A DNA stretch of 64,000 nt from Lama glama. Taxonomy: Eukaryota. The position numbers and the translations under genes are program-made. The DNA lies in NCBI GenBank assembly GCA_028534125.1, contig CM052816.1, forward strand, positions 83,082,001 through 83,146,000. The letters run 5' to 3'. Below are positions 1-64,000 of this stretch, piece by piece. Under the pieces are notes generated by a model. The model saw nothing but the letters and a program-made list of their open reading frames with translations. It was not told the origin of the DNA and searched no databases. Position 1 is the stretch's first letter. Every line of letters begins with the position of its first letter.

Positions 1-163
1 CGATGGCCATTCTGACACTATCTGCTTTTATAAATAAAGTTTTGTGTATAGCTGCCTTTGTAGCCCGAAGGCAGAATTGAGTAGTTGTGACAGAATCTAA
101 TTGGCTGAAAAAGCCTAAATTATTTACTGTCTGTTCATTTACAGGAAAAGTTTCCAATCCTCA
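1..163 (+). mobile_element. MER58A-like hAT-Charlie DNA transposon (internally deleted, cut by window edge)
   Basis: Motifs taaataaagtttt, ggcagaattgagtagttgtgacaga and aaagcctaaattatttactgtctg..tttacaggaaaagtttcc match the recalled MER58A consensus. Confidence 0.75.
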
Positions 164-1449
164 TGCTATAAGAGATTAAAAGCAGTAAGAGATTCTAGGT
201 TAAAATTGTGAGTTGAATATGTGCATATAATTTCACTTCCGCTGAAACTTTGCTGAGGTGATTAATGAAACTAGAATTTAAAAGAGAGTGAATCATAAAG
301 TAGGAAGGCAGGGAGGATAGAGGAGTCTGTTAGGCATCAACCAGATACTGGAAGCTAGAAAACAGATGGTTTGGTGGTAAAAAATTAACAGAACCAATAC
401 TGTGGAATTCTAAGCAGGAAATGGGAAAAATTGAGAAACTGAGACATAGTTTATAGTGCAGAACCCTTAAAAGTCTCATAAAATGATAGCAGCAGAAACA
501 GGGATGAGGTAAGTTGGCGATACTGATGATGATTGGCTGACCTGACTAGTAAGACAATAAAGATATGTGATCCTTTTATGTCCATGAATAATAAAGTTTG
601 GTGCCTCTCTTCAGCTGAGATTCTGGCAAGACCACATGGATTTCTGTAGAGAATCCACCCTGATAATAGGAACTCTTGCATCTGTGGAGAGCTATAAAAA
701 ACATTATTATTGGGGTTGCCTTTGGGGAGAAACTCTAGGTATTTAAGGGAAAGGACATGAGGAAGATTTATTTTTATTGGTTTGACTCCTTTTTTTACCT
801 TATGTATTTTTTTTTCCACGAGCATTTATATATCATGAGTCAAAAATCAATGATATAAAAAGCACCTCTCCAAAAGATTTTTTTCTTTTAAATAATATTT
901 TTACTACCTTTTTCAAGACGTACGCCAAAACTTGATATACTTTTATCTGGATTCTTTGCTGAAAGGACTTAGCCAACAATAGATTTTATTTTACAACGCT
1001 GAAATCAGAAGTTGTCAGACTCCCAGAAGTCCGCTGATGTGTTCCTCCTTCCCCCACCATTTTCCAATGCTCATGGTCCACTGCTAAGCTCTGTGTGTTC
1101 CAGAAATGGCTCAGTGAGAGAGAAGCAACCAAGGCTAGTTCTGGGAGATAAGAGCTATGACACTCAACTGGGAACAGAGAAGATCTGTTTCTTTCCAAGC
1201 AAAGTTTTGAAAGAAACTCAGGTATCTGCCTGTCCCCAGTTAAGCATCACATCTCTCATCTCTCAGAGTCGCCAGCCTTACACCTGAATGTTAAAGGGCA
1301 GATATATGTGTGTGTTTCTGATAAATGGTGTTCTATAAAGGAAAATTGCAGCATGCTTAAAGAACAAACATACTGGCATCAGATGAAGTCAACAAAGTCA
1401 GAAAGTGTTTCTTTGAACCTGTGACCTTAGAACAGATTATTTTAAGAGT

Positions 1450-1795
1450 GAATTGGGGGATTGGGAGGAGGGGGAGGTGGATGAAGGCAGTCAAAGGTAC
1501 AAACTTCCAGATACATAAGTCCTAGGGATGCAATATACAATATGATAAATATAATTAAAACTGCTGTATGATATATGAAAATTGTTGAGAGTAAAGCCTG
1601 AGTTCTCGTCACAAAAAATGTGTATATATATTTCTATTTCTTTAACTTTGCATCTGTATAGGATGATGGATGATCATTAAACTTACTGTGATAATCAGTT
1701 CATGATGTATGTAAGTCAAATAGTTAGGCTGTACAACTTATACAGTCCCATATGTCAATTATTTCTCAAAAAAACTGAAAGAAAAAATTAAAAAA
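1450..1795 (+). mobile_element. LINE-1 3' UTR fragment (laurasiatherian L1MA9/L1_Carn-like)
   Basis: G-rich tract, aaggtacaaacttccag, gttctcgtcacaaaaaa, and atgtcaattatttctcaaaaaaactg followed by an A-rich tail. Confidence 0.8.
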
Positions 1796-3332
1796 CCACA
1801 AAACAACAACAGTCACAAAAGATTTAACATAGGGCTTGGCACTTACTTGGATTTTAATACATATTAGTTTTCCTTTTCCTACTGTTTGGTGAACATTCAT
1901 AGTGATTTGTTCAGCCATCATGCCCTTGATTACTAGATAAATGAATTGATTGGTCTACCCAATAAAAGTTTTTATCTATCTAAAAAAAAAAAGAGTGAGT
2001 TAGAGTTTTATAATGTGGAATTACAGCAGGTAGAATTATTTCTGATAAAGGAAATAGCATGTGTAAATTATTTATGGCAGAAGACAACATGACAGTTTTG
2101 GGGATCTCAAAGAAGGCCCCTATGCTTGGTGTTGGCAAAATAAGGCAGGAAATGGTGAAATTAGGCTGGGCAGGAAACCAGGAGCCATAGGCAAAACCTG
2201 CGGAGGTGTGAAGGGTTTTCTATTTATACTGAAAACAGTAAAAGGCCATTGAACATTTTGAACAGTAGAACTACGTAGTTTGAATAATCTTTTTAAAAGA
2301 CCACCTGACAAAATTGAGGGTGGGCTACAAAAAGACAGTGTGGAGAGTGGATGTTGTTAAGCAGGTACTGCAGTAGATCAAATAAGATATTGTGATTATG
2401 CGGATTTATTGGAAAAGATGGCGACTCAGAAGACTTCCAAGACTTAAGAATTTAGGTCTGGAAGGTGGAAGTTTGATGGTGGAATTTCCAAGATAGAGAG
2501 TAGGGGGACATTTGTTGAGCAAATACATTATGTGCATTGGGGAATGGTAGGTAGATAAGAAAGTCACAGGCTCTCCATTTTCAGAATTAAAAACAAAAAA
2601 TAAAATGAGAAACAGTTGTGTTTTGGATTTTATTGCAATACATGGAACTAAGACACCATTTTGTAAGGAGTCAGGAAAGGCCTGTCTACAGAGTGATACC
2701 TAAACAGAGGCCTAAAGGATTAGAAAAAGGCAGCCCTATGAAATGTTCAGGAAAGTGTGTTCCAGGAAGCAAGGATGGACAACAGGTACTAAATGCTAAA
2801 CAGATATGACAATATGAAGCTGAAAGATATTTATAATCTTAGATATCAGAGGTGGAGAAGAAAGCATATGAGAGGTGAGAAAGAAGAAATTGATATAAAA
2901 TATGGATAAAGATTTTAGGTGCAGTTTACCATAAAAGTGTTTAAAGTGGGATATATTTGGAATACTCACTAAAAGATATTTAAATATATGACCTTACTGC
3001 TAATGGATGCATATTGTGAATACAGCTGGTGTATTAGATATTGTGCCACATAAAACATATAATTATATATACAGAAGGAAAGTATTTATGCTTTCATATA
3101 ATATAAAAATATTATTATTATAGCAATTTATAAATCTCTATGGGTGATTATAAACTTCTTCATTATAATTGTATGCATTTTACAAAATTTCCATACTAAA
3201 TCTGTATTATTTTTAGTGGTAGTTTAACGAATACCAAAAAGAAGGCTTGGAAGTTCCCAATAGGTTTTAGAAGACTTTCTAATATGATAACAGAAATGGA
3301 AATAGCTTTGTTTAAGAAGTGACTTCATTTAC

Positions 3333-3778
3333 TGCTGTGGGTTGAATTGTATCCCCTAAAAAGGTATGCTGAAGTCCTAACCCCCATACCCCAGAATATG
3401 ACCTAATTTGAAAATAGGATTGTTGCAGTTACAATTACTGAAGTTTAGATGAATTCATACTGAAGTGGGGTGAGCCCTTAATTCAGTATGATTCGTGTTC
3501 TTTTAAGAAGAGAAGACAGACATGCACAGAGGGAAGACAGTGTGAACACAGACAAGTGAGGGGAGACAAATGATGGCAGAGTGGAGACTGGTGTGATGCA
3601 GCTGCAAGCTAAGGAGCTAAGGAGACTTAAGGGTTTTACCCAGAGTTTCCGGGGATAACATAACTCAGCTAACACCTTGATTTTGGACTTCTAGAATCAA
3701 GAACTGTGAGAGAATACATTTCTGTTGTTTTAAGCCTGTACCTTGTCTATGCTAAGCCAGCCTTAGGAAACCAAAACA
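3333..3778 (+). mobile_element. MLT1 (MLT1C-like) MaLR solo LTR
   Basis: Starts tgctgtgggttgaattgtatcccc; ends with accttgattttggacttctag..aactgtgagagaatacatttctgttgttttaagcc..ggaaaccaaaaca. Confidence 0.85.
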
Positions 3779-4574
3779 ATTTTCTAGAAAATAAGCTTAG
3801 ATGGCACACCAAAACCACCTTAGTCAGGGGTCACTCTTCTTACTTAAGTAGATCACTGAGTTTGTGTCCTGATTTTAAGCAAGCAGAAAGCAAAGGCATT
3901 TTTCATACATGTGTACTTGAGTCTATGTATGTGTCTGTGTGTTTGTGAGTCTGTGTGATTGTCTGTGCAGATATGGAGCAGAAGCAGGGGTCAGAATCAG
4001 ACAGATGGGTCTTTTTCTGTTTTTCTTTTGGGACTCCATTAAAGTTTTCTGTAGCTTCTATTTATGTGGAAAGAGTAGACTTGCACATTTCAGATATTTT
4101 TAAATCAAACTGACAATGCTGGTATGAGGACCATACTCTACATATCTGATTTATAGTCCCCCAAACCTCAGCTTTATGGTCCTTTGAAACATGGACTAGT
4201 TTTAAGATTTACTGATCAAAACATAAAGAAATGCAATCATTTTCAAGATGAGAACTGTCTCTGTGACAAATCAAATAGTCCCTATTTTATAGGCATTCAA
4301 AGACTTCCCACCAATTCAGATTATTTCCCTTACAAGTTTGGAGATAACTTAGCCAAGGAAAATGAATGCTTCTAAGCTTCGGTGCTTTACTACAATTAAA
4401 TTTTTGCTGACAGTAGAGTGTGATCACTTTCTTTCCTCTTTAATAAATAGCAAGTGGAGCAAACAGAATTACTTTCCTAAACCTCTTTGGTGAAATGATG
4501 ATAATGGATTCAATCCCTTGATCAGGGTAGTGTAATGAAATAAAGCTAATTTTTTAGCTTTCCATGTGTACTCC

Positions 4575-4730
4575 TTACTTCTTCCTCCCTTCTCTTTTCC
4601 TTAGTTTCTTCTCCGCTTCTCTTTTCTTCCTCCCTCTCTCCACTGTCTCCACCCCTCCCCCATAAGCCTTCTCCTCTTATCTCTCTCCTACTCAACCTAT
4701 TGTCACTTTAATCTCTCTCATGTAATCTCT
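4575..4730. repeat. CT-rich polypyrimidine low-complexity tract
   Basis: About 150 bp that is almost all C/T on the + strand. Confidence 0.7.
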
Positions 4731-5336
4731 CTAATGTCACCCGTATTTTAACATGTGACACTATTTTGGTCTTCAGAATATCGTACCAGTCCTGTATAAG
4801 TAAATGAGAAAAGGTCGCCAAGCTTTTTTCCTATTATCTTAGAAATATATTTAACTTAATGTCAGTTAAATTATGGATATGCATAGTGATTTAATACATT
4901 TCAAGATTTCTTATGTAAATGGTTTTGTTGCTTTAAAATGTAAATATTACACATTAAAAATGCATTAGGAAAGTCTTATAAGCAGTAGAATTTGTATGTT
5001 TTTACTTCCTAAAAATGAATATGTCTGATTTTTATACTGACAGTGCACTCAGACAACACAATTACTGTTTTAAACAGCTGGATGACAGATTTACAGCCTA
5101 ATGAAATAATTTTGTTTTTAAAAGTATTTCTGTATCAGTGTTATACTTAGGAAGATATACTGAGTTTTCACATCTATATCAGCAGCGGGAACTCTTCTTA
5201 CTGTCTTGGAGTTTAGTGACCCCAGCAGACAACTAAACAGAACAGTACAAGGATTCATGCAAGAGATCTCAAAGGTGCAAACAAAAATACCAAATTTCTC
5301 AGGAGTCATCTGAGGTGGCCACAACCATCATAAAAA

Positions 5337-5836
5337 NNNNNNNNNNNNNNNNNNNNNNNNNNNNNNNNNNNNNNNNNNNNNNNNNNNNNNNNNNNNNNNN
5401 NNNNNNNNNNNNNNNNNNNNNNNNNNNNNNNNNNNNNNNNNNNNNNNNNNNNNNNNNNNNNNNNNNNNNNNNNNNNNNNNNNNNNNNNNNNNNNNNNNNN
5501 NNNNNNNNNNNNNNNNNNNNNNNNNNNNNNNNNNNNNNNNNNNNNNNNNNNNNNNNNNNNNNNNNNNNNNNNNNNNNNNNNNNNNNNNNNNNNNNNNNNN
5601 NNNNNNNNNNNNNNNNNNNNNNNNNNNNNNNNNNNNNNNNNNNNNNNNNNNNNNNNNNNNNNNNNNNNNNNNNNNNNNNNNNNNNNNNNNNNNNNNNNNN
5701 NNNNNNNNNNNNNNNNNNNNNNNNNNNNNNNNNNNNNNNNNNNNNNNNNNNNNNNNNNNNNNNNNNNNNNNNNNNNNNNNNNNNNNNNNNNNNNNNNNNN
5801 NNNNNNNNNNNNNNNNNNNNNNNNNNNNNNNNNNNN
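5337..5836. other. Assembly gap (500 N)
   Basis: Exactly 500 N, likely a fixed-size scaffold join; it produces the X-filled ORFs. Confidence 0.99.
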
Positions 5837-5935
5837 AGTTGTCAAAAAACATAGCAAATCTTCATTTGAAATAGACTAAAGCTAGAAAGAGGAAAAATTC
5901 CATATGCTTTTAGCCTCATCACAATGCCATCAGTC

Positions 5936-6050
5936 CAGACCTGCACTATCCAATATGGTAACCATAAGGCAACTGGCTACCTTACTGGGCAATACAGAAT
6001 AGAACAATTCCATTATTGTAGAAAGTTCCTTTGGGCAAAACTGGTCCAGA
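5936..6050. mobile_element. MER3-like hAT-Charlie fragment
   Basis: gcactatccaatatggtaacca...atagaacaattccattattgtagaaagttc resembles MER3 ends. Confidence 0.55.
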
Positions 6051-6459
6051 TGTTGTGACCTATGAGCATATAATCAAATGATAATAATGCTTTTCAATTC
6101 AAAAGATTTTCTCAATGCCACACTTAATTATGGGTTATTTTTCCCCTCTGAGGAACTAATCCATTCAAAGATTAGACAAATGTGTGTTCTAGAAATTAAG
6201 AATTTCTTTTCTGTCAGGGGAATGACTCTTGTGACATCTGTCTGCACTCATTGGCCTGCATTAGTTATATGGCCAAGCCTGACTTTAAGGAGATCATAAG
6301 TGCAATGTTAATATATACTCAGAAAGAGGAAGAAAAGAAAAATTTGTGAGTAATCTACTAAATCTCATAAAGTTTTGCACATTTCTTATTAAGATTATTC
6401 ACAAGTATTTAACCTTTTGTTGCTATATGTGGTCATTGTTTATCCACATTGCCTAAAAT

Positions 6460-7360
6460 AAAATATGGTCAGAGATTTGGGTCTACTCTAATTTATGGGA
6501 AGCAGCCAACAATTTTACTTGATGGTCAAGTGCACAAATGGAACAAGCTTGGAATATATATGGCAAAAACCTCTCAGGGAGAATTATACGGATGAACTTC
6601 TCAAAATGAGCCAAGATGGTGACAATATCTATTTTCTGTGTCAAGGCTCATCAGAAGACATCCACTGCAGAGGAGTATCAGGTAGCCAATATGACTTTTC
6701 CTGCAGATGTCTATCAGCCTTCTTCCCCAGCCACCCTATACTTGCTCAAGGAGCCTATATACCATGTGGATTTGGGGTAGGGGTAGAAGCTATGCTTAAA
6801 CTCAAGAATATGAATTATCCCTACAACTGGTCTGGCCATCAGCATTGCTGAGTGGCTCCCTTCCAACAGCAGAAACCAATACTGAGTCTCTTATGTTATT
6901 CTCTTGGGTGAAGCAGCCCTCCATCTGTTGTTAGGTTGATTACATTGGAATCCTTCCATTATGGATAGACAAATTTATCTTCACTGGACTAGACAAGTAT
7001 TCAGGGAATGGATTTGATTTTCCTCTTCAAAGTGCTGCTGGCAGCATCACCATCTGTGGACTTATGGAATGCCTTACTCACTCTATTACTGTCCAACACA
7101 ACATTGCTTCTGAAAAAGAAATGCATTTCACACGAAAAGAAAGCCAGCATTGGACTCATACCCATGCACTCAACTTTCCTGCTAGAATGATGTAATGGCC
7201 TACTAAGGGTGTAATTGTAGTATACAGAGACAATAGAGAAATGTTGGAGTCATATCTTACAGGAGCTAGCATATGTTTTGAGCCTACTACCAATATATGT
7301 TGCTCTTTCCCTTATAGCCAGAATATGCAGGTCTGGAAACCAAGTAAGAGTGACTCCTTT
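6460..7360 (+). mobile_element. ERVL internal pol remnant (RNase H to integrase core), disrupted
   Basis: Manual translation gives WSEIWVYSNLWEAANNFT*WS (cf. ERVL WPEVRLYTDSWAVANGLAGWS), VKAHQKTSTAEE, VDYIGILP, TGLDKYSGNGF and TICGLMECL, with stops and frameshifts. Confidence 0.85.
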
Positions 7361-7364
7361 TGCA

Positions 7365-8575
7365 TTTTATTTATTTTTATCAACTGTACTGAAGTATAAT
7401 TTCTCTGCAAAAAACTGTGTCCCTTTATACTCTATGTTTTGTTGAGTTTCAACAGATACTTAACCCAAATATCCACTGTTGCAGTCAAGACAGAAAATTT
7501 CCATGAACTCTTTATGCCCCTTTGCAGTCATGCCTCAATCTACTACTGGCTTAAGGAAAGCATTGTTTTGTTTCTATAACTATAGAACATTTGAAATTTC
7601 TAGAATTTTTTTTTTGTAGTTTAGTTAATGTTGCTGTATTTTTAGTAGCTTTTTCCTTTTTAATTTCTGATTAATAATCCATGTATTATAGAAAAGCAAT
7701 AATGTATTGTCCATTCTCTTGTTGATGGACATTTGGTTCACATACAGTTTGGAGCTATATTGTATCAAAATTCTATAAATATTCATATACAATTCTTTGT
7801 GTAGACACCTGTTTTCATTTTCTTTGGGTGAGTTGATTGTATGTAGGGTAAATACATGCTTATGTTCTTGAGGAACTGCCAAGAAAGTTTCTCACAGTGA
7901 TTGTACATGAGAGTTATTGTCACTCTATATCCTCACTGCTGCTTGATATTGTCAGTATTTTTACTTTTAGCCAGTCTAACAGATAAGCATTGATATCTCA
8001 GTTTGATTTTAACTTGCATTTTCCTGATAACTGAAAATGCTGAACACCTTTTCATGTGATTATTGGCCTTTGAATATCTTATTTGGGGAGTGTCCATATC
8101 TTTTGTCAGTTTTTCAATTAAGTTATTTATCTTCCTGTTACTGAGTTGTAAATATTCTTTCTGTATTCTAAAAACAAATCCTTTGTTAGTCATGTGTGTC
8201 ACAAATATTCCCTCTTGTTCTGTTACATTAACCATTTATTTGAAAAACAGATATTTTAATTTTTATGAAGTCTAATGTCTATCACTTTATGGTTTATGTT
8301 TTTCTGTGTTGTAAGTAAGAAATATTTTACTACATCAACATTGAAAATATTTTCTACTGTGTTTTCTTCTAAAAGTTTTATGATTTTAATTCTGACTTTT
8401 GTTCTCATTCATTTTTATTTAATTTTTGTATATGATATGAGATAAGAGGCAGAGTTCAGCTTACTTTCCATATAGATAGCTAGTTGTTCCAACACAATTT
8501 TTTGAAACAGTTTTATTTATTTATCTTAGTACTTTATTTGAAAATCAATTAACCATACTGTATAGATTGAATTTT
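7365..8575 (-). mobile_element. Old LINE-1 (L1ME/L1MC-type) ORF2 C-terminus plus 3' UTR
   Basis: ORF 7933-8235(-) NKGFVFRIQKEYLQL..HMKRCS..IRKMQVK is L1 ORF2 C-terminus; T-rich tail near 7365. Confidence 0.85.
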
Positions 8576-8789
8576 TATCTCTTTTTTGGGCAGTATAATT
8601 GGGGGGGAATTTATTGACTACCCTAACTCAGTGAGATATGTAATATTTTATTAAATGTGCTGTTTTATTCTATTTGCTTACATTGTCTTGAAGATTTTAG
8701 AGGCTATTTTCCAGTAATATATGTATTTGATATACTACCTATATTTATCTATATCAGGATGTCTCTGGTTTTGGTTTTCATATCTCCTG

Positions 8790-9240
8790 TCCCTGTGGCC
8801 ATAGGAGGTAATGCAGGTTCTTTAAGGGTCAGATATAGGAGCTTTCAAGTCTTTTAATGCAGAGTTTGAGCTGGGAATTTGAAGCCCTAAGCTCATCCTT
8901 TTCTTTCTCTACTTTCTCCAGAGGAGTTAGGAACAACCAGCCAATCCCTTTATACTCTTTAGTTAGACTAAAATGTTCTAAGATAATGAAATATGCGGTC
9001 ACCAGAACCTTGCCTTCTATAGGTTTGGTTAGGAATAACCAGTGTTGACATTTTGTGTGTCTCTGTTGTTGCACTATACCATGCACCATGGCTACCAGTG
9101 CTGCCTTTACCACCAGAAGTAGAGTCATTAGTGCCTACAAATCTAATTAAATTAGAGAACCAATTCAGAAAACCTAGAACTAATTAAAGCAATTATCCTT
9201 AATATTCTGTTCTTTGAGAATCCTTGTCATTATCAAAATC
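8790..9240 (-). mobile_element. ERVL internal 5' region / gag N-terminus remnant
   Basis: ORF 8829-9128(-) contains GWLFLTPLEKVEKEKDELRASNSQLK, typical of ERVL gag N-terminus; abuts the MLT2 LTR. Confidence 0.8.
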
Positions 9241-9642
9241 TGAATCAGTCAGGTTTTGACTAGAGAAACATAACCAATAGGAGAAATATATTTAGAGATT
9301 TATTGCAGAGAATAGATTACAGGGTTATGGAGGCTGTCTGGGCAAATCTGAAACCATAGGACAGGCTCTCAGAAGGGGCAGGCTGGACTCAGGCACTGGT
9401 TGAGGCTGTTAACCACAGGCAGAATTTCTTCTTCAAGGAAGTCTCAGCTCTACTCTTAAGGCATTTCAAAGGGCTGCATTAAGACATACAAAATATATAG
9501 GATAATCTCCTTTATTTAAAAGCTGATTATGGACTTTGAGCGTGACAACAAAATGCTTTCATAGCAACACTTCTAGCATTTGACTGAATAACTGGGGACT
9601 GCAGCCTAGTAAAGTTGACACATGAGAAAAATATACTATCCA
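9241..9642 (-). mobile_element. MLT2 (MLT2C/D-like) ERVL 5' LTR
   Basis: tagagaaacataaccaatagga, gagatttattgca, ggataatctcctttatttaaa and gcctagtaaagttgacacat are MLT2 antisense hallmarks. Confidence 0.8.
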
Positions 9643-9726
9643 TGAAATATACCATTTTCATTGTGTTGTTTGTTTTCTGTAATATTAAATTTTTGCCTTG
9701 ATCTATCTTTCATTGAGAAAAGTATT

Positions 9727-10104
9727 TTTATTAGTTAATTATTTCTGTGTAACAATGGCTGGGGTCTCATCTGAAAGCTAAGCAGAGTAAGGAACTACCA
9801 AGCTCATTTACATAGTTTTTGGCAGGCTTCAGTTCCTTTTAGATTCTTTTACTGAAGGTGTCAATTGTTACGTGGACTTCCCTAACATGGCAACATGTTT
9901 CATGAAGGTCAGCAAGGAAGGTATATGCTGCAAGGCAGAAGTCGGGATCTTGTAAACTGATTAGGGAACTGACATTTACCCAGCCTTAACATTGAGATAT
10001 TCGGTATGTTAGAAGAAAGTTCTTTAAGGAGATAGAATCATAGAAGGCTGTGAATACCAGGATGTGGGCATCATTGGTGGCCATCTTAGACACAGCCTAC
10101 CATA
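9727..10104 (-). mobile_element. MLT1F/G-like MaLR LTR (deleted)
   Basis: ggcaggcttcagttcc and gtgaataccaggatgtgggcatcattggtggccatcttag..gcctaccata. Confidence 0.7.
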
Positions 10105-11101
10105 GGTATATAGTTATTTCTTGTTATTAGTATATGTCTATCTAATTCTCCATGAATTGTCTGCAGTTTCTTTTGTGAAACTCTTTCTTACATATTTTTA
10201 TAATTATTTTATCTCTGTGTGTACAACATGAGCCACTTTCCCCTTCTATCTCAGGTAAAGGTTATCTTCTTCTGAACAGAATTTTATCTGTGGTAAATAA
10301 TTATTAAAACATACAGCTTAACTTTAAATATTTAGGTACTCCGGAAATGAAAAAATACTTAAGGTTTCCAAATTTTGAAAGCACATTTAGCTAGAACTTT
10401 TACACTCAGAACTTTATATGTACTCCACCACATGACACTTATTTGTCTTCCAAAAATTGGTCTTTTATATATGTTGTAATGATGTTTTATTTCTCAATTA
10501 AATAATTTTTATTGTTTTGTTTGAATGTCTTGTACACCTGAACCTTATGCAATGTACATCATTAAAAGTATTATTAGATTGCACAAATCAGAGAGTATAG
10601 AATTTGATAATAATCAAAGTGGAGAATTATTGAGACCACAAATTTTCAAACATTTATTTTAAGCAAATTCCTCCTTTAGTACATTATTTTAAGGAAGGAA
10701 AAAAGACTTGGCTTTTTAAAAACTTTATTATTATCACTCCCTCTCACATATAAAGTCTTTATATTTTTTATCCTTTATACACTCCTGTAGAAGAAATTGG
10801 TGCAGTAAGGTTTAAAACAGATTCCTACTACACTCCCTGCCCTTCTCACATTTAAAACTTTGATATCTTTCTCCTCTGCGAAAGTTGCTGACTGCCCGTC
10901 TACTGGGAACTCAGAGCGGTCATCAGACCTTCCACCATCCCCAAAATTACCACCCCATGTACGTCTTCTGCAAATAGTTCGGTCTACAGTTCTAATGTCT
11001 TTGTCTTCCATTAGTTGATAATCTAGTTCATGTCATCTATGGGAGTGTATGGTTGCCACTTCAGGGTGTGCCGTCTTATCATTACCAAACTCAAAGGCTT
11101 G

Positions 11102-11496
11102 TGCTGTGAGTGGTACTGTATTCCCCAAAATTCAAAGCTTGAAGCCCTGACCTCCAATATGACTATATTTGGAGATAGAGCTTTCAGAAGGTGATTAAGG
11201 CTGAATGAGGTCTTAAGAGCCAGGTCTTAATCTGATAGGGTTGGTGAATATATAAGAAGAGGAAGAGACAGAAATCCCTGTCTCTGTGTGTGCACATGCA
11301 ATGAGGAAAAGCTACGTGAGCACAGGTTCAGAAGGCAGCCATCTACAAGCCAGGAAGGGAGCTCTCACCAGGAAACAAATAGGCCCACATCTTGATCTCA
11401 GACTTCCAGCCTCCAGAGCTGTGAGAAATGAATTTCTGCTGTTTAAACCACCCCGTTTATGCCGTTTTGTTATGGCAGCCTTAGCAGAATAAGATA
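11102..11496 (+). mobile_element. MLT1B-like MaLR solo LTR
   Basis: ccccaaaattc, atttggagatagagc, cttgatctcagacttccagcctccagagctgtgagaaat; near 5-bp TSD gcttg/gcatg. Confidence 0.85.
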
Positions 11497-12829
11497 GCAT
11501 GTACCCTGGGACTAGAGAGATACATCTGCCATCCTGACGACACCCTGTTCCTAACAGCTACATCGACTTACTTTTACCCCTCAGGCCTGAGAACAGTACA
11601 TGAATTCTATTTTAGCCACTAGTCTTCATGGTGGATCAAGTATGACGTGATTTACATAAAGACAAAAACAAAGCAGACAAAGAATACAGTTCCATACACA
11701 GACAGATACACAAAGCTGAAAATACATCATAGTTCTCCCCATCAGAGGGCTCTGTATCAGATACCTGGGCCTTGAGTCCACCATCTTCCAATAATTCCAT
11801 CCATGTGGACTGGTGACTCCTGTCTTTAATAAACTGGCTTAGCTTTTCTTACAAAGTTTTCAGACAACTTTTGCCCTCTGCAAGCACTTCTGAAAACTGT
11901 AGATATGTGCCTGTTTACCCAGTGGGCATAAATAACTGGTAACAATCTCAGAAAATTCCTGTGTACTTAGTAGTGGGTGGTTGATACCACAATAATGTCT
12001 TCTCTTTATCAGGTGCTTATCAGGCCTGAAGTCTGTCCTTCCAGGAAATTACATATACTTTCATTTTACAGTGAATACAAGTAATATGCATACATTTAGG
12101 AACCATTCAATATAATAAAGCCAAATTATATGTGGCTTTCATCTGGTTCTCCTAGGTTTTTATACATTTTAAATCATAGTAATATCTTTTTAATGATTCA
12201 CAGAAATATATAAAAGTAGATTTTAGTTTTCTGTTTTTTTCTACTTAAAACATTAAAGCACTATGGATGATTTTTGTTTCTATTTTCTTTAAATCTCCTT
12301 AAAACACTAATATGAATGTACAATTTATCAGCAATTTCATGTAAAACATCTTAAAGTATTAATTATTTTCAAGAAACACAAACTAGGATCTATATATAGC
12401 ACAACTAAATTCCTTTCTGTATTTTTTTTTGGTTCTTTGTACACACAGAGTTATTTATGCTTAATCTTGATATTAAAATTAAAAGATCTTCCTAATGTAG
12501 ATGAACTGGGTGATTATGTCATCACCCTTAGATAATATAATAAGAATATCTTAGTAAGTTTTAAGTTTATTCCAGTATCTTGAGATACCAAATGCATGTT
12601 AGCTCATAAATTATTAACAAAAATATAGAACTCCATAGCCATTGAACTTCAATAAAATAGCAGAAAAAGACTATATATACTTTACCTAATATATGCTGCA
12701 ATAAATGAGATTTTTTAAACTTGTTATTGTCTTAACACAATTATCAATATTTTTTGCATACAAGGCTACAATATTCAGTGTATTAGGATTCATTCTGCTT
12801 TATTTTCAAAGATGCATTATTATTAATAT

Positions 12830-14230
12830 GATTTTTAAAATGAAATTTTTAGAGCAGTTTTAAGTTCACAGCAAAAGTGAGAGGAAAGTATAAAGATTTC
12901 CCATATGCTTCCTGCCTCCACACATGCATAGGTTACCCCTGTTATCAATATCCTTCAATAAAGTGTTACATTTATTATAACTGTGAACCTATTTAGATAA
13001 ATCATAATCACCCAAATTTCATAGTTTACCTTATGGTTCACTTGGTGTTGTATCTTCAGTTGGTTTGGGCAAATGTATAATGATGTGTATCCATTATTAT
13101 AGTATCAAACAAAGTATTTTTGCTGTCCTAAAAATCATCTGTGCTCTGCTTATTCATTCCTCCTTGCCAACCACTAATAACCACTGATCTTTTTATTCCC
13201 TCCATAGTTTTGCCTTCTCCAGATATCAGATAGTTGGAATCATACATAGTATAGCTTTTCTGATTGGCTTTTTTTTTTAGTAAGATGTATTTAAAGTTTC
13301 TCCATGTCTTTTCATGACTTGATACCTCATTTCTTTTTAGTGCTGAACAATATTCCATTGTCTGGATGCCCTACAGTTTATTTCTTACCAAAGGATATCT
13401 TTATTGCTTCTAAACTTTGGCAATTATGAATAAAGCTGCTGTGAATATTCAGGTGCAGGTTTTGTGTGCGCATAAGTTGTCAGTTCCTTTGGATAAATAC
13501 CAAGGGGCATGATTACTGGATCATATGGCAAGAGAATATTTAGTTTTGTAAGGAACTGCCAAACTGTCTTCCATTTTATATACCCACCAGCAATAAATGG
13601 GAGTTCTGGTTGCTCAACTTCCCTGCCAGCATTTGCTGTTGACATATATCATTGTTTAATGTAATAGATATGTAATGATACCTTGTTGTTTTAATTTGCA
13701 TTTCTCTGATGACATATGATATGGACCATCTTTTTATATCCTTATTTGCTATGTGTATATTTTATTTTGTGAAGTGTTTTTTAGGGTCATTGACCCATTT
13801 TTTAATCAGGTTGTTTGTTTTCATATTGTTTATTTTTAAATGTTCTTTGTACATTTTGGATACTAGTTCTTTATTAGATGTGACTTCTGCAAATATTTTT
13901 TTCCAGTCTGTGATTTGTCTTCTGAATCTCTTGACATTGTCTTTGGTAGATCAGAAGTTTTTAATTTTAATGAATTCCAACCTATCATTTATTTCTTTCA
14001 TGGATCATGCCTTTGGTGTTGTGTCTAAAAAGTCATTGCCATACCCAAGTTCATTTAGGTTTTCTTCTGTGTTATCTTCTAGGAGTTTTATAGTTTTTCA
14101 TTTTACATTTAGGTCTGTGATCCTTTTTAAGTAAACTTTTGTTAAGGGTATAAGGTCTGTGTCTAGATTTAATTTTTTTATGTGGATGTCCAATTGTTGT
14201 AGCACCATTTGTTGAAGAGAGTATGCTCTT
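12830..14230 (-). mobile_element. L1MC1-like LINE-1 3' end with ORF2 C-terminus
   Basis: tttttagagcagttttaagttcacagcaaaa 3' UTR signature; ORFs 13128-13358 and 13424-13645(-) give MEYCSALKRNE and WQFLTKLNILLPYDPVI. Confidence 0.9.
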
Positions 14231-14299
14231 TCTTTATTTATTATTTATGATTTTTCAAATTCATTTTCACCAGATTGAAAAATCTAAACTATGAAAGAA

Positions 14300-15900
14300 T
14301 ACTAAAAAGCTTATAAATTGAAAATTCTCTTTTATTTCACTAACTTTAATTTATTAACTCTTTCTAGAAGAAACTATTTCAGTGTTTTTAGTCACATTTT
14401 GATATTTCTCTCCATATATACAGATATTTATTTATACCCTACTGTTAATTGGTATTTTAATTTAAGTTATCATCATCTTGACTTCTTGTATGGTAAGTAA
14501 AAATTTTGCTCTCAAACTTCAGCTCTTCCAACTCTCTTCCAGTATCCTTCAATACAGTGATTTCATGATTCTTCACTTTAATAATTATCAATATTTACAT
14601 GATTATAACTATGTCATTGTTATGATTATAACTGATTTTTTAACTTCTAGTCAAGTAGTATTTATTTTATTATAAAATTTCTTTAAATTTTCCCTGAAAT
14701 GATACATAATTGTACATAATTTATCATTCACCTAGTTTGCAAAAAAAGTGTGTGTATATATATACATATATGTAGTTACTTTCAAATACACATTAATATA
14801 TTTTCAAATACACATTAATATATTTTCCAAAATTCCAAACAAATGCGATAAACTACAAATTTGTATTTTTTTTCACAGAAGTACTTCTCCCCTCATCTCC
14901 GTAGCCTCTTTCTGCAGTCTGGAATGTTTTTATAGTCTGCTGCACAACTGTTGTCCTAGGAATTTCTTTCCTTTATGCTAGTTTAGATTTTAAGTTTCCT
15001 GAACCCCATGTCTTATGATTTCTCAGATTATTCTTGTTTTCATGTGTCGTTTAAGCTAATTCTCCAATAGTACCCTAAGATGATTCAAAGAAGTTAGCAT
15101 TTCAAGTCTTTCAATGTTGCAGTTATTTTTCCTTCACAATTCTTAAGGCGTTGCTTCACTGTCCTTAAGTATCTTTAGAGTTCCCATTGAGCAGTTTGAT
15201 GCTCCTCAGATTTATATTTATTGGTATGTATTTTGAGTTCTCTTCATACTTTTAAGATTTTTTAAAGCTATCACTCTGTTCCCATATTTCCTTAGGTGAT
15301 ACTTTGATAAAATTCATTTTTTAAATTTATGCTGAGCACTAGATTAACCCTTTGAACTTAGAAACTTATTTCATATCTGTGGAAAATTTTCTTCCATGGT
15401 TTATTTTTGTAATTCCTCATCTTCTGTTTTTTACTTTTATTAATTTATCTTTTTCACATTTTTTTCTCAGATGTTACATCTTCTGTTCATATATTCTAAT
15501 TTTCTATCTTTCCTCTCATTTTCCATCTCTTATCATTGAGGGGATTTTAAAAATCATTTAATGCTTCTGTTAATTGTGTTTTAATTTGAAATAACCTATT
15601 TTAATATGTAAGAACTTATTTTGTCCACATTTATTTTTCATTTTACAGAGGCTCTTATACTTGAGTTTTAAACATAATATCTTCTCTCAATTATCTTAAA
15701 ATATAATTTTTAAAGTTTTCTTCTAATCTGTTTTATCTGTCCTATGTTCCTTTTGTTATTTTTACTATTTTGGTATCTATCCTTCCTGATGGAGACTCTT
15801 CTCAAGTATCTAGATATCTTTGGTTGTTCATTTATATTTGTAAGTTACTCATTAAAAATCATAAAGAAAGTTCAACCATGTGTTTATGAATGGATCAGGG
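14300..15900 (-). mobile_element. Highly decayed HAL1 / old L1 ORF1-region remnant
   Basis: T-rich antisense L1-like composition with patchy motifs (ttcctgaaccccatgtctt, aaggcgttgcttcactgtcc); boundaries uncertain. Confidence 0.45.
14780..14827. repeat. 22-bp tandem duplication (tttcaaatacacattaatatat x2)
   Basis: Exact copies at 14780-14801 and 14802-14823 plus a partial third. Confidence 0.95.
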
Positions 15901-16114
15901 CTTGTGAGAAGTGGGACTACTCAACAGGAAGTACATATACTAAATATTTTCAAATCTCCTCTACCTGTCTTTTCTTTCAAATAGATTCTCCCTGACCCTT
16001 TTACTCCTTTCATTATTTTGTTGTTGTTGTTTTGCTGGGTATTTTTCTTATTTTTCTTGAATGTTTCTACTAAATTTCCAGTTGGATATATTCTCTTTTG
16101 ATTAGAAAGTAACA

Positions 16115-16360
16115 ATAGGAGATGAGGTCAGAAGGTAGCAGGGCCATATTATGTAGAGATTTTAGCCATTCTTGAAAATTTGACTTTTACTCTGAGTGAA
16201 ATGGAGAGGATTACAGGATTTTGAGTAGAAGAGTGATGTGATCTAAATGCATTTTTATAAAGAACATAATGGCAAAGTTGCTATGCATAGATCTAGGGCA
16301 GGAGAAATAGGAGAGGAATGAAGGAGGGAGAGGAGCTGGTGGCTATTAAAATAAACCTGG
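16115..16360 (-). mobile_element. LINE-2 fragment
   Basis: ggagatgaggtcaga..tttgacttttactctgagtgaaatggaga..ttttgagtagaagagtgatgtgatct is typical antisense L2. Confidence 0.7.
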
Positions 16361-16599
16361 TAAGAGTCCAGTCTGTTCATTTGAAATGCACTCAGAACTA
16401 GTTAGAGTCTAGATTTTGTGTTCATAGCTATGAAAATGGCTTTATTATGGGTTTTGTTTTTGCTGAAATTATACCAAAAGATGGATATTTTAGGTTACCA
16501 AGAGAGACTGAAACCAGTCGAAAGGTTTTCCTGCTGCTCTCTTATTGGCTATTTTAAGTGATATTACACAAGTTTCCATTTAAACTGTTGAGGAAGTCT

Positions 16600-17250
16600 T
16601 TCAGGACATGCTTAACTCCTGTAGAGAGCCTTCTGTCTGACTGAACAGTGCTTAGAGGCAACATTTTTGATATCTCTGTGAAGTCTTAAAAGATTTTATA
16701 GTCTAATTCTCAGCTTCATCTTTAGATCAGGCTTTTCTGTGAGTGTCCAGGACATGACATTATATCGGAAAACGTTTCTTAATTTTAGCCTTATTTGCCG
16801 TTTGGAGAGAGACTGAGAATCTTCAAGACCAGTAAATCCTAGTTCCTTTTAGTTTAACAGTCATTCATTTAGCTTATCACTCTCCTGTTATATTTTACTA
16901 TAAGCAGCAAGAAGAAACAAAGGCAGACTTTCCATCCTGTACTTGGAAGTCGTAGCTAGATAGTTGTTGGGTCCTTTAGGTTCATTTTCCACCTTCTACA
17001 TTGCTCTGGAAATAAAGTGGCTAAATGTTCTACCCAAGCTAATAGGGATCTGCTTTCCTATCATTTCTCACTTTCTGTTAAACCCTCACCAGTATCTCAT
17101 CAAAGCCCAAATTCTATGAATAGTGTCTCCACAGGTGAAATTTTCACAATGTCTTCCCTCAGCCCTTTCAGCTTCTGCCCACAGCCATTTCCAAAGTCAT
17201 CCCCACATCTCATGGCTCTGCTATGACATTCCACTTACGGTACAAAAATC
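16600..17250 (-). mobile_element. MaLR internal (MLT-int) 5' region
   Basis: Ends in ccacttacggtacaaaaatc immediately before the LTR (canonical int/LTR junction); contains tataagcagcaagaagaaac. Confidence 0.6.
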
Positions 17251-17810
17251 TATATTAACTACGTATTAGCTATGTACTGTTATCTGTTGCTCCATAACAA
17301 ATTACTCCCCAATTTAGCAGCTTAAAACTATAAACATTTATTATATCATAATCCCTTTGGGCTATAAATCTGGGAGCAGCTAGCTGGATGTTTCTGGCTC
17401 AAGGTCCCTCATGAAGTTGCATTCAGGTGTCAGCCAGGCATTGGAAAAGCTTCTTCCAAGATCACTCATGTAGTTGCTGGCAGGCTTCAGTTTCTGTCTA
17501 ACTCTTGGCTGAAGACTTCATTTTCTTGCCACAAAAGCCTTTCCATGGGCTCGCTGAATGTCCTCATGGCATGTCAGCTGGCTTCCCCAAGAGTGACCAA
17601 TGACAGAAGAAGAGAAAGAAAGAAAGAGAGAGAGAGCTCACACAGAAGCTGCAGTCTTTTTTGATCTAATCCCTGAAGTGACATGTGATGTACCATCACT
17701 TCTGCCTTACGCTATCAGTCACAGAGACCAACAATTTTGGTAGAATGTGGAAGATGTGAGCTTTGGGACAAGAAGGTCATTGGGGGCCATCTTGTAAGCT
17801 GCCTATCACA
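17251..17810 (-). mobile_element. MLT1F/G-like MaLR LTR
   Basis: ataacaaattactccccaatttagcagcttaaaac..ttgctggcaggcttcagtttc..cattgggggccatcttg..gctgcctatcaca. Confidence 0.85.
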
Positions 17811-18654
17811 TCAAGTAAAACTAAGCTCCTCTTAGATCTTGGGCAGCAAATCCTGAGCTTTTGTTGGTAAACACGTGACTACTTCAAAGCAGGAAGCCTT
17901 TGGACACTTACTCAAATTTATCTTGCAGCAGGAGAGTCTAGGACTAAAGATATCCAATGAACTGCAGTGACTCATTTTATGGGTTAGTGAATTTAATGGA
18001 CAGATCTTTTAAATTTTTTTATTAATGATAATTTATTTCAGAACTTTTTTTAAAGAATAAAATGTATGGCACCTATGAAAAAAGCAAAGACATTTTAGAA
18101 TTAGAATTTTTTGCATCAGTTTTTACAGGAGTCAGTGCTAATGTGAACTGGCATCCAATATAAATATTAAATACAGGCTGATTTTCCTCCTGGTCATATG
18201 CGTTTAGTTGTTCCCCAGGGGTTTGCGTTAGACCTCATGAAGCGTAGCTTTTTAGAAGCAGCTGCCATTTTTATAAGAACTGATTTCATTTTCCAACAAA
18301 GTAAGCACTTTAAAAGAAAACTGAAGTAAACCAGGGCACATGTACAGGTCTGGATATGAACCAGATATTTTGGTTTAGAAACACTGAAGATATTTAGTGT
18401 TATTCATTGTATTTTAAATAAAAAAAAGTGTATATCTCATGATTTCTAAGATAGCTAGTAAAATTTAATGGTAAAATATATGTCCATTTTAAAGCTACCT
18501 AGGATTTGAATTACATCATGGTTCCAGCTTCTTTTTTGATTAGGAATTCTTTCCCTCTATGGAAGGAACAAACTTTTAGTATACTCAGAACCTTGTTGGA
18601 TGAATCTCTCTAGGGCTTTATGTTAAATAATAAACAAATATATTTTCTAAACCT

Positions 18655-18873
18655 CAGAAGTTCACATATTGCTTGATTCCACGTATGTAACATTCTTAAA
18701 ATGACAAAACTGTAAAGATCAAAAATAGGTTAAGGTTGCCAGGGACTGAAGTGGTGGTCAGTCAGTATTAAAAAGATCGCTCTAGGGGATTCCTTTATAA
18801 TGACAGAAGAGTTTTCTATCTTGGTTGTGGTGGTAATTACATTAGCCTAGAAATGTGGTGACATTGCATAAAA

Positions 18874-18907
<34 letters not shown>

Positions 18908-19115
18908 CAATATAAAATTGGTGAGCTCCCAATAAGGCCTCCAGACTGTTCTAATTAGCCAGTGTCAAGTTCCTGGTTTTGATATTGCACCTACAGTACT
19001 GTAGTGTGTTATCCTTGTGGGAAGTTGAGTAAAGAGTACACAATATTGCTCTGACCCTGTTTTCAGTTCCTCAGAGCCTATGATTATTTCAATATAGAAA
19101 GTTAAAAAAAATAAA
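18655..19115 (+). mobile_element. L1MD/L1MC-type LINE-1 3' UTR containing (CA)15
   Basis: ttgcttgattcc..aaaatgacaaaactgta, gtgtcaagttcctggttttgatattg, and an A tail. Confidence 0.75.
18875..18904. repeat. (CA)15 microsatellite
   Basis: Perfect dinucleotide run. Confidence 0.95.
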
Positions 19116-20639
19116 CGAATTATTAAATGGACTGCGGTTAGAGTAGACATTTTTAACACCATGTTTTCCATTCTTTCATAGGAAAATATGGGGGCTACAT
19201 TTACTTACTAAAATTTAGGGAAATTAAACTAGTATTAAAATAATGTAAGTAAACAATGAATATATAATTTAATAAATATTTTGAAATACTAGCAATTACA
19301 CTTTGATATAAATTAGAAAACTGCATTTAGTAGCATTAATTTATTTATATAACTTTAATGAAATGATGAACATCTCTCTTTAAATTATAAATTACATTAA
19401 CTCTCAAAGTTATAATATGCAGTTGAATTAAAGGTATTATTCTTCAAGGTTATACAATTTTAATGTTACTGTCTATTTTTCTGTTATTATAGTATCAAAA
19501 CCAAAGATTTCCAAACCCCTATCAATATTCAAGAATTTATTTAGTAGCCAAACATCATGTTATAGAACAGTGAATTTAAATATTTAAAACATGGAACTAT
19601 GGGGATGGTAACTACAATAGTATGTATTTTTTCCTCTATGATTTTGGTTTGTTTTTTTAATCATCATTTGCTATAGTATTCTTGGAATTATTCCGACATA
19701 TGAACACTGGGGAAAAAAAGAGAAAAAATAAAACCTCTAATTAATTAATTAATATTGCATTTAAAAATGGACAACTTTTTTATATTGCATCAATTTCTCT
19801 ACTGAGAGACTTTTTCAATAATTTAAATGTACATTAACCATAAATTATACAATACTAAAGAAAATAAACAAAACAAGTTCTACTGAATTGTGGTAGAGAC
19901 AGAAGTAAAATGAAGTATTTTAAGTGTTTTTAAACCAGACGTTTGTAGTTCTAATGTAAATTATGCTCCTTGGGCATTTTTGCTTTTATTTCCAATATAG
20001 AAATTGTTAAGGTCTGGAAAATACACTAAAGTTTTAAACTGAGATGCGACTGTTGTAAAATAATATATACTACCTTCTCTTTATAAATGAATAGAAACAA
20101 GAAAAGTCATTAAAATTAGCACACATTTATTATAGTTCAAACGAATGCTTAAAAATGACTCTGTGAAAAAATAAAGCAAGAGAAATGGGAATGAAATAAT
20201 AAGTAAAGAGACTTTCCCTGAGATTTGTTAGAATATGGACTACTGTAATTTTATTATTTGTGTATCAGTTGGTAGCAAATTTAATAATGGACCTGAATAA
20301 ACAGCTCAGAAATATGTCCAATTACACAATTTAAAAAACTTGATATATCAGAGTGAAATGCATTATAAACATTTAGGAGGGAGCTGATTATTAAATAAAT
20401 CATGTGTGGAAAATTGGCTATTGTTTGGAAGAAGAAATATTAAAGTAGAGCCATATAACTTAGCAATTATCAACAAATTCATAGACGGAGTAAACATTTT
20501 TTCAAAGAATGAAAGTGTGGTTGCATACTTACCTAATGCTACAGAGGGTTTCTGAGTCATATTATGCAAAAATAATATCTGAAAGGTGAAGGGAAATCAA
20601 TAGCCATAATTTTTCACTTTGGTAGTTTCAGGACTCAGC

Positions 20640-20880
20640 AGACATGAAAATGTTTTACCTAGAACTGCCCCTCAGGGCAGAGGGAGCTGGGATCATCGCT
20701 AGCAGTATCTTGGGTGCCATGCTATTCCCTGATTCCTAGAGATCCAGCAAAGACCATTCCTTACCGTCATTCCTCCATCCCTTACTGCAGTTTTATTTAC
20801 GTGTAACTCTGTGTAATAAAACTTTCTTGCTTAAAATATCTAGATTGCTTTCTATTTTCCTGACCAAAACTGACGAATAC
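20640..20880 (+). mobile_element. Old ERVL-class LTR 3' fragment
   Basis: aataaaactttcttgcttaaaatatctaga..tttctattttcctgacc..actgacgaataca resembles ERVL LTR ends. Confidence 0.5.
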
Positions 20881-21758
20881 AGTGATCATTATTTGTGGGT
20901 AAGGTTTAAGTTGAGGTAAGGGAGTACATTCAACTGTTTGAAATGAAATGTCATTTCCAAGGAAATTTAAAAAATATATGTTTTTGTTCAACTTATGATT
21001 TTTTATGAAACATAATGTACTCACTTGATTTTAATCAATTTTTGCCATAAATCTATTTTCTCAATGGCCTCTAATTTAATTTTGGATATGAGATACTTGC
21101 AAGTGTTCCGTTATACAACTGTCTGAACAAATCATGAGCAAAAGCAATTTCAAATGTGTGTTAAGTGTATCTCACTATATAAAAACTTGGATTATCCTGT
21201 CAAAATTGGCCTACCAAATTTAATGTCCTCTTCAAACCTTAATACTACTCTCTCACAAAATATAAATCTGATGATAAAATATAGGGAAGCAAAATAGCCC
21301 TAGTGTTTTCTTTCCTAAAATGCATTACCTAACCATTGCAGAACTTCTGCTTGTTCAAAAATGAAGGTTTATTTTTAGAGGCTCTGTAAATTTTGTAGAG
21401 GGATTTTGTTTTAGCTGCTGGCCCCTATATTTCTTAATCTTCAGAGATATTTTTCCATATTTTATTATAATATAAATTCTTATTAATGACTATTTTTTCA
21501 TAATTAAGTATTAAAATTATTGAATTATATGATAGTATATTTTAGGGTAACCATTAGGCAGTGACCCTAACTGTTATGATTTAGAGGATATACTTCGGTC
21601 AAGTCTACCAAACCCATTGAATAGTAAACCGGATTTTCATTGGCTTAGTCTGTATCAGATATGACTCATATCAGTGATCAGTTATTCATGTGGGTATGCT
21701 TCTTTGTAAGAGTAAATTATCCAAGTAACCAACAAGATGATGTCATTCTCTGGAACCA

Positions 21759-22201
21759 TGTATGGTCAGGCTATTCAAGGTGACTGCTCTCTTGCTCTCT
21801 GTACATTCCCTGCTCCACCAGTGTCTGCTTCACCTACACCCATCTCACGTGATTGACCTTCTTACACACTTGCTCCAGGCCCCAGCTAGTGATTGTTCTT
21901 ATCAAAGGAGTGGTAAGGAGTGTGTCCCTCTGCTGGTTTCCCTGGTAACAAATGAGCCAACCTGATGTCAATTCCTCCTATAACGGCTAACCTCCCCCAT
22001 CCCCTGGGAACTAAGTCTGCTGCTGTGTCCTGCCCTCCATCCACTGCTCGTGGTGGGGAGTCACTCCAGGACCTCGCTTCAGACAGGTTACCTCCCCAGC
22101 CCATTAAACTATTGATGTCTCTGTCACTGACTCGGGGCTCTTCCCTGGTCTTGAAGCTGGGCAAGTACAAGGCTTGTAGGTCTGTGGGGTGCCACGCAAC
22201 A
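21759..22201 (+). mobile_element. Solo LTR, copy 1 (lineage-specific, ERVL-class by 5-bp TSD)
   Basis: TG...CA ends; near TSD aacca/cacca; ATTAAA polyA-like signal; homologous end to end with 35086-35533. Confidence 0.85.
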
Positions 22202-22757
22202 CACCAGAATCAATGAGTCTGAAAACTTAAGATCCTCCTAAAAATACACTTAATGTGACACCTAGCCCTTATTTTTCCTGAAATTTGGAAAAATGAGTTT
22301 ACTCTATTCGCAAACTCTTCTTCCCATGTTATCCTCGGTAAGATGCTTTACTGTAGAAACTGACTAAACCAAACCCCAATTTATATATCTTTTCCCAAAG
22401 CACTTCTATTGTAAGAAAATTAAGAATATGCTCAGAAAGCAATTTGAGGATTGTGCATAATTACAACCACCATCTTGTAAGCATTTCTGCCATTTTTATT
22501 AGAAGAAATGTTTATAGTGATTGTAAACCTAGTTTTGCAGGTTCTGTGATATAGAGGTGGGAGAAAACTGGGGGCAGCCCTCAAAACATTGTGCTTCTTC
22601 ATTTGCATATTTGAGAACACAACAACCAAAAAATAACTATAATTTGGCACCTATAAATTACCAAACTCTTAGGTAGATTAACTGAGTTTAATGCTCGCAA
22701 CATTCCCTTATGGAATTAACTTCCGAAATTTACATGTGTGGAAAATGACACATGTAG

Positions 22758-23236
22758 CATCGGCTGAAGTAAATGTGTAGCCTAAAGGTTGAGAGTTATG
22801 TTTTATTTGGCGGGAGGACTCCCGCTGGGATGACGGCCTCTCAGATTGCTCCGAGGGAGGGCTCCAGAGAGGTAGGGGAGGGGCTAGGATATATAGGAGT
22901 TTTACAACAAAGACCAGGTAGTCAGAACAATAAAAGATTACTTATTATCTAAAGAAAACCAGGCATCTCAAGTTAAAGAATTTAGTGCTTTTCTATGTAT
23001 GGGAGGAAGCGAACATTTGGGCTCATTGAATTCATTCCTTTGACAAGCACCTAGCTATCTAGGGCCAGTATCCTGTCCTTTCTTATTCTGAGTCCCTTCA
23101 GAGTGCACCATTGTGAGTGACTGCAGAGGCTGGGCTGCAAGCTTGTCTTCACTGGGGGGTGGGGGCAGCTGCTGATGACTTGATGGTTTCAGCATTCTTT
23201 GTTTACTAATATGGTTTGCAGTATTTTTCATTCACA
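22758..23236 (-). mobile_element. MER41-like ERV1 solo LTR (cetartiodactyl type)
   Basis: 4-bp TSD gtag (22754-57, 23237-40); gttgagagttatgttttatttgg, ggatatataggagtttt and catctcaagttaaagaatttagtgcttttctatgtatggga match my recollection of MER41_BT-like LTRs. Confidence 0.8.
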
Positions 23237-23240
23237 GTAG

Positions 23241-23698
23241 TATGGCAGATAATAGTAGCTGTTTACTCAAACTTATGTTTTGTATGTTTGTTTGCTTTGT
23301 TTGGTTTGGTTTCCTAACTAATATTCCTAATTTCCTGTAAAGTTCATTCTGTCTACATGACCAAATTGGATCAAAGGAATTTGCATCTAGGTGTAGGGGT
23401 GATGTGTGTCATTCCCAGTTCTAGTTTACTTGAGTATCCCACAAGCGTTTTTCCATGATTATTTTTTTCCCTTTCTGCCTGGAATAGAGACAGCTTCCAA
23501 GGAAATCATGGAAGCTGTATTTTGGAAATGACAGCAGTGCTTTGGGCAGCCTCACTATCTGGATGACTGCATGGAGGAGGCCAAATTGCCTACATGTTCA
23601 CTTACTCATCACAAGTAGTAATTAAAGCTCTACTGTGCTTGAGTTATACACTTTTTTTGTTGCTGTTTGTTATTGCAATTAGTCCTCTGCAACTAATT
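23241..23698 (+). mobile_element. Old MLT1I/J-like MaLR LTR
   Basis: tatggcag start, gatgactgcatggag, and tgtttgttattgca..actaat end. Confidence 0.55.
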
Positions 23699-24124
23699 AA
23701 GTTAGTTAAATAAGTTGTATAAATTCTCAAACTTGGGAAATGGGAGAAAGAATTCTTGAATCCAAGTCATAAGGTTTAAAACCCCAGTTTCTCTGTACCT
23801 CATGGAATGCTCTGTGTATGTGGCTGTGTGTGACGATAAATAATCCCAGATATAGCAGGACCCTTTGGACTGTGATTACTCACTAGGTCCATAGGTGTTT
23901 CTAAAGAGAAGGATTTATAACCAATAGGCTCTCGTGAAGTACACACATATTTTAAAAGCTGTTCTTTCATTTGCAAGCATCAACTGCTATGTGGCACTAT
24001 TTATAACTGTTTTAGAGCCACTTGGCTTTGTAAAAGGGAAAATAATATTACTGTGGTCTACCCATTGTATACTATGGGTCTTTGTCCTTATCCTCTCTCT
24101 TGCATTGGAAATCCTTCATGATTC

Positions 24125-24665
24125 TATAGGGGAGAAAAATTTGCCACCTCAAAACATGTGTCTTTGGCATGAGGATTAATTTAAGCTGACTTTTTAAGAA
24201 ACAGAAGACTCAGGAAGTTTTTCTTGTGACCTTCCTCTTAACTGTCTGGGAGAATTCAGATAAAGGGCCTGTTCCAGGGACAGAAATAGCACCAGAGACA
24301 TCTGCAATGAATAGGGGCCAGTTGTTGTGGGGGATACTGGTAGGGCCTAGACATCAGAGTCCACTTTGAATCCCCTTGTCTCTGCGTGGCTCAGCAAGTC
24401 CATCAAACATTTGCTTTTCCATCTTTATGTGAATTGCTTTTCTCCCCTTTGAAGTCCCAAACTACTATCCCAGATCCTCTTTGTCTTTAGCAGGAGATGG
24501 TATTTAAGCTGAGAGTCTCAGCCATGTGTACATAGATCTCTCCCATGTATACATGTCATTAAATTTCTGCTTGATTTTTTCCTGTTAGTCTGTCTCATGT
24601 CAATTTAATTCTTAGACTAGACAAAGGAACTTAGAAAGGTAGAGGAAAAGTTTTCCTCCCCGACA
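24125..24665 (+). mobile_element. MER34/LTR39-like ERV1 solo LTR
   Basis: 4-bp TSD attc (24121-24, 24666-69); tgccacctcaaaacatgtgtctttggcatgaggatta start; ttttcctccccgaca end. Confidence 0.8.
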
Positions 24666-25594
24666 ATTCCATTTTGTTTTATGAAAGTCACTGAGTGTTA
24701 ATCTTCTGAGGGCATCAGTTGGGGTGGTGCGGGTTATCAAGCAAGGATAACTTACTTGACAGGACAGCTACTAGTAGTGTTTCTTTGTGCTGCTGATCTA
24801 CAGAATTTGCATCATATTTGTCTTTTATTTTAATGTATCTCTGTTAAGTAGGAGATGACACCATTTATTGGTTGCATGATAAGGAGTAAGTAGATGATTT
24901 TTTGAAACTTGGAAAAATGAGTAGGTTTTCTATTATTAATCCAAAAAAAAAAGGCAAACAGGTGTTCTTAGATCCCTGTTTCTCAATGATTCTTCCTAGC
25001 AAGGTGATATTCTCCACACCCAGAGATCACAAATCCATTCAGCCTTTCCTAGAAGTCTCTTTTTTCCCTAATATAACTTCCTCTTATCCAGTCTCTACAA
25101 CTCAGGAAGAGTGATTGTATTTAAATAAAGACCTATATTTAAAGTGTCCAAATGACTTCTATTCAAAGGCCTTTAATTGCAGCCCAGTATCCTTAGGATA
25201 AAGTCTAACCTTCTGTCTTCACAACTGCTACATTCCAAACTTCTAGAAAACAATTCTTGACCTATTTTAGGTTCTCCTTAATCAACTGCTAAATAAATGG
25301 TGAATTTATTCAATTTTTCAAAAATTAAATTTGAATAAGAATGAAGTCATATAAGGATGATGCAGGTCTGGGGAGGCTGGGTAACGGGAAAGTCATGAGC
25401 CATGTGTTAAAGTCTATGGGTGGATTGCAGTGGGAGAACAGGACTCCAGTCCCCCAAGTGGAAGCAGAAAAGTGTTCTTAAAGTGGCAGTGAGGATTAAA
25501 ATTAATAATTTTAGCTCTAGATTCCACAGGTGCAGGATTCAATCCAGGTTTCAATCACATTATTTCCTTCATGGGGAGAGTCTAGCAGAGAGTT

Positions 25595-25760
25595 TAGAGA
25601 ATTAAACCTGGATAAGAATCCTGCCTGTGATAAGGAGCTTGGGCAAGCTGACTGCCTGCATTATTTTATTTGTAAAATGGAGTTAATAATAAAGAAAAGG
25701 AAGAGATTTTTATGATCGTTAAGTAAAATAATGAACGTAAATAGTAGCTAATATTATCTA
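25595..25760 (+). mobile_element. MIR fragment
   Basis: acctgg..aatcctgc..cttgggcaag..atttgtaaaatggagttaataata core. Confidence 0.6.
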
Positions 25761-27910
25761 GTTTTGCCTTAATAGACTTCACATTCAACAGTTGAAAGAC
25801 AAACTTGACTAAGTCAATCCTTTATTTAAATACTCTCAATGACTCTATGTTTTTATAGAATTAAGCCAACCAAATACATGTTTTCCATTGTTAGGCACAC
25901 TCTCTCTTCAACATCATAATGTTTTTCTTCCCTCTGGAAATGTATACTCTGATAAAATGAAATTTCTCAGAGTTCCCCATATACAAGAAGTGCATTCCCT
26001 TTTCTGAGCCTCTTTCTTATTGATACTCTGACACCTGCTTCCCACCTTACTTGCCTGAATAAATTTGATGTATCTGTAGAGCCTGAGTACTCAAGTACTT
26101 CTTAAAGCCTTTCCCAGACCTCTAGGGTGGCTGCTTATCATGGTCCATAATACCTCTTTTATTATCTAAATAATGATACAATTATTTTTAAATACTCAGT
26201 ATTTTTTAACTGAATTTAATTTTGCATTTCTATCCCCCAAATAAATTCAGATTTACCTTGCTTTTTTATTCTTAATTGCAGACCATGCTATTAACCTTAA
26301 TTATGCATTATAGAATTAAATCCTTCCTCATCCACACTTTCATAATACACATCTATTAGTATCAAAAAAGTAATTAAGTTTAATTTATTGGGAAGTACAT
26401 GTTTATTTTTTAAATAAATTTTCTGAATGCCATTCTGGCTTGATCTTCTTGAGAAAGATGTTATAGAATGATATTTTAAAGTTTTATTCCATAGCCATAG
26501 TACTGTCCAGAACTATTCAGAAGGATGGAACACGTGTACAATGTGAAAGAAACAGTTTTTACAATGGCTTGGTAGAAGTTTATGCATGTAAGTCTAGAGT
26601 TGAAGAAAAGCTGAAAGCTCACTAATTTATTTAAGCATATCTTCTGTCTCTCCAGATTAATCATCTGTTTCTAGAAGAACATCAGTATGCCTCATGGCTT
26701 TCTACTTTTCCAGCATTTCCTAGTACATATAATAGATAATTTATACATGTCAGCTAATGACAATATTGATGGGTTCTGTGGGTCAATAAACCATAGAGGG
26801 GTAAATAGCACAAGGCAGGATGGCCAGTTAAAACTGTTCAAGGAAATGATGAGGAAAACACAGATTTGAGGCTCTTAGAATTAATTAGCTACTACTGCTC
26901 GTGTGACTTGGACAGCTCTGTCTGTTTGTTCAGGGTGCATAGTGTACAGCACTGTACCTAGGCTCTAATAGATGCTAACTATATATTTTACCTTTCTCAT
27001 CCTACTTCACCTGGGTCCCCACATAGTTGAGGTAAAATTATGATAAATATATTTATCTCACAGAGGCCTTTATATTTTGTTGACTTTAAAGTATTTTATG
27101 AAATCTATAGAAATGTTATAAAATATATCTTATTATTACATCTTTGTATTCTCAGTTGCATAGTTATTAAATATTCATGTATTGAATAGTTTTTATAATT
27201 TGATTGGAAAATAATCAATTTAGAAATTTGGCTATGTTTATCAGATAAATACTAATATCCATTCATAAAATATTGCTAAATTGAAGATTGTATTAATAAA
27301 ATTAGTACAGCATTGCAGGCTTGAAGCATTTTGGCTTTAAAATTAGGCAATAATTAGACATGAAGCATTATTAAATAAAGATAAGACATTTATTATAATT
27401 TAGGAATTCAGATTTCTTATTTTGGATATTATTGGAGTGAGAAGAAGGCAAAAAACTACTAAAACTTACATAATGTAAATTAAATGGTTACATATATTTA
27501 ACTTCATATGTACTCAAGTGTACCACTTATGTTAAATATTACTAAATGTCAAGCTTAATTATAAAATGGAAGAAATTTTTAATTATTAATCAATATAATT
27601 TAAGAGGCTTTTGAGAATTTGAGAATCTCTCAAATCTTACTTAAATTAACTTCATTCCAGTTGTCTATTCAGCCAGTTGTCTTAGATTTCAAGAAAATAT
27701 ATTTACTACTAACATTTTCAATAATCTTTTTAAAGTCAACAAATGCTTCAGTAAACATATCAGAAAGACTCCCTAACAGGAATATCATATAGAGGAGAGA
27801 TTGTTCTGTCCTAAAATTTTTATGTAATATATTTTACAGAGACTTATTCTAAAATTTAATATCAGTTAGCTCAATAATGCATGCATAGAAGAAAAATCTA
27901 AGCAACTACA

Positions 27911-28495
27911 TGTATTAGTTATCTCTTGCTGTGTAACAAATTACCACAAACTTAGTGTCTTGAAATAAGACAGTAATTATCTCAGTTTCTGGAGTCCAGG
28001 AGTCTTGGCATGGCTTAGCTAAGCCCTCTGTAAGGCTGTGATCAAGGTTTTGCCAAGTCAAGGCTCTCGTGGGGAGACTTCAACAGTGAAGAGTCTGCTT
28101 CCTTCTTACTCAGGTTATTGGCAGAATTTATTTCCTTGCTTCTCTAGGACTGAGGCCTAAGCTTCTTGCAGGCTATTGCCTAAAAACCACAGTCACCTCC
28201 CTATGGCTGCCTTCCATTGCTACAGGTTACTAGCCATTTTTTGCCATTTGAACTTCCCCATCATGGCTCTTGACTTCATCAGTTCAGCAAGGAGAGATTT
28301 TTCGATTAAGCCTGCTGGCAAGGTACCACTTTGTATAGTGTAACACAATCATGGGCTTGATCTCTCATCACAGTTATATTCCATTAATAAGAAGAAAATC
28401 ACAGGTCCTACCCACACTCAAGGGATGACTATACAAGAAAAAAATGAATACTGGGAGAGTAAACTAAGGGGGCCAACCTAGAATCTTTCCACTGA
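27911..28495 (-). mobile_element. MLT1E/F-like MaLR solo LTR
   Basis: tgtattagttatctcttgctgtgtaacaaattaccacaaacttagtg..ttggcagaatttatttccttg..cacaggtcctacccacactcaaggga. Confidence 0.85.
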
Positions 28496-29061
28496 ACTAT
28501 GGAAACAATAAAAATAATTACTTTTTAGGTCAAATTTCAGGCCAGGAACAATGAATTGTAAACAACTCTAGACATTCAATTCTCTGAGCAATTTATCCTT
28601 CCTAACACTTTCCTAGTGAAGGTTTTGGAATGCCATCGTTTAGCCATAAATAGTCATTGAAGGAATGAATAAATGATGGGCCGCATGTTTAGTCTAACAC
28701 ATCACTGCAGTACATTACCTTTCTCCATAAACAATAAAAAATTAACGAGTAAGGGAGAATATAAGCTTAAGGTCTTTTCTTTTCTTTCCTTTCCTTTTTT
28801 GTGACAAAATTTCTCCATTTACTTTTTAAAAAATTAAGGTATCGTCAAATGTATTTTATGTGAATGTGCATCTAATACAGTTTTTTTCCCCATACACTCA
28901 TCAACGCTATATATAATTAAGATTTTTAAAATATTTTCCTAATGTAAATTCAAATGGGTTATTAATGAAAGGCAGGGATATTTCAAAATTAGGAATGCAG
29001 TTTCCATTAAACCATTATAAATAATGTTCTAATGAAAAATAATTACAAATAACACAAATGG

Positions 29062-29090
29062 TATTAATTGCATATATGCTGGTGTTCAGA
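29062..29090. repeat. 29-bp dispersed direct repeat, copy 1
   Basis: tattaattgcatatatgctggtgttcaga, identical to 32069-32097. Confidence 0.95.
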
Positions 29091-30510
29091 GCAACACATT
29101 TTAAGATGTAAGATGTAATTACTTACCAGCCAAAGAATAAAATGTTGTGGTGCAGATGTAATTAATACAGAATTTCTATCTTCCAGCTGTGCCAGATTTT
29201 TATCTTCAGATGTATTAGATGTATGCACAGCAATTGCATAGCCCAGGGCCAGGCCAATAACTCCCTTACCACATGTTGCTGCGAAAATTCATTGCAAGAA
29301 ACCAAAAATAGAACATTTTTGTTGCTACTTGTGGTCTTTGGTAAAGACCAAGTTGCATTTAGTATCTCTGAGGTACAAGGAGCAACATTGGGAAGACCAT
29401 GTTAGGGAAGAATTGAAAAGAACTTTTTTAGTGTCGTAAGCTATGTGAATGTAGAGCTTTGACTTGTCCGTGTAAAATTGGGAGCTTTGAGAATATCCTG
29501 ATTTCAAATCTGTGACATTCTTGTAAATAGATGATTCTTGCTTAATTTAGTGAATTACTCTATATAAATAAAGATTGAATATTTTGCAACAAATTTGTGT
29601 AAAAGCATAATTTTAAACATAATTTATTGTTTTTAATTTTAAGAAATCAATAGTAACATTATGCTGTTGCTTTGAGAAATGTTAGGAAAATATGCACTGT
29701 TGGAATTATTGGATTGTTAACTCCTATAGCCTCTTCCTGGCTCTCGTTTTTCTCCTCACAAAATATTTTTTAACCTTCAGACATTTATGATTATTTCAGA
29801 ATCTAAAAAAATAGTTATTTAGTTATTGTTTGTTTTAGATATTAATCAAGTTTTTAAGGTTTATGAATCTGAATAAAAATAACAAGTTCAATACATTTTA
29901 TATGTAATTGATGCAAGTAAAATTATTCAAAATATCACTTTAAATTCAAAATAGATATTAGCTAACCACTAACATGTGTTTGGAAACTTGTTCAACAGAA
30001 CTTTAAATGTTTCACTTCTATTCAGTTCTTCACTTCTAGTACTGTTCAGTGTTTCTTGACAGACCACATAAATTCCAGCTTATTAAACTTTTTTCTATTA
30101 CAAAATTCTGAAAATTTGTCAATCTGTTATTTTGGTATATACATGAGTAGCATTATACCAAGAATCTGGCAGAATCAAGTGTCTGGAAATCATTTAATAT
30201 TTCAGATTTTGACTCCTCTTATGCCAAATACATTCTTTTAAATATGTGTAAAGTTTTTGTCACTTTCTCATTAAGTATTTCTGCAGTTGCATTAAAGCTT
30301 TTGCCCAGGATAGTGATGCTGTCATAGGCCTGACAACACATTTTCTTCAAATAATGATGACTGTACTGAAGTTTGGGGATTTCTTTTAACTGTTTGTATT
30401 ATACTTACCATCTTCAGTATCAGTTGAAAACCAAGAAACATTTTGGGTGGACTCTCTGGGTATCATATCACATTGAGAGACATTACTTAAATATATGGAC
30501 ACAGTTATCA

Positions 30511-30874
30511 TGCTGTGCAATGCATCTTTATATCCCAACAAAACTTGTATCTTGAAATCCTAACCCCGAGAGGTGACGGTATTAGGAGGTGGGGCCTTTG
30601 GGAGGGGATTAGTCATGAGGGTGAAACTCTCATGAATGGGATTAGTGCCTTTATAAAAGAGACCCCAGGGGGCTCTTTCCCCCTTCCCACCGCAAGAGGT
30701 TGTGAGGAGAAACGGGCTGTCTCCAGTCTGGATGAGAGTTCTCACCATAACTCAACTATGCTGGCACCCTGATCTTGGATTTCCAGCCTCCAGACCTGTT
30801 AGAAATAAATGTTTGTTGTTTAAACCACCTAGTCTATGGTAAATGTGTTATAGCATTTTGAACTGATGAAGACA
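30511..30874 (+). mobile_element. MLT1A/A0 MaLR solo LTR
   Basis: ggtattaggaggtggggcctttggga, catgaatgggattagtgcctttataaaagagacccca and tgatcttggatttccagcctccaga. Confidence 0.9.
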
Positions 30875-30896
30875 TGGGATAATCTGAGTAATTATT

Positions 30897-31930
30897 ATTT
30901 TTTTAATTGAAGGATAGTCAGTTTACAATGTTGTGTCAGTTTTTGGTGCACAGCATGATAATTCAGTCATATATATACATACATATATTGTTTTTCATAT
31001 TCTTTTTCATTATAGATTACTACAAGATTTTGAATGCAGTTCCATGTGCTATACAGTATAAACTTGTTGTTTAACTATTTTATATGTAGTATATTTTATT
31101 TATAGTAGTATCTGCAAATCTTGAACTCCTAATTTATCCCTTCCCACTCCCTTCCCCCTCCAGTAACCATAAGTTTGTTTTCTATGTCCATGAATCTCTT
31201 TCTGTTTTGTAAATAAGTTCACTTATCTTTTTTTTTTTTTTAAGATTTCACATATAAGTGATATCTTATGGTATTTTTCTTTCTTTTTGGCTTACTTCAC
31301 TTAGAATGACAATCTCCAGGTCCATCCATATTGCAGGAAATGGCATTACTTTATTATTTTTATGGCTTAGTAGTATTCCATTGTATAAATATACCACTAC
31401 TTCTTTATCCAGTCATCTGTTGATGGACATTTAGGTTGTTTCCATGTCTTGGCTATCGTAAATAGTGCTGCTGTGAACACTGGAGTGCATGTATCTTTTT
31501 GAATTAAAGTTCCCTCTAGATATATGCCCAGGAGTAGGACTGCTGGATCATAAGTTACGTCTGTTTTTAGTGTGTTGAGGAATCTCCATAGTGTTTTCCA
31601 TAAAATATGCACCAAACTACATTCCTACCAACAGTGTAGGAGGGTTCCCTTTTCTCCACACCCTCTCCAGCAATTATCGTCTGTGGACCTTTGAATGATG
31701 GCCGTTCTGACTGGTGTGAGGTGATACTTCATTGTAGTATTGATTTGCATTTCTCTGATAATTAGCAATATTGAGCATCTCTTCATGTGCCTTTTGGCCA
31801 ATTGTATGTCTTCATTGGAGAATTGCTTGTTTTGGTCTTCTGCCCATTTTTGGATTGGGTTGTTTGTTTTTCTATTATTAAGTTGTGTGATCTGTTTATA
31901 TATTCTGGAAATTAAGTCCTTGTCAGTCTT
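30897..31930 (-). mobile_element. Young 5'-truncated LINE-1 (cetartiodactyl/camelid-type) with 12-bp TSD
   Basis: TSD tgagtaattatt at 30885-30896 and 31931-31942; ORF2 C-terminus in ORFs 31397-31615 and 31625-31987(-) ([30 protein letters not shown]). Confidence 0.95.
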
Positions 31931-32068
31931 TGAGTAATTATTGATTCCAGTTATGATATCTTTTGACATTTGGATCTCCTTTTGCAAAGGATTTTATTTT
32001 AAAAATGGATTTCTTGTGAATGATTCATTTCAAAACTCAACTCCTATTTTCAAAACTATACCATATCA

Positions 32069-32136
32069 TATTAATTGCATATATGCTGGTGTTCAGATAT
32101 CATCAAATATTAAGATAATATCATCAAATATTAAGA
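32069..32136. repeat. 29-bp dispersed repeat copy 2, followed by a 19-bp tandem duplication (period 21)
   Basis: 32069-32097 is identical to 29062-29090; atatcatcaaatattaaga occurs at 32097-32115 and 32118-32136. Confidence 0.95.
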
Positions 32137-32344
32137 CTAACACATACTTTGAGATGTGTTGTGAAATTTTTGTTCTTTTTAAGTGACTGTTTTAAAATTT
32201 ATTTCATTATATTTGCTCAAAATTCAAGTGGTATGCATGATTTTGAATAGAAATTTTAGCTGTACTTACTGATGAGAGATTTACCTGGATAACTTAACTA
32301 TTTGTGATACAATTCATTCTGAATCATTGTTACCAATTATACTT

Positions 32345-32758
32345 GTTTCTCAGACATATACTCCAAATTTGGGATCTTTGCGCTGGTTGCCCTTCCTCCT
32401 GAAATGTTTTCCTCCATGTATCTGTCAGGCAAAGTCTTTTACCTCCTTCAAGCCTTTGCTCAAATATCACTTTCACAAGAAAGGCCTATATAAAATTGCT
32501 CACTGTACCTTTTCCATCTTTGACCAAGCCTGGCACTCCCAATTCACCTTACTTGGAAATATGAATTTATTTTTACCATTAGTGTTATCATCAGTTATCG
32601 TAACATGTAAGTTATTTACTTAGTACCTGTATTGTTTAATGTCTCCATACTCCACAAGGCAGGAATAATTTATCTTGTTTAGTGCTGTGTCTCATGCTTC
32701 TAGAATAGGTCCCAGCATGTAGTAGGGGATTAATATGTGTAAGTAAATGAATGAATCA
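32345..32758 (+). mobile_element. LINE-2 3' end
   Basis: acctccttcaagcctttgctcaaatatcac..tagaataggtcccagcatgtagtagg..tgaatgaat tail. Confidence 0.75.
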
Positions 32759-32797
32759 ATTTAAGAATAAATGAAGGAATTACTGAAACCCTAGACT

Positions 32798-33213
32798 TGT
32801 TACTGAACCGAACCAAATTTGGGTCCACTTGCCCATGCACAGTAAAGCCAATCTGCTGACATCGGGTTGTGGTAAAGGAAAGTGCAGCATTTATTGTCAA
32901 GACGCCCATACAAGAGGGATCAGGGCGGTTGCAGGGTATGTGATTATCTTGTACATAGTCCTCTGATTGGTTGATGGTGAGGTAACAGAGTGGTGTCACA
33001 GGGCTTAACACTCAATTCTTAGGCTCGAGGAGGCCTGGGGGCTGTGTGTTCATGTCCATCAAGTAAAGTCTTCCATTTGGGGGGGGGGGTTCACATCTGT
33101 GAAACAACTCAGGAAATGTGCATCAGATCCTGTTATCTGGGTACGTCTGAGAGGAGCTAAACCGAGGATATGGGGGAGGAGTCTGTTCCCAGAAAGGGTC
33201 CTGCTTGATTACA
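32798..33213 (-). mobile_element. ERV1-class solo LTR (lineage-specific)
   Basis: TGT...ACA ends; 4-bp TSD gact (32794-97, 33214-17); tttatt (antisense polyA) and ctgattggtt (antisense CCAAT). Confidence 0.85.
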
Positions 33214-33975
33214 GACTCTCTAAGTGGCACATTGGAAATTTTTATTAAAGATGAAAATGTGTATTTATATTTTGATATACTTTTGAAATAATCAAAGTTA
33301 ACAGAAAAAAGAAAAACATATGTGAACCATATGGACCACAGAACAATTTTGGAGAGCTGAAAGGAAAATAAATACCAACAAGAATAATTTCTTTCTGTTA
33401 ACAGGCGGAATGGAAACACAAATGTAGAGAGTGTAAATGAAGTATTCTGTCGCTTTATGCCACTGTATATAATTTAGTTTCTACATTAAAAAAAGATCAC
33501 ATTATTGCTGTTACCCTTACGAAATAGAACTGTGAATTATATTTCAGAATTTACATACCTGATTTTTAAAATTTTAAGTTTTGTGAACCTTTCAGTTGCA
33601 AACTTCCGTGATGTTCAGTAGATAACACACATCCTTCTTTACTTTCTCTAGAGGTTGTGTTTATACAAGAGGCCAACTTTCTAATTAAGATATTTCCCAA
33701 AGTGAAAACACCTGGGCGTATCGAAAGTCTTTCCAAAAGTCAATAATCAATTTGAGGTGAAATTAGCCTTGAAAAACCCTTAATTTGGTACCATATTCAA
33801 GAAATACTTTCAGCCTCATAGTAAGTCCAGCCCAGCCCATTTTTTTCTTGAGTGCAGAGAGAGATCAGTACTCCCTCAGCTGAATATCAAGTGAAGTATT
33901 TGGAATTTTGGAGTCTAGTTTCGTACAAAATCGTAATAAAATACCTTTACACAATATGACCATATTCAGATTGGT

Positions 33976-33993
33976 GAAACGAAAGTGAAAACT
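33976..33993 (+). promoter_or_regulatory. Tandem IRF-E/ISRE motif (GAAACGAAAGTGAAAACT)
   Basis: Three GAAA cores at IRF spacing, about 150 bp upstream of a TATA box, in non-repeat DNA. Confidence 0.65.
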
Positions 33994-34140
33994 GAGGGGA
34001 AAGACAGTCCTGTTTTCTATCTCAAGAGATCTCACAAGTGTCTGTTCATTGAGTGGAAGTACAGATGGAAATGGACACACTTTGAAGAGCCTTTCTCTGT
34101 TTCTCTCTGTGTCTCTTTCCCCTCTGCCTCCAGCCCTTAG

Positions 34141-34147
34141 TATAAAG
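34141..34147 (+). promoter_or_regulatory. TATA box of candidate Pol II promoter
   Basis: TATAAAG in a locally GC-richer segment, after a CT tract and about 160 bp before a consensus 5' splice site. Confidence 0.55.
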
Positions 34148-34169
34148 ACTGCAGCACTGAGGTCCCTAT

Positions 34170-34303
34170 TAAGGCAGGAGAAGCTTGATTCTCTCCACCC
34201 CCCAGAGAAGTGTGTGTGGGGTGGGGGTTGTTTCTGAAGGTGCTGATTTCCTGCAGCTCTCCCCTTCATAACAGGCCGTGCAGTCAACCTCTCACGGTTT
34301 CAG
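34170..34303 (+). other. Candidate non-coding first exon of an unidentified gene or lncRNA
   Basis: Start inferred about 30 nt after the TATA; ends at CAG|GTAAGG donor (34301-34309); contains no ATG. Confidence 0.45.
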
Positions 34304-34437
34304 GTAAGGCCCTGCACCTATTGTCCTCTGGGGACAGTGGTATTTTGTAAAAGGGCTGGGGAATAAAGAAATGCTTGACAACACACAGTTAAAACTTCAG
34401 CATTAACAGTGTTTATTCTCTCATAAACACTGGTGGC

Positions 34438-34797
34438 TGTAATGGACTGAATGTTTGCATGCTCCCAAATTCATGTGTTGAAAACCCTAATCCCCAGTGT
34501 GATGGTATTAGGAAGTGAGTCTTTTGAAACTTCATTCGATCATAAGCGTGGATCCCTCATGATGCGATTAGGGTCGTTCTAAGAAGAGAGCTCAGTTCCC
34601 CTCAAACTACTCTCTGCCTTGTGAGGATACAAGAAGGCAGCCATCTGCTAACTAGGGAGCAGGCTCTCACCAGACAGCAGATCTGCCAGCATCTCTATCT
34701 TGGACTTCCCAGCCTCCAGAACTGGGACATATATTTTTGCTCTTTAAACCACTCAGTTTACGGTAATTTATCATAGCAGACCAATCTAACTACGACA
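34438..34797 (+). mobile_element. MLT1A/A0 MaLR solo LTR
   Basis: atggactgaatgtttg..cccaaattcatgtgttgaaa..tcttggacttcccagcctccagaact; near TSD gtggc/gtggg. Confidence 0.85.
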
Positions 34798-35085
34798 GTG
34801 GGCATATCAATCTTTACATTTGATTTAGCAGTGTCCTAGTATCTTTTAAAATGAAAAATATATCAATTCCTCTTTACTTTCCTGCCCAACTTTGGTGAAA
34901 AAAATCATAGGTCTAGGGTTCAATCCTTTGGAAGTGCTGGCATAACTGTACAACTCTGTATGTACAAGTTGTGTAGTGCAATATGATCCATAGAGTTAGA
35001 AAACATTTTAAAGTGAATGTGCATCACATTCACAGGACTAAAAAAATTGCACTATATTATATCATGGTGTACGATCAGGTCATGG

Positions 35086-35533
35086 TGTATGGGCAGGGCA
35101 CTCAAGGTGGCTTCTCTCTTGCTCCCTGTACATCCCCTGCTCATTCAACCAGTGCCTGCTTCAGCTACACCTACTCGCATGACTGATCTTCCTACATACT
35201 TGCTCCAGGCCCCAGCTAGTGAGTGTTCTTTTCAAAGGGGCAGTGAGGGGTGTGCCCCTCTCCTGGTTTCTCTGGTAACAAATGAGCCAACCTGACATCA
35301 ATTCCCCCTATAATTGCTAATCTCCCTCTGCCCCCAGGAGCAAAGACCACCGCCACATCCTGCTCTCAGTCCACTACACACAGCGGGGTGTCACTCGAGG
35401 ACCTTACTTCAGACCAGTTAGCTCCCTTCCTCCATTAAACCATTGATGTCTCTGTCACTGACTCTGAACTCTTTCTTTGGTCTTGACGCTGGGCGAGTAC
35501 ACGGCTTGTAGGCCTGTGGGGTGCAGCCCAACA
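35086..35533 (+). mobile_element. Solo LTR, copy 2 (same family as 21759-22201)
   Basis: TG...CA ends with perfect 5-bp TSD catgg (35081-85, 35534-38). Confidence 0.9.
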
Positions 35534-36009
35534 CATGGCATAACATGCCTTTTTAAAAATAGTGAGTTTCTCCTGAATTTACTGACTGGAAGAGGCTTCC
35601 TTGATGATTTAAATAACAAGAGTAAGTTGCAGTGAATTGTATATATAGTATTATATCTTCAGGTAAATCACAAACAAATAAGCAAAGTCCAAAACTTAAA
35701 TAATTTTATAACTCTGAAGATGTATTTAAAAGGAAATATATTGAGCTAGTAACACTGTTTATAGAAAGGAGGTGAGAAAGGGCAAATACAGATGGAGAAA
35801 GAGGTTAGATTATAACAAAAAAAATTGAAAGAGCTCAAAAATATACAGCTATACAGGTGCTGTTTAAGTTGCAAAATTTTAAAAATTTATATACACATGT
35901 CTTTATATACATATGAACATAGCATGCCGTGTGAGGGTTAGATGACTTAATCTTGTTACTTTCAAACACGATATTTTTTCATTAACTAAAAACTGATGTG
36001 CATTTAAAA

Positions 36010-36095
36010 AAATTTTATTCATTTATTTATTTTCATTGAATTATAGTTCATTTACAATGTTGTGTTAATTTCTGGTGTACAGCATAGTGATTCAT
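36010..36095 (-). mobile_element. Very short young L1 3' terminus
   Basis: attgaattatagttcatttacaatgttgtgttaatttctggtgtacagcatagtgattca, same family as 30897 and 43027. Confidence 0.8.
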
Positions 36096-36349
36096 TTTTA
36101 ATTAACACAAGACTGCGCTGATGGAAAAAATAACTTTAACCATATTGTATGGTATAATCTTATTTACTTATGTGTATACGATGCATAATTTCTAAGTTTT
36201 CTATAGTTTTATTTTTAATTTATATATTAATTAAGTGAATAATGCAAATAGAACAGTGAAATATTATTTCACTAAAATATAAAAAAAGGAAATTTGGAAA
36301 ATCTCTAAAAATTGAGAGAAATTCTTTTGGGGGTAGCAGTGATTTGATG

Positions 36350-36826
36350 TTAAAAGGAACCAGCGTGCTATATTTAGTAAAAACGTGATTCAGTTTCAGA
36401 CAATGACACCTGACCCTCCCTGCATCCATTCTAGTTTTTATATGCCAGTTGGAAGTGGTTCATCATGGAATTTACATGTAAGTGTATGGTTATTGAATCA
36501 TTCTGCGCTAGGTTTCAGTTGCCAGGTGAATCTAAGTTGAATTGTGTTTGTGTTGTGGATGAAATGTGCTGTTGTCAAGCCTTCTAACTAGAGAGCGAAT
36601 TACTGTTTGTCTTAGGAAGATGTATGTAGTGAGTTGTATCCGCTTGTCCATATAAGAAGGTAAACTTTATTTCTGCCTTTTCAATATCTTACCAGATCGC
36701 CTTCGATGTGCAGCACAGTCTAGTTTAGTGCTTATTCAATAATAAAAGTATTTTATTCTTAAACTACCTTTGTTAGACAATTTCTGGAGTTAGAGAAAGA
36801 TTTTTTACATTATATTTTCCCCACAC
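36350..36826 (+). mobile_element. MER110-like old ERV1 LTR
   Basis: tgcttattcaataataaaa..ctacctttg..agatttttt..attatattttccccaca 3' end; 5' boundary uncertain. Confidence 0.45.
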
Positions 36827-37253
36827 TTTGCCTTAACAAAAAAGACAGAGGAAACTAGGCAGCCTTCCTGCTGTTCTGAGCTCCATGCACAGAGATGGCT
36901 GAGCTGATGTGCCAATAGAAAGGCAGAAAATAGTCTGAGCTCTTATTGAAGGCCTGGAGAGTGGGTAAGAATACTAAGGTCATTATATCATCATATGACA
37001 ATTATAAAACTGAGTCGATTCCCAGACAAAATGGGCAAAGGCAGAACTCTCAAGTTAAAACCTGTGACATGGCTTTCCTAAGAGAAGCCAGCCCCATGTG
37101 CACAGTTACTAATGGTAGTAAGTTAGCACATCTTTGTGAGAAGAAGCAAGTTTAACATTTGAGAAATCTGTGCCCAGGCTAGACCATAGAAGTGACTTTA
37201 CCTCTGCTGTGGATAATATACAATTCTCTCAATTGAAACCACTAAATTGCCAT

Positions 37254-37320
37254 ATAGATAGATAAGATAGGTAGATAGATAGATAGATACAGACGTATAT
37301 AGATATCTATCTATCTATCT
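37254..37320. repeat. (GATA)n followed by (TATC)n microsatellite forming an inverted repeat
   Basis: 17-bp arms 37273-37289 and 37304-37320 are exact reverse complements. Confidence 0.9.
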
Positions 37321-38201
37321 GTAAGATACACATATATAACTGTGTAAACACACACAATATTTCACCAGCTTGACATAAATCCTAAGTGTGGAGAACTAGA
37401 GGGACCAAAACTAAACTGAAAGCAGGAACCATGGCGGTATCACAGCATAGCAGACTTGCAGCCTGTTTTCCAACTGACCCCTGGACCAGGAACTACCATT
37501 TGATGATGGCACAGATTGTAAGACAGCAGATAAAGTTAAGGACTGAAGGAGATGAGAGATTTAACAGGCTACTTTTGCATAAAGCTGGGGCCACCAAGGA
37601 CTACAAACTGTGTGTAGAAGTAAACAAGAAATTCTCCCCACCGTGCAAAAGGAGATGGTAAGATTTGTCTGCCTTGAGGTTATAAAAGACAGGATGGAGA
37701 GAAAATATCTACTCAGAGAAGTTGGAATCATAAATGAGTGCTACCATGGGTTTGCAGTCCAAATTCACTCTAATTCTGTGGAAATCCTCCTGAGAAAAAC
37801 CTGTAGAGCCTCCAGACAAGAGGCAGTATCAAATGTAAAGTTCTCTAGAGGAAATTAAATTCAATCCCAGCCTTAAATGGAGATAAAATTCCAAGGAGAA
37901 GAAATTATTCACAGAAAAATAGTATTTTTGACAAACATCAGCACAAAGAAAATAATTATAACTGAGAATCATCAGAAACAAGAGAAAACAGGAAGACATT
38001 CACACAGAGTTCAGATATGGGAATTATGACATGCAAAATAAAAGCATTAATTTGTTTAATAGCTTTGAGTAAATTAAAGAAAAAGTTGAAATTATTTGTG
38101 GGGAATAAGAAACGATGTAGAAGGATAAGCTGATATGAAAAAGAACCAGAGTATGTAGCAGTGAAAAATGTAAACAATAGAATAGAAGTTCAGTGGAAGG
38201 A

Positions 38202-38570
38202 TGTGTTATGAATTGGATTATCATTTCCATTTATTAACCCTGTCTTTCTTGCCTCATTAATGTTGACTTGTCTCCGTGACTTGTCTTGGCTAATGAATGT
38301 TAGCAGATGTGATGCAAAAGAAGCTTTAAAGATGTGTGCAAAATCTGGCTTCACACAAGGAAAGCACGTCCTAAATAGTTGTCACTTCTTTCTGAACTCC
38401 AGAATAAATAAAGACAGGTGAAGGAGACCTGAAACTAACCAAAACCTGAGTGCAGCTGACCAGCCACGTTCAGGGTAAATAACCCAAAACAAAAACATGA
38501 AAATTAACAGGCACAGATCCACAAGGATGATACTTAACGTATGTTAGTGCTATAGGTATCCAAAACTAAG
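38202..38570 (+). mobile_element. MLT1H/I-like LTR nested in the L1
   Basis: gtgacttgtcttggctaatgaatgttagcagatgtgatgca..gaagctttaa. Confidence 0.55.
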
Positions 38571-40616
38571 AAAAGGATGTGTTAAACAGACAAGACAAAA
38601 GTGATTGTTAAATATATGCATCAAAAGTTAATGCACATAGGTAACTTTTTAAAGTGAATAGATATGAAGAAGGTTGGAGATAGAGAGTGGACACTTATTA
38701 GTACGCATTAAATAATCACAGAGAAAATGTGGCACAGGAATATCCAACGAGTAGGTGATAATTGTCCAGAATATTTGAAAGACAGCAACCTCAGATTCAG
38801 GAAGTCTGGTGAATCATAAGCAAGACAAATTAAAAGAAACCCACCTACACACGAAATGGTAATTCAACAGAACACCAGAATAAAAGACAAGATCTTTAAA
38901 AAAGTCACAGAGAAGGATAGATCACTTACTAATCAATGAAAATTAGACTGCTTGCTAACCTATGAACATCAAGAAAATAGTAGAAAGACATCACTAATGT
39001 GTTGAGGGAAACTTTCAACCTGCTCTCTTTTAAGAAACAAGCTGAAACAAAAACATTTCTCTCTATATATAAGCACAGAGATGTTACCACAAAGGGTCCT
39101 ACGCCAAGGAAATTACAAAGAATATATTTTACTTACAAGAAAAAGCAATCAAACAAAAAAAAATCCATGACAAAATCTGAACTGCAACGATAAATGAGAA
39201 AAAATCAGAAATATTTATATATAAGTATTAATAAACATTTAATATAAGATTAATTGTAATGTTGATTTGACATAGAAAGTAAGACCAAAACTAAGACATT
39301 AAATTTTTTATTTTATGCCTTATAAATGGTTTAATCAGAGTTAAAAAATTCTAAGATGGATAATGTTCTGATGAAGAATTAATACCTTGATTAACTTTGG
39401 ACTTTGTAGGGAGTAACTGTCCATTATAATGTAGATGGAGTATTTTTAAAACAAGTATCATAGAATAATTTCCAAACAGTAGAGTGAGAAAATTGAATGA
39501 GGGAATAAAAATAAGACAAGACAATTAAGCCAAAAGAAAAGGATACAGAAAGAAAAAGAGAGAGGAATAAATATATGGCAAATATTAGCATAAAAGAAAA
39601 CTGCAAATATATCAATAATCACAATAAATATATATTACTTTTTCACATTAAAACAAAACTTTTCCTGTTAAAGTCAAACATTTTTCTGAACAGCACCAGT
39701 ATTTTTATATCTATAGCAGTCAAAATATACCTTAATGACAAAAGCATTATTAGAGATAAATTGGGTCATTCCAGAGGAACCAAAACATGTAAAGTGATTC
39801 TTAAACATATACCTCAAAGCAATCTTCAAAACATGAATAACAGATTTTGACCAAAGTAGAATGAGAATTTTGTTAATTTCTGTTATTATCTTGTTTGAAA
39901 TTTTAATGTTTTTAAAATTGATAAATCAGATTAAAATGATAAAAACAGTGTATGTTAATTGTGTAATTAACAAACATCATGTAATGAACTTTGCATTCTA
40001 CAGCTAGAGCATACATGGTCTTTTCAAAAAACACGTGGATTACTAATGTAAACTAACTTCAAGCCTGACCAGAAATGTAACCTCAAAAAGTTTATGAATT
40101 TGTGTTATTTAGTTTTCTGCTTACAATGCAATTACATTAGAAATCAGTTACAAAATATACTGGAAAAACATATTTGATAATATAAGTACATATTCCTAAA
40201 TAAATATGTCATAGAAGAAATCATGGTGTACACTACAAAATATTAAAACAAATGATAATGGAAAGCCTGTATAACTTTTGCAGGATACTACTCACTGGTA
40301 ACTGAGAGATACTTAGTGTTTTATGTATACTTAGAAAAAACGACAGTGTCAAAATTGATGAGGTGAGTCTCCAATGTGAGAAATTAGCTACAGAACAGAA
40401 GTTACTCAATTAGAAGTAAATTATAGAGAAGAATGGAAATTGATGGGGAAAAAAAAGACAAAACCTAAACAAAACAGAACTAAGCTTCGATGTAAAAGAC
40501 CCAAACACCGAAAACTGTTTTCTTTGAAAAGGTTAGCAAAGGAAACACAACACTGGTAAGAGAACCAAGGAAACAAAACAGAGGGCACAAATAGCCAATA
40601 ACAAGAATGACAAATG

Positions 40617-41156
40617 TGTGGAGGAGGAGGACATGTCCCCCTTTACCCATCTTGAGTTCTTAAGGTTGGACTTAAGATGGAATTCACACAAGACAGATCA
40701 ACCACAACAGCAACAAAACCAAGTTCAGTTTTGTGCATGGCGGCCTCATAGAAATGGAACCTAAGAAGTGGCCAAAGCTGTCACCTTTTATATTCTTCAG
40801 ACAAAGAAACAATACATTTGTGAGGAATTGATAAGACAAAGAAACTTACGCTTTGGGTGCTTAATTAGTGAAGAATGTAAACAGATTTTGGGTTTGGGGT
40901 AGCAAAGTCAAGAAGTTAACAGGGTTGTTTATAGAGGCTTCCTGCCCAAATTTCCTGTCTTCAGTGAAGAAGGTGTCTTTCCGCCTCTACGTGCAGGGAG
41001 TACACCTTACATGAGAGGTTTATTTCCTGCTTTCACGGAGATAGAGAGGAGGGTCAGTGTTTCTCTTGCACTGATCTTTTTGTAAGAAACTTTCCCTCAA
41101 AATAATCAATATGTCATTGAGGCATATTTTGGAGTAGCCTCCCCTGGGCTTCAACA
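40617..41156 (-). mobile_element. MER34/LTR39-like ERV1 solo LTR nested in the L1
   Basis: TG...CA ends; 4-bp TSD aatg (40613-16, 41157-60); ctcaaaataatcaatatg..ggcatattttgg. Confidence 0.85.
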
Positions 41157-41784
41157 AATGTCATACAACTACAGGCACTAAAAAGGATTATGAGACTATT
41201 ATAAATACCTTGTGTTAAGGACAAATAATTAAAATCTTCCAGAAAATAGAAATAGAGGGAATAGGGTCCAATTCATTTTATCAATCGAACAAACTCTGAC
41301 ATCCAAATAAAATAAGGACAAAACAAGAAAAAAAGCTACATTTCTGTTTCATTCACAGCCCTCCTTAGATAAGGAATTTGATTTTCAGAAAACAAACAAA
41401 CAAAAAAGTTTAGATCTTGGGAGAACTTGAAAACTTAGCTAAATGAGGAGGTCTATATAAAAGGAACTTAGAACATAACATCATAAAACAGAAGCCACAT
41501 TTTGAGAACAAGCCGGCAGGCAATTTGCAGACCAAAGGTTATCAGATTTCCTCATGTTTCCTAGTAACAGTAGCTATTACAGAAACAAAATCACTGATGA
41601 TGGAAAATCTTTTTAAAAATGTATCCATAAGGGGTCTCAAACTGGTCATGCTGGTTGAATTGCCTGAATGGTTTTGTGTGATCATCCCAGATTTTTCAAA
41701 TGTGTGTGTGAATGCTTTTAGACACAGTTAAGTGCTCACCTGTTGAGAGTCAACATCACTCTCTCTCTCTCTCTATATATATAT

Positions 41785-42325
41785 TTATTTATTTAAAAAA
41801 CATAAGATCAGCCCTCTTAACAAAATATTCTTTGTAGAGGACAGTGTTTTTAACTATAAACACAATGTGTGCAAACCTCTAGAAATTTTTCATCTTGCAT
41901 ACCTGAAACCTGATATCCAGTGAATAGCAACTCCTCATTTCCCTTTTTCCCAGCCCCTGACAACCACAGGTCTACCTTCAGTTTTTATGAGTTGACTACT
42001 CTTGAATACCTCATCTAAGTAGAATCATTGATTATTTGTCCTTATCTCACTTAGCATATTTGTGGCTTATTTCATTTAGCATAACATAAAGTGGTACAGC
42101 TGCTGTATGGAACTTCAAAAAATTAAAGATAGAGCTGCCATATACCATATGACTCAGCATCCCCACTTCTGGGTGTTTTTCTGGAAGAATTAAAATCAAA
42201 TATTGAAGAGACATTTGCACTGTCATGTTCATAGCAGCCTTATTCACAATAGCCAAGATGTGGAAGCAACCTAAATGTTCACCTATGGATGAATGGATAA
42301 AGAAACAGTGACATACAACAAAATG
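41785..42325 (-). mobile_element. L1MA/MB-type LINE-1 with 5' inversion
   Basis: 41785-42085 is antisense 3' UTR; 42090-42325 is sense ORF2 end (atgttcatagcagccttattcacaatagccaagatgtggaagcaacctaaatg). Confidence 0.8.
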
Positions 42326-43026
42326 TTTTATTTTTATCTTCTGCCCAGTTTGATTCCCTCTTTCATTACCTACTTGATATAGGTCATCAATTGAGCTTGC
42401 AAACCCTCCCTCCTCACCCTTCTGTTAACCAAACCCGGTGTGCAGGTCACCATATTTTTCTCCATGTTCATCTTACCAGCTGCAAATGTATACAACATTA
42501 ATATTCATTCACAGAGATTTTTCTCACAGTTTTATTACAAGTCTAAGATCATTTTATTTAGAGTATTCTGAATCTTGTCCTCTCTTAATAACCATGAAAT
42601 AACTTCAAATCTTCAAATAGTCAGCTATAGTTCTAACTTATATATACTGTTTCATAGAATAGCTGTAGTACATTTGTTTTTTAAACACTTCTCTGATAGG
42701 CTCCTACTTTGTTTTCTTCTTGAAAACTAGCTTTTTTATTTACTTCTTATTTTCATTCCTTTCTTTTCTCTTTTAAAAACTTATTCAGCACATGGACCCT
42801 GTTGGGTTTGACCCCTTCTAGTTCCTTTTCTCTCATTGTTTTTTCAGATATGTCCTTTGAAATTTTCCAAATACCATCTTTCAGATCCTCAGCAGTTGCT
42901 ATTCAACTATTCAGTATTTTATTGTATTTTTTTTCCAGTTGCTAATTTCTGGGAGTCTACTTCTTTACATTGAGTACTTTTTTTCTTTTTTAGAAGTGAC
43001 ATCCTAATTTTGCAGATACTACTTAA

Positions 43027-43308
43027 ATTTTTTATTTATTTTATTGAAGTATAGTCAGTTTACAATATTGTGTTAATTTCTAGTGTATAGCATAGTGATT
43101 CAGTCACACATATATATACTTTTTTCATATTCTTTTTCATTATAGGCTATTATGAGATACTGAATATAGTTCCCTGTCCTATACAGTAGAACTTGGTTGT
43201 TTATCTATTTTATATATAGTAGTTAGTATTTGCAAGTCCTGAGCTCCCATTTTATCTCTCTACCCCACCCCCCTACCCCATCACTGCTTTCCCCCTTGGT
43301 AACCATAA
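43027..43308 (-). mobile_element. Young L1 3' UTR fragment
   Basis: ttttattgaagtatagtcagtttacaat..ttggtaaccataa. Confidence 0.9.
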
Positions 43309-43454
43309 ATAAAACACTAATTAGATTATTTTAAAATACTCAACATAACTGGTTTACTTGCAGGATGCTAAAGATAATGACAAAGTTTATTTAGCTAAGA
43401 CCTGCCTTTAAAAAGGAAACTCTATGTTTAGCACCTCCTATTCACCGCACTGGT

Positions 43455-43921
43455 GAGGAAGGGTTTCTTACTGTGGGGTTGTATGGTTATAGCATGGCTG
43501 GCACATGACACTTCATACTGGACAGATGAGGCTGACAGAAGTCTTTCAGTTACAAATACTCACACACTGGGAGAGGAGGACAGAGCACTCCATTCAGGAA
43601 TACGTGGCAGCTGCACCTGGGACCAGAGTGAACAACCAGGGGCTCTGGGAGGCAGTCACTGTAGTAAGAGAAGGAAGAGGTGGCCCCTGATTGACTTGTT
43701 TGAATCATTCCATTGGCTGGCAGGGAACTGCAACATGCTACTCAGGTATAAGCAGGACTGGCCTGGTTCCCTCGACAAGAAGCCAAGTTTGGCTCAGGGA
43801 CCTCCTCTCGGGGAGCAGAGCAGTGAGAGGAATTGTGATTAGGCCATTCCAGCTACTCCTAGTTTCATAAGATGTCAAATCAGCACATGATATTGCACCT
43901 TAATGTTAGGATTTACACCAC
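43455..43921 (-). mobile_element. MER54-like ERVL LTR
   Basis: Reverse strand begins tggtgtaaatcctaacattaagg..atcatgtgctgatttgacatc..gaatggcctaa, matching my recollection of the MER54 5' end. Confidence 0.6.
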
Positions 43922-44833
43922 CTATTCAAATATAACAGATTAAACACAATGAAAATAAAAAAAAAGATAACAAAGCCTTGCTAGATATTATTGAAGAAAA
44001 ATTGAAAAGAAGACAATAAGGAGCTTCACTTATATACCATAATTTTGTCAGTTGTCTCTCAATAAAGCTGAAATTAAAACATCAATAAAATTAAACATTA
44101 AAAAAAGATTCTTTAAGGCCTAAGTTAATTACTTTTGTATTTAAAATAAATAAAGGCATTGTAAAAGGAAATGAAGCTTATTTAACTTGAAAGTGATAAT
44201 AGCTAGAAACCCTATTGAAATGACATTTAAACTCTATTCCCATACATAGTGTTTCTGTAAAATAATATATCAGCTGTGGGCTTATAATAGTTTTATTAAT
44301 TTTAGTGTGTTAATGTACTTGGAAATATGTATCAATAGAATTAGATTGAGATAGAGATGTAAAAAACATCATTTTTTCTATGTATCTTACTGGTAAGGAT
44401 ACCCATAATTAACATTTCAAGATTACAGAATGTCTTGTACAGAATTTAAGCAATGCAGGTCGCACACACATACACAGGCACAAATTTGCTTATTGAACAC
44501 TTTCATCCAATCATTCAGGAAGTATTTATTGAACAATATGCACTTCACTGGGCCAGTCCCCAAGAGGAATATAGACATACTCTCCATGTGTTCATGATAC
44601 AAGAGAGGGGACAGATGTGCACTGCAGAAACTAAATAGAACATTTTGATAAGCTTGAACATGAGCTAGTGTTGTGGGTGTATGTGTGAAAGTTGGTAATA
44701 ATATATACTGGGAGATATTAATTTGATATTAAAAAATAGACCAATACCTATTCAAGGACTTCTAGAACTAGTGTTTCATATTTGTAATTTGCTATTTAAT
44801 TTATAATTATTAAAATTATATAGTATTTCCTAT

Positions 44834-45100
44834 ATAGAAAACAAACTTATGGTTACCAAAGGGTATAGGAGGGAGGGATAAATTAAGAGTCTAGGATTAA
44901 TGTATACATACTGCTATATGAAAATAGATAAACAACAAGGATGGGGAACTATATTCTGTATCTTGTAATAACTTACCAAGGAAAAGAACCTGAATTTATA
45001 TGTATATAAAATTGAATCACTTTGCTGTACAACTGAAACTAACACAACATTGTAAATCAACTGTACGTCAATAAAAACAAAACAAAACAGAACAAAAAAA
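44834..45100 (+). mobile_element. Young L1 3' UTR fragment with A tail
   Basis: atagaaaacaaacttatggttaccaaaggg..gaatcactttgctgtacaactgaaactaacacaacattgtaaatcaact..aataaa then A-rich tail. Confidence 0.9.
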
Positions 45101-46369
45101 GTATAAACAGCAATTAATTTTCAGAAACCTATTTAGAGTAATTCAATTACATGTATCTTGACTAATATTTTACCAAATGACATCTAAACTTACAAAAAGA
45201 TAGTCTAACTTTTGTGGAGATCATTGTATGTTTTGTTTTGTATAAATACACTTCTTTTGTATGTTTTGCTTAGGAATTTTTTCCCACATTCAAACTGTTT
45301 TAACTATTTTTCATACCATTATGTGTGTATCTTTCAGTCTTTTTAATTGCTGCATAGTATTTTGTAGTTTTCTGTATTATAATTTATCTAATCCTTTCAA
45401 ATTTGGTCATTTAGGTTGTTTTTATATATTTATATTTATAAGCAAAGTTAGATGAAAGCTTTTATCTGACTCTATCTGCAGATATTTCTCTAGGAAAGTA
45501 AGTGAAATATGGAATTTTTACTTTAATTGCAATATTTTAATGGCCTTTTTTTTCCCTTAAATTTTTAGTTTTCTTTAGGATTTATCTTGGTCCTTCTCTT
45601 TTTGGCTATTCTTATTGGTGAGTGTTTTCTGACATTGTTTGTCCTTTATATTAGTGAATAAAGAATTCATTTAATTAATTTAGATAGTAGCTTTAAGATG
45701 TGCATTTTGAAATTACTTGGCCTAAACAATTTATTCTCTGAAGTAGAAGGCTGGATGCAGAGAGATACAAATGAATGGAATTTATAAAATATCAGGCTCT
45801 GATTAAAAGTGTTGAGTGTGTTGGCCAGAATTTACCTTAATTGCAGGTTTAAAATCAGACCCCAGCTGCTTCCAAGTCTCTGATCTGTTCAAGTCCACCA
45901 TCCCCCACTGATAAGATTTAGGAGAAGATGTGATGCAGCTTCATGATAAACGTTTTGAGGTTGATGGATGAAGAGAGAGAAGTCAATAATGCCTACATTT
46001 TATAATTTTCCAAGGTGCTAAAAACAGGCTCCCCTCTGAGACTCTTTCTGATTCAGTCCTTTAGGTAAATCTTGGGGCCCTTAAACGCAGCAGGAATATT
46101 GTATTTCACACAATCTTACGAACTCAGTTTTCTGAGAGCTGCATGGTGCTGTTCATTACCACTGAGAAAGGCCACCGCAGTGCGGTAATAAAAAGAGGAA
46201 GGCATTTGCCAAATCTAAGTGGCCTCAGATTTATTTTTTATGCCTTCAGAAGCATGGTCAGTGAACCAAATAAAATGATCTGTGGTTTGTCTTTGGGCAG
46301 CACAACTGTGCCAGCAAATATGAAACGAAGTTCACAGAAAAAGAAAAGTCTTCTGAATAGTTACTTTGT

Positions 46370-46545
46370 GGGGATTCTCAGTTTTGGCTGTACCTTGAAA
46401 TAATCTGCGAATCTGTCTCAAAAGATTGATTCCCAGGCCTATTTCAGACCATTTGATTCAGAATTCCTAGCGGTAGGTCCAGGTACTGGCGTATTTTATG
46501 GTTATCCCGATGATTCTTGTGCATAGCTGGCTTGGGAATCACTAT
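46370..46545. mobile_element. MER5-like hAT-Charlie element
   Basis: gattcccaggcct..tcagaattcctagcggtaggtccagg..gatgattctt..ttgggaatcact. Confidence 0.55.
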
Positions 46546-46671
46546 GGATTTGTGGATAAAGAGCAAACTTCCTGGCTTGGGAGACTCCGGAAATCTGTAC
46601 CAAGTAATTATGACTTTTCTCCATGTAAACAAATACTTCTTTTTGAGAAAGTGTTGCCTTTATCGGATTTG

Positions 46672-46674
<3 letters not shown>

Positions 46675-46708
<34 letters not shown>

Positions 46709-46714
46709 TGTGTG
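46675..46714. repeat. (TG)n microsatellite
   Basis: (TG)15 followed by an interrupted extension. Confidence 0.95.
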
Positions 46715-47399
46715 CTCCTGCTCCGCACTTGTTGTGGAGGATTCAAATTATAACAGTAATATTATATTGTAACGGCTTTTGCAATTCTCTCATATACTAG
46801 GATCCTGAACCCATACAAGGTAATTAATTTTTATGAAGATATTTTTTCTAGTCTTGTCCTGGGAAAAAATACTTAGGGACAGATACTCCTTCCTTAATAA
46901 CTTTCCATTTGTGGAGGGGTAAGGTAAGGGCAGACTGGCTTAGTTCATCTCAATAATATTAAAGTAACTCTATAATTAATGTAATAATTAATTAAAATAG
47001 CTCTCCAGTTAATCACTACAATTAACGTCATGTAGTACACCTCTCTCTTCTGTAACTCAGAAAAACTACTATGTTTTTGCATATTCAGGGATGTGGCTTT
47101 CTATTCTTGGGCTTGTCTCTTTATTATGTAATACTAGCCAACTTACACTTTTTAGTAGCTCGTCAAACTTTCTGAAATTGGAGGAGATACCCCATCCTAT
47201 ATTATTTTACCATTAATGTATGTATTTGTATTTCTAAAGTTTTATTCTAATTTTAATAATTAGATTCAATTCAGGAGTTCATGTATCTGGATCTACTATC
47301 TTGAAAGGAAGACATTCTTATTTAATTTTGTTTAATTGATTAAAACACATTTATTTACTTTTATTAAATATTTATTAATATAATGTGGTTTTATCTCAA

Positions 47400-48980
47400 A
47401 TCCAGAGTCAATGCAGAGATGGACCTATTCGTTTCATTAAGACAAGGAAAACAAATGATTTTAATAATGCAATTTTAATATAAAGTGCCAAAGAACCTAG
47501 AAATAAAATATTAGGCTATTTAGAGAGAGATAAGCATAAATTCAGAATGTGTATATAAAGAAACAAACAAATTGCATTTCTGCACTTCAACAACAGTTAG
47601 AAAATAAACACAGAGGACACACAATAGTATAAATGTCTAGGAATAAATTTAAATAAAAGCTAGACAAAAAATTCATGAAATAATTATAAAATTCTACTTA
47701 AATATAAATAAAATCTTGACTAAATGGAGATAGGTCAAAGTCATAGATCTCAATCTTCAAATTTATCTATAGATATAGCATTAACATGCAGTCCCTATAG
47801 AAACTTCAGTTGTTTTGAATGACTTGATAATCTGACTTGATTGATATCAAGGAGCAAATGTCAAAAATATCTATTCCAGAAGAAGAAGTGGAAGGGTGTC
47901 TAAAATTTATCAAGATTAGTGAAGGTAAAGAAATTAAAATATAGTACTGAAACAGGTTGGAAATTTGAATAGCAGTATACTATTAAGAAGCCAGAGAGAA
48001 ACTGACAAATATATTTGAATTTGCTTTGAGTCTGTTTGTAGTGTTTGTTACCGCATTAAAATCTACTCCAATATTTAGTGATTTAAACAAATACTGACCT
48101 AATTTGCTCATGAATCAGCAAGTTGATCTCATTCTTCTGGTTCACAAAGTATGGACTGAGGTACAGGAATGGCTGGAAATTCCAAAATACCCTCACTCAA
48201 TGGCTTGGAGTTGGTACTGTATAATGGTTAGCATTTCACCTGCAGCAGTCAGTAGAGAGCATGGTTTGCCTTCATTTTAGCCTTTCAGCATAGTCCTTGG
48301 GTTTCCTTGCAGTATGCTGGGGAGGCTGGGTTCCAAGAAGGGGTATTCCCAAATGAAGATGAAAGCTGCACTCACTTAATGCCCAGTTTCAGAATTAAAC
48401 AGTGTGACATCCCACCTCATTTTGTCATTAGAACAGCTCACAGGACTAGCTAAGATTCAAAGGGGAGGGAAACTAAACTCCTTCTTTTTGTGGGAGTGGC
48501 AAGGTCACACTGCAGGAAAGCTTGTGGAATGGGAGGTACTACTACAGCCAATATGCAAACATTACTTCAAAATCATACTGGCTGTCATCTATCACTGGGG
48601 AAATGATGGGCTTTCCAATAAACTGTGGTGGGACAATTGATAATTCCTTAGGGGGGAAACAATATAAAACTTAAGAGCTTTTGTTCTAAATTAATAATTA
48701 GACATTATAATTATTGACACAAGATAAACCACACGATAGAAGATGTTTGTAACTCATATGACCTAACAAAGGACAGTAACCTGAATATAAACAAAATTAC
48801 TCAAAATCATTAAGAAATGGAATACAAAAATAGTTAAAAGAAATTAATAGAAATTTCACAAAAATGAAGAATAAATGGCTTATATAAAAGGATGATCAAC
48901 CTCAGTCAAGAGAATACAAATCAAAATTATAATGACATCTATTTTTAAATTCATGAGGTTGAAAAAAACAGAAATTACCA
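47400..48980 (+). mobile_element. Ancient L1ME-like ORF2 remnant interrupted by MLT1
   Basis: ctaggaataaattt, aaatggagatag, ttccaataaactgtggtgggacaattga and aaaggatgatcaacctcagtc are L1 ORF2-like motifs. Confidence 0.55.
48030..48565 (-). mobile_element. MLT1H-like LTR
   Basis: tttagtgatttaaacaa..tttgctcatgaatc..ggctgggttccaaga..agattcaaaggggaggga..ggagtggcaaggtcacactgca. Confidence 0.7.
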
Positions 48981-48993
48981 TATATTTACCAAG

Positions 48994-49052
48994 ATACATA
49001 TATATGTATATATATATGTGTACATATATATATTTTATATATATACACACAT

Positions 49053-49086
<34 letters not shown>
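48994..49086. repeat. Compound (TA)n/(CA)n microsatellite
   Basis: Mixed TA and CA runs flanked on both sides by accaagata. Confidence 0.9.
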
Positions 49087-50277
49087 CAAGATATATTTAC
49101 AAGGAGGGGAGGCTCACTCTAAGTTCATTTTTCTTTGAGGATTTTTTTTTTCTTCCAAATGAAAGGATTTATTAGGCACCATGTGATTCCACTCAGAGTT
49201 TTGAACAAAGTTGTGAAAGATATGCACTAGATTTGATCTTTATTTCAAAGCTTAGTTCTAATGGTATTTATAGTTCAAAGGCTTTCTGACTTGTATCTCT
49301 TCTTAGTTGCTTATTCCAAACATACACATCTTTGAATCACTGGACCTTCTTTATTCCCTTTCATTTCATCATTCACACCAGCCAGTTCCTTTCCTCGCTC
49401 ATTCCTTTCTGGTAAAATGTTGTCAAGTGTTGCCAGTGAAATCAATGCATACCATACCACTAAAATTCTGCTTTCCAAGCCCTCTTGCTAATGCTAGATA
49501 TTCATGTGTGTATCATCTGTCTTTTGAATTATTTTCATCAAATATTTTACCACTGTGTTATATGGATTTTCTTCTTTCCAGCTTCCAACCACTCTTCCTG
49601 CATTGCCCATTTGTATGATTCTATACACACACACACACACACACGATATGTGGTAAAAATACATAAGTGACAAAAATTTTAAAGAAAAGTGGGACAAAAA
49701 GTAATAAAAATAGGGAATGGTTATTTATATGGGGAGAAGAAAGGTGGTGCCAATATGAAAAGCAGTATGTTTCTAAGATATGTGATATGGTTTGTCACCT
49801 AGTTGCTAAGTACGTGAATTTATAATCTTATACTGTTTTTTTAAACTTAACAGATATACTTTCACACACTTCTTTGGGATATATGCTATAACTCTTGCAG
49901 TTTACAAATACTAGGTGCCCTCATTAGACAGAGCAGGCCACTAACTCTGCTTAGAGAGGCTGACTTTAAGAAAGATTATTGAGGTCTGGATACATCACAT
50001 ATAAGGTAACTATTTGGGAAAGATCCCTACTGAAGGAGAATAGAAAGTTAAACACTATTTGCAGAATATCAAAGCAAATTAAAGAATCTTTGGAGAAATT
50101 CGGGCGGTTAGTGAGCATTGGATCTAAATGTGAATTTAACAAATTAGGAAATAGAAAACATTTTGCTAGGAAAATATGAAGTCGCTTCAGAATTTTAGTT
50201 TTTATTTTTATGAAATTAAGACCATGACTGCTGATGACATGAGATGCTGAGGGCAATATTAAAAGAAGAATACTTTA

Positions 50278-51046
50278 TGTGATATAAAAATAGAAAAAAT
50301 TTTGAACTTTGTCCCAGGGCCCTGGCGTAAAGCTCCTAAAACCCTTGGAATTTCCTGGGTGATGGGAGTGTCTTTTGTTACTCCTAAGGAGCCCCTTTTT
50401 CAGCAACTCTGAATTTTTGCTAAGAAGGGGACTTAAAACTGGGCTCCTAGGTAGCTCAGAATTGGGGCTGGTCACCAGAAATATCAAGTAATTAAAAGTT
50501 GAAACTGCCAGCCCCAGGCAGGGATTTCTGGAAAAGAGGGCAGGGCTGTAGATTAAGCTCTATAAAAACTCTTGAACAGTAGTAGTTGACAAACTTCCAG
50601 GTTGGTGAACGCATACACATGCTGGGAGTGTGGTGCACCCCACTTCCTCGGGTACAAAGGCTTCTACACTTGGGACCTTCCGGACCTTGCTCCGTGTACC
50701 TCCTCTGGCCCTTCACTTGTCTCCTTTATCATATACTTCATAATGAACTGGTAAACATGAGGAAATGTTTCTCTGAGCTCTGTGAACTGCTGCAACAAAT
50801 TAACGGAAACTGAGCAAGGGGATGTGAGGATGTGAAGATCTAAATTCATAGTCAGTCATCAGACACATGGGACTTGTGACTGGCATCTGGAGTAGGGGCA
50901 GTCTTGTGAAACTGAGCACTTAACTGATGCTATCTGCTGCTGTCTCCAGACAGATAGTGTCAGAATTGAGTTAACTTTGTAGGACACGGTGAGTCAGTAT
51001 CCACTGAGAATTGGAGAATTGCTTGGTGATGTTGGAAAATACACAT
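50278..51046 (+). mobile_element. MER21-like LTR
   Basis: tgtgatata start; agctcctaaaacccttggaatttcctg, ggggctggtcaccagaaa and gatagtgtcagaattgagtt. Confidence 0.85.
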
Positions 51047-51834
51047 TAAAATTATATTGTACTTAACACTGCAATTAGCTTATCATGCACACAGGTTTAA
51101 TCTGTGTACAGAAAACAAAGACAGAGATCTTATATGTGTTATAGTATTTTTGTTGTTCAGAGCATCAAATTTTCATCTAACATATAATAGACGTTCATAT
51201 GAAAAAGAAGCAGATTTGATTTTTAATTATTATTTATTACTCAATTTTGTTTTTGTAAGTGGAAGAGTTTTGTAAATGCAGTGAATGTTTACTGATATGA
51301 AATAATTCATGTGTCCATAAAAATAAGCCTATAATATTTGGTTAAACCACTTAAAGTGTTGGTGTGAGGGTGTGCTTCTTGAACAAGCACTACAGCTATT
51401 CTGCAAGAGAGAGTGAGGAAAGCTGGGAATATAAATATAATGCTAAAAATATTTCAAGAGCAGGTAAGTCAGAAACTCTAAATCTATAATTCATCCCATG
51501 AAAAAATAATTCTTCTCAGAACTAAGAGTAAAAATTTGTTCTGTCAAAATCAGTTCTTGTATTCAAAGTACAACAACAGCTGTGCTAAGTGGTATCAAAT
51601 ATATAATGTTTCCTTTATTTCCTTTACATTGTGATTTCTGAAGATTTGGAAAGATTTCTTGCTTTGATATATAGAACAAATAGAGAGACAAACAGACATT
51701 CAGGCATAAGAAACAAAATGAATTAGTTCTCCTTTATCCATTATGGTCTTAGTCACATGAGGCAATTTAAATTCTTTTCACTGGTGCAGACCGATACCAG
51801 AGAAGTCATCAGCGGTGGAGTGGTGCTGAAAGAG

Positions 51835-52540
51835 CCAAAGTTAAAGAGACAGGCAATGCTAAATACTGATGAGGATGTGGCATAACTGGAAGTGCCAAAT
51901 ATAGCTGGTGGGAGTATAAATTAGAATGATTACTTTGAAAAACTTTTTGGCATTATCTAGTAAAGCTGAACATGCACATTTTTGAGGTATACTTAGAAAT
52001 GTTCCTTTTCAGGTTATATACACTCAACATAAATGCAGGTATGTTGCACACCTATTCACACGTACATTCATATACACATACAGTAATGTTGATAGCAGCC
52101 TTAATCATTGTGGTCTCAAACTGGAAACAACCCAAATGTCTATTATTAAGCAAATGAATAAATTAATAACACCAGGTTCATAAAATGGAATAATGCACTG
52201 GATGTCAGTAAATCACCCATAGCTTGACAGAAAGAAAAAAAGGATGTGACCTACCAAAGCAATGCTGGGCAATAGAAGAGAAGCCCAGAAAAGAAAACAC
52301 ATAGCATATATTATACATCATTCCATTTAGTTCAAAAGCAAAACCATTCTAAGTTTTTAGTGATCAGGACAGTAGGTAAGTTTGGGAAAAGGAGAGATTA
52401 GGATTGGAGGCAGGGCAAGTGGGCTTCTATTTCTTGATTTAGATATTAATTACATGGGCAAATCACTTTGTGATATTTCATGAAACTAAACCTTATGATG
52501 AATGTACCTTTTATATGTTATTCTTCAATACACAGTTTGT
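51835..52540 (+). mobile_element. L1ME-type 3' end
   Basis: gctggtgggagtataaa, ggcattatctagtaaagctgaacatgcac and aaactggaaacaacccaaatgtc. Confidence 0.75.
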
Positions 52541-53207
52541 TGTTTTTAATGTCAGCACTATAGAAATCATTATGGCATCATTTCCTGACCATTTGGATTA
52601 ATGCCTTAACTCTCTCTCTGTCTCGTATAACTGATGTCACTGGATGTGCAGAAGTGTTTCTAAATGGTTTTCCTAAAATCCAGCGAGGAGAAGATAGGTA
52701 AGTATCAACAAGCAGGATGTTATATGGGGTGGGTCTTCAAAATTCTTCAGACATTGCTTTAAATATTCTACAACTTAGTCAGCTATGTTACCTTTGGTAG
52801 AGGTAATGTATTCCTTAATGTGTTAATTAATTAATTCAGCCACTTTCATATAAACAATTGCTTTATAGAAAACTAATGTAAAGAGGAATAAAGCACAGAC
52901 CAACCTTTCGAGAAACTCATGAAACTCACAATTTGGAATTGATATTTAAAGATACCATTATAGTATATTGTGGTAAAGTAATGAGGAAGAATACAGTATG
53001 TTTTGTAGGATAATTAAAACACACTCTAGGAGACCTTTGGGATGAAATGCCAACAAAGAAGAAGTTAGAAGAATTCTAGACTTAAAAGACACCACTGAAA
53101 GGCAGTGAGGACAGAGAACTCTGAGACCTCCAGGTTACTGGAGTGAAAAGAATGGGGCAGGGAACAAATGAAAGGCTGCTGAATGAGGTGGGGGCCAGGA
53201 TTGTGAA

Positions 53208-53630
53208 TGCATCTTCGACATTAGGGCCACCACACAAAACACCACAGATTAAGTGGCTTAAACAACAAACTTTTTTTTTTTTTCTCTCTTAATTTGGGAG
53301 GTTAGGAAGTCCAGATCAGGGTCAGGCAAAGTAGGTTTCAGTCTGAATCCTCTTCTGCCTTCTGCCTCTGCACTCCCATGATCTCTCCTGTGTATGTGTA
53401 CGTGGAGGAGGTGAGGGAGAGAAGAAGAGAAAATGAGGTTGGCGGGGGCAGCTCAAACTTTCATGCATCTCTTCTTATGGGCACTAATGCTATTGGATCA
53501 GGGCCTCTCCCTTATGACCTCATTTAAACTTAACTACCTTCTTACAGGCTCTGTTTTCAAATATAGTCATATCAGGGGGTTAGAATTTCAACATATGAAT
53601 TTGGAGAGGGGCACAAGTCAGTCCATAGCA
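53208..53630 (-). mobile_element. MLT1A/B-like MaLR LTR
   Basis: accacagattaagtggcttaaacaaca..ttggatcagggcc..cccttatgacctcatttaa..ttcaacatatgaatttgg..cagtccatagca. Confidence 0.85.
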
Positions 53631-53719
53631 ATGTACAATTTTAGTAAGTTTATTTTAAATTAAATTTACATAAAATCTACAAAACTCTTACAATGGAGGC
53701 TGTATTTATTTATTTATCT

Positions 53720-54860
53720 AATCTAACTCTCTAATTGCTAAGAGAGATGCCATGTTCCTGATAGAAGCTTTAATAGTTTAAACATGTCATTTCTTCCTAA
53801 ATTGAGCTATAAATTACATGTACTTTCAACAAAAATTTCAAAGGGAAAATTTTAAGATAAGATATTTAGAAAACCTTTAGTGGTAGCCAGTAAAATTTTG
53901 AAACAAAACAGCTTATTCTTTCATACATCAAATGTACCTTAAAATTATAATAATTAAAACTGAGATATTCATGAAGAGATTAGTGAACCAGAAAGAGGAA
54001 ATAGAAATAGAATCATGTATATAAAATCTCACAACACACAAAATAAATTTCCAGTGAGTTAAATAACTAAAAGAGTATGTGTTTACATATTTTATTTCAT
54101 ACACACACACTAGTGATATGTGTATGTGCATGTTTGCTTGTGTATATGATTTAAAAATATCTTGCACTGAAGAATACCTTCCTATACGAAAAATTTAAGA
54201 AGTGATAATACAAGAAAACAGCAATTCATTTAAAATCAAGGCAATGCAGATAGAATGGTAATAGAAATGCAACAACTTCTGAAAGCCAAGCAAAAAATGG
54301 AAAAAAAAAACTCACATCATAAAAAGTAACACAGATAAAGAAGACAATAGGATAAAAGCCTTGCAATATATATATATATATCACAAAGTACGCAAATTGA
54401 AAAGAAAAATAACACCAAGTAGAAAAATGGTCATTTGATAAAAAAAAAAAGCATATAAAATTTTCAGTTACATTTTAAGCAAGACAGTGAAAATTAGTTC
54501 AGTGAAATATTGTTGACACCTTACAGTGTGCAGTGAGCATTGTCGTTACACTTGTATTCTCCTCCTGGGTTGATGAGAATATAAAATGGTGAATCCTTTA
54601 GGAGAGTGATTTCGTATCACTTAACAGAAGTTAATTGTACAATACTTTTAACTTTGTATCTAAGACTATTCTACAGATTTTATACGCAAATGAATGGAGA
54701 TGATATACAAGGATTCTCAAGTAACCTCTGTATTTTAAAAAAATTGCAAGTTTCCCATAAATCTCAAAAACAAGAAGTTTTGATGGTACACTGATGAACT
54801 AGTAAATACTTTTTAAAAAGAAGAAAGTGCCTAAACATATGCCATATAAGTAGTATTGCT
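53720..54860 (+). mobile_element. Ancient L1 ORF2 remnant
   Basis: A-rich, with patchy L1 motifs (ccatgttcctgatagaa, acacaaaataaattccagtg, ccaagtagaaaaatgg). Confidence 0.45.
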
Positions 54861-55094
54861 AAAAAATATGTATAGGGAAATTACATCCAGGTAAAACGAA
54901 TATGCACTAAAGAAGTAAGAAAGAAATAGAGACAAGGAGAAGGTTTGAGAGCATTTGGGGTACTAAATATGGCAGAACTTGATTGTTTGCATGTAAGGGC
55001 GTGAGGTAGAGGGTGTACAAATGGTCATTTTTAGATTTCTAGTTTGAATAGCCAGATGCATAATATATAGAAAGAATGCAGGAGGGAGGTAGAT

Positions 55095-55310
55095 GATAAC
55101 TAATGGCTGACATTTATTTTGCTCTTACCAAGTACCAGTGACTGTTCTATGTATTATCTCATTTAAACCTCACACAAAGCATCTGAAATCGGTACTCCTG
55201 GAATCTCTGTTTTACAGCTGTGAGACTGAGGCACGGACAGTTTAAGAAACACCGAAGTCACACAGCAGTACAGCCAGCATGCAGCCGAGGTGGTCTAACT
55301 CCAGGAGCTA
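55095..55310 (-). mobile_element. MIR
   Basis: tattatctcatttaaacctcacac..gttttacagctgtgagactgaggcac..gtcacacagc. Confidence 0.75.
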
Positions 55311-56134
55311 GTCTTTGAACTGGTAGCTAAGTTGCTGCAGATTCAGCTTTGATTATGCTGAGTTGAAGGTGCCTGTGTGATGCAGAGGTGAGGGGAGGAG
55401 AAAAGAAGGGAAGGAGGCTAATACCTTTGCTGCTTCAGGTGAGCTCGACGTTTTTCTGAGATAGTCATTAGGAGAGTGGATGGTGGGCAAAGAGCTAGGT
55501 TAAATAAAATACGCATGGAATGTATTGGACAATATGAAGTGAATACAGAAGGATCCCAAGAACAAAAACTATAGTCAGCTTCGGAACTGGAAATTTTGAA
55601 TATGATTATTTTACTCTTTAGGGCAACAGAAGAGTGACCCTGGTCTTCATTTCTTTATTGGAATACTTTTATTTTTATGCCTTTGTGTGTCATCTTTCTC
55701 TCATTTGTGTGAAGAGAAATGAATATGACTGGTCTGTACACCCTCCACCCTCCTTTTTTGTAAAGAAATAAATGGAGTGGAAGAAAAGTAATGAAGACAC
55801 TTGGAATTATTTTTTTTTACCATATTCTACTTTTTGTCTAGAAAATATTTTTCCCATGACTAACTTTAAATTGACCTTCGCCTGACATGATCCAGCAGTT
55901 ACAGTATCAACTAAAATGTCCTCACTCTGTCCCCAGTGGAAGGTCATGTACGGCCACATCATGTGTTGCTTCCCAGTTGCAAAATAATATTATCTCTAAC
56001 TGTTTTCCCTCCTGTGGCCCTCAGCAACAGATCAGGTGCTTTTTCTCATTATCCTGCAAGCTCTGAGCTAAATGAGGAAAGAATAATCACCCCAAAGCTG
56101 CGGATAAACCATTTTGGACAAGAGAACACAATAT

Positions 56135-56485
56135 GATTATATGGTTATGAAAAGTTAAGGGAAGAATTTCTGGAATCAGGTTGCCTGCTTTTAATTTCCA
56201 GCCTTATCATTTACTAGTGGTTTAACGGTGTGTGTCTGTTATTTCACACCTTCATGCTTCGTTTCTTCATTAACAGAGAGTCCATAAGAGCTAACTTTAT
56301 TCCATGTGCTTGTAATGTAGCTATGAGTCTTCAAAGAACTATATACGCGTTAACTCATTTAATCATTCAGATATCTCATGTGGGAGGTCATATTTGTGTC
56401 CTAACTGCTAAGCTGAGGAAGATAGTGACAGAAAGGCAAGGTGACTTTTCAAAGTCATTGAACTAAAACTTGTTAGGGCCAGGAA
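56135..56485. mobile_element. Two adjacent MIR fragments in opposite orientation
   Basis: Sense tctggaatcaggttgcctg..catttactag followed by antisense taactcatttaatc..tgaggaa..gtgacttttcaaagtca. Confidence 0.5.
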
Positions 56486-58249
56486 GAGATCTCTGGGACA
56501 GCAGCTTGCCCGAACATCAGATCAGAGAACTGACTGAAACCTGCAAGGAAGAATGTTCTAGTTTAACAAATCTGACTGCTTAGTGAGTTGTTTATAAGGA
56601 GGGCTGACCTGGTCTCAGGGAAGGGAGCCCAGGAGAGGGGCTGTGTAGCTATGAGTGCTCACTTAATTATAATTGTCTTCAGAACTTTTTGTTACCTAAG
56701 GGGCTGAGATGCTCTGCTTCATTTAGTTAAAAATAAGCACAGGTGTGTGTCTGCAAAACCTAAGTATGTGTGTATGTGTTTATGTTTTGTTTCAGCTAAA
56801 TTTTTCCTTCTTGGACATTCCGTGAACTCTATTACCAGTTCCAATTCTGTTTTGTTTTGTTTTCCTGGTCAGATCTGCCCATGAATCACTCTCCAGCTTG
56901 GCTGCTTTGCCGGTAACCGTTCTAGGATGACCAAAATGGAAAGCTTAATTGCTTAGCAACCACTGGCCTCCCCCAAGCCACTTCTTGCCTGAGGGCACCA
57001 GTGGCTTACAGTGTTCTGTGGGAGTGGGGCTGCGGGGACTTTTCTTCCATAGTATGTTTTAGCTTATCTCCCCGTGTCCCCTGTCACCTAGCAACACTAA
57101 TTAGGCTTTACAAAGGGATATACCTGCAGGAAGCTTCCACACAGGATGCGCGTTAGAAAAATCCAGGTAGCTGTCTTTGTGCAGTTGCTAAGGTCCTCTC
57201 ATACGTCCGTATTTAATTTTTCAGGATGACCCTCCTTGGCAATCATTAGACCTTATAAATACAGATCAAACAATAAGACACCCAGTGATTCAGAGTGAGA
57301 ATTGATTGATTTCTGGCAAAGCATCACTTGAAGCCAAAATATTTTTTATTTTTCTCCATTAGGGTATGAACTCCACATTCTCATTTCTGTTTTAAACTTC
57401 CAAACCTTAGAATAGATTTTACTTCTTTTCTTATGGATTAAGCTACAATTGCATTTGCCTCCTCTAAAGCATCAACTTCATGTGACACAAGGTCTGTGGC
57501 CCTAAAAATCTCAGGGGACAGGTTAATTAGTTGATTTGTACTTTGTTACTTGTTAGTGATAGATTCATGCCCTAGGATTGGGGAAACCTCACTCTGCTCT
57601 GTGTAGTCTCACTTCCAAGTGTTTGACGCTTACAGCTAAATTCTCACTCTATAGTGATTGTTACCTGCAAAAGACAAAAGCCAGCTGAAACATAAAAAGG
57701 GATTTCATAGGTTTACCTCTTTGTAGCCAAAGAATGTATATCCCCCAGCCCTATTAAATGACCCAATCTAAGGACTGGTAATTCAGGAACCGAGCTGACT
57801 CTCTGTCTCTTGATGTAGCATGGGCTCGTGGTTCTAACTGACTCTTATGTCCAAATTGCCTATGTCACAGAAACATATTCTTGGATGATGTCTCATTTGC
57901 AAGGACTGTGTCAGCTGTTTATCCTTTACCAAACCACCTGTGGCTAAAAGGCAGAGCTATTTGTATTTAGATGGAAGCCACATCCTTCGCTTCAGCAGAT
58001 GCCTCAGGTGATTGCAGAGTTCTCAGAGAAAGCGGGGTGAGCTACACGGGTGTCCTCAAATTTTATCAGTCATTCAGTATGTGAAAGACAATGTGACCAA
58101 AAAATGTGGGGAGAGTATATAAAGTATTACTATTATAACACACTTGAGGACACAACAAATTGAAATTCACAAAAGAGGATGACCCCAGGCAGAGAGAAGA
58201 TGAAGAATGGTCTGTGGGTATATAATCCAGTTGTTAAGTATATCAATAG

Positions 58250-58495
58250 AGTGGTTGGGATCAGATAGCAGATTTAGGGTGGAATTTCAGTTCCTCTGGT
58301 CGCTCTGGACACTGGCTGTTTGACTCTGAAAATTCTTTAACTTTTCTAAGCCTCAATTTCCTCTCTTGATAGAATATAGAGACCATTTTTAGAATAAAAG
58401 CAAATTTCCTTAATAAAAATTTGTTAGATTAAATGACAACAATGTATGTAACCTGTAACAAGGTGTCAGAAAAGGTTAGTAAATAAATATAAAAA
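58250..58495 (+). mobile_element. MIR
   Basis: ggctgtttgactctg..tttaacttttctaagcctcaatttcctc..gattaaatgacaacaatgtatgtaa. Confidence 0.6.
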
Positions 58496-58884
58496 AAAAA
58501 GCTGTGTAATGACTTATAAAGTTTACATAGCAGAGGTATGCGGGGTGATGAGCAATAGAGATATTGAAGAAGATGGAGTGAAAAATATCATTTGTACTTG
58601 GCAATCATAACTCCCATTATCAGAAAGGTTATTGATTAAGGTGGCTGTTGAAAGAGAGAGTAGGAAGGGAGGATGCAGATGGAGAACGTCCTAGTCTTAT
58701 TGGGTCATATTACTGATGATTAGAGAGAGAGAGTAGGATACAGAAGAGAGAAGTCCGCATATGTAGACAGTACGTCACTGCCACTTACGGGATTAAGGAA
58801 GTATTATTTATGGTGTTTGACCTAAAAGGAAACTCCATAAACAATATTTTCAACTATTCTCCGACTTTGAAGACAGGGATTCTT

Positions 58885-59230
58885 TTCTTTTGTGCTTTCT
58901 TTTTTTCATTTTTATTATTATTATTATTTTTTACAATTTGATGTATTTTGATAGATGCATACACTCATGAAACCACCACAATCAAGAGAGCTAATGCTTC
59001 CATCACTCCCCAAGAGGTACAGTTCTCAAATTCCCAATTTATCCCTTGCCACCCCCTTTACCCCCTGGTAAGCATAAGTTTGTTCTCTATGTCTATGAGT
59101 CTGTTTCTGTTTTGTAGATTAGTTCATTTGTGTCTTTTTTTTTTTTAACATTCCACATGTAAGTGATATCATATGGCGTTTTTCTTTCTCTTTCTGGCTT
59201 ACTTCCCTTAGAATGACCATCTCTAGGTTC
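58885..59230 (-). mobile_element. LINE-1 3' fragments (old L1M-type terminus joined to young 3' UTR)
   Basis: tacaatttgatgtattttg..accacaatcaaga followed by ctcaaattcccaatttatccc..cataagtttgttctctatgtctatgagtctg. Confidence 0.75.
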
Positions 59231-60092
59231 TTAAGGCACAGAAAGGCATAACCAGGGGCCCCTGAATAAGAATCCTGAGGACAGCCTGCCAACTATGAGG
59301 GCAAGATCTGTGTCCCCTTGATGCCCAGCATGGTGTGACACATAATTCATGATTTAAAAGGGAAGAATTCTTTTGCTTTCCTTCCTTTATTTATTCAACA
59401 AATATTCCTTTAACATTGACTGAGTGTCTAGGGGTTTGTTAGGTGAAATATACAGAAAGATGAGTAGGATGCAGAATTTCCTCCTACACACATCCCTCTA
59501 GTGGCTTCTGTATGTTTTGAAATGCTGTTACCTGGTGTTCACAAGAGCTAAGGGAAGGATTGATTTTGTGTAAAACAATCAATAAAATCCTTCCTAGGGG
59601 AAATGACATGGTAAGTGAGTCTTAGAATTTGATTGTAAATTTATGAAAGGGAAAGGCAAAGAAGATGATTCCAGTTAGAGGGAACCACATAAACAAGTTA
59701 AAAGATGAAAAAAGAAATTTATTCACTTGAACTATGCTCCCATGTGATTATTTATAAACCATAAGATATTTTCAGATTATTTGTTATATTGGGAATGTAT
59801 TTTATACATTTATATTTTCCCCATAGTGATGGAATGTTGAATCAATATGGTGTAAACATACCAGTATTCTATCTAACTGTACTCCCTATTTGGTTACAAG
59901 ACTCAATGAAAAATTAGGCTTTTGGGAAAAATAATTCCTGTAGATTGTGTAAGATGTATTTGATGGCTTAACACGCTATATTAAACTACTTATCTTTTGT
60001 AATGTGAAATAGAAATTTTAAGACAAATCATCAATAATAACTAGTAGAATACTTATTTTAACAGATTTGTTACACATGGTTCTTTATCCCTA

Positions 60093-60135
60093 TACACACA
60101 CACACACACACACACACATACACTCACTCACAGAC
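60093..60135. repeat. (CA)n microsatellite
   Basis: CA run with a degenerate tail. Confidence 0.9.
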
Positions 60136-60889
60136 ACTCTTTATAAACATCAAGGGACTATAGAGTGACATAATCTAGGTTAAAGGATGAAACGAGACTT
60201 GATTTTGAGACCATAAATATAAATATTTTAATCCATTCTTGTCTGATCTTATTAAGGTTCCTACATTATTAGATGCCTAGCCCTAATAATGACATGGAAA
60301 TTGTCACTTGTTTGTGATTTTTAAGTGAAAAAAGTTATCTATCACTAAAAATTTATGGAAAACTACTAAAATATTAACCATCTTGTATAACAAAACAAAA
60401 TTGGAATATGAGTGAGGAGACATGGGTTTCACCCAGATTGGAAACTTTATTTCCATGTGATGTTAGAAAACTTAATTGCTTTATTTATGAATAGAGAAGA
60501 CACTCAAACCTTCTTTGAAGTCAGAGACCTTGTTTGAGAATCTAATGAAAGCTAAAGACTTTGTTCCTTTGCATAGCCCTCATCTTCTCTTTACATGTTT
60601 TCCCAACATATTTTTAGCATTTAGGATGCAAGCATTACTGAGTCAAATCAATACTTTTCAGGCCACAGAAAGGCCTGTCCCAAATTGGTGATCTCACTAC
60701 TCTGAACATGTTTTCTTTGAATTTTGAGTGAACAAAATTCAAGAGTGAACAATGAATGATTCAGTAGTTCCCTGAGATATATAAAATTTCACTATTTTTC
60801 AGGAAGCAATAGCTTTAAATATATCTATTGTTTGTAGATCAATTCAGTTAAATTATTTTAGCCAACATATATTGTATGACTTTCAGGCT

Positions 60890-62437
60890 GTTTTCTTTTT
60901 CTCTCTCAACACTTTAAATATTTCACCTCACTTTCTTCTTGCTTGTGTGGTTTCTGAGAAGTCACATGTAATCCTTATCTTTCTTCCTCTATAGGTAAGA
61001 CTCCTCCCCACCCCTCAGCTTCTTTCAGGATTTGTCTTTGAGTTTCCGTAGTTTGAAAATGATATGCCTAGGTGTACTTTTTTTTTGGCATGCATCCTTT
61101 TGGTGTTCTCTGAGCTTCCTGAATCTGTGGTTTGGTGTCTGATGTTAATTTGGGGGAAATTTTCAGTCCTTATTATTTCAAATATTTCTTCTCTTCCTTT
61201 CTCCCTTCTCTTTCTGTGTGTGTGTTACACCTTTTACAGTTGCCCCACAGTCCTTGGATAGTCTGTTCTTTTTCTTTTCAGTCTTTGTTCCCTTTGCTTT
61301 TCAGTTTTGGGGATTTGTGCTGACATAGCCTAAAGCTCAGAGATTCTTTCCTCAGCCATGTCCAGTCAACTGATAAGCCCATCAGAGATATTTTTAATTT
61401 CTGTTACAGTGTGTTTGTGTATTCTTTTTTTTATCTCTAGCATTTTGTTTTGGTTCTTTCTTAGGTTTTTCTTTTCTTTACTTATTACACGATCCATCTG
61501 TTCTTGCATACTGTCTACTTATTAGAGCTCTTAGCATATTTAATCATAGTTGTTTAAAATTCCTGGTCTGATAACTTCAACTTCTCTGCCATGTGTGGTT
61601 CTGATGCTTTCTCTCTTCGAATTGTGGCTTTTGCCTTTTAGCGCGCTTTGTAATTTTTTTTCTTAATAGCCAGACATGATTGACTGAGTTAAAAAGAACT
61701 GCTTTAAGTAGGCCTTTAGTGACAATGGTGAGGTGTGTGGGGAGGGGAAGCCTCGATAGCCGGTGATTCCTTCTCAGTCTTTTGGAGACCATATGCCTCT
61801 GGACTGCGAACTTCACAAGTGTTGCCCAGTCTTTTCTCCCCGCTGGAGTGAAACAGGATGGCTAGGATGAGCTGACGCTGGATATTCCCCTTCTCCAGGT
61901 CACTTAGGCTCGGATAATTCCTTAGCACGTTAGCCTTTGGTTAACTAGTTTCCCCTGAAGGCGGGTCTGGTTAAAAAGAACCTAGTGCTCCGGCTTGTTT
62001 GAAAGTGGTTCCTTTACCTTCCCCTGTTAGAAACATGAGGGCATTTTTCTTAGATGTTTACTGTGGGAACCTGGCTGAACTCCTGGAGGTAAATGTCACA
62101 GTATTGTGGGGACCCCTATGACTGAATCTCCTTGGAGTTTTTAACTTTCAGAATTATCCACACTGAGCCTCGAGAACGTCATGGATTACAGGGCAGGCTT
62201 TCCTTCTCCTGCGCTGGCTCCCTGGTGGAATATGCTCGGGTATCTCCCCTCAAGGAAGCCGTAACTTCCTGCGTTTGCTTATTGGTCTCTGCAGTCCTGG
62301 GGGCAGCAGTTTGTTCTGTGTGCCCCTCTCTTATGTATCCAAGAAGAGCCGTAGATTTTTGAGTCTGTTCAGCTTTTCACTTGTTAGGATGGAGTGGTGA
62401 CTTTGAAGCTTCTTTGCAGAACTGGAAACCGGAAGTC
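60890..62437 (-). mobile_element. L1MC/L1M4-type LINE-1 5' UTR plus ORF1 region
   Basis: Reverse strand starts gacttccggtttccagttc..gtcaccactccatcctaacaag..aaaagctgaaca (old L1 5' terminus); antisense ORF1 motif ggtgttctctgagcttcctgaatctgtggttt. Confidence 0.8.
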
Positions 62438-62719
62438 TGCTTGTACAACTTCCATGCCCTGGAGACTTCTCTGTGTTCTAGAGATGAAACAGTGAGTGAA
62501 TGCAGCTGGGGTGAGGTCTTCTGAGCCATAAAGGACAAGGTTAGGATGGGTGCAATAGAAGTGCTTCTGTGGATGCGACAGATATCAGCTTCTCTCCCCA
62601 CTGCCTGCAAACAATTCTAGATATTCTTGAAACTATCTCAAAACACTTGAACATACCATACTGAAGCACAGAAAACTGTTGGAGGGCTGGGCTGAGATCA
62701 AGATTCTTGTGTCATTCAT

Positions 62720-62870
62720 TGCTGCTCCTTCCTGAATATGTGACTTTGGGCAGAACTCTTAGCCTCTCTGAGCCTCACTTTGTCCCTGGGGAACCCTAGA
62801 ATTGTGATATTGTTCCTCGTGCCTGTTTAAGGATCAAATAAAATAACTTGAGTAAAAGCACTTTGAAATC
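62720..62870 (+). mobile_element. MIR
   Basis: tgtgactttgggcag..cttagcctctctgagcctcacttt..aggatcaaat..gtaaaagcactttg. Confidence 0.7.
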
Positions 62871-64000
62871 TGAAAGGACCTAAAAAAAATGTAAGTTATG
62901 ACAGTATGTTCTAGAAATTGTTTTATAAATGATATTAACATTTTTAAATAACCCTCTGATTAAACGAAACTCAGCACTTAATCCTGGATATTTCAATGTA
63001 GTATCCAGAGATATGCTTTGGTTTACACATATGCAGAGCTTTGCTGCTTTCAAATATACAGACATACCTCTAACAAGTGAAACTGACTAAAGGCAGAGAT
63101 GTTTATAGTTACCAAGTTTATTCAAGGACAGATCATTAAGAAGACTCTTCTCATGTGATGGTTGACCAGTGATATTCTCACATTCTGCAGTCACTGCTGG
63201 TTCTGAAATCGTTTTCGTGTTGTGCCACTTGGTCCGCACTTTTCTGCAAAAATCCCTTCTGACAGAACGACATCAAACGAAACCATGTTGTTTCCTTAAG
63301 CAAAAAGGACAGAGCTGTGGCTGGCCAGCCTTTACGAGTGCCAACAGCATTTCTTTCTAAAGCACCTGCTGTTACACATCAGCCTCTGTTGGCAAAGGAC
63401 ATAGACAATGACAGCAATTCTTTTTTATTATTATTCCTTTCCAGTATGTGAAAGCAGGGTAATGAATTTTATACAGGCAGCATTAATTTATGGCATGCAG
63501 ACAAGCACTTGCATCCTTAACCTCCAGACTCATGAATCGTAAATATTACTGTAGAAGGTAAGAGAACAAGTAGCTGCTATGGAAAGTAATTGACAGGCAA
63601 GACCACAAAAAGGATTCAGTTCCGAAGGTATTCACAATCACAGAACACTGGATGTGAAGCAGAAAATGAGATATGCACTCAGAAAAAGAAAACTAGTTAC
63701 AACAGACTCGCTCATCGTTTTATTTTTATCAGATACTTCTGTCGTTTTTTTCCCTGTCATTTTTCTAATCACATTTGATTTATGAAAATAAAATCTGATT
63801 TTTAAGAATTCCACATTCTGTTTATATGTAGGTCAACTAGGCAGATCTTACCCCCTACCCCTCTATAAAATGTATGCAATTAAATGCTTCCTTTGGTTCT
63901 TGTCCTGAGGTCCTGGTGATCACCTGTGAACATCCTGCAGTTTTATCCTCAGAAATGTTCAAGTTTTCAATACCAGTCTTTGTCACAGGGCTGTGTTGTC

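Follow-up and report, generated by a model that had tools for sequence, protein, structure and literature searches.

The central question raised by this locus is whether positions 33690-34310 of the window (the whole 64-kb stretch of llama DNA analysed here) contain the transcription start of an interferon-stimulated gene or of a long non-coding RNA (lncRNA). A sequence-only reading had proposed such a start from the succession, on the plus strand, of an interferon-factor (IRF) half-site, a tandem GAAA repeat, a CT tract, a TATA-like word and a splice donor. Our analyses lead us to favour, with a confidence somewhat short of even, an IRF-bound, CpG-poor, enhancer-like promoter from which an intergenic lncRNA with a spliced, non-coding 5′ exon would be transcribed, a candidate defined by the sequence features collected in table 1. 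A hybrid exon, used both as a first and as an internal one, possibly accounts for about half of the weight of this reading. The degrees of confidence expressed here for all readings are judgements, not computed values.

Table 1. Sequence features of the candidate promoter and exon (positions in the window).
Feature	Position	Strand	Remarks
CpG-retaining upstream block, not a CpG island	33401..34000		9 CpG against 3.0 expected; o/e 0.51; GC 34%
ETS-type motif ACGGAAGT	33602..33609	-	one of two exact matches in the window
Distal IRF half-site AAAGTGAAAAC (AAAGTGAAAA at 33699-33708)	33699..33709	+	identical 11 nt recurs at 33982-33992
Reverse CCAAT box adjoining the IRF site	33969..33974	-	weak; 17 such matches in the window
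Tandem IRF site GAAA-C-GAAA-GT-GAAAACT	33976..33993	+	reads as a pair of overlapping IRF dimer sites
Polypyrimidine tract ending in CAG, putative 3′ splice acceptor	34090..34133	+	rank 1 of 4180 AGs; 42-nt AG-free zone
Exon candidate, 170 nt	34134..34303	+	53% GC; lacks an ATG and a frame open from end to end
TATA-like TATAAAG	34141..34147	+	departs from TATAWAWR at one base; 8 nt inside the exon as set by the acceptor
Predicted transcription start, pyrimidine-purine step TA	34170..34171	+	30 nt after the start of the TATA-like word
GT/CACCC box GGGGTGGGG inside the exon	34218..34226	+	4 in the window
5′ splice donor CAG/GTAAGG, putative exon end at 34303	34301..34309	+	rank 2 of 3336 GTs
AATAAA	34362..34367	+	58 nt past the donor; a short unspliced RNA may end here

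The IRF component of the locus is as the sequence-only reading described it: the half-site near 33699 and the tandem repeat (GAAACGAAAGTGAAAACT, plus strand, 33976-33993) both lie where they had been placed, and the triple GAAA occurs nowhere else in the window. The two identical copies of AAAGTGAAAAC are 283 nt apart, the distal one upstream, a spacing that we noted post hoc. Within the tandem site, GAAAGTGAAAAC departs by one mismatch from the IRF-E consensus (GAAASYGAAASY) and may be counted as an IRF-E by pattern (the window has six such one-mismatch sites and no perfect one), and GAAANGAAASY is matched exactly, overlapping the IRF-E-like site. The loose ISRE core GAAANNGAAA (given as TTTCNNTTTC in PMC8361084) is perfect at 33981, one of 17 perfect occurrences in the window, where 251 sites match it with at most one mismatch. 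The full ISGF3 ISRE (RNGAAANNGAAACT) is matched with two mismatches at the tandem site; three sites in the window do better and 100, the tandem site included, do equally well. With one mismatch against two, the site appears closer to the IRF1/IRF2 type of element than to a strict ISGF3 ISRE. Its assignment to the IRF1/ISGF3 type stands for the IRF-E and the loose ISRE patterns and falls for the full ISGF3 one. No GAS site occurs within 33213-34437. The same type of GAAA repeat is also bound by IRF2, IRF4/8 and PRDM1, and interferon induction of the element, though likely, is therefore not required.

The basal promoter signals are more ambiguous. TATAAAG does lie at 34141, but TATAAAGA is one mismatch off the TATAWAWR consensus and is thus not a strict TATA-type core promoter box; moreover, TATAAA occurs at background frequency, and the window holds 152 perfect and 1358 one-mismatch matches to TATAWAWR. 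Pyrimidine-purine steps are frequent around the predicted start (three in 12 positions). The absence of ATG for about 135 nt before the donor is borne out, no plus-strand ATG being present between 34141 and the donor and the next one lying at 34371. By eye, a second TATA-like word, TATTAAGG, is seen at 34167-34174, followed 30 nt on by a CA step (34196/34197); it is probably due to chance.

The CT tract and the donor CAG/GTAAGG are both present as described. What had been missed is that the tract (34090-34130) terminates in CAG at 34131-34133. When splice sites are scored with approximate matrices, this is the best acceptor of the strand, and the pair delimiting 34134-34303 reaches a score of 20.1, the next unrelated pair one of 14.3. 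A clean YTNAY branch point was not found upstream of the acceptor at 34133. The exon candidate lies at the 99th GC percentile, within a 1.2-kb stretch devoid of repeat matches; as a first exon, it would begin near 34171. It does not look like an obligate first exon: its donor is strong, but its acceptor outranks every other AG. Given this top-ranked acceptor at its 5′ edge, the segment reads equally as an internal and as a first exon, and it displays the predicted sequence hallmarks of a hybrid first-internal exon, i.e. a strong acceptor and donor, no CpG island and promoter motifs nearby. The following 30 kb, which the sequence-only reading took to be intronic, yielded no convincing exon 2. 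Elsewhere in the window, the next best exon-like pair is at 20791-20915, a possible upstream exon, and further strong plus-strand donors are found at 46923, 51463, 55438 and 63557; upstream of the candidate, plus-strand donors are available at 20915 and 508. Strong donors of the form MAG/GTRAG number five on the plus strand and one on the minus strand of the window.

The window is AT-rich DNA of a mammalian type (CpG o/e 0.167), in which LTR- and L1-like pieces are abundant by eye; an assembly gap of 500 N occupies 5337-5837. The survival of CpGs had been cited in favour of a promoter at 33690-34310, where it is unremarkable: seven CpGs give an o/e of 0.24, a value equalled or exceeded by 23% of windows of the same size. 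An excess does exist upstream, at 33401-34000 (uncorrected Poisson p 0.003, and fifth place among sliding windows of 600 nt), in a block whose bounds were set after looking at the data. Neither stretch resembles a CpG island (GC >50% and o/e >0.6), GC and o/e being 0.43 and 0.24 in the former and 0.34 and 0.51 upstream. Four other blocks retain CpGs with an o/e of 0.36-0.63 (35800-36700, 46000-46900, 61400-62500 and 63200-63800). By eye, the one at 61.4-62.5 kb resembles the 5′ portion of an L1 in antisense orientation; the other three have a unique appearance and may represent additional regulatory elements.

The description of the locus as non-repeat DNA holds against the sequence of the window itself. 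A self-match search within the window returned nothing for 32700-34430, a profile of the MLT1 type built from three window copies has no match in the element, Rfam gives no match at E up to 1 for 33200-34430, and 33214-34437 has no tandem repeat except two short arrays. Among 34 alignments to LTR-like copies in the window, two scored marginally above 40 shuffles, against ~0.8 expected. Comparison with these copies thus lends no support to an origin of the element from an old LTR. With regard to a possible MER41-like, LTR-derived interferon-inducible element, the locus has no match in the rest of the window or in its LTR-like copies; an older repeat origin may nevertheless apply. As to the repeats themselves, 32798-33213 is a 416-nt solo LTR-like element bounded by TG...CA and with a target-site duplication of 4 nt (GACT); its AATAAA at 32895 suggests the minus strand, and it stops ~490 nt short of the distal IRF half-site. 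The segments 21759-22203 and 35086-35535, 13 kb apart, belong to one LTR-like family and are probably two separate insertions, being too diverged and having no internal sequence by eye. A segment of 46-48 nt occurs twice, 3 kb apart (29062-29107 and 32069-32116, as self-match intervals).

If the locus is transcribed, its product is likely to be non-coding. The stretch has neither a coding frame nor an overlap with a coding gene, as is usual for a lincRNA, its desert position (see below) being a deduced one. An ATG-started frame of 134 aa does run over the element on the minus strand (33868-34269) and is the second longest ATG ORF in the window; it has no homologue among proteins of 73-235 residues and no Pfam match, and is probably a chance frame. 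A 38-aa frame open into the donor gave three matches, all to tandem-repeat proteins scored by many weak stretches. Pfam searches with 258 frames (this one and 257 stop-free frames of at least 55 aa, those over one LTR just downstream of the exon being omitted) returned nothing at the cut-off and three sub-threshold matches on two frames, with a limited sensitivity, as L1-like fragments seen by eye gave no match and shorter exons escape. Words sampled from 33600-34450 (89 in total) were looked up in sequencing runs: among the 20 runs listed, four with RNA records hold a share of 0.08-0.19, four guessed to be RNA hold 0.18-0.24 and six of undeclared kind hold 0.71-0.89; the other six are unindexed raw reads. 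The shares expected are 0.125 for an exon at 34171-34303, 0.17 for 34134-34303 and 0.23 for an unspliced RNA reaching the poly(A) site, and the word share, silent on the part covered, on strand and on junction, carries no weight in our assessment. In metagenome contigs, a 23-nt degenerate pattern of the element found no match; a 19-nt pattern found ten, none of which has similar flanks, and these were set aside as chance matches, not orthologues.

The likely surroundings of the element can be deduced from the order of genes. TRIM52, SH3TC2, CD14, SLC22A4, SPEF2 and the window follow one another in the reverse of the order on CamDro3 chromosome 3 (on tentative gene assignments), and SPEF2 would be on the minus strand, judging from the relative position of its upstream exon and terminal module. 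With SPEF2 interpolated at ~25.6 Mb from human positions, the window would fall at ~21.1-21.8 Mb of CamDro3, i.e. 0.6-1.3 Mb before CDH6 (22.44 Mb), with its plus strand pointing away from that gene. This would put it into the gene desert on the upstream side of CDH6, in the camelid counterpart of human chromosome 5; in human, the locus would be expected on 5p, at roughly 29.5-30.5 Mb of the minus strand. The next coding gene on the same strand, presumably CDH9, would be more than 1 Mb away, as we take it from human positions. From this deduced location, an lncRNA is far likelier than a protein-coding interferon-stimulated gene. The alternative, ascending placement near PTGER4, C6 and PLCXD3 was rejected on the deduced strand of SPEF2. 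The interval between SLC22A4 and SPEF2 measures 57.75 Mb here against ~69.4 Mb in CamDro3, a ratio of 0.83 compared with 0.88-0.96 for other intervals, so that missing sequence or a rearrangement is possible. Coordinates on dromedary chromosome 3 are provided by Table S8 of PMC11513024: CDH18 at 14.4-14.8 Mb, CDH6 at 22.44-22.56 Mb (a row repeated in PMC11295981), PDZD2 at 22.8-23.2 Mb, BRIX1 at 25.0 Mb, DAB2 at 28.3-28.5 Mb, IRF1 at 95.1 Mb, TMCO6 at 101.6 Mb and RACK1 at 117.8 Mb; as the table comprises only genes overlapping copy-number regions, it cannot show an interval to be empty. The supplements of PMC7468183 and PMC10720651 contain none of the neighbour genes sought. LINC02064 and LINC02109 are human lncRNAs of this region; the literature passages found do not link either of them to interferon.

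How far could the arrangement be a product of chance? Each motif alone is near its chance level. In the window, a single GAAA[CG][CT]GAAA stands against 1.2-1.3 expected, three copies of AAAGTGAAA against 2.6-3.0 and 158 of TATAAA against 158.3; dinucleotide shuffling produced a triple GAAA in 13 of 100 cases and Markov-4 simulation in 28 of 100, and two other patterns from the initial scan are likewise at chance level. Their combination is rarer: the order IRF-E, TATAAA and MAG/GTRAG arose, in a post hoc test, in one of 300 Markov-5 simulations, and under looser IRF definitions in none and two of 300. This test employs TATAAA by a choice made after a stricter first version, with a TATAWAWR box, had found no match in the real window, and its result must be weighed against the number of windows screened, since one in 300 per window still yields several chance cases per chromosome. 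The best exon pair was matched in 1/100 and 3/100 simulated windows, and again very many windows were screened. A chance assembly, in which an IRF-like repeat with no factor bound, a TATAAA of the background and a pseudo-exon happen to coincide in non-functional desert DNA, would accord with the figures for the single motifs and for the exon pair, with the 17 perfect copies of GAAANNGAAA, and with the statement in PMC8361084 that most ISRE-like motifs are unbound (several thousand of the 2.5-3.1 million loosely defined ISREs near genes are bound). We nevertheless hold it to be unlikely, if with a real prospect of being right, as it has to accommodate the convergence, within ~900 nt, of the IRF cluster, CpG retention, the best acceptor, the second-best donor, a high GC content and 1.2 kb free of repeats.

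The remaining alternatives each explain a part of the locus. A distal IRF-bound enhancer, giving rise only to short unstable or unspliced RNA (ending, for example, after AATAAA at 34362) and acting on a distant gene such as CDH6 or on none, is an unlikely but sensible reading: the homotypic IRF sites are accompanied by ETS and CCAAT motifs, poly(A) signals are close by on both strands (plus, 34362; minus, 33246), and PMC8361084 places 70-80% of bound ISREs more than 3 kb from a transcription start. What it leaves unexplained are the best acceptor and the second-best donor of the strand flanking one segment. These, together with their pair score, the typical exon length and the upstream donors, are what would be expected if 34134-34303 were a purely internal non-coding exon of an lncRNA starting far upstream, in which case the TATA-like word would simply belong to the exon and the IRF site would be either incidental or part of an enhancer in the intron. 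We regard this as rather unlikely, for it abandons the IRF cluster and the upstream CpG retention to chance, lacks a clean branch-point motif and has to reckon with CT tracts being common in promoters. Highly improbable, finally, is that the exon is the non-coding first one of an interferon-stimulated gene that encodes a protein from exons beyond the window. The layout does resemble the promoters of such genes, and the placement is indirect, the short SLC22A4-SPEF2 interval leaving room for a rearrangement; against it stand the deduced position 0.6-1.3 Mb before CDH6, pointing away, the presumed distance of CDH9 and the lack of a detected coding exon in the window. The original proposal of an interferon-stimulated gene or lncRNA finds partial support: the order of IRF site, TATAAA and donor, rarer than chance in the post hoc test, speaks for a start, and of the two products the lncRNA is the likelier, the coding gene being improbable. 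The CT tract, being the top acceptor, means that the exon may be internal or hybrid.

Under the favoured reading of an IRF-controlled lncRNA promoter, IRF1/IRF2-type factors would bind the tandem GAAA site, possibly aided by the distal half-site and the ETS and CCAAT motifs; the second copy of AAAGTGAAAAC upstream and the upstream CpG retention both fit a regulatory element. Polymerase II would then initiate near 34171, 30 nt past the TATA-like box, or at the acceptor itself. U1 bound to the strong donor at 34303 may suppress the AATAAA 58 nt downstream, and the exon would be joined to a downstream one. With a top-ranked acceptor at its 5′ edge, the same exon could also be spliced in internally from an upstream start. 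Induction by interferon would be likely but not obligatory. A bolder variant, which we consider decidedly doubtful, is an interferon-switchable hybrid exon: at rest, a long desert lncRNA would include it as an internal exon, and IRF binding 140-160 nt upstream of the acceptor would make it the first exon of a short induced isoform, with the help of a TATA box lying within the exon.

Neither the type of element nor its mechanism would be new; interferon-induced lncRNAs (PMC7503479) and remote IRF1 sites (PMC5343312) are well known. With NRIR (lncRNA-CMPK2), the llama element would share a non-coding transcript under interferon/IRF control, features that are only proposed here; NRIR adjoins the interferon-stimulated gene CMPK2 and its induction is demonstrated (PMC7503479), whereas the llama element is a candidate by sequence in a deduced cadherin desert without an interferon-stimulated neighbour. 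Remote IRF1 enhancers offer another parallel. According to PMC5343312, IRF1 occupies numerous remote sites, and the motif is present in 70% of its isolated peaks; tandem GAAA far from annotated genes and without a GAS site is common to such enhancers (PMC5343312, PMC8361084) and to our element, but they are defined by ChIP signal and it by its sequence, in which strong paired splice sites are added. The classical promoters of CXCL10 and the GBP genes, with their ISRE or IRF-E, have an IRF site ~150 nt upstream of a TATA-like box, as here; unlike them, the llama element has no coding exon or host gene found and no nearby GAS, and its TATA is imperfect.

A further parallel is with hybrid first-internal exons. 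These are common: PMC11797052 counts ~80,000 of them in human, which have a strong pyrimidine tract but lack CpG islands and whose starts cluster at or near the acceptor, and has them arise by the gain of factor sites or of a TATA box near internal exons. This description fits the layout at 34134-34303: in both, the 5′ edge has a strong acceptor with its pyrimidine tract, a CpG island is absent, and core-promoter and factor motifs lie near the acceptor. Hybrid exons are defined by reads showing both uses and the llama candidate by its sequence features, and in the NISCH hybrid exon (PMC11797052) the TATA is upstream of the exon, whereas in llama it is 8 nt inside the acceptor.

The 15-nt IRF site appeared in no paper found by a narrow literature search, thin on subscription journals, so that an existing annotation could be missed; titles and the beginnings of abstracts concerning interferon lncRNAs between CDH9 and CDH6, or in camelids, mentioned nothing on the element in the same kind of search. 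The element is a reasonable, unproven candidate, and as such it settles no open question. Non-coding annotation of camelids is thin. If real, the element would bring an IRF-controlled lncRNA promoter, hitherto unannotated, to a group of livestock whose interferon responses are under study, and it would offer a compact test case for a splice acceptor overlapping a core promoter. Should the switchable hybrid exon prove true, and be camelid-specific or act on CDH6, it would tie interferon signalling to a cadherin gene desert.
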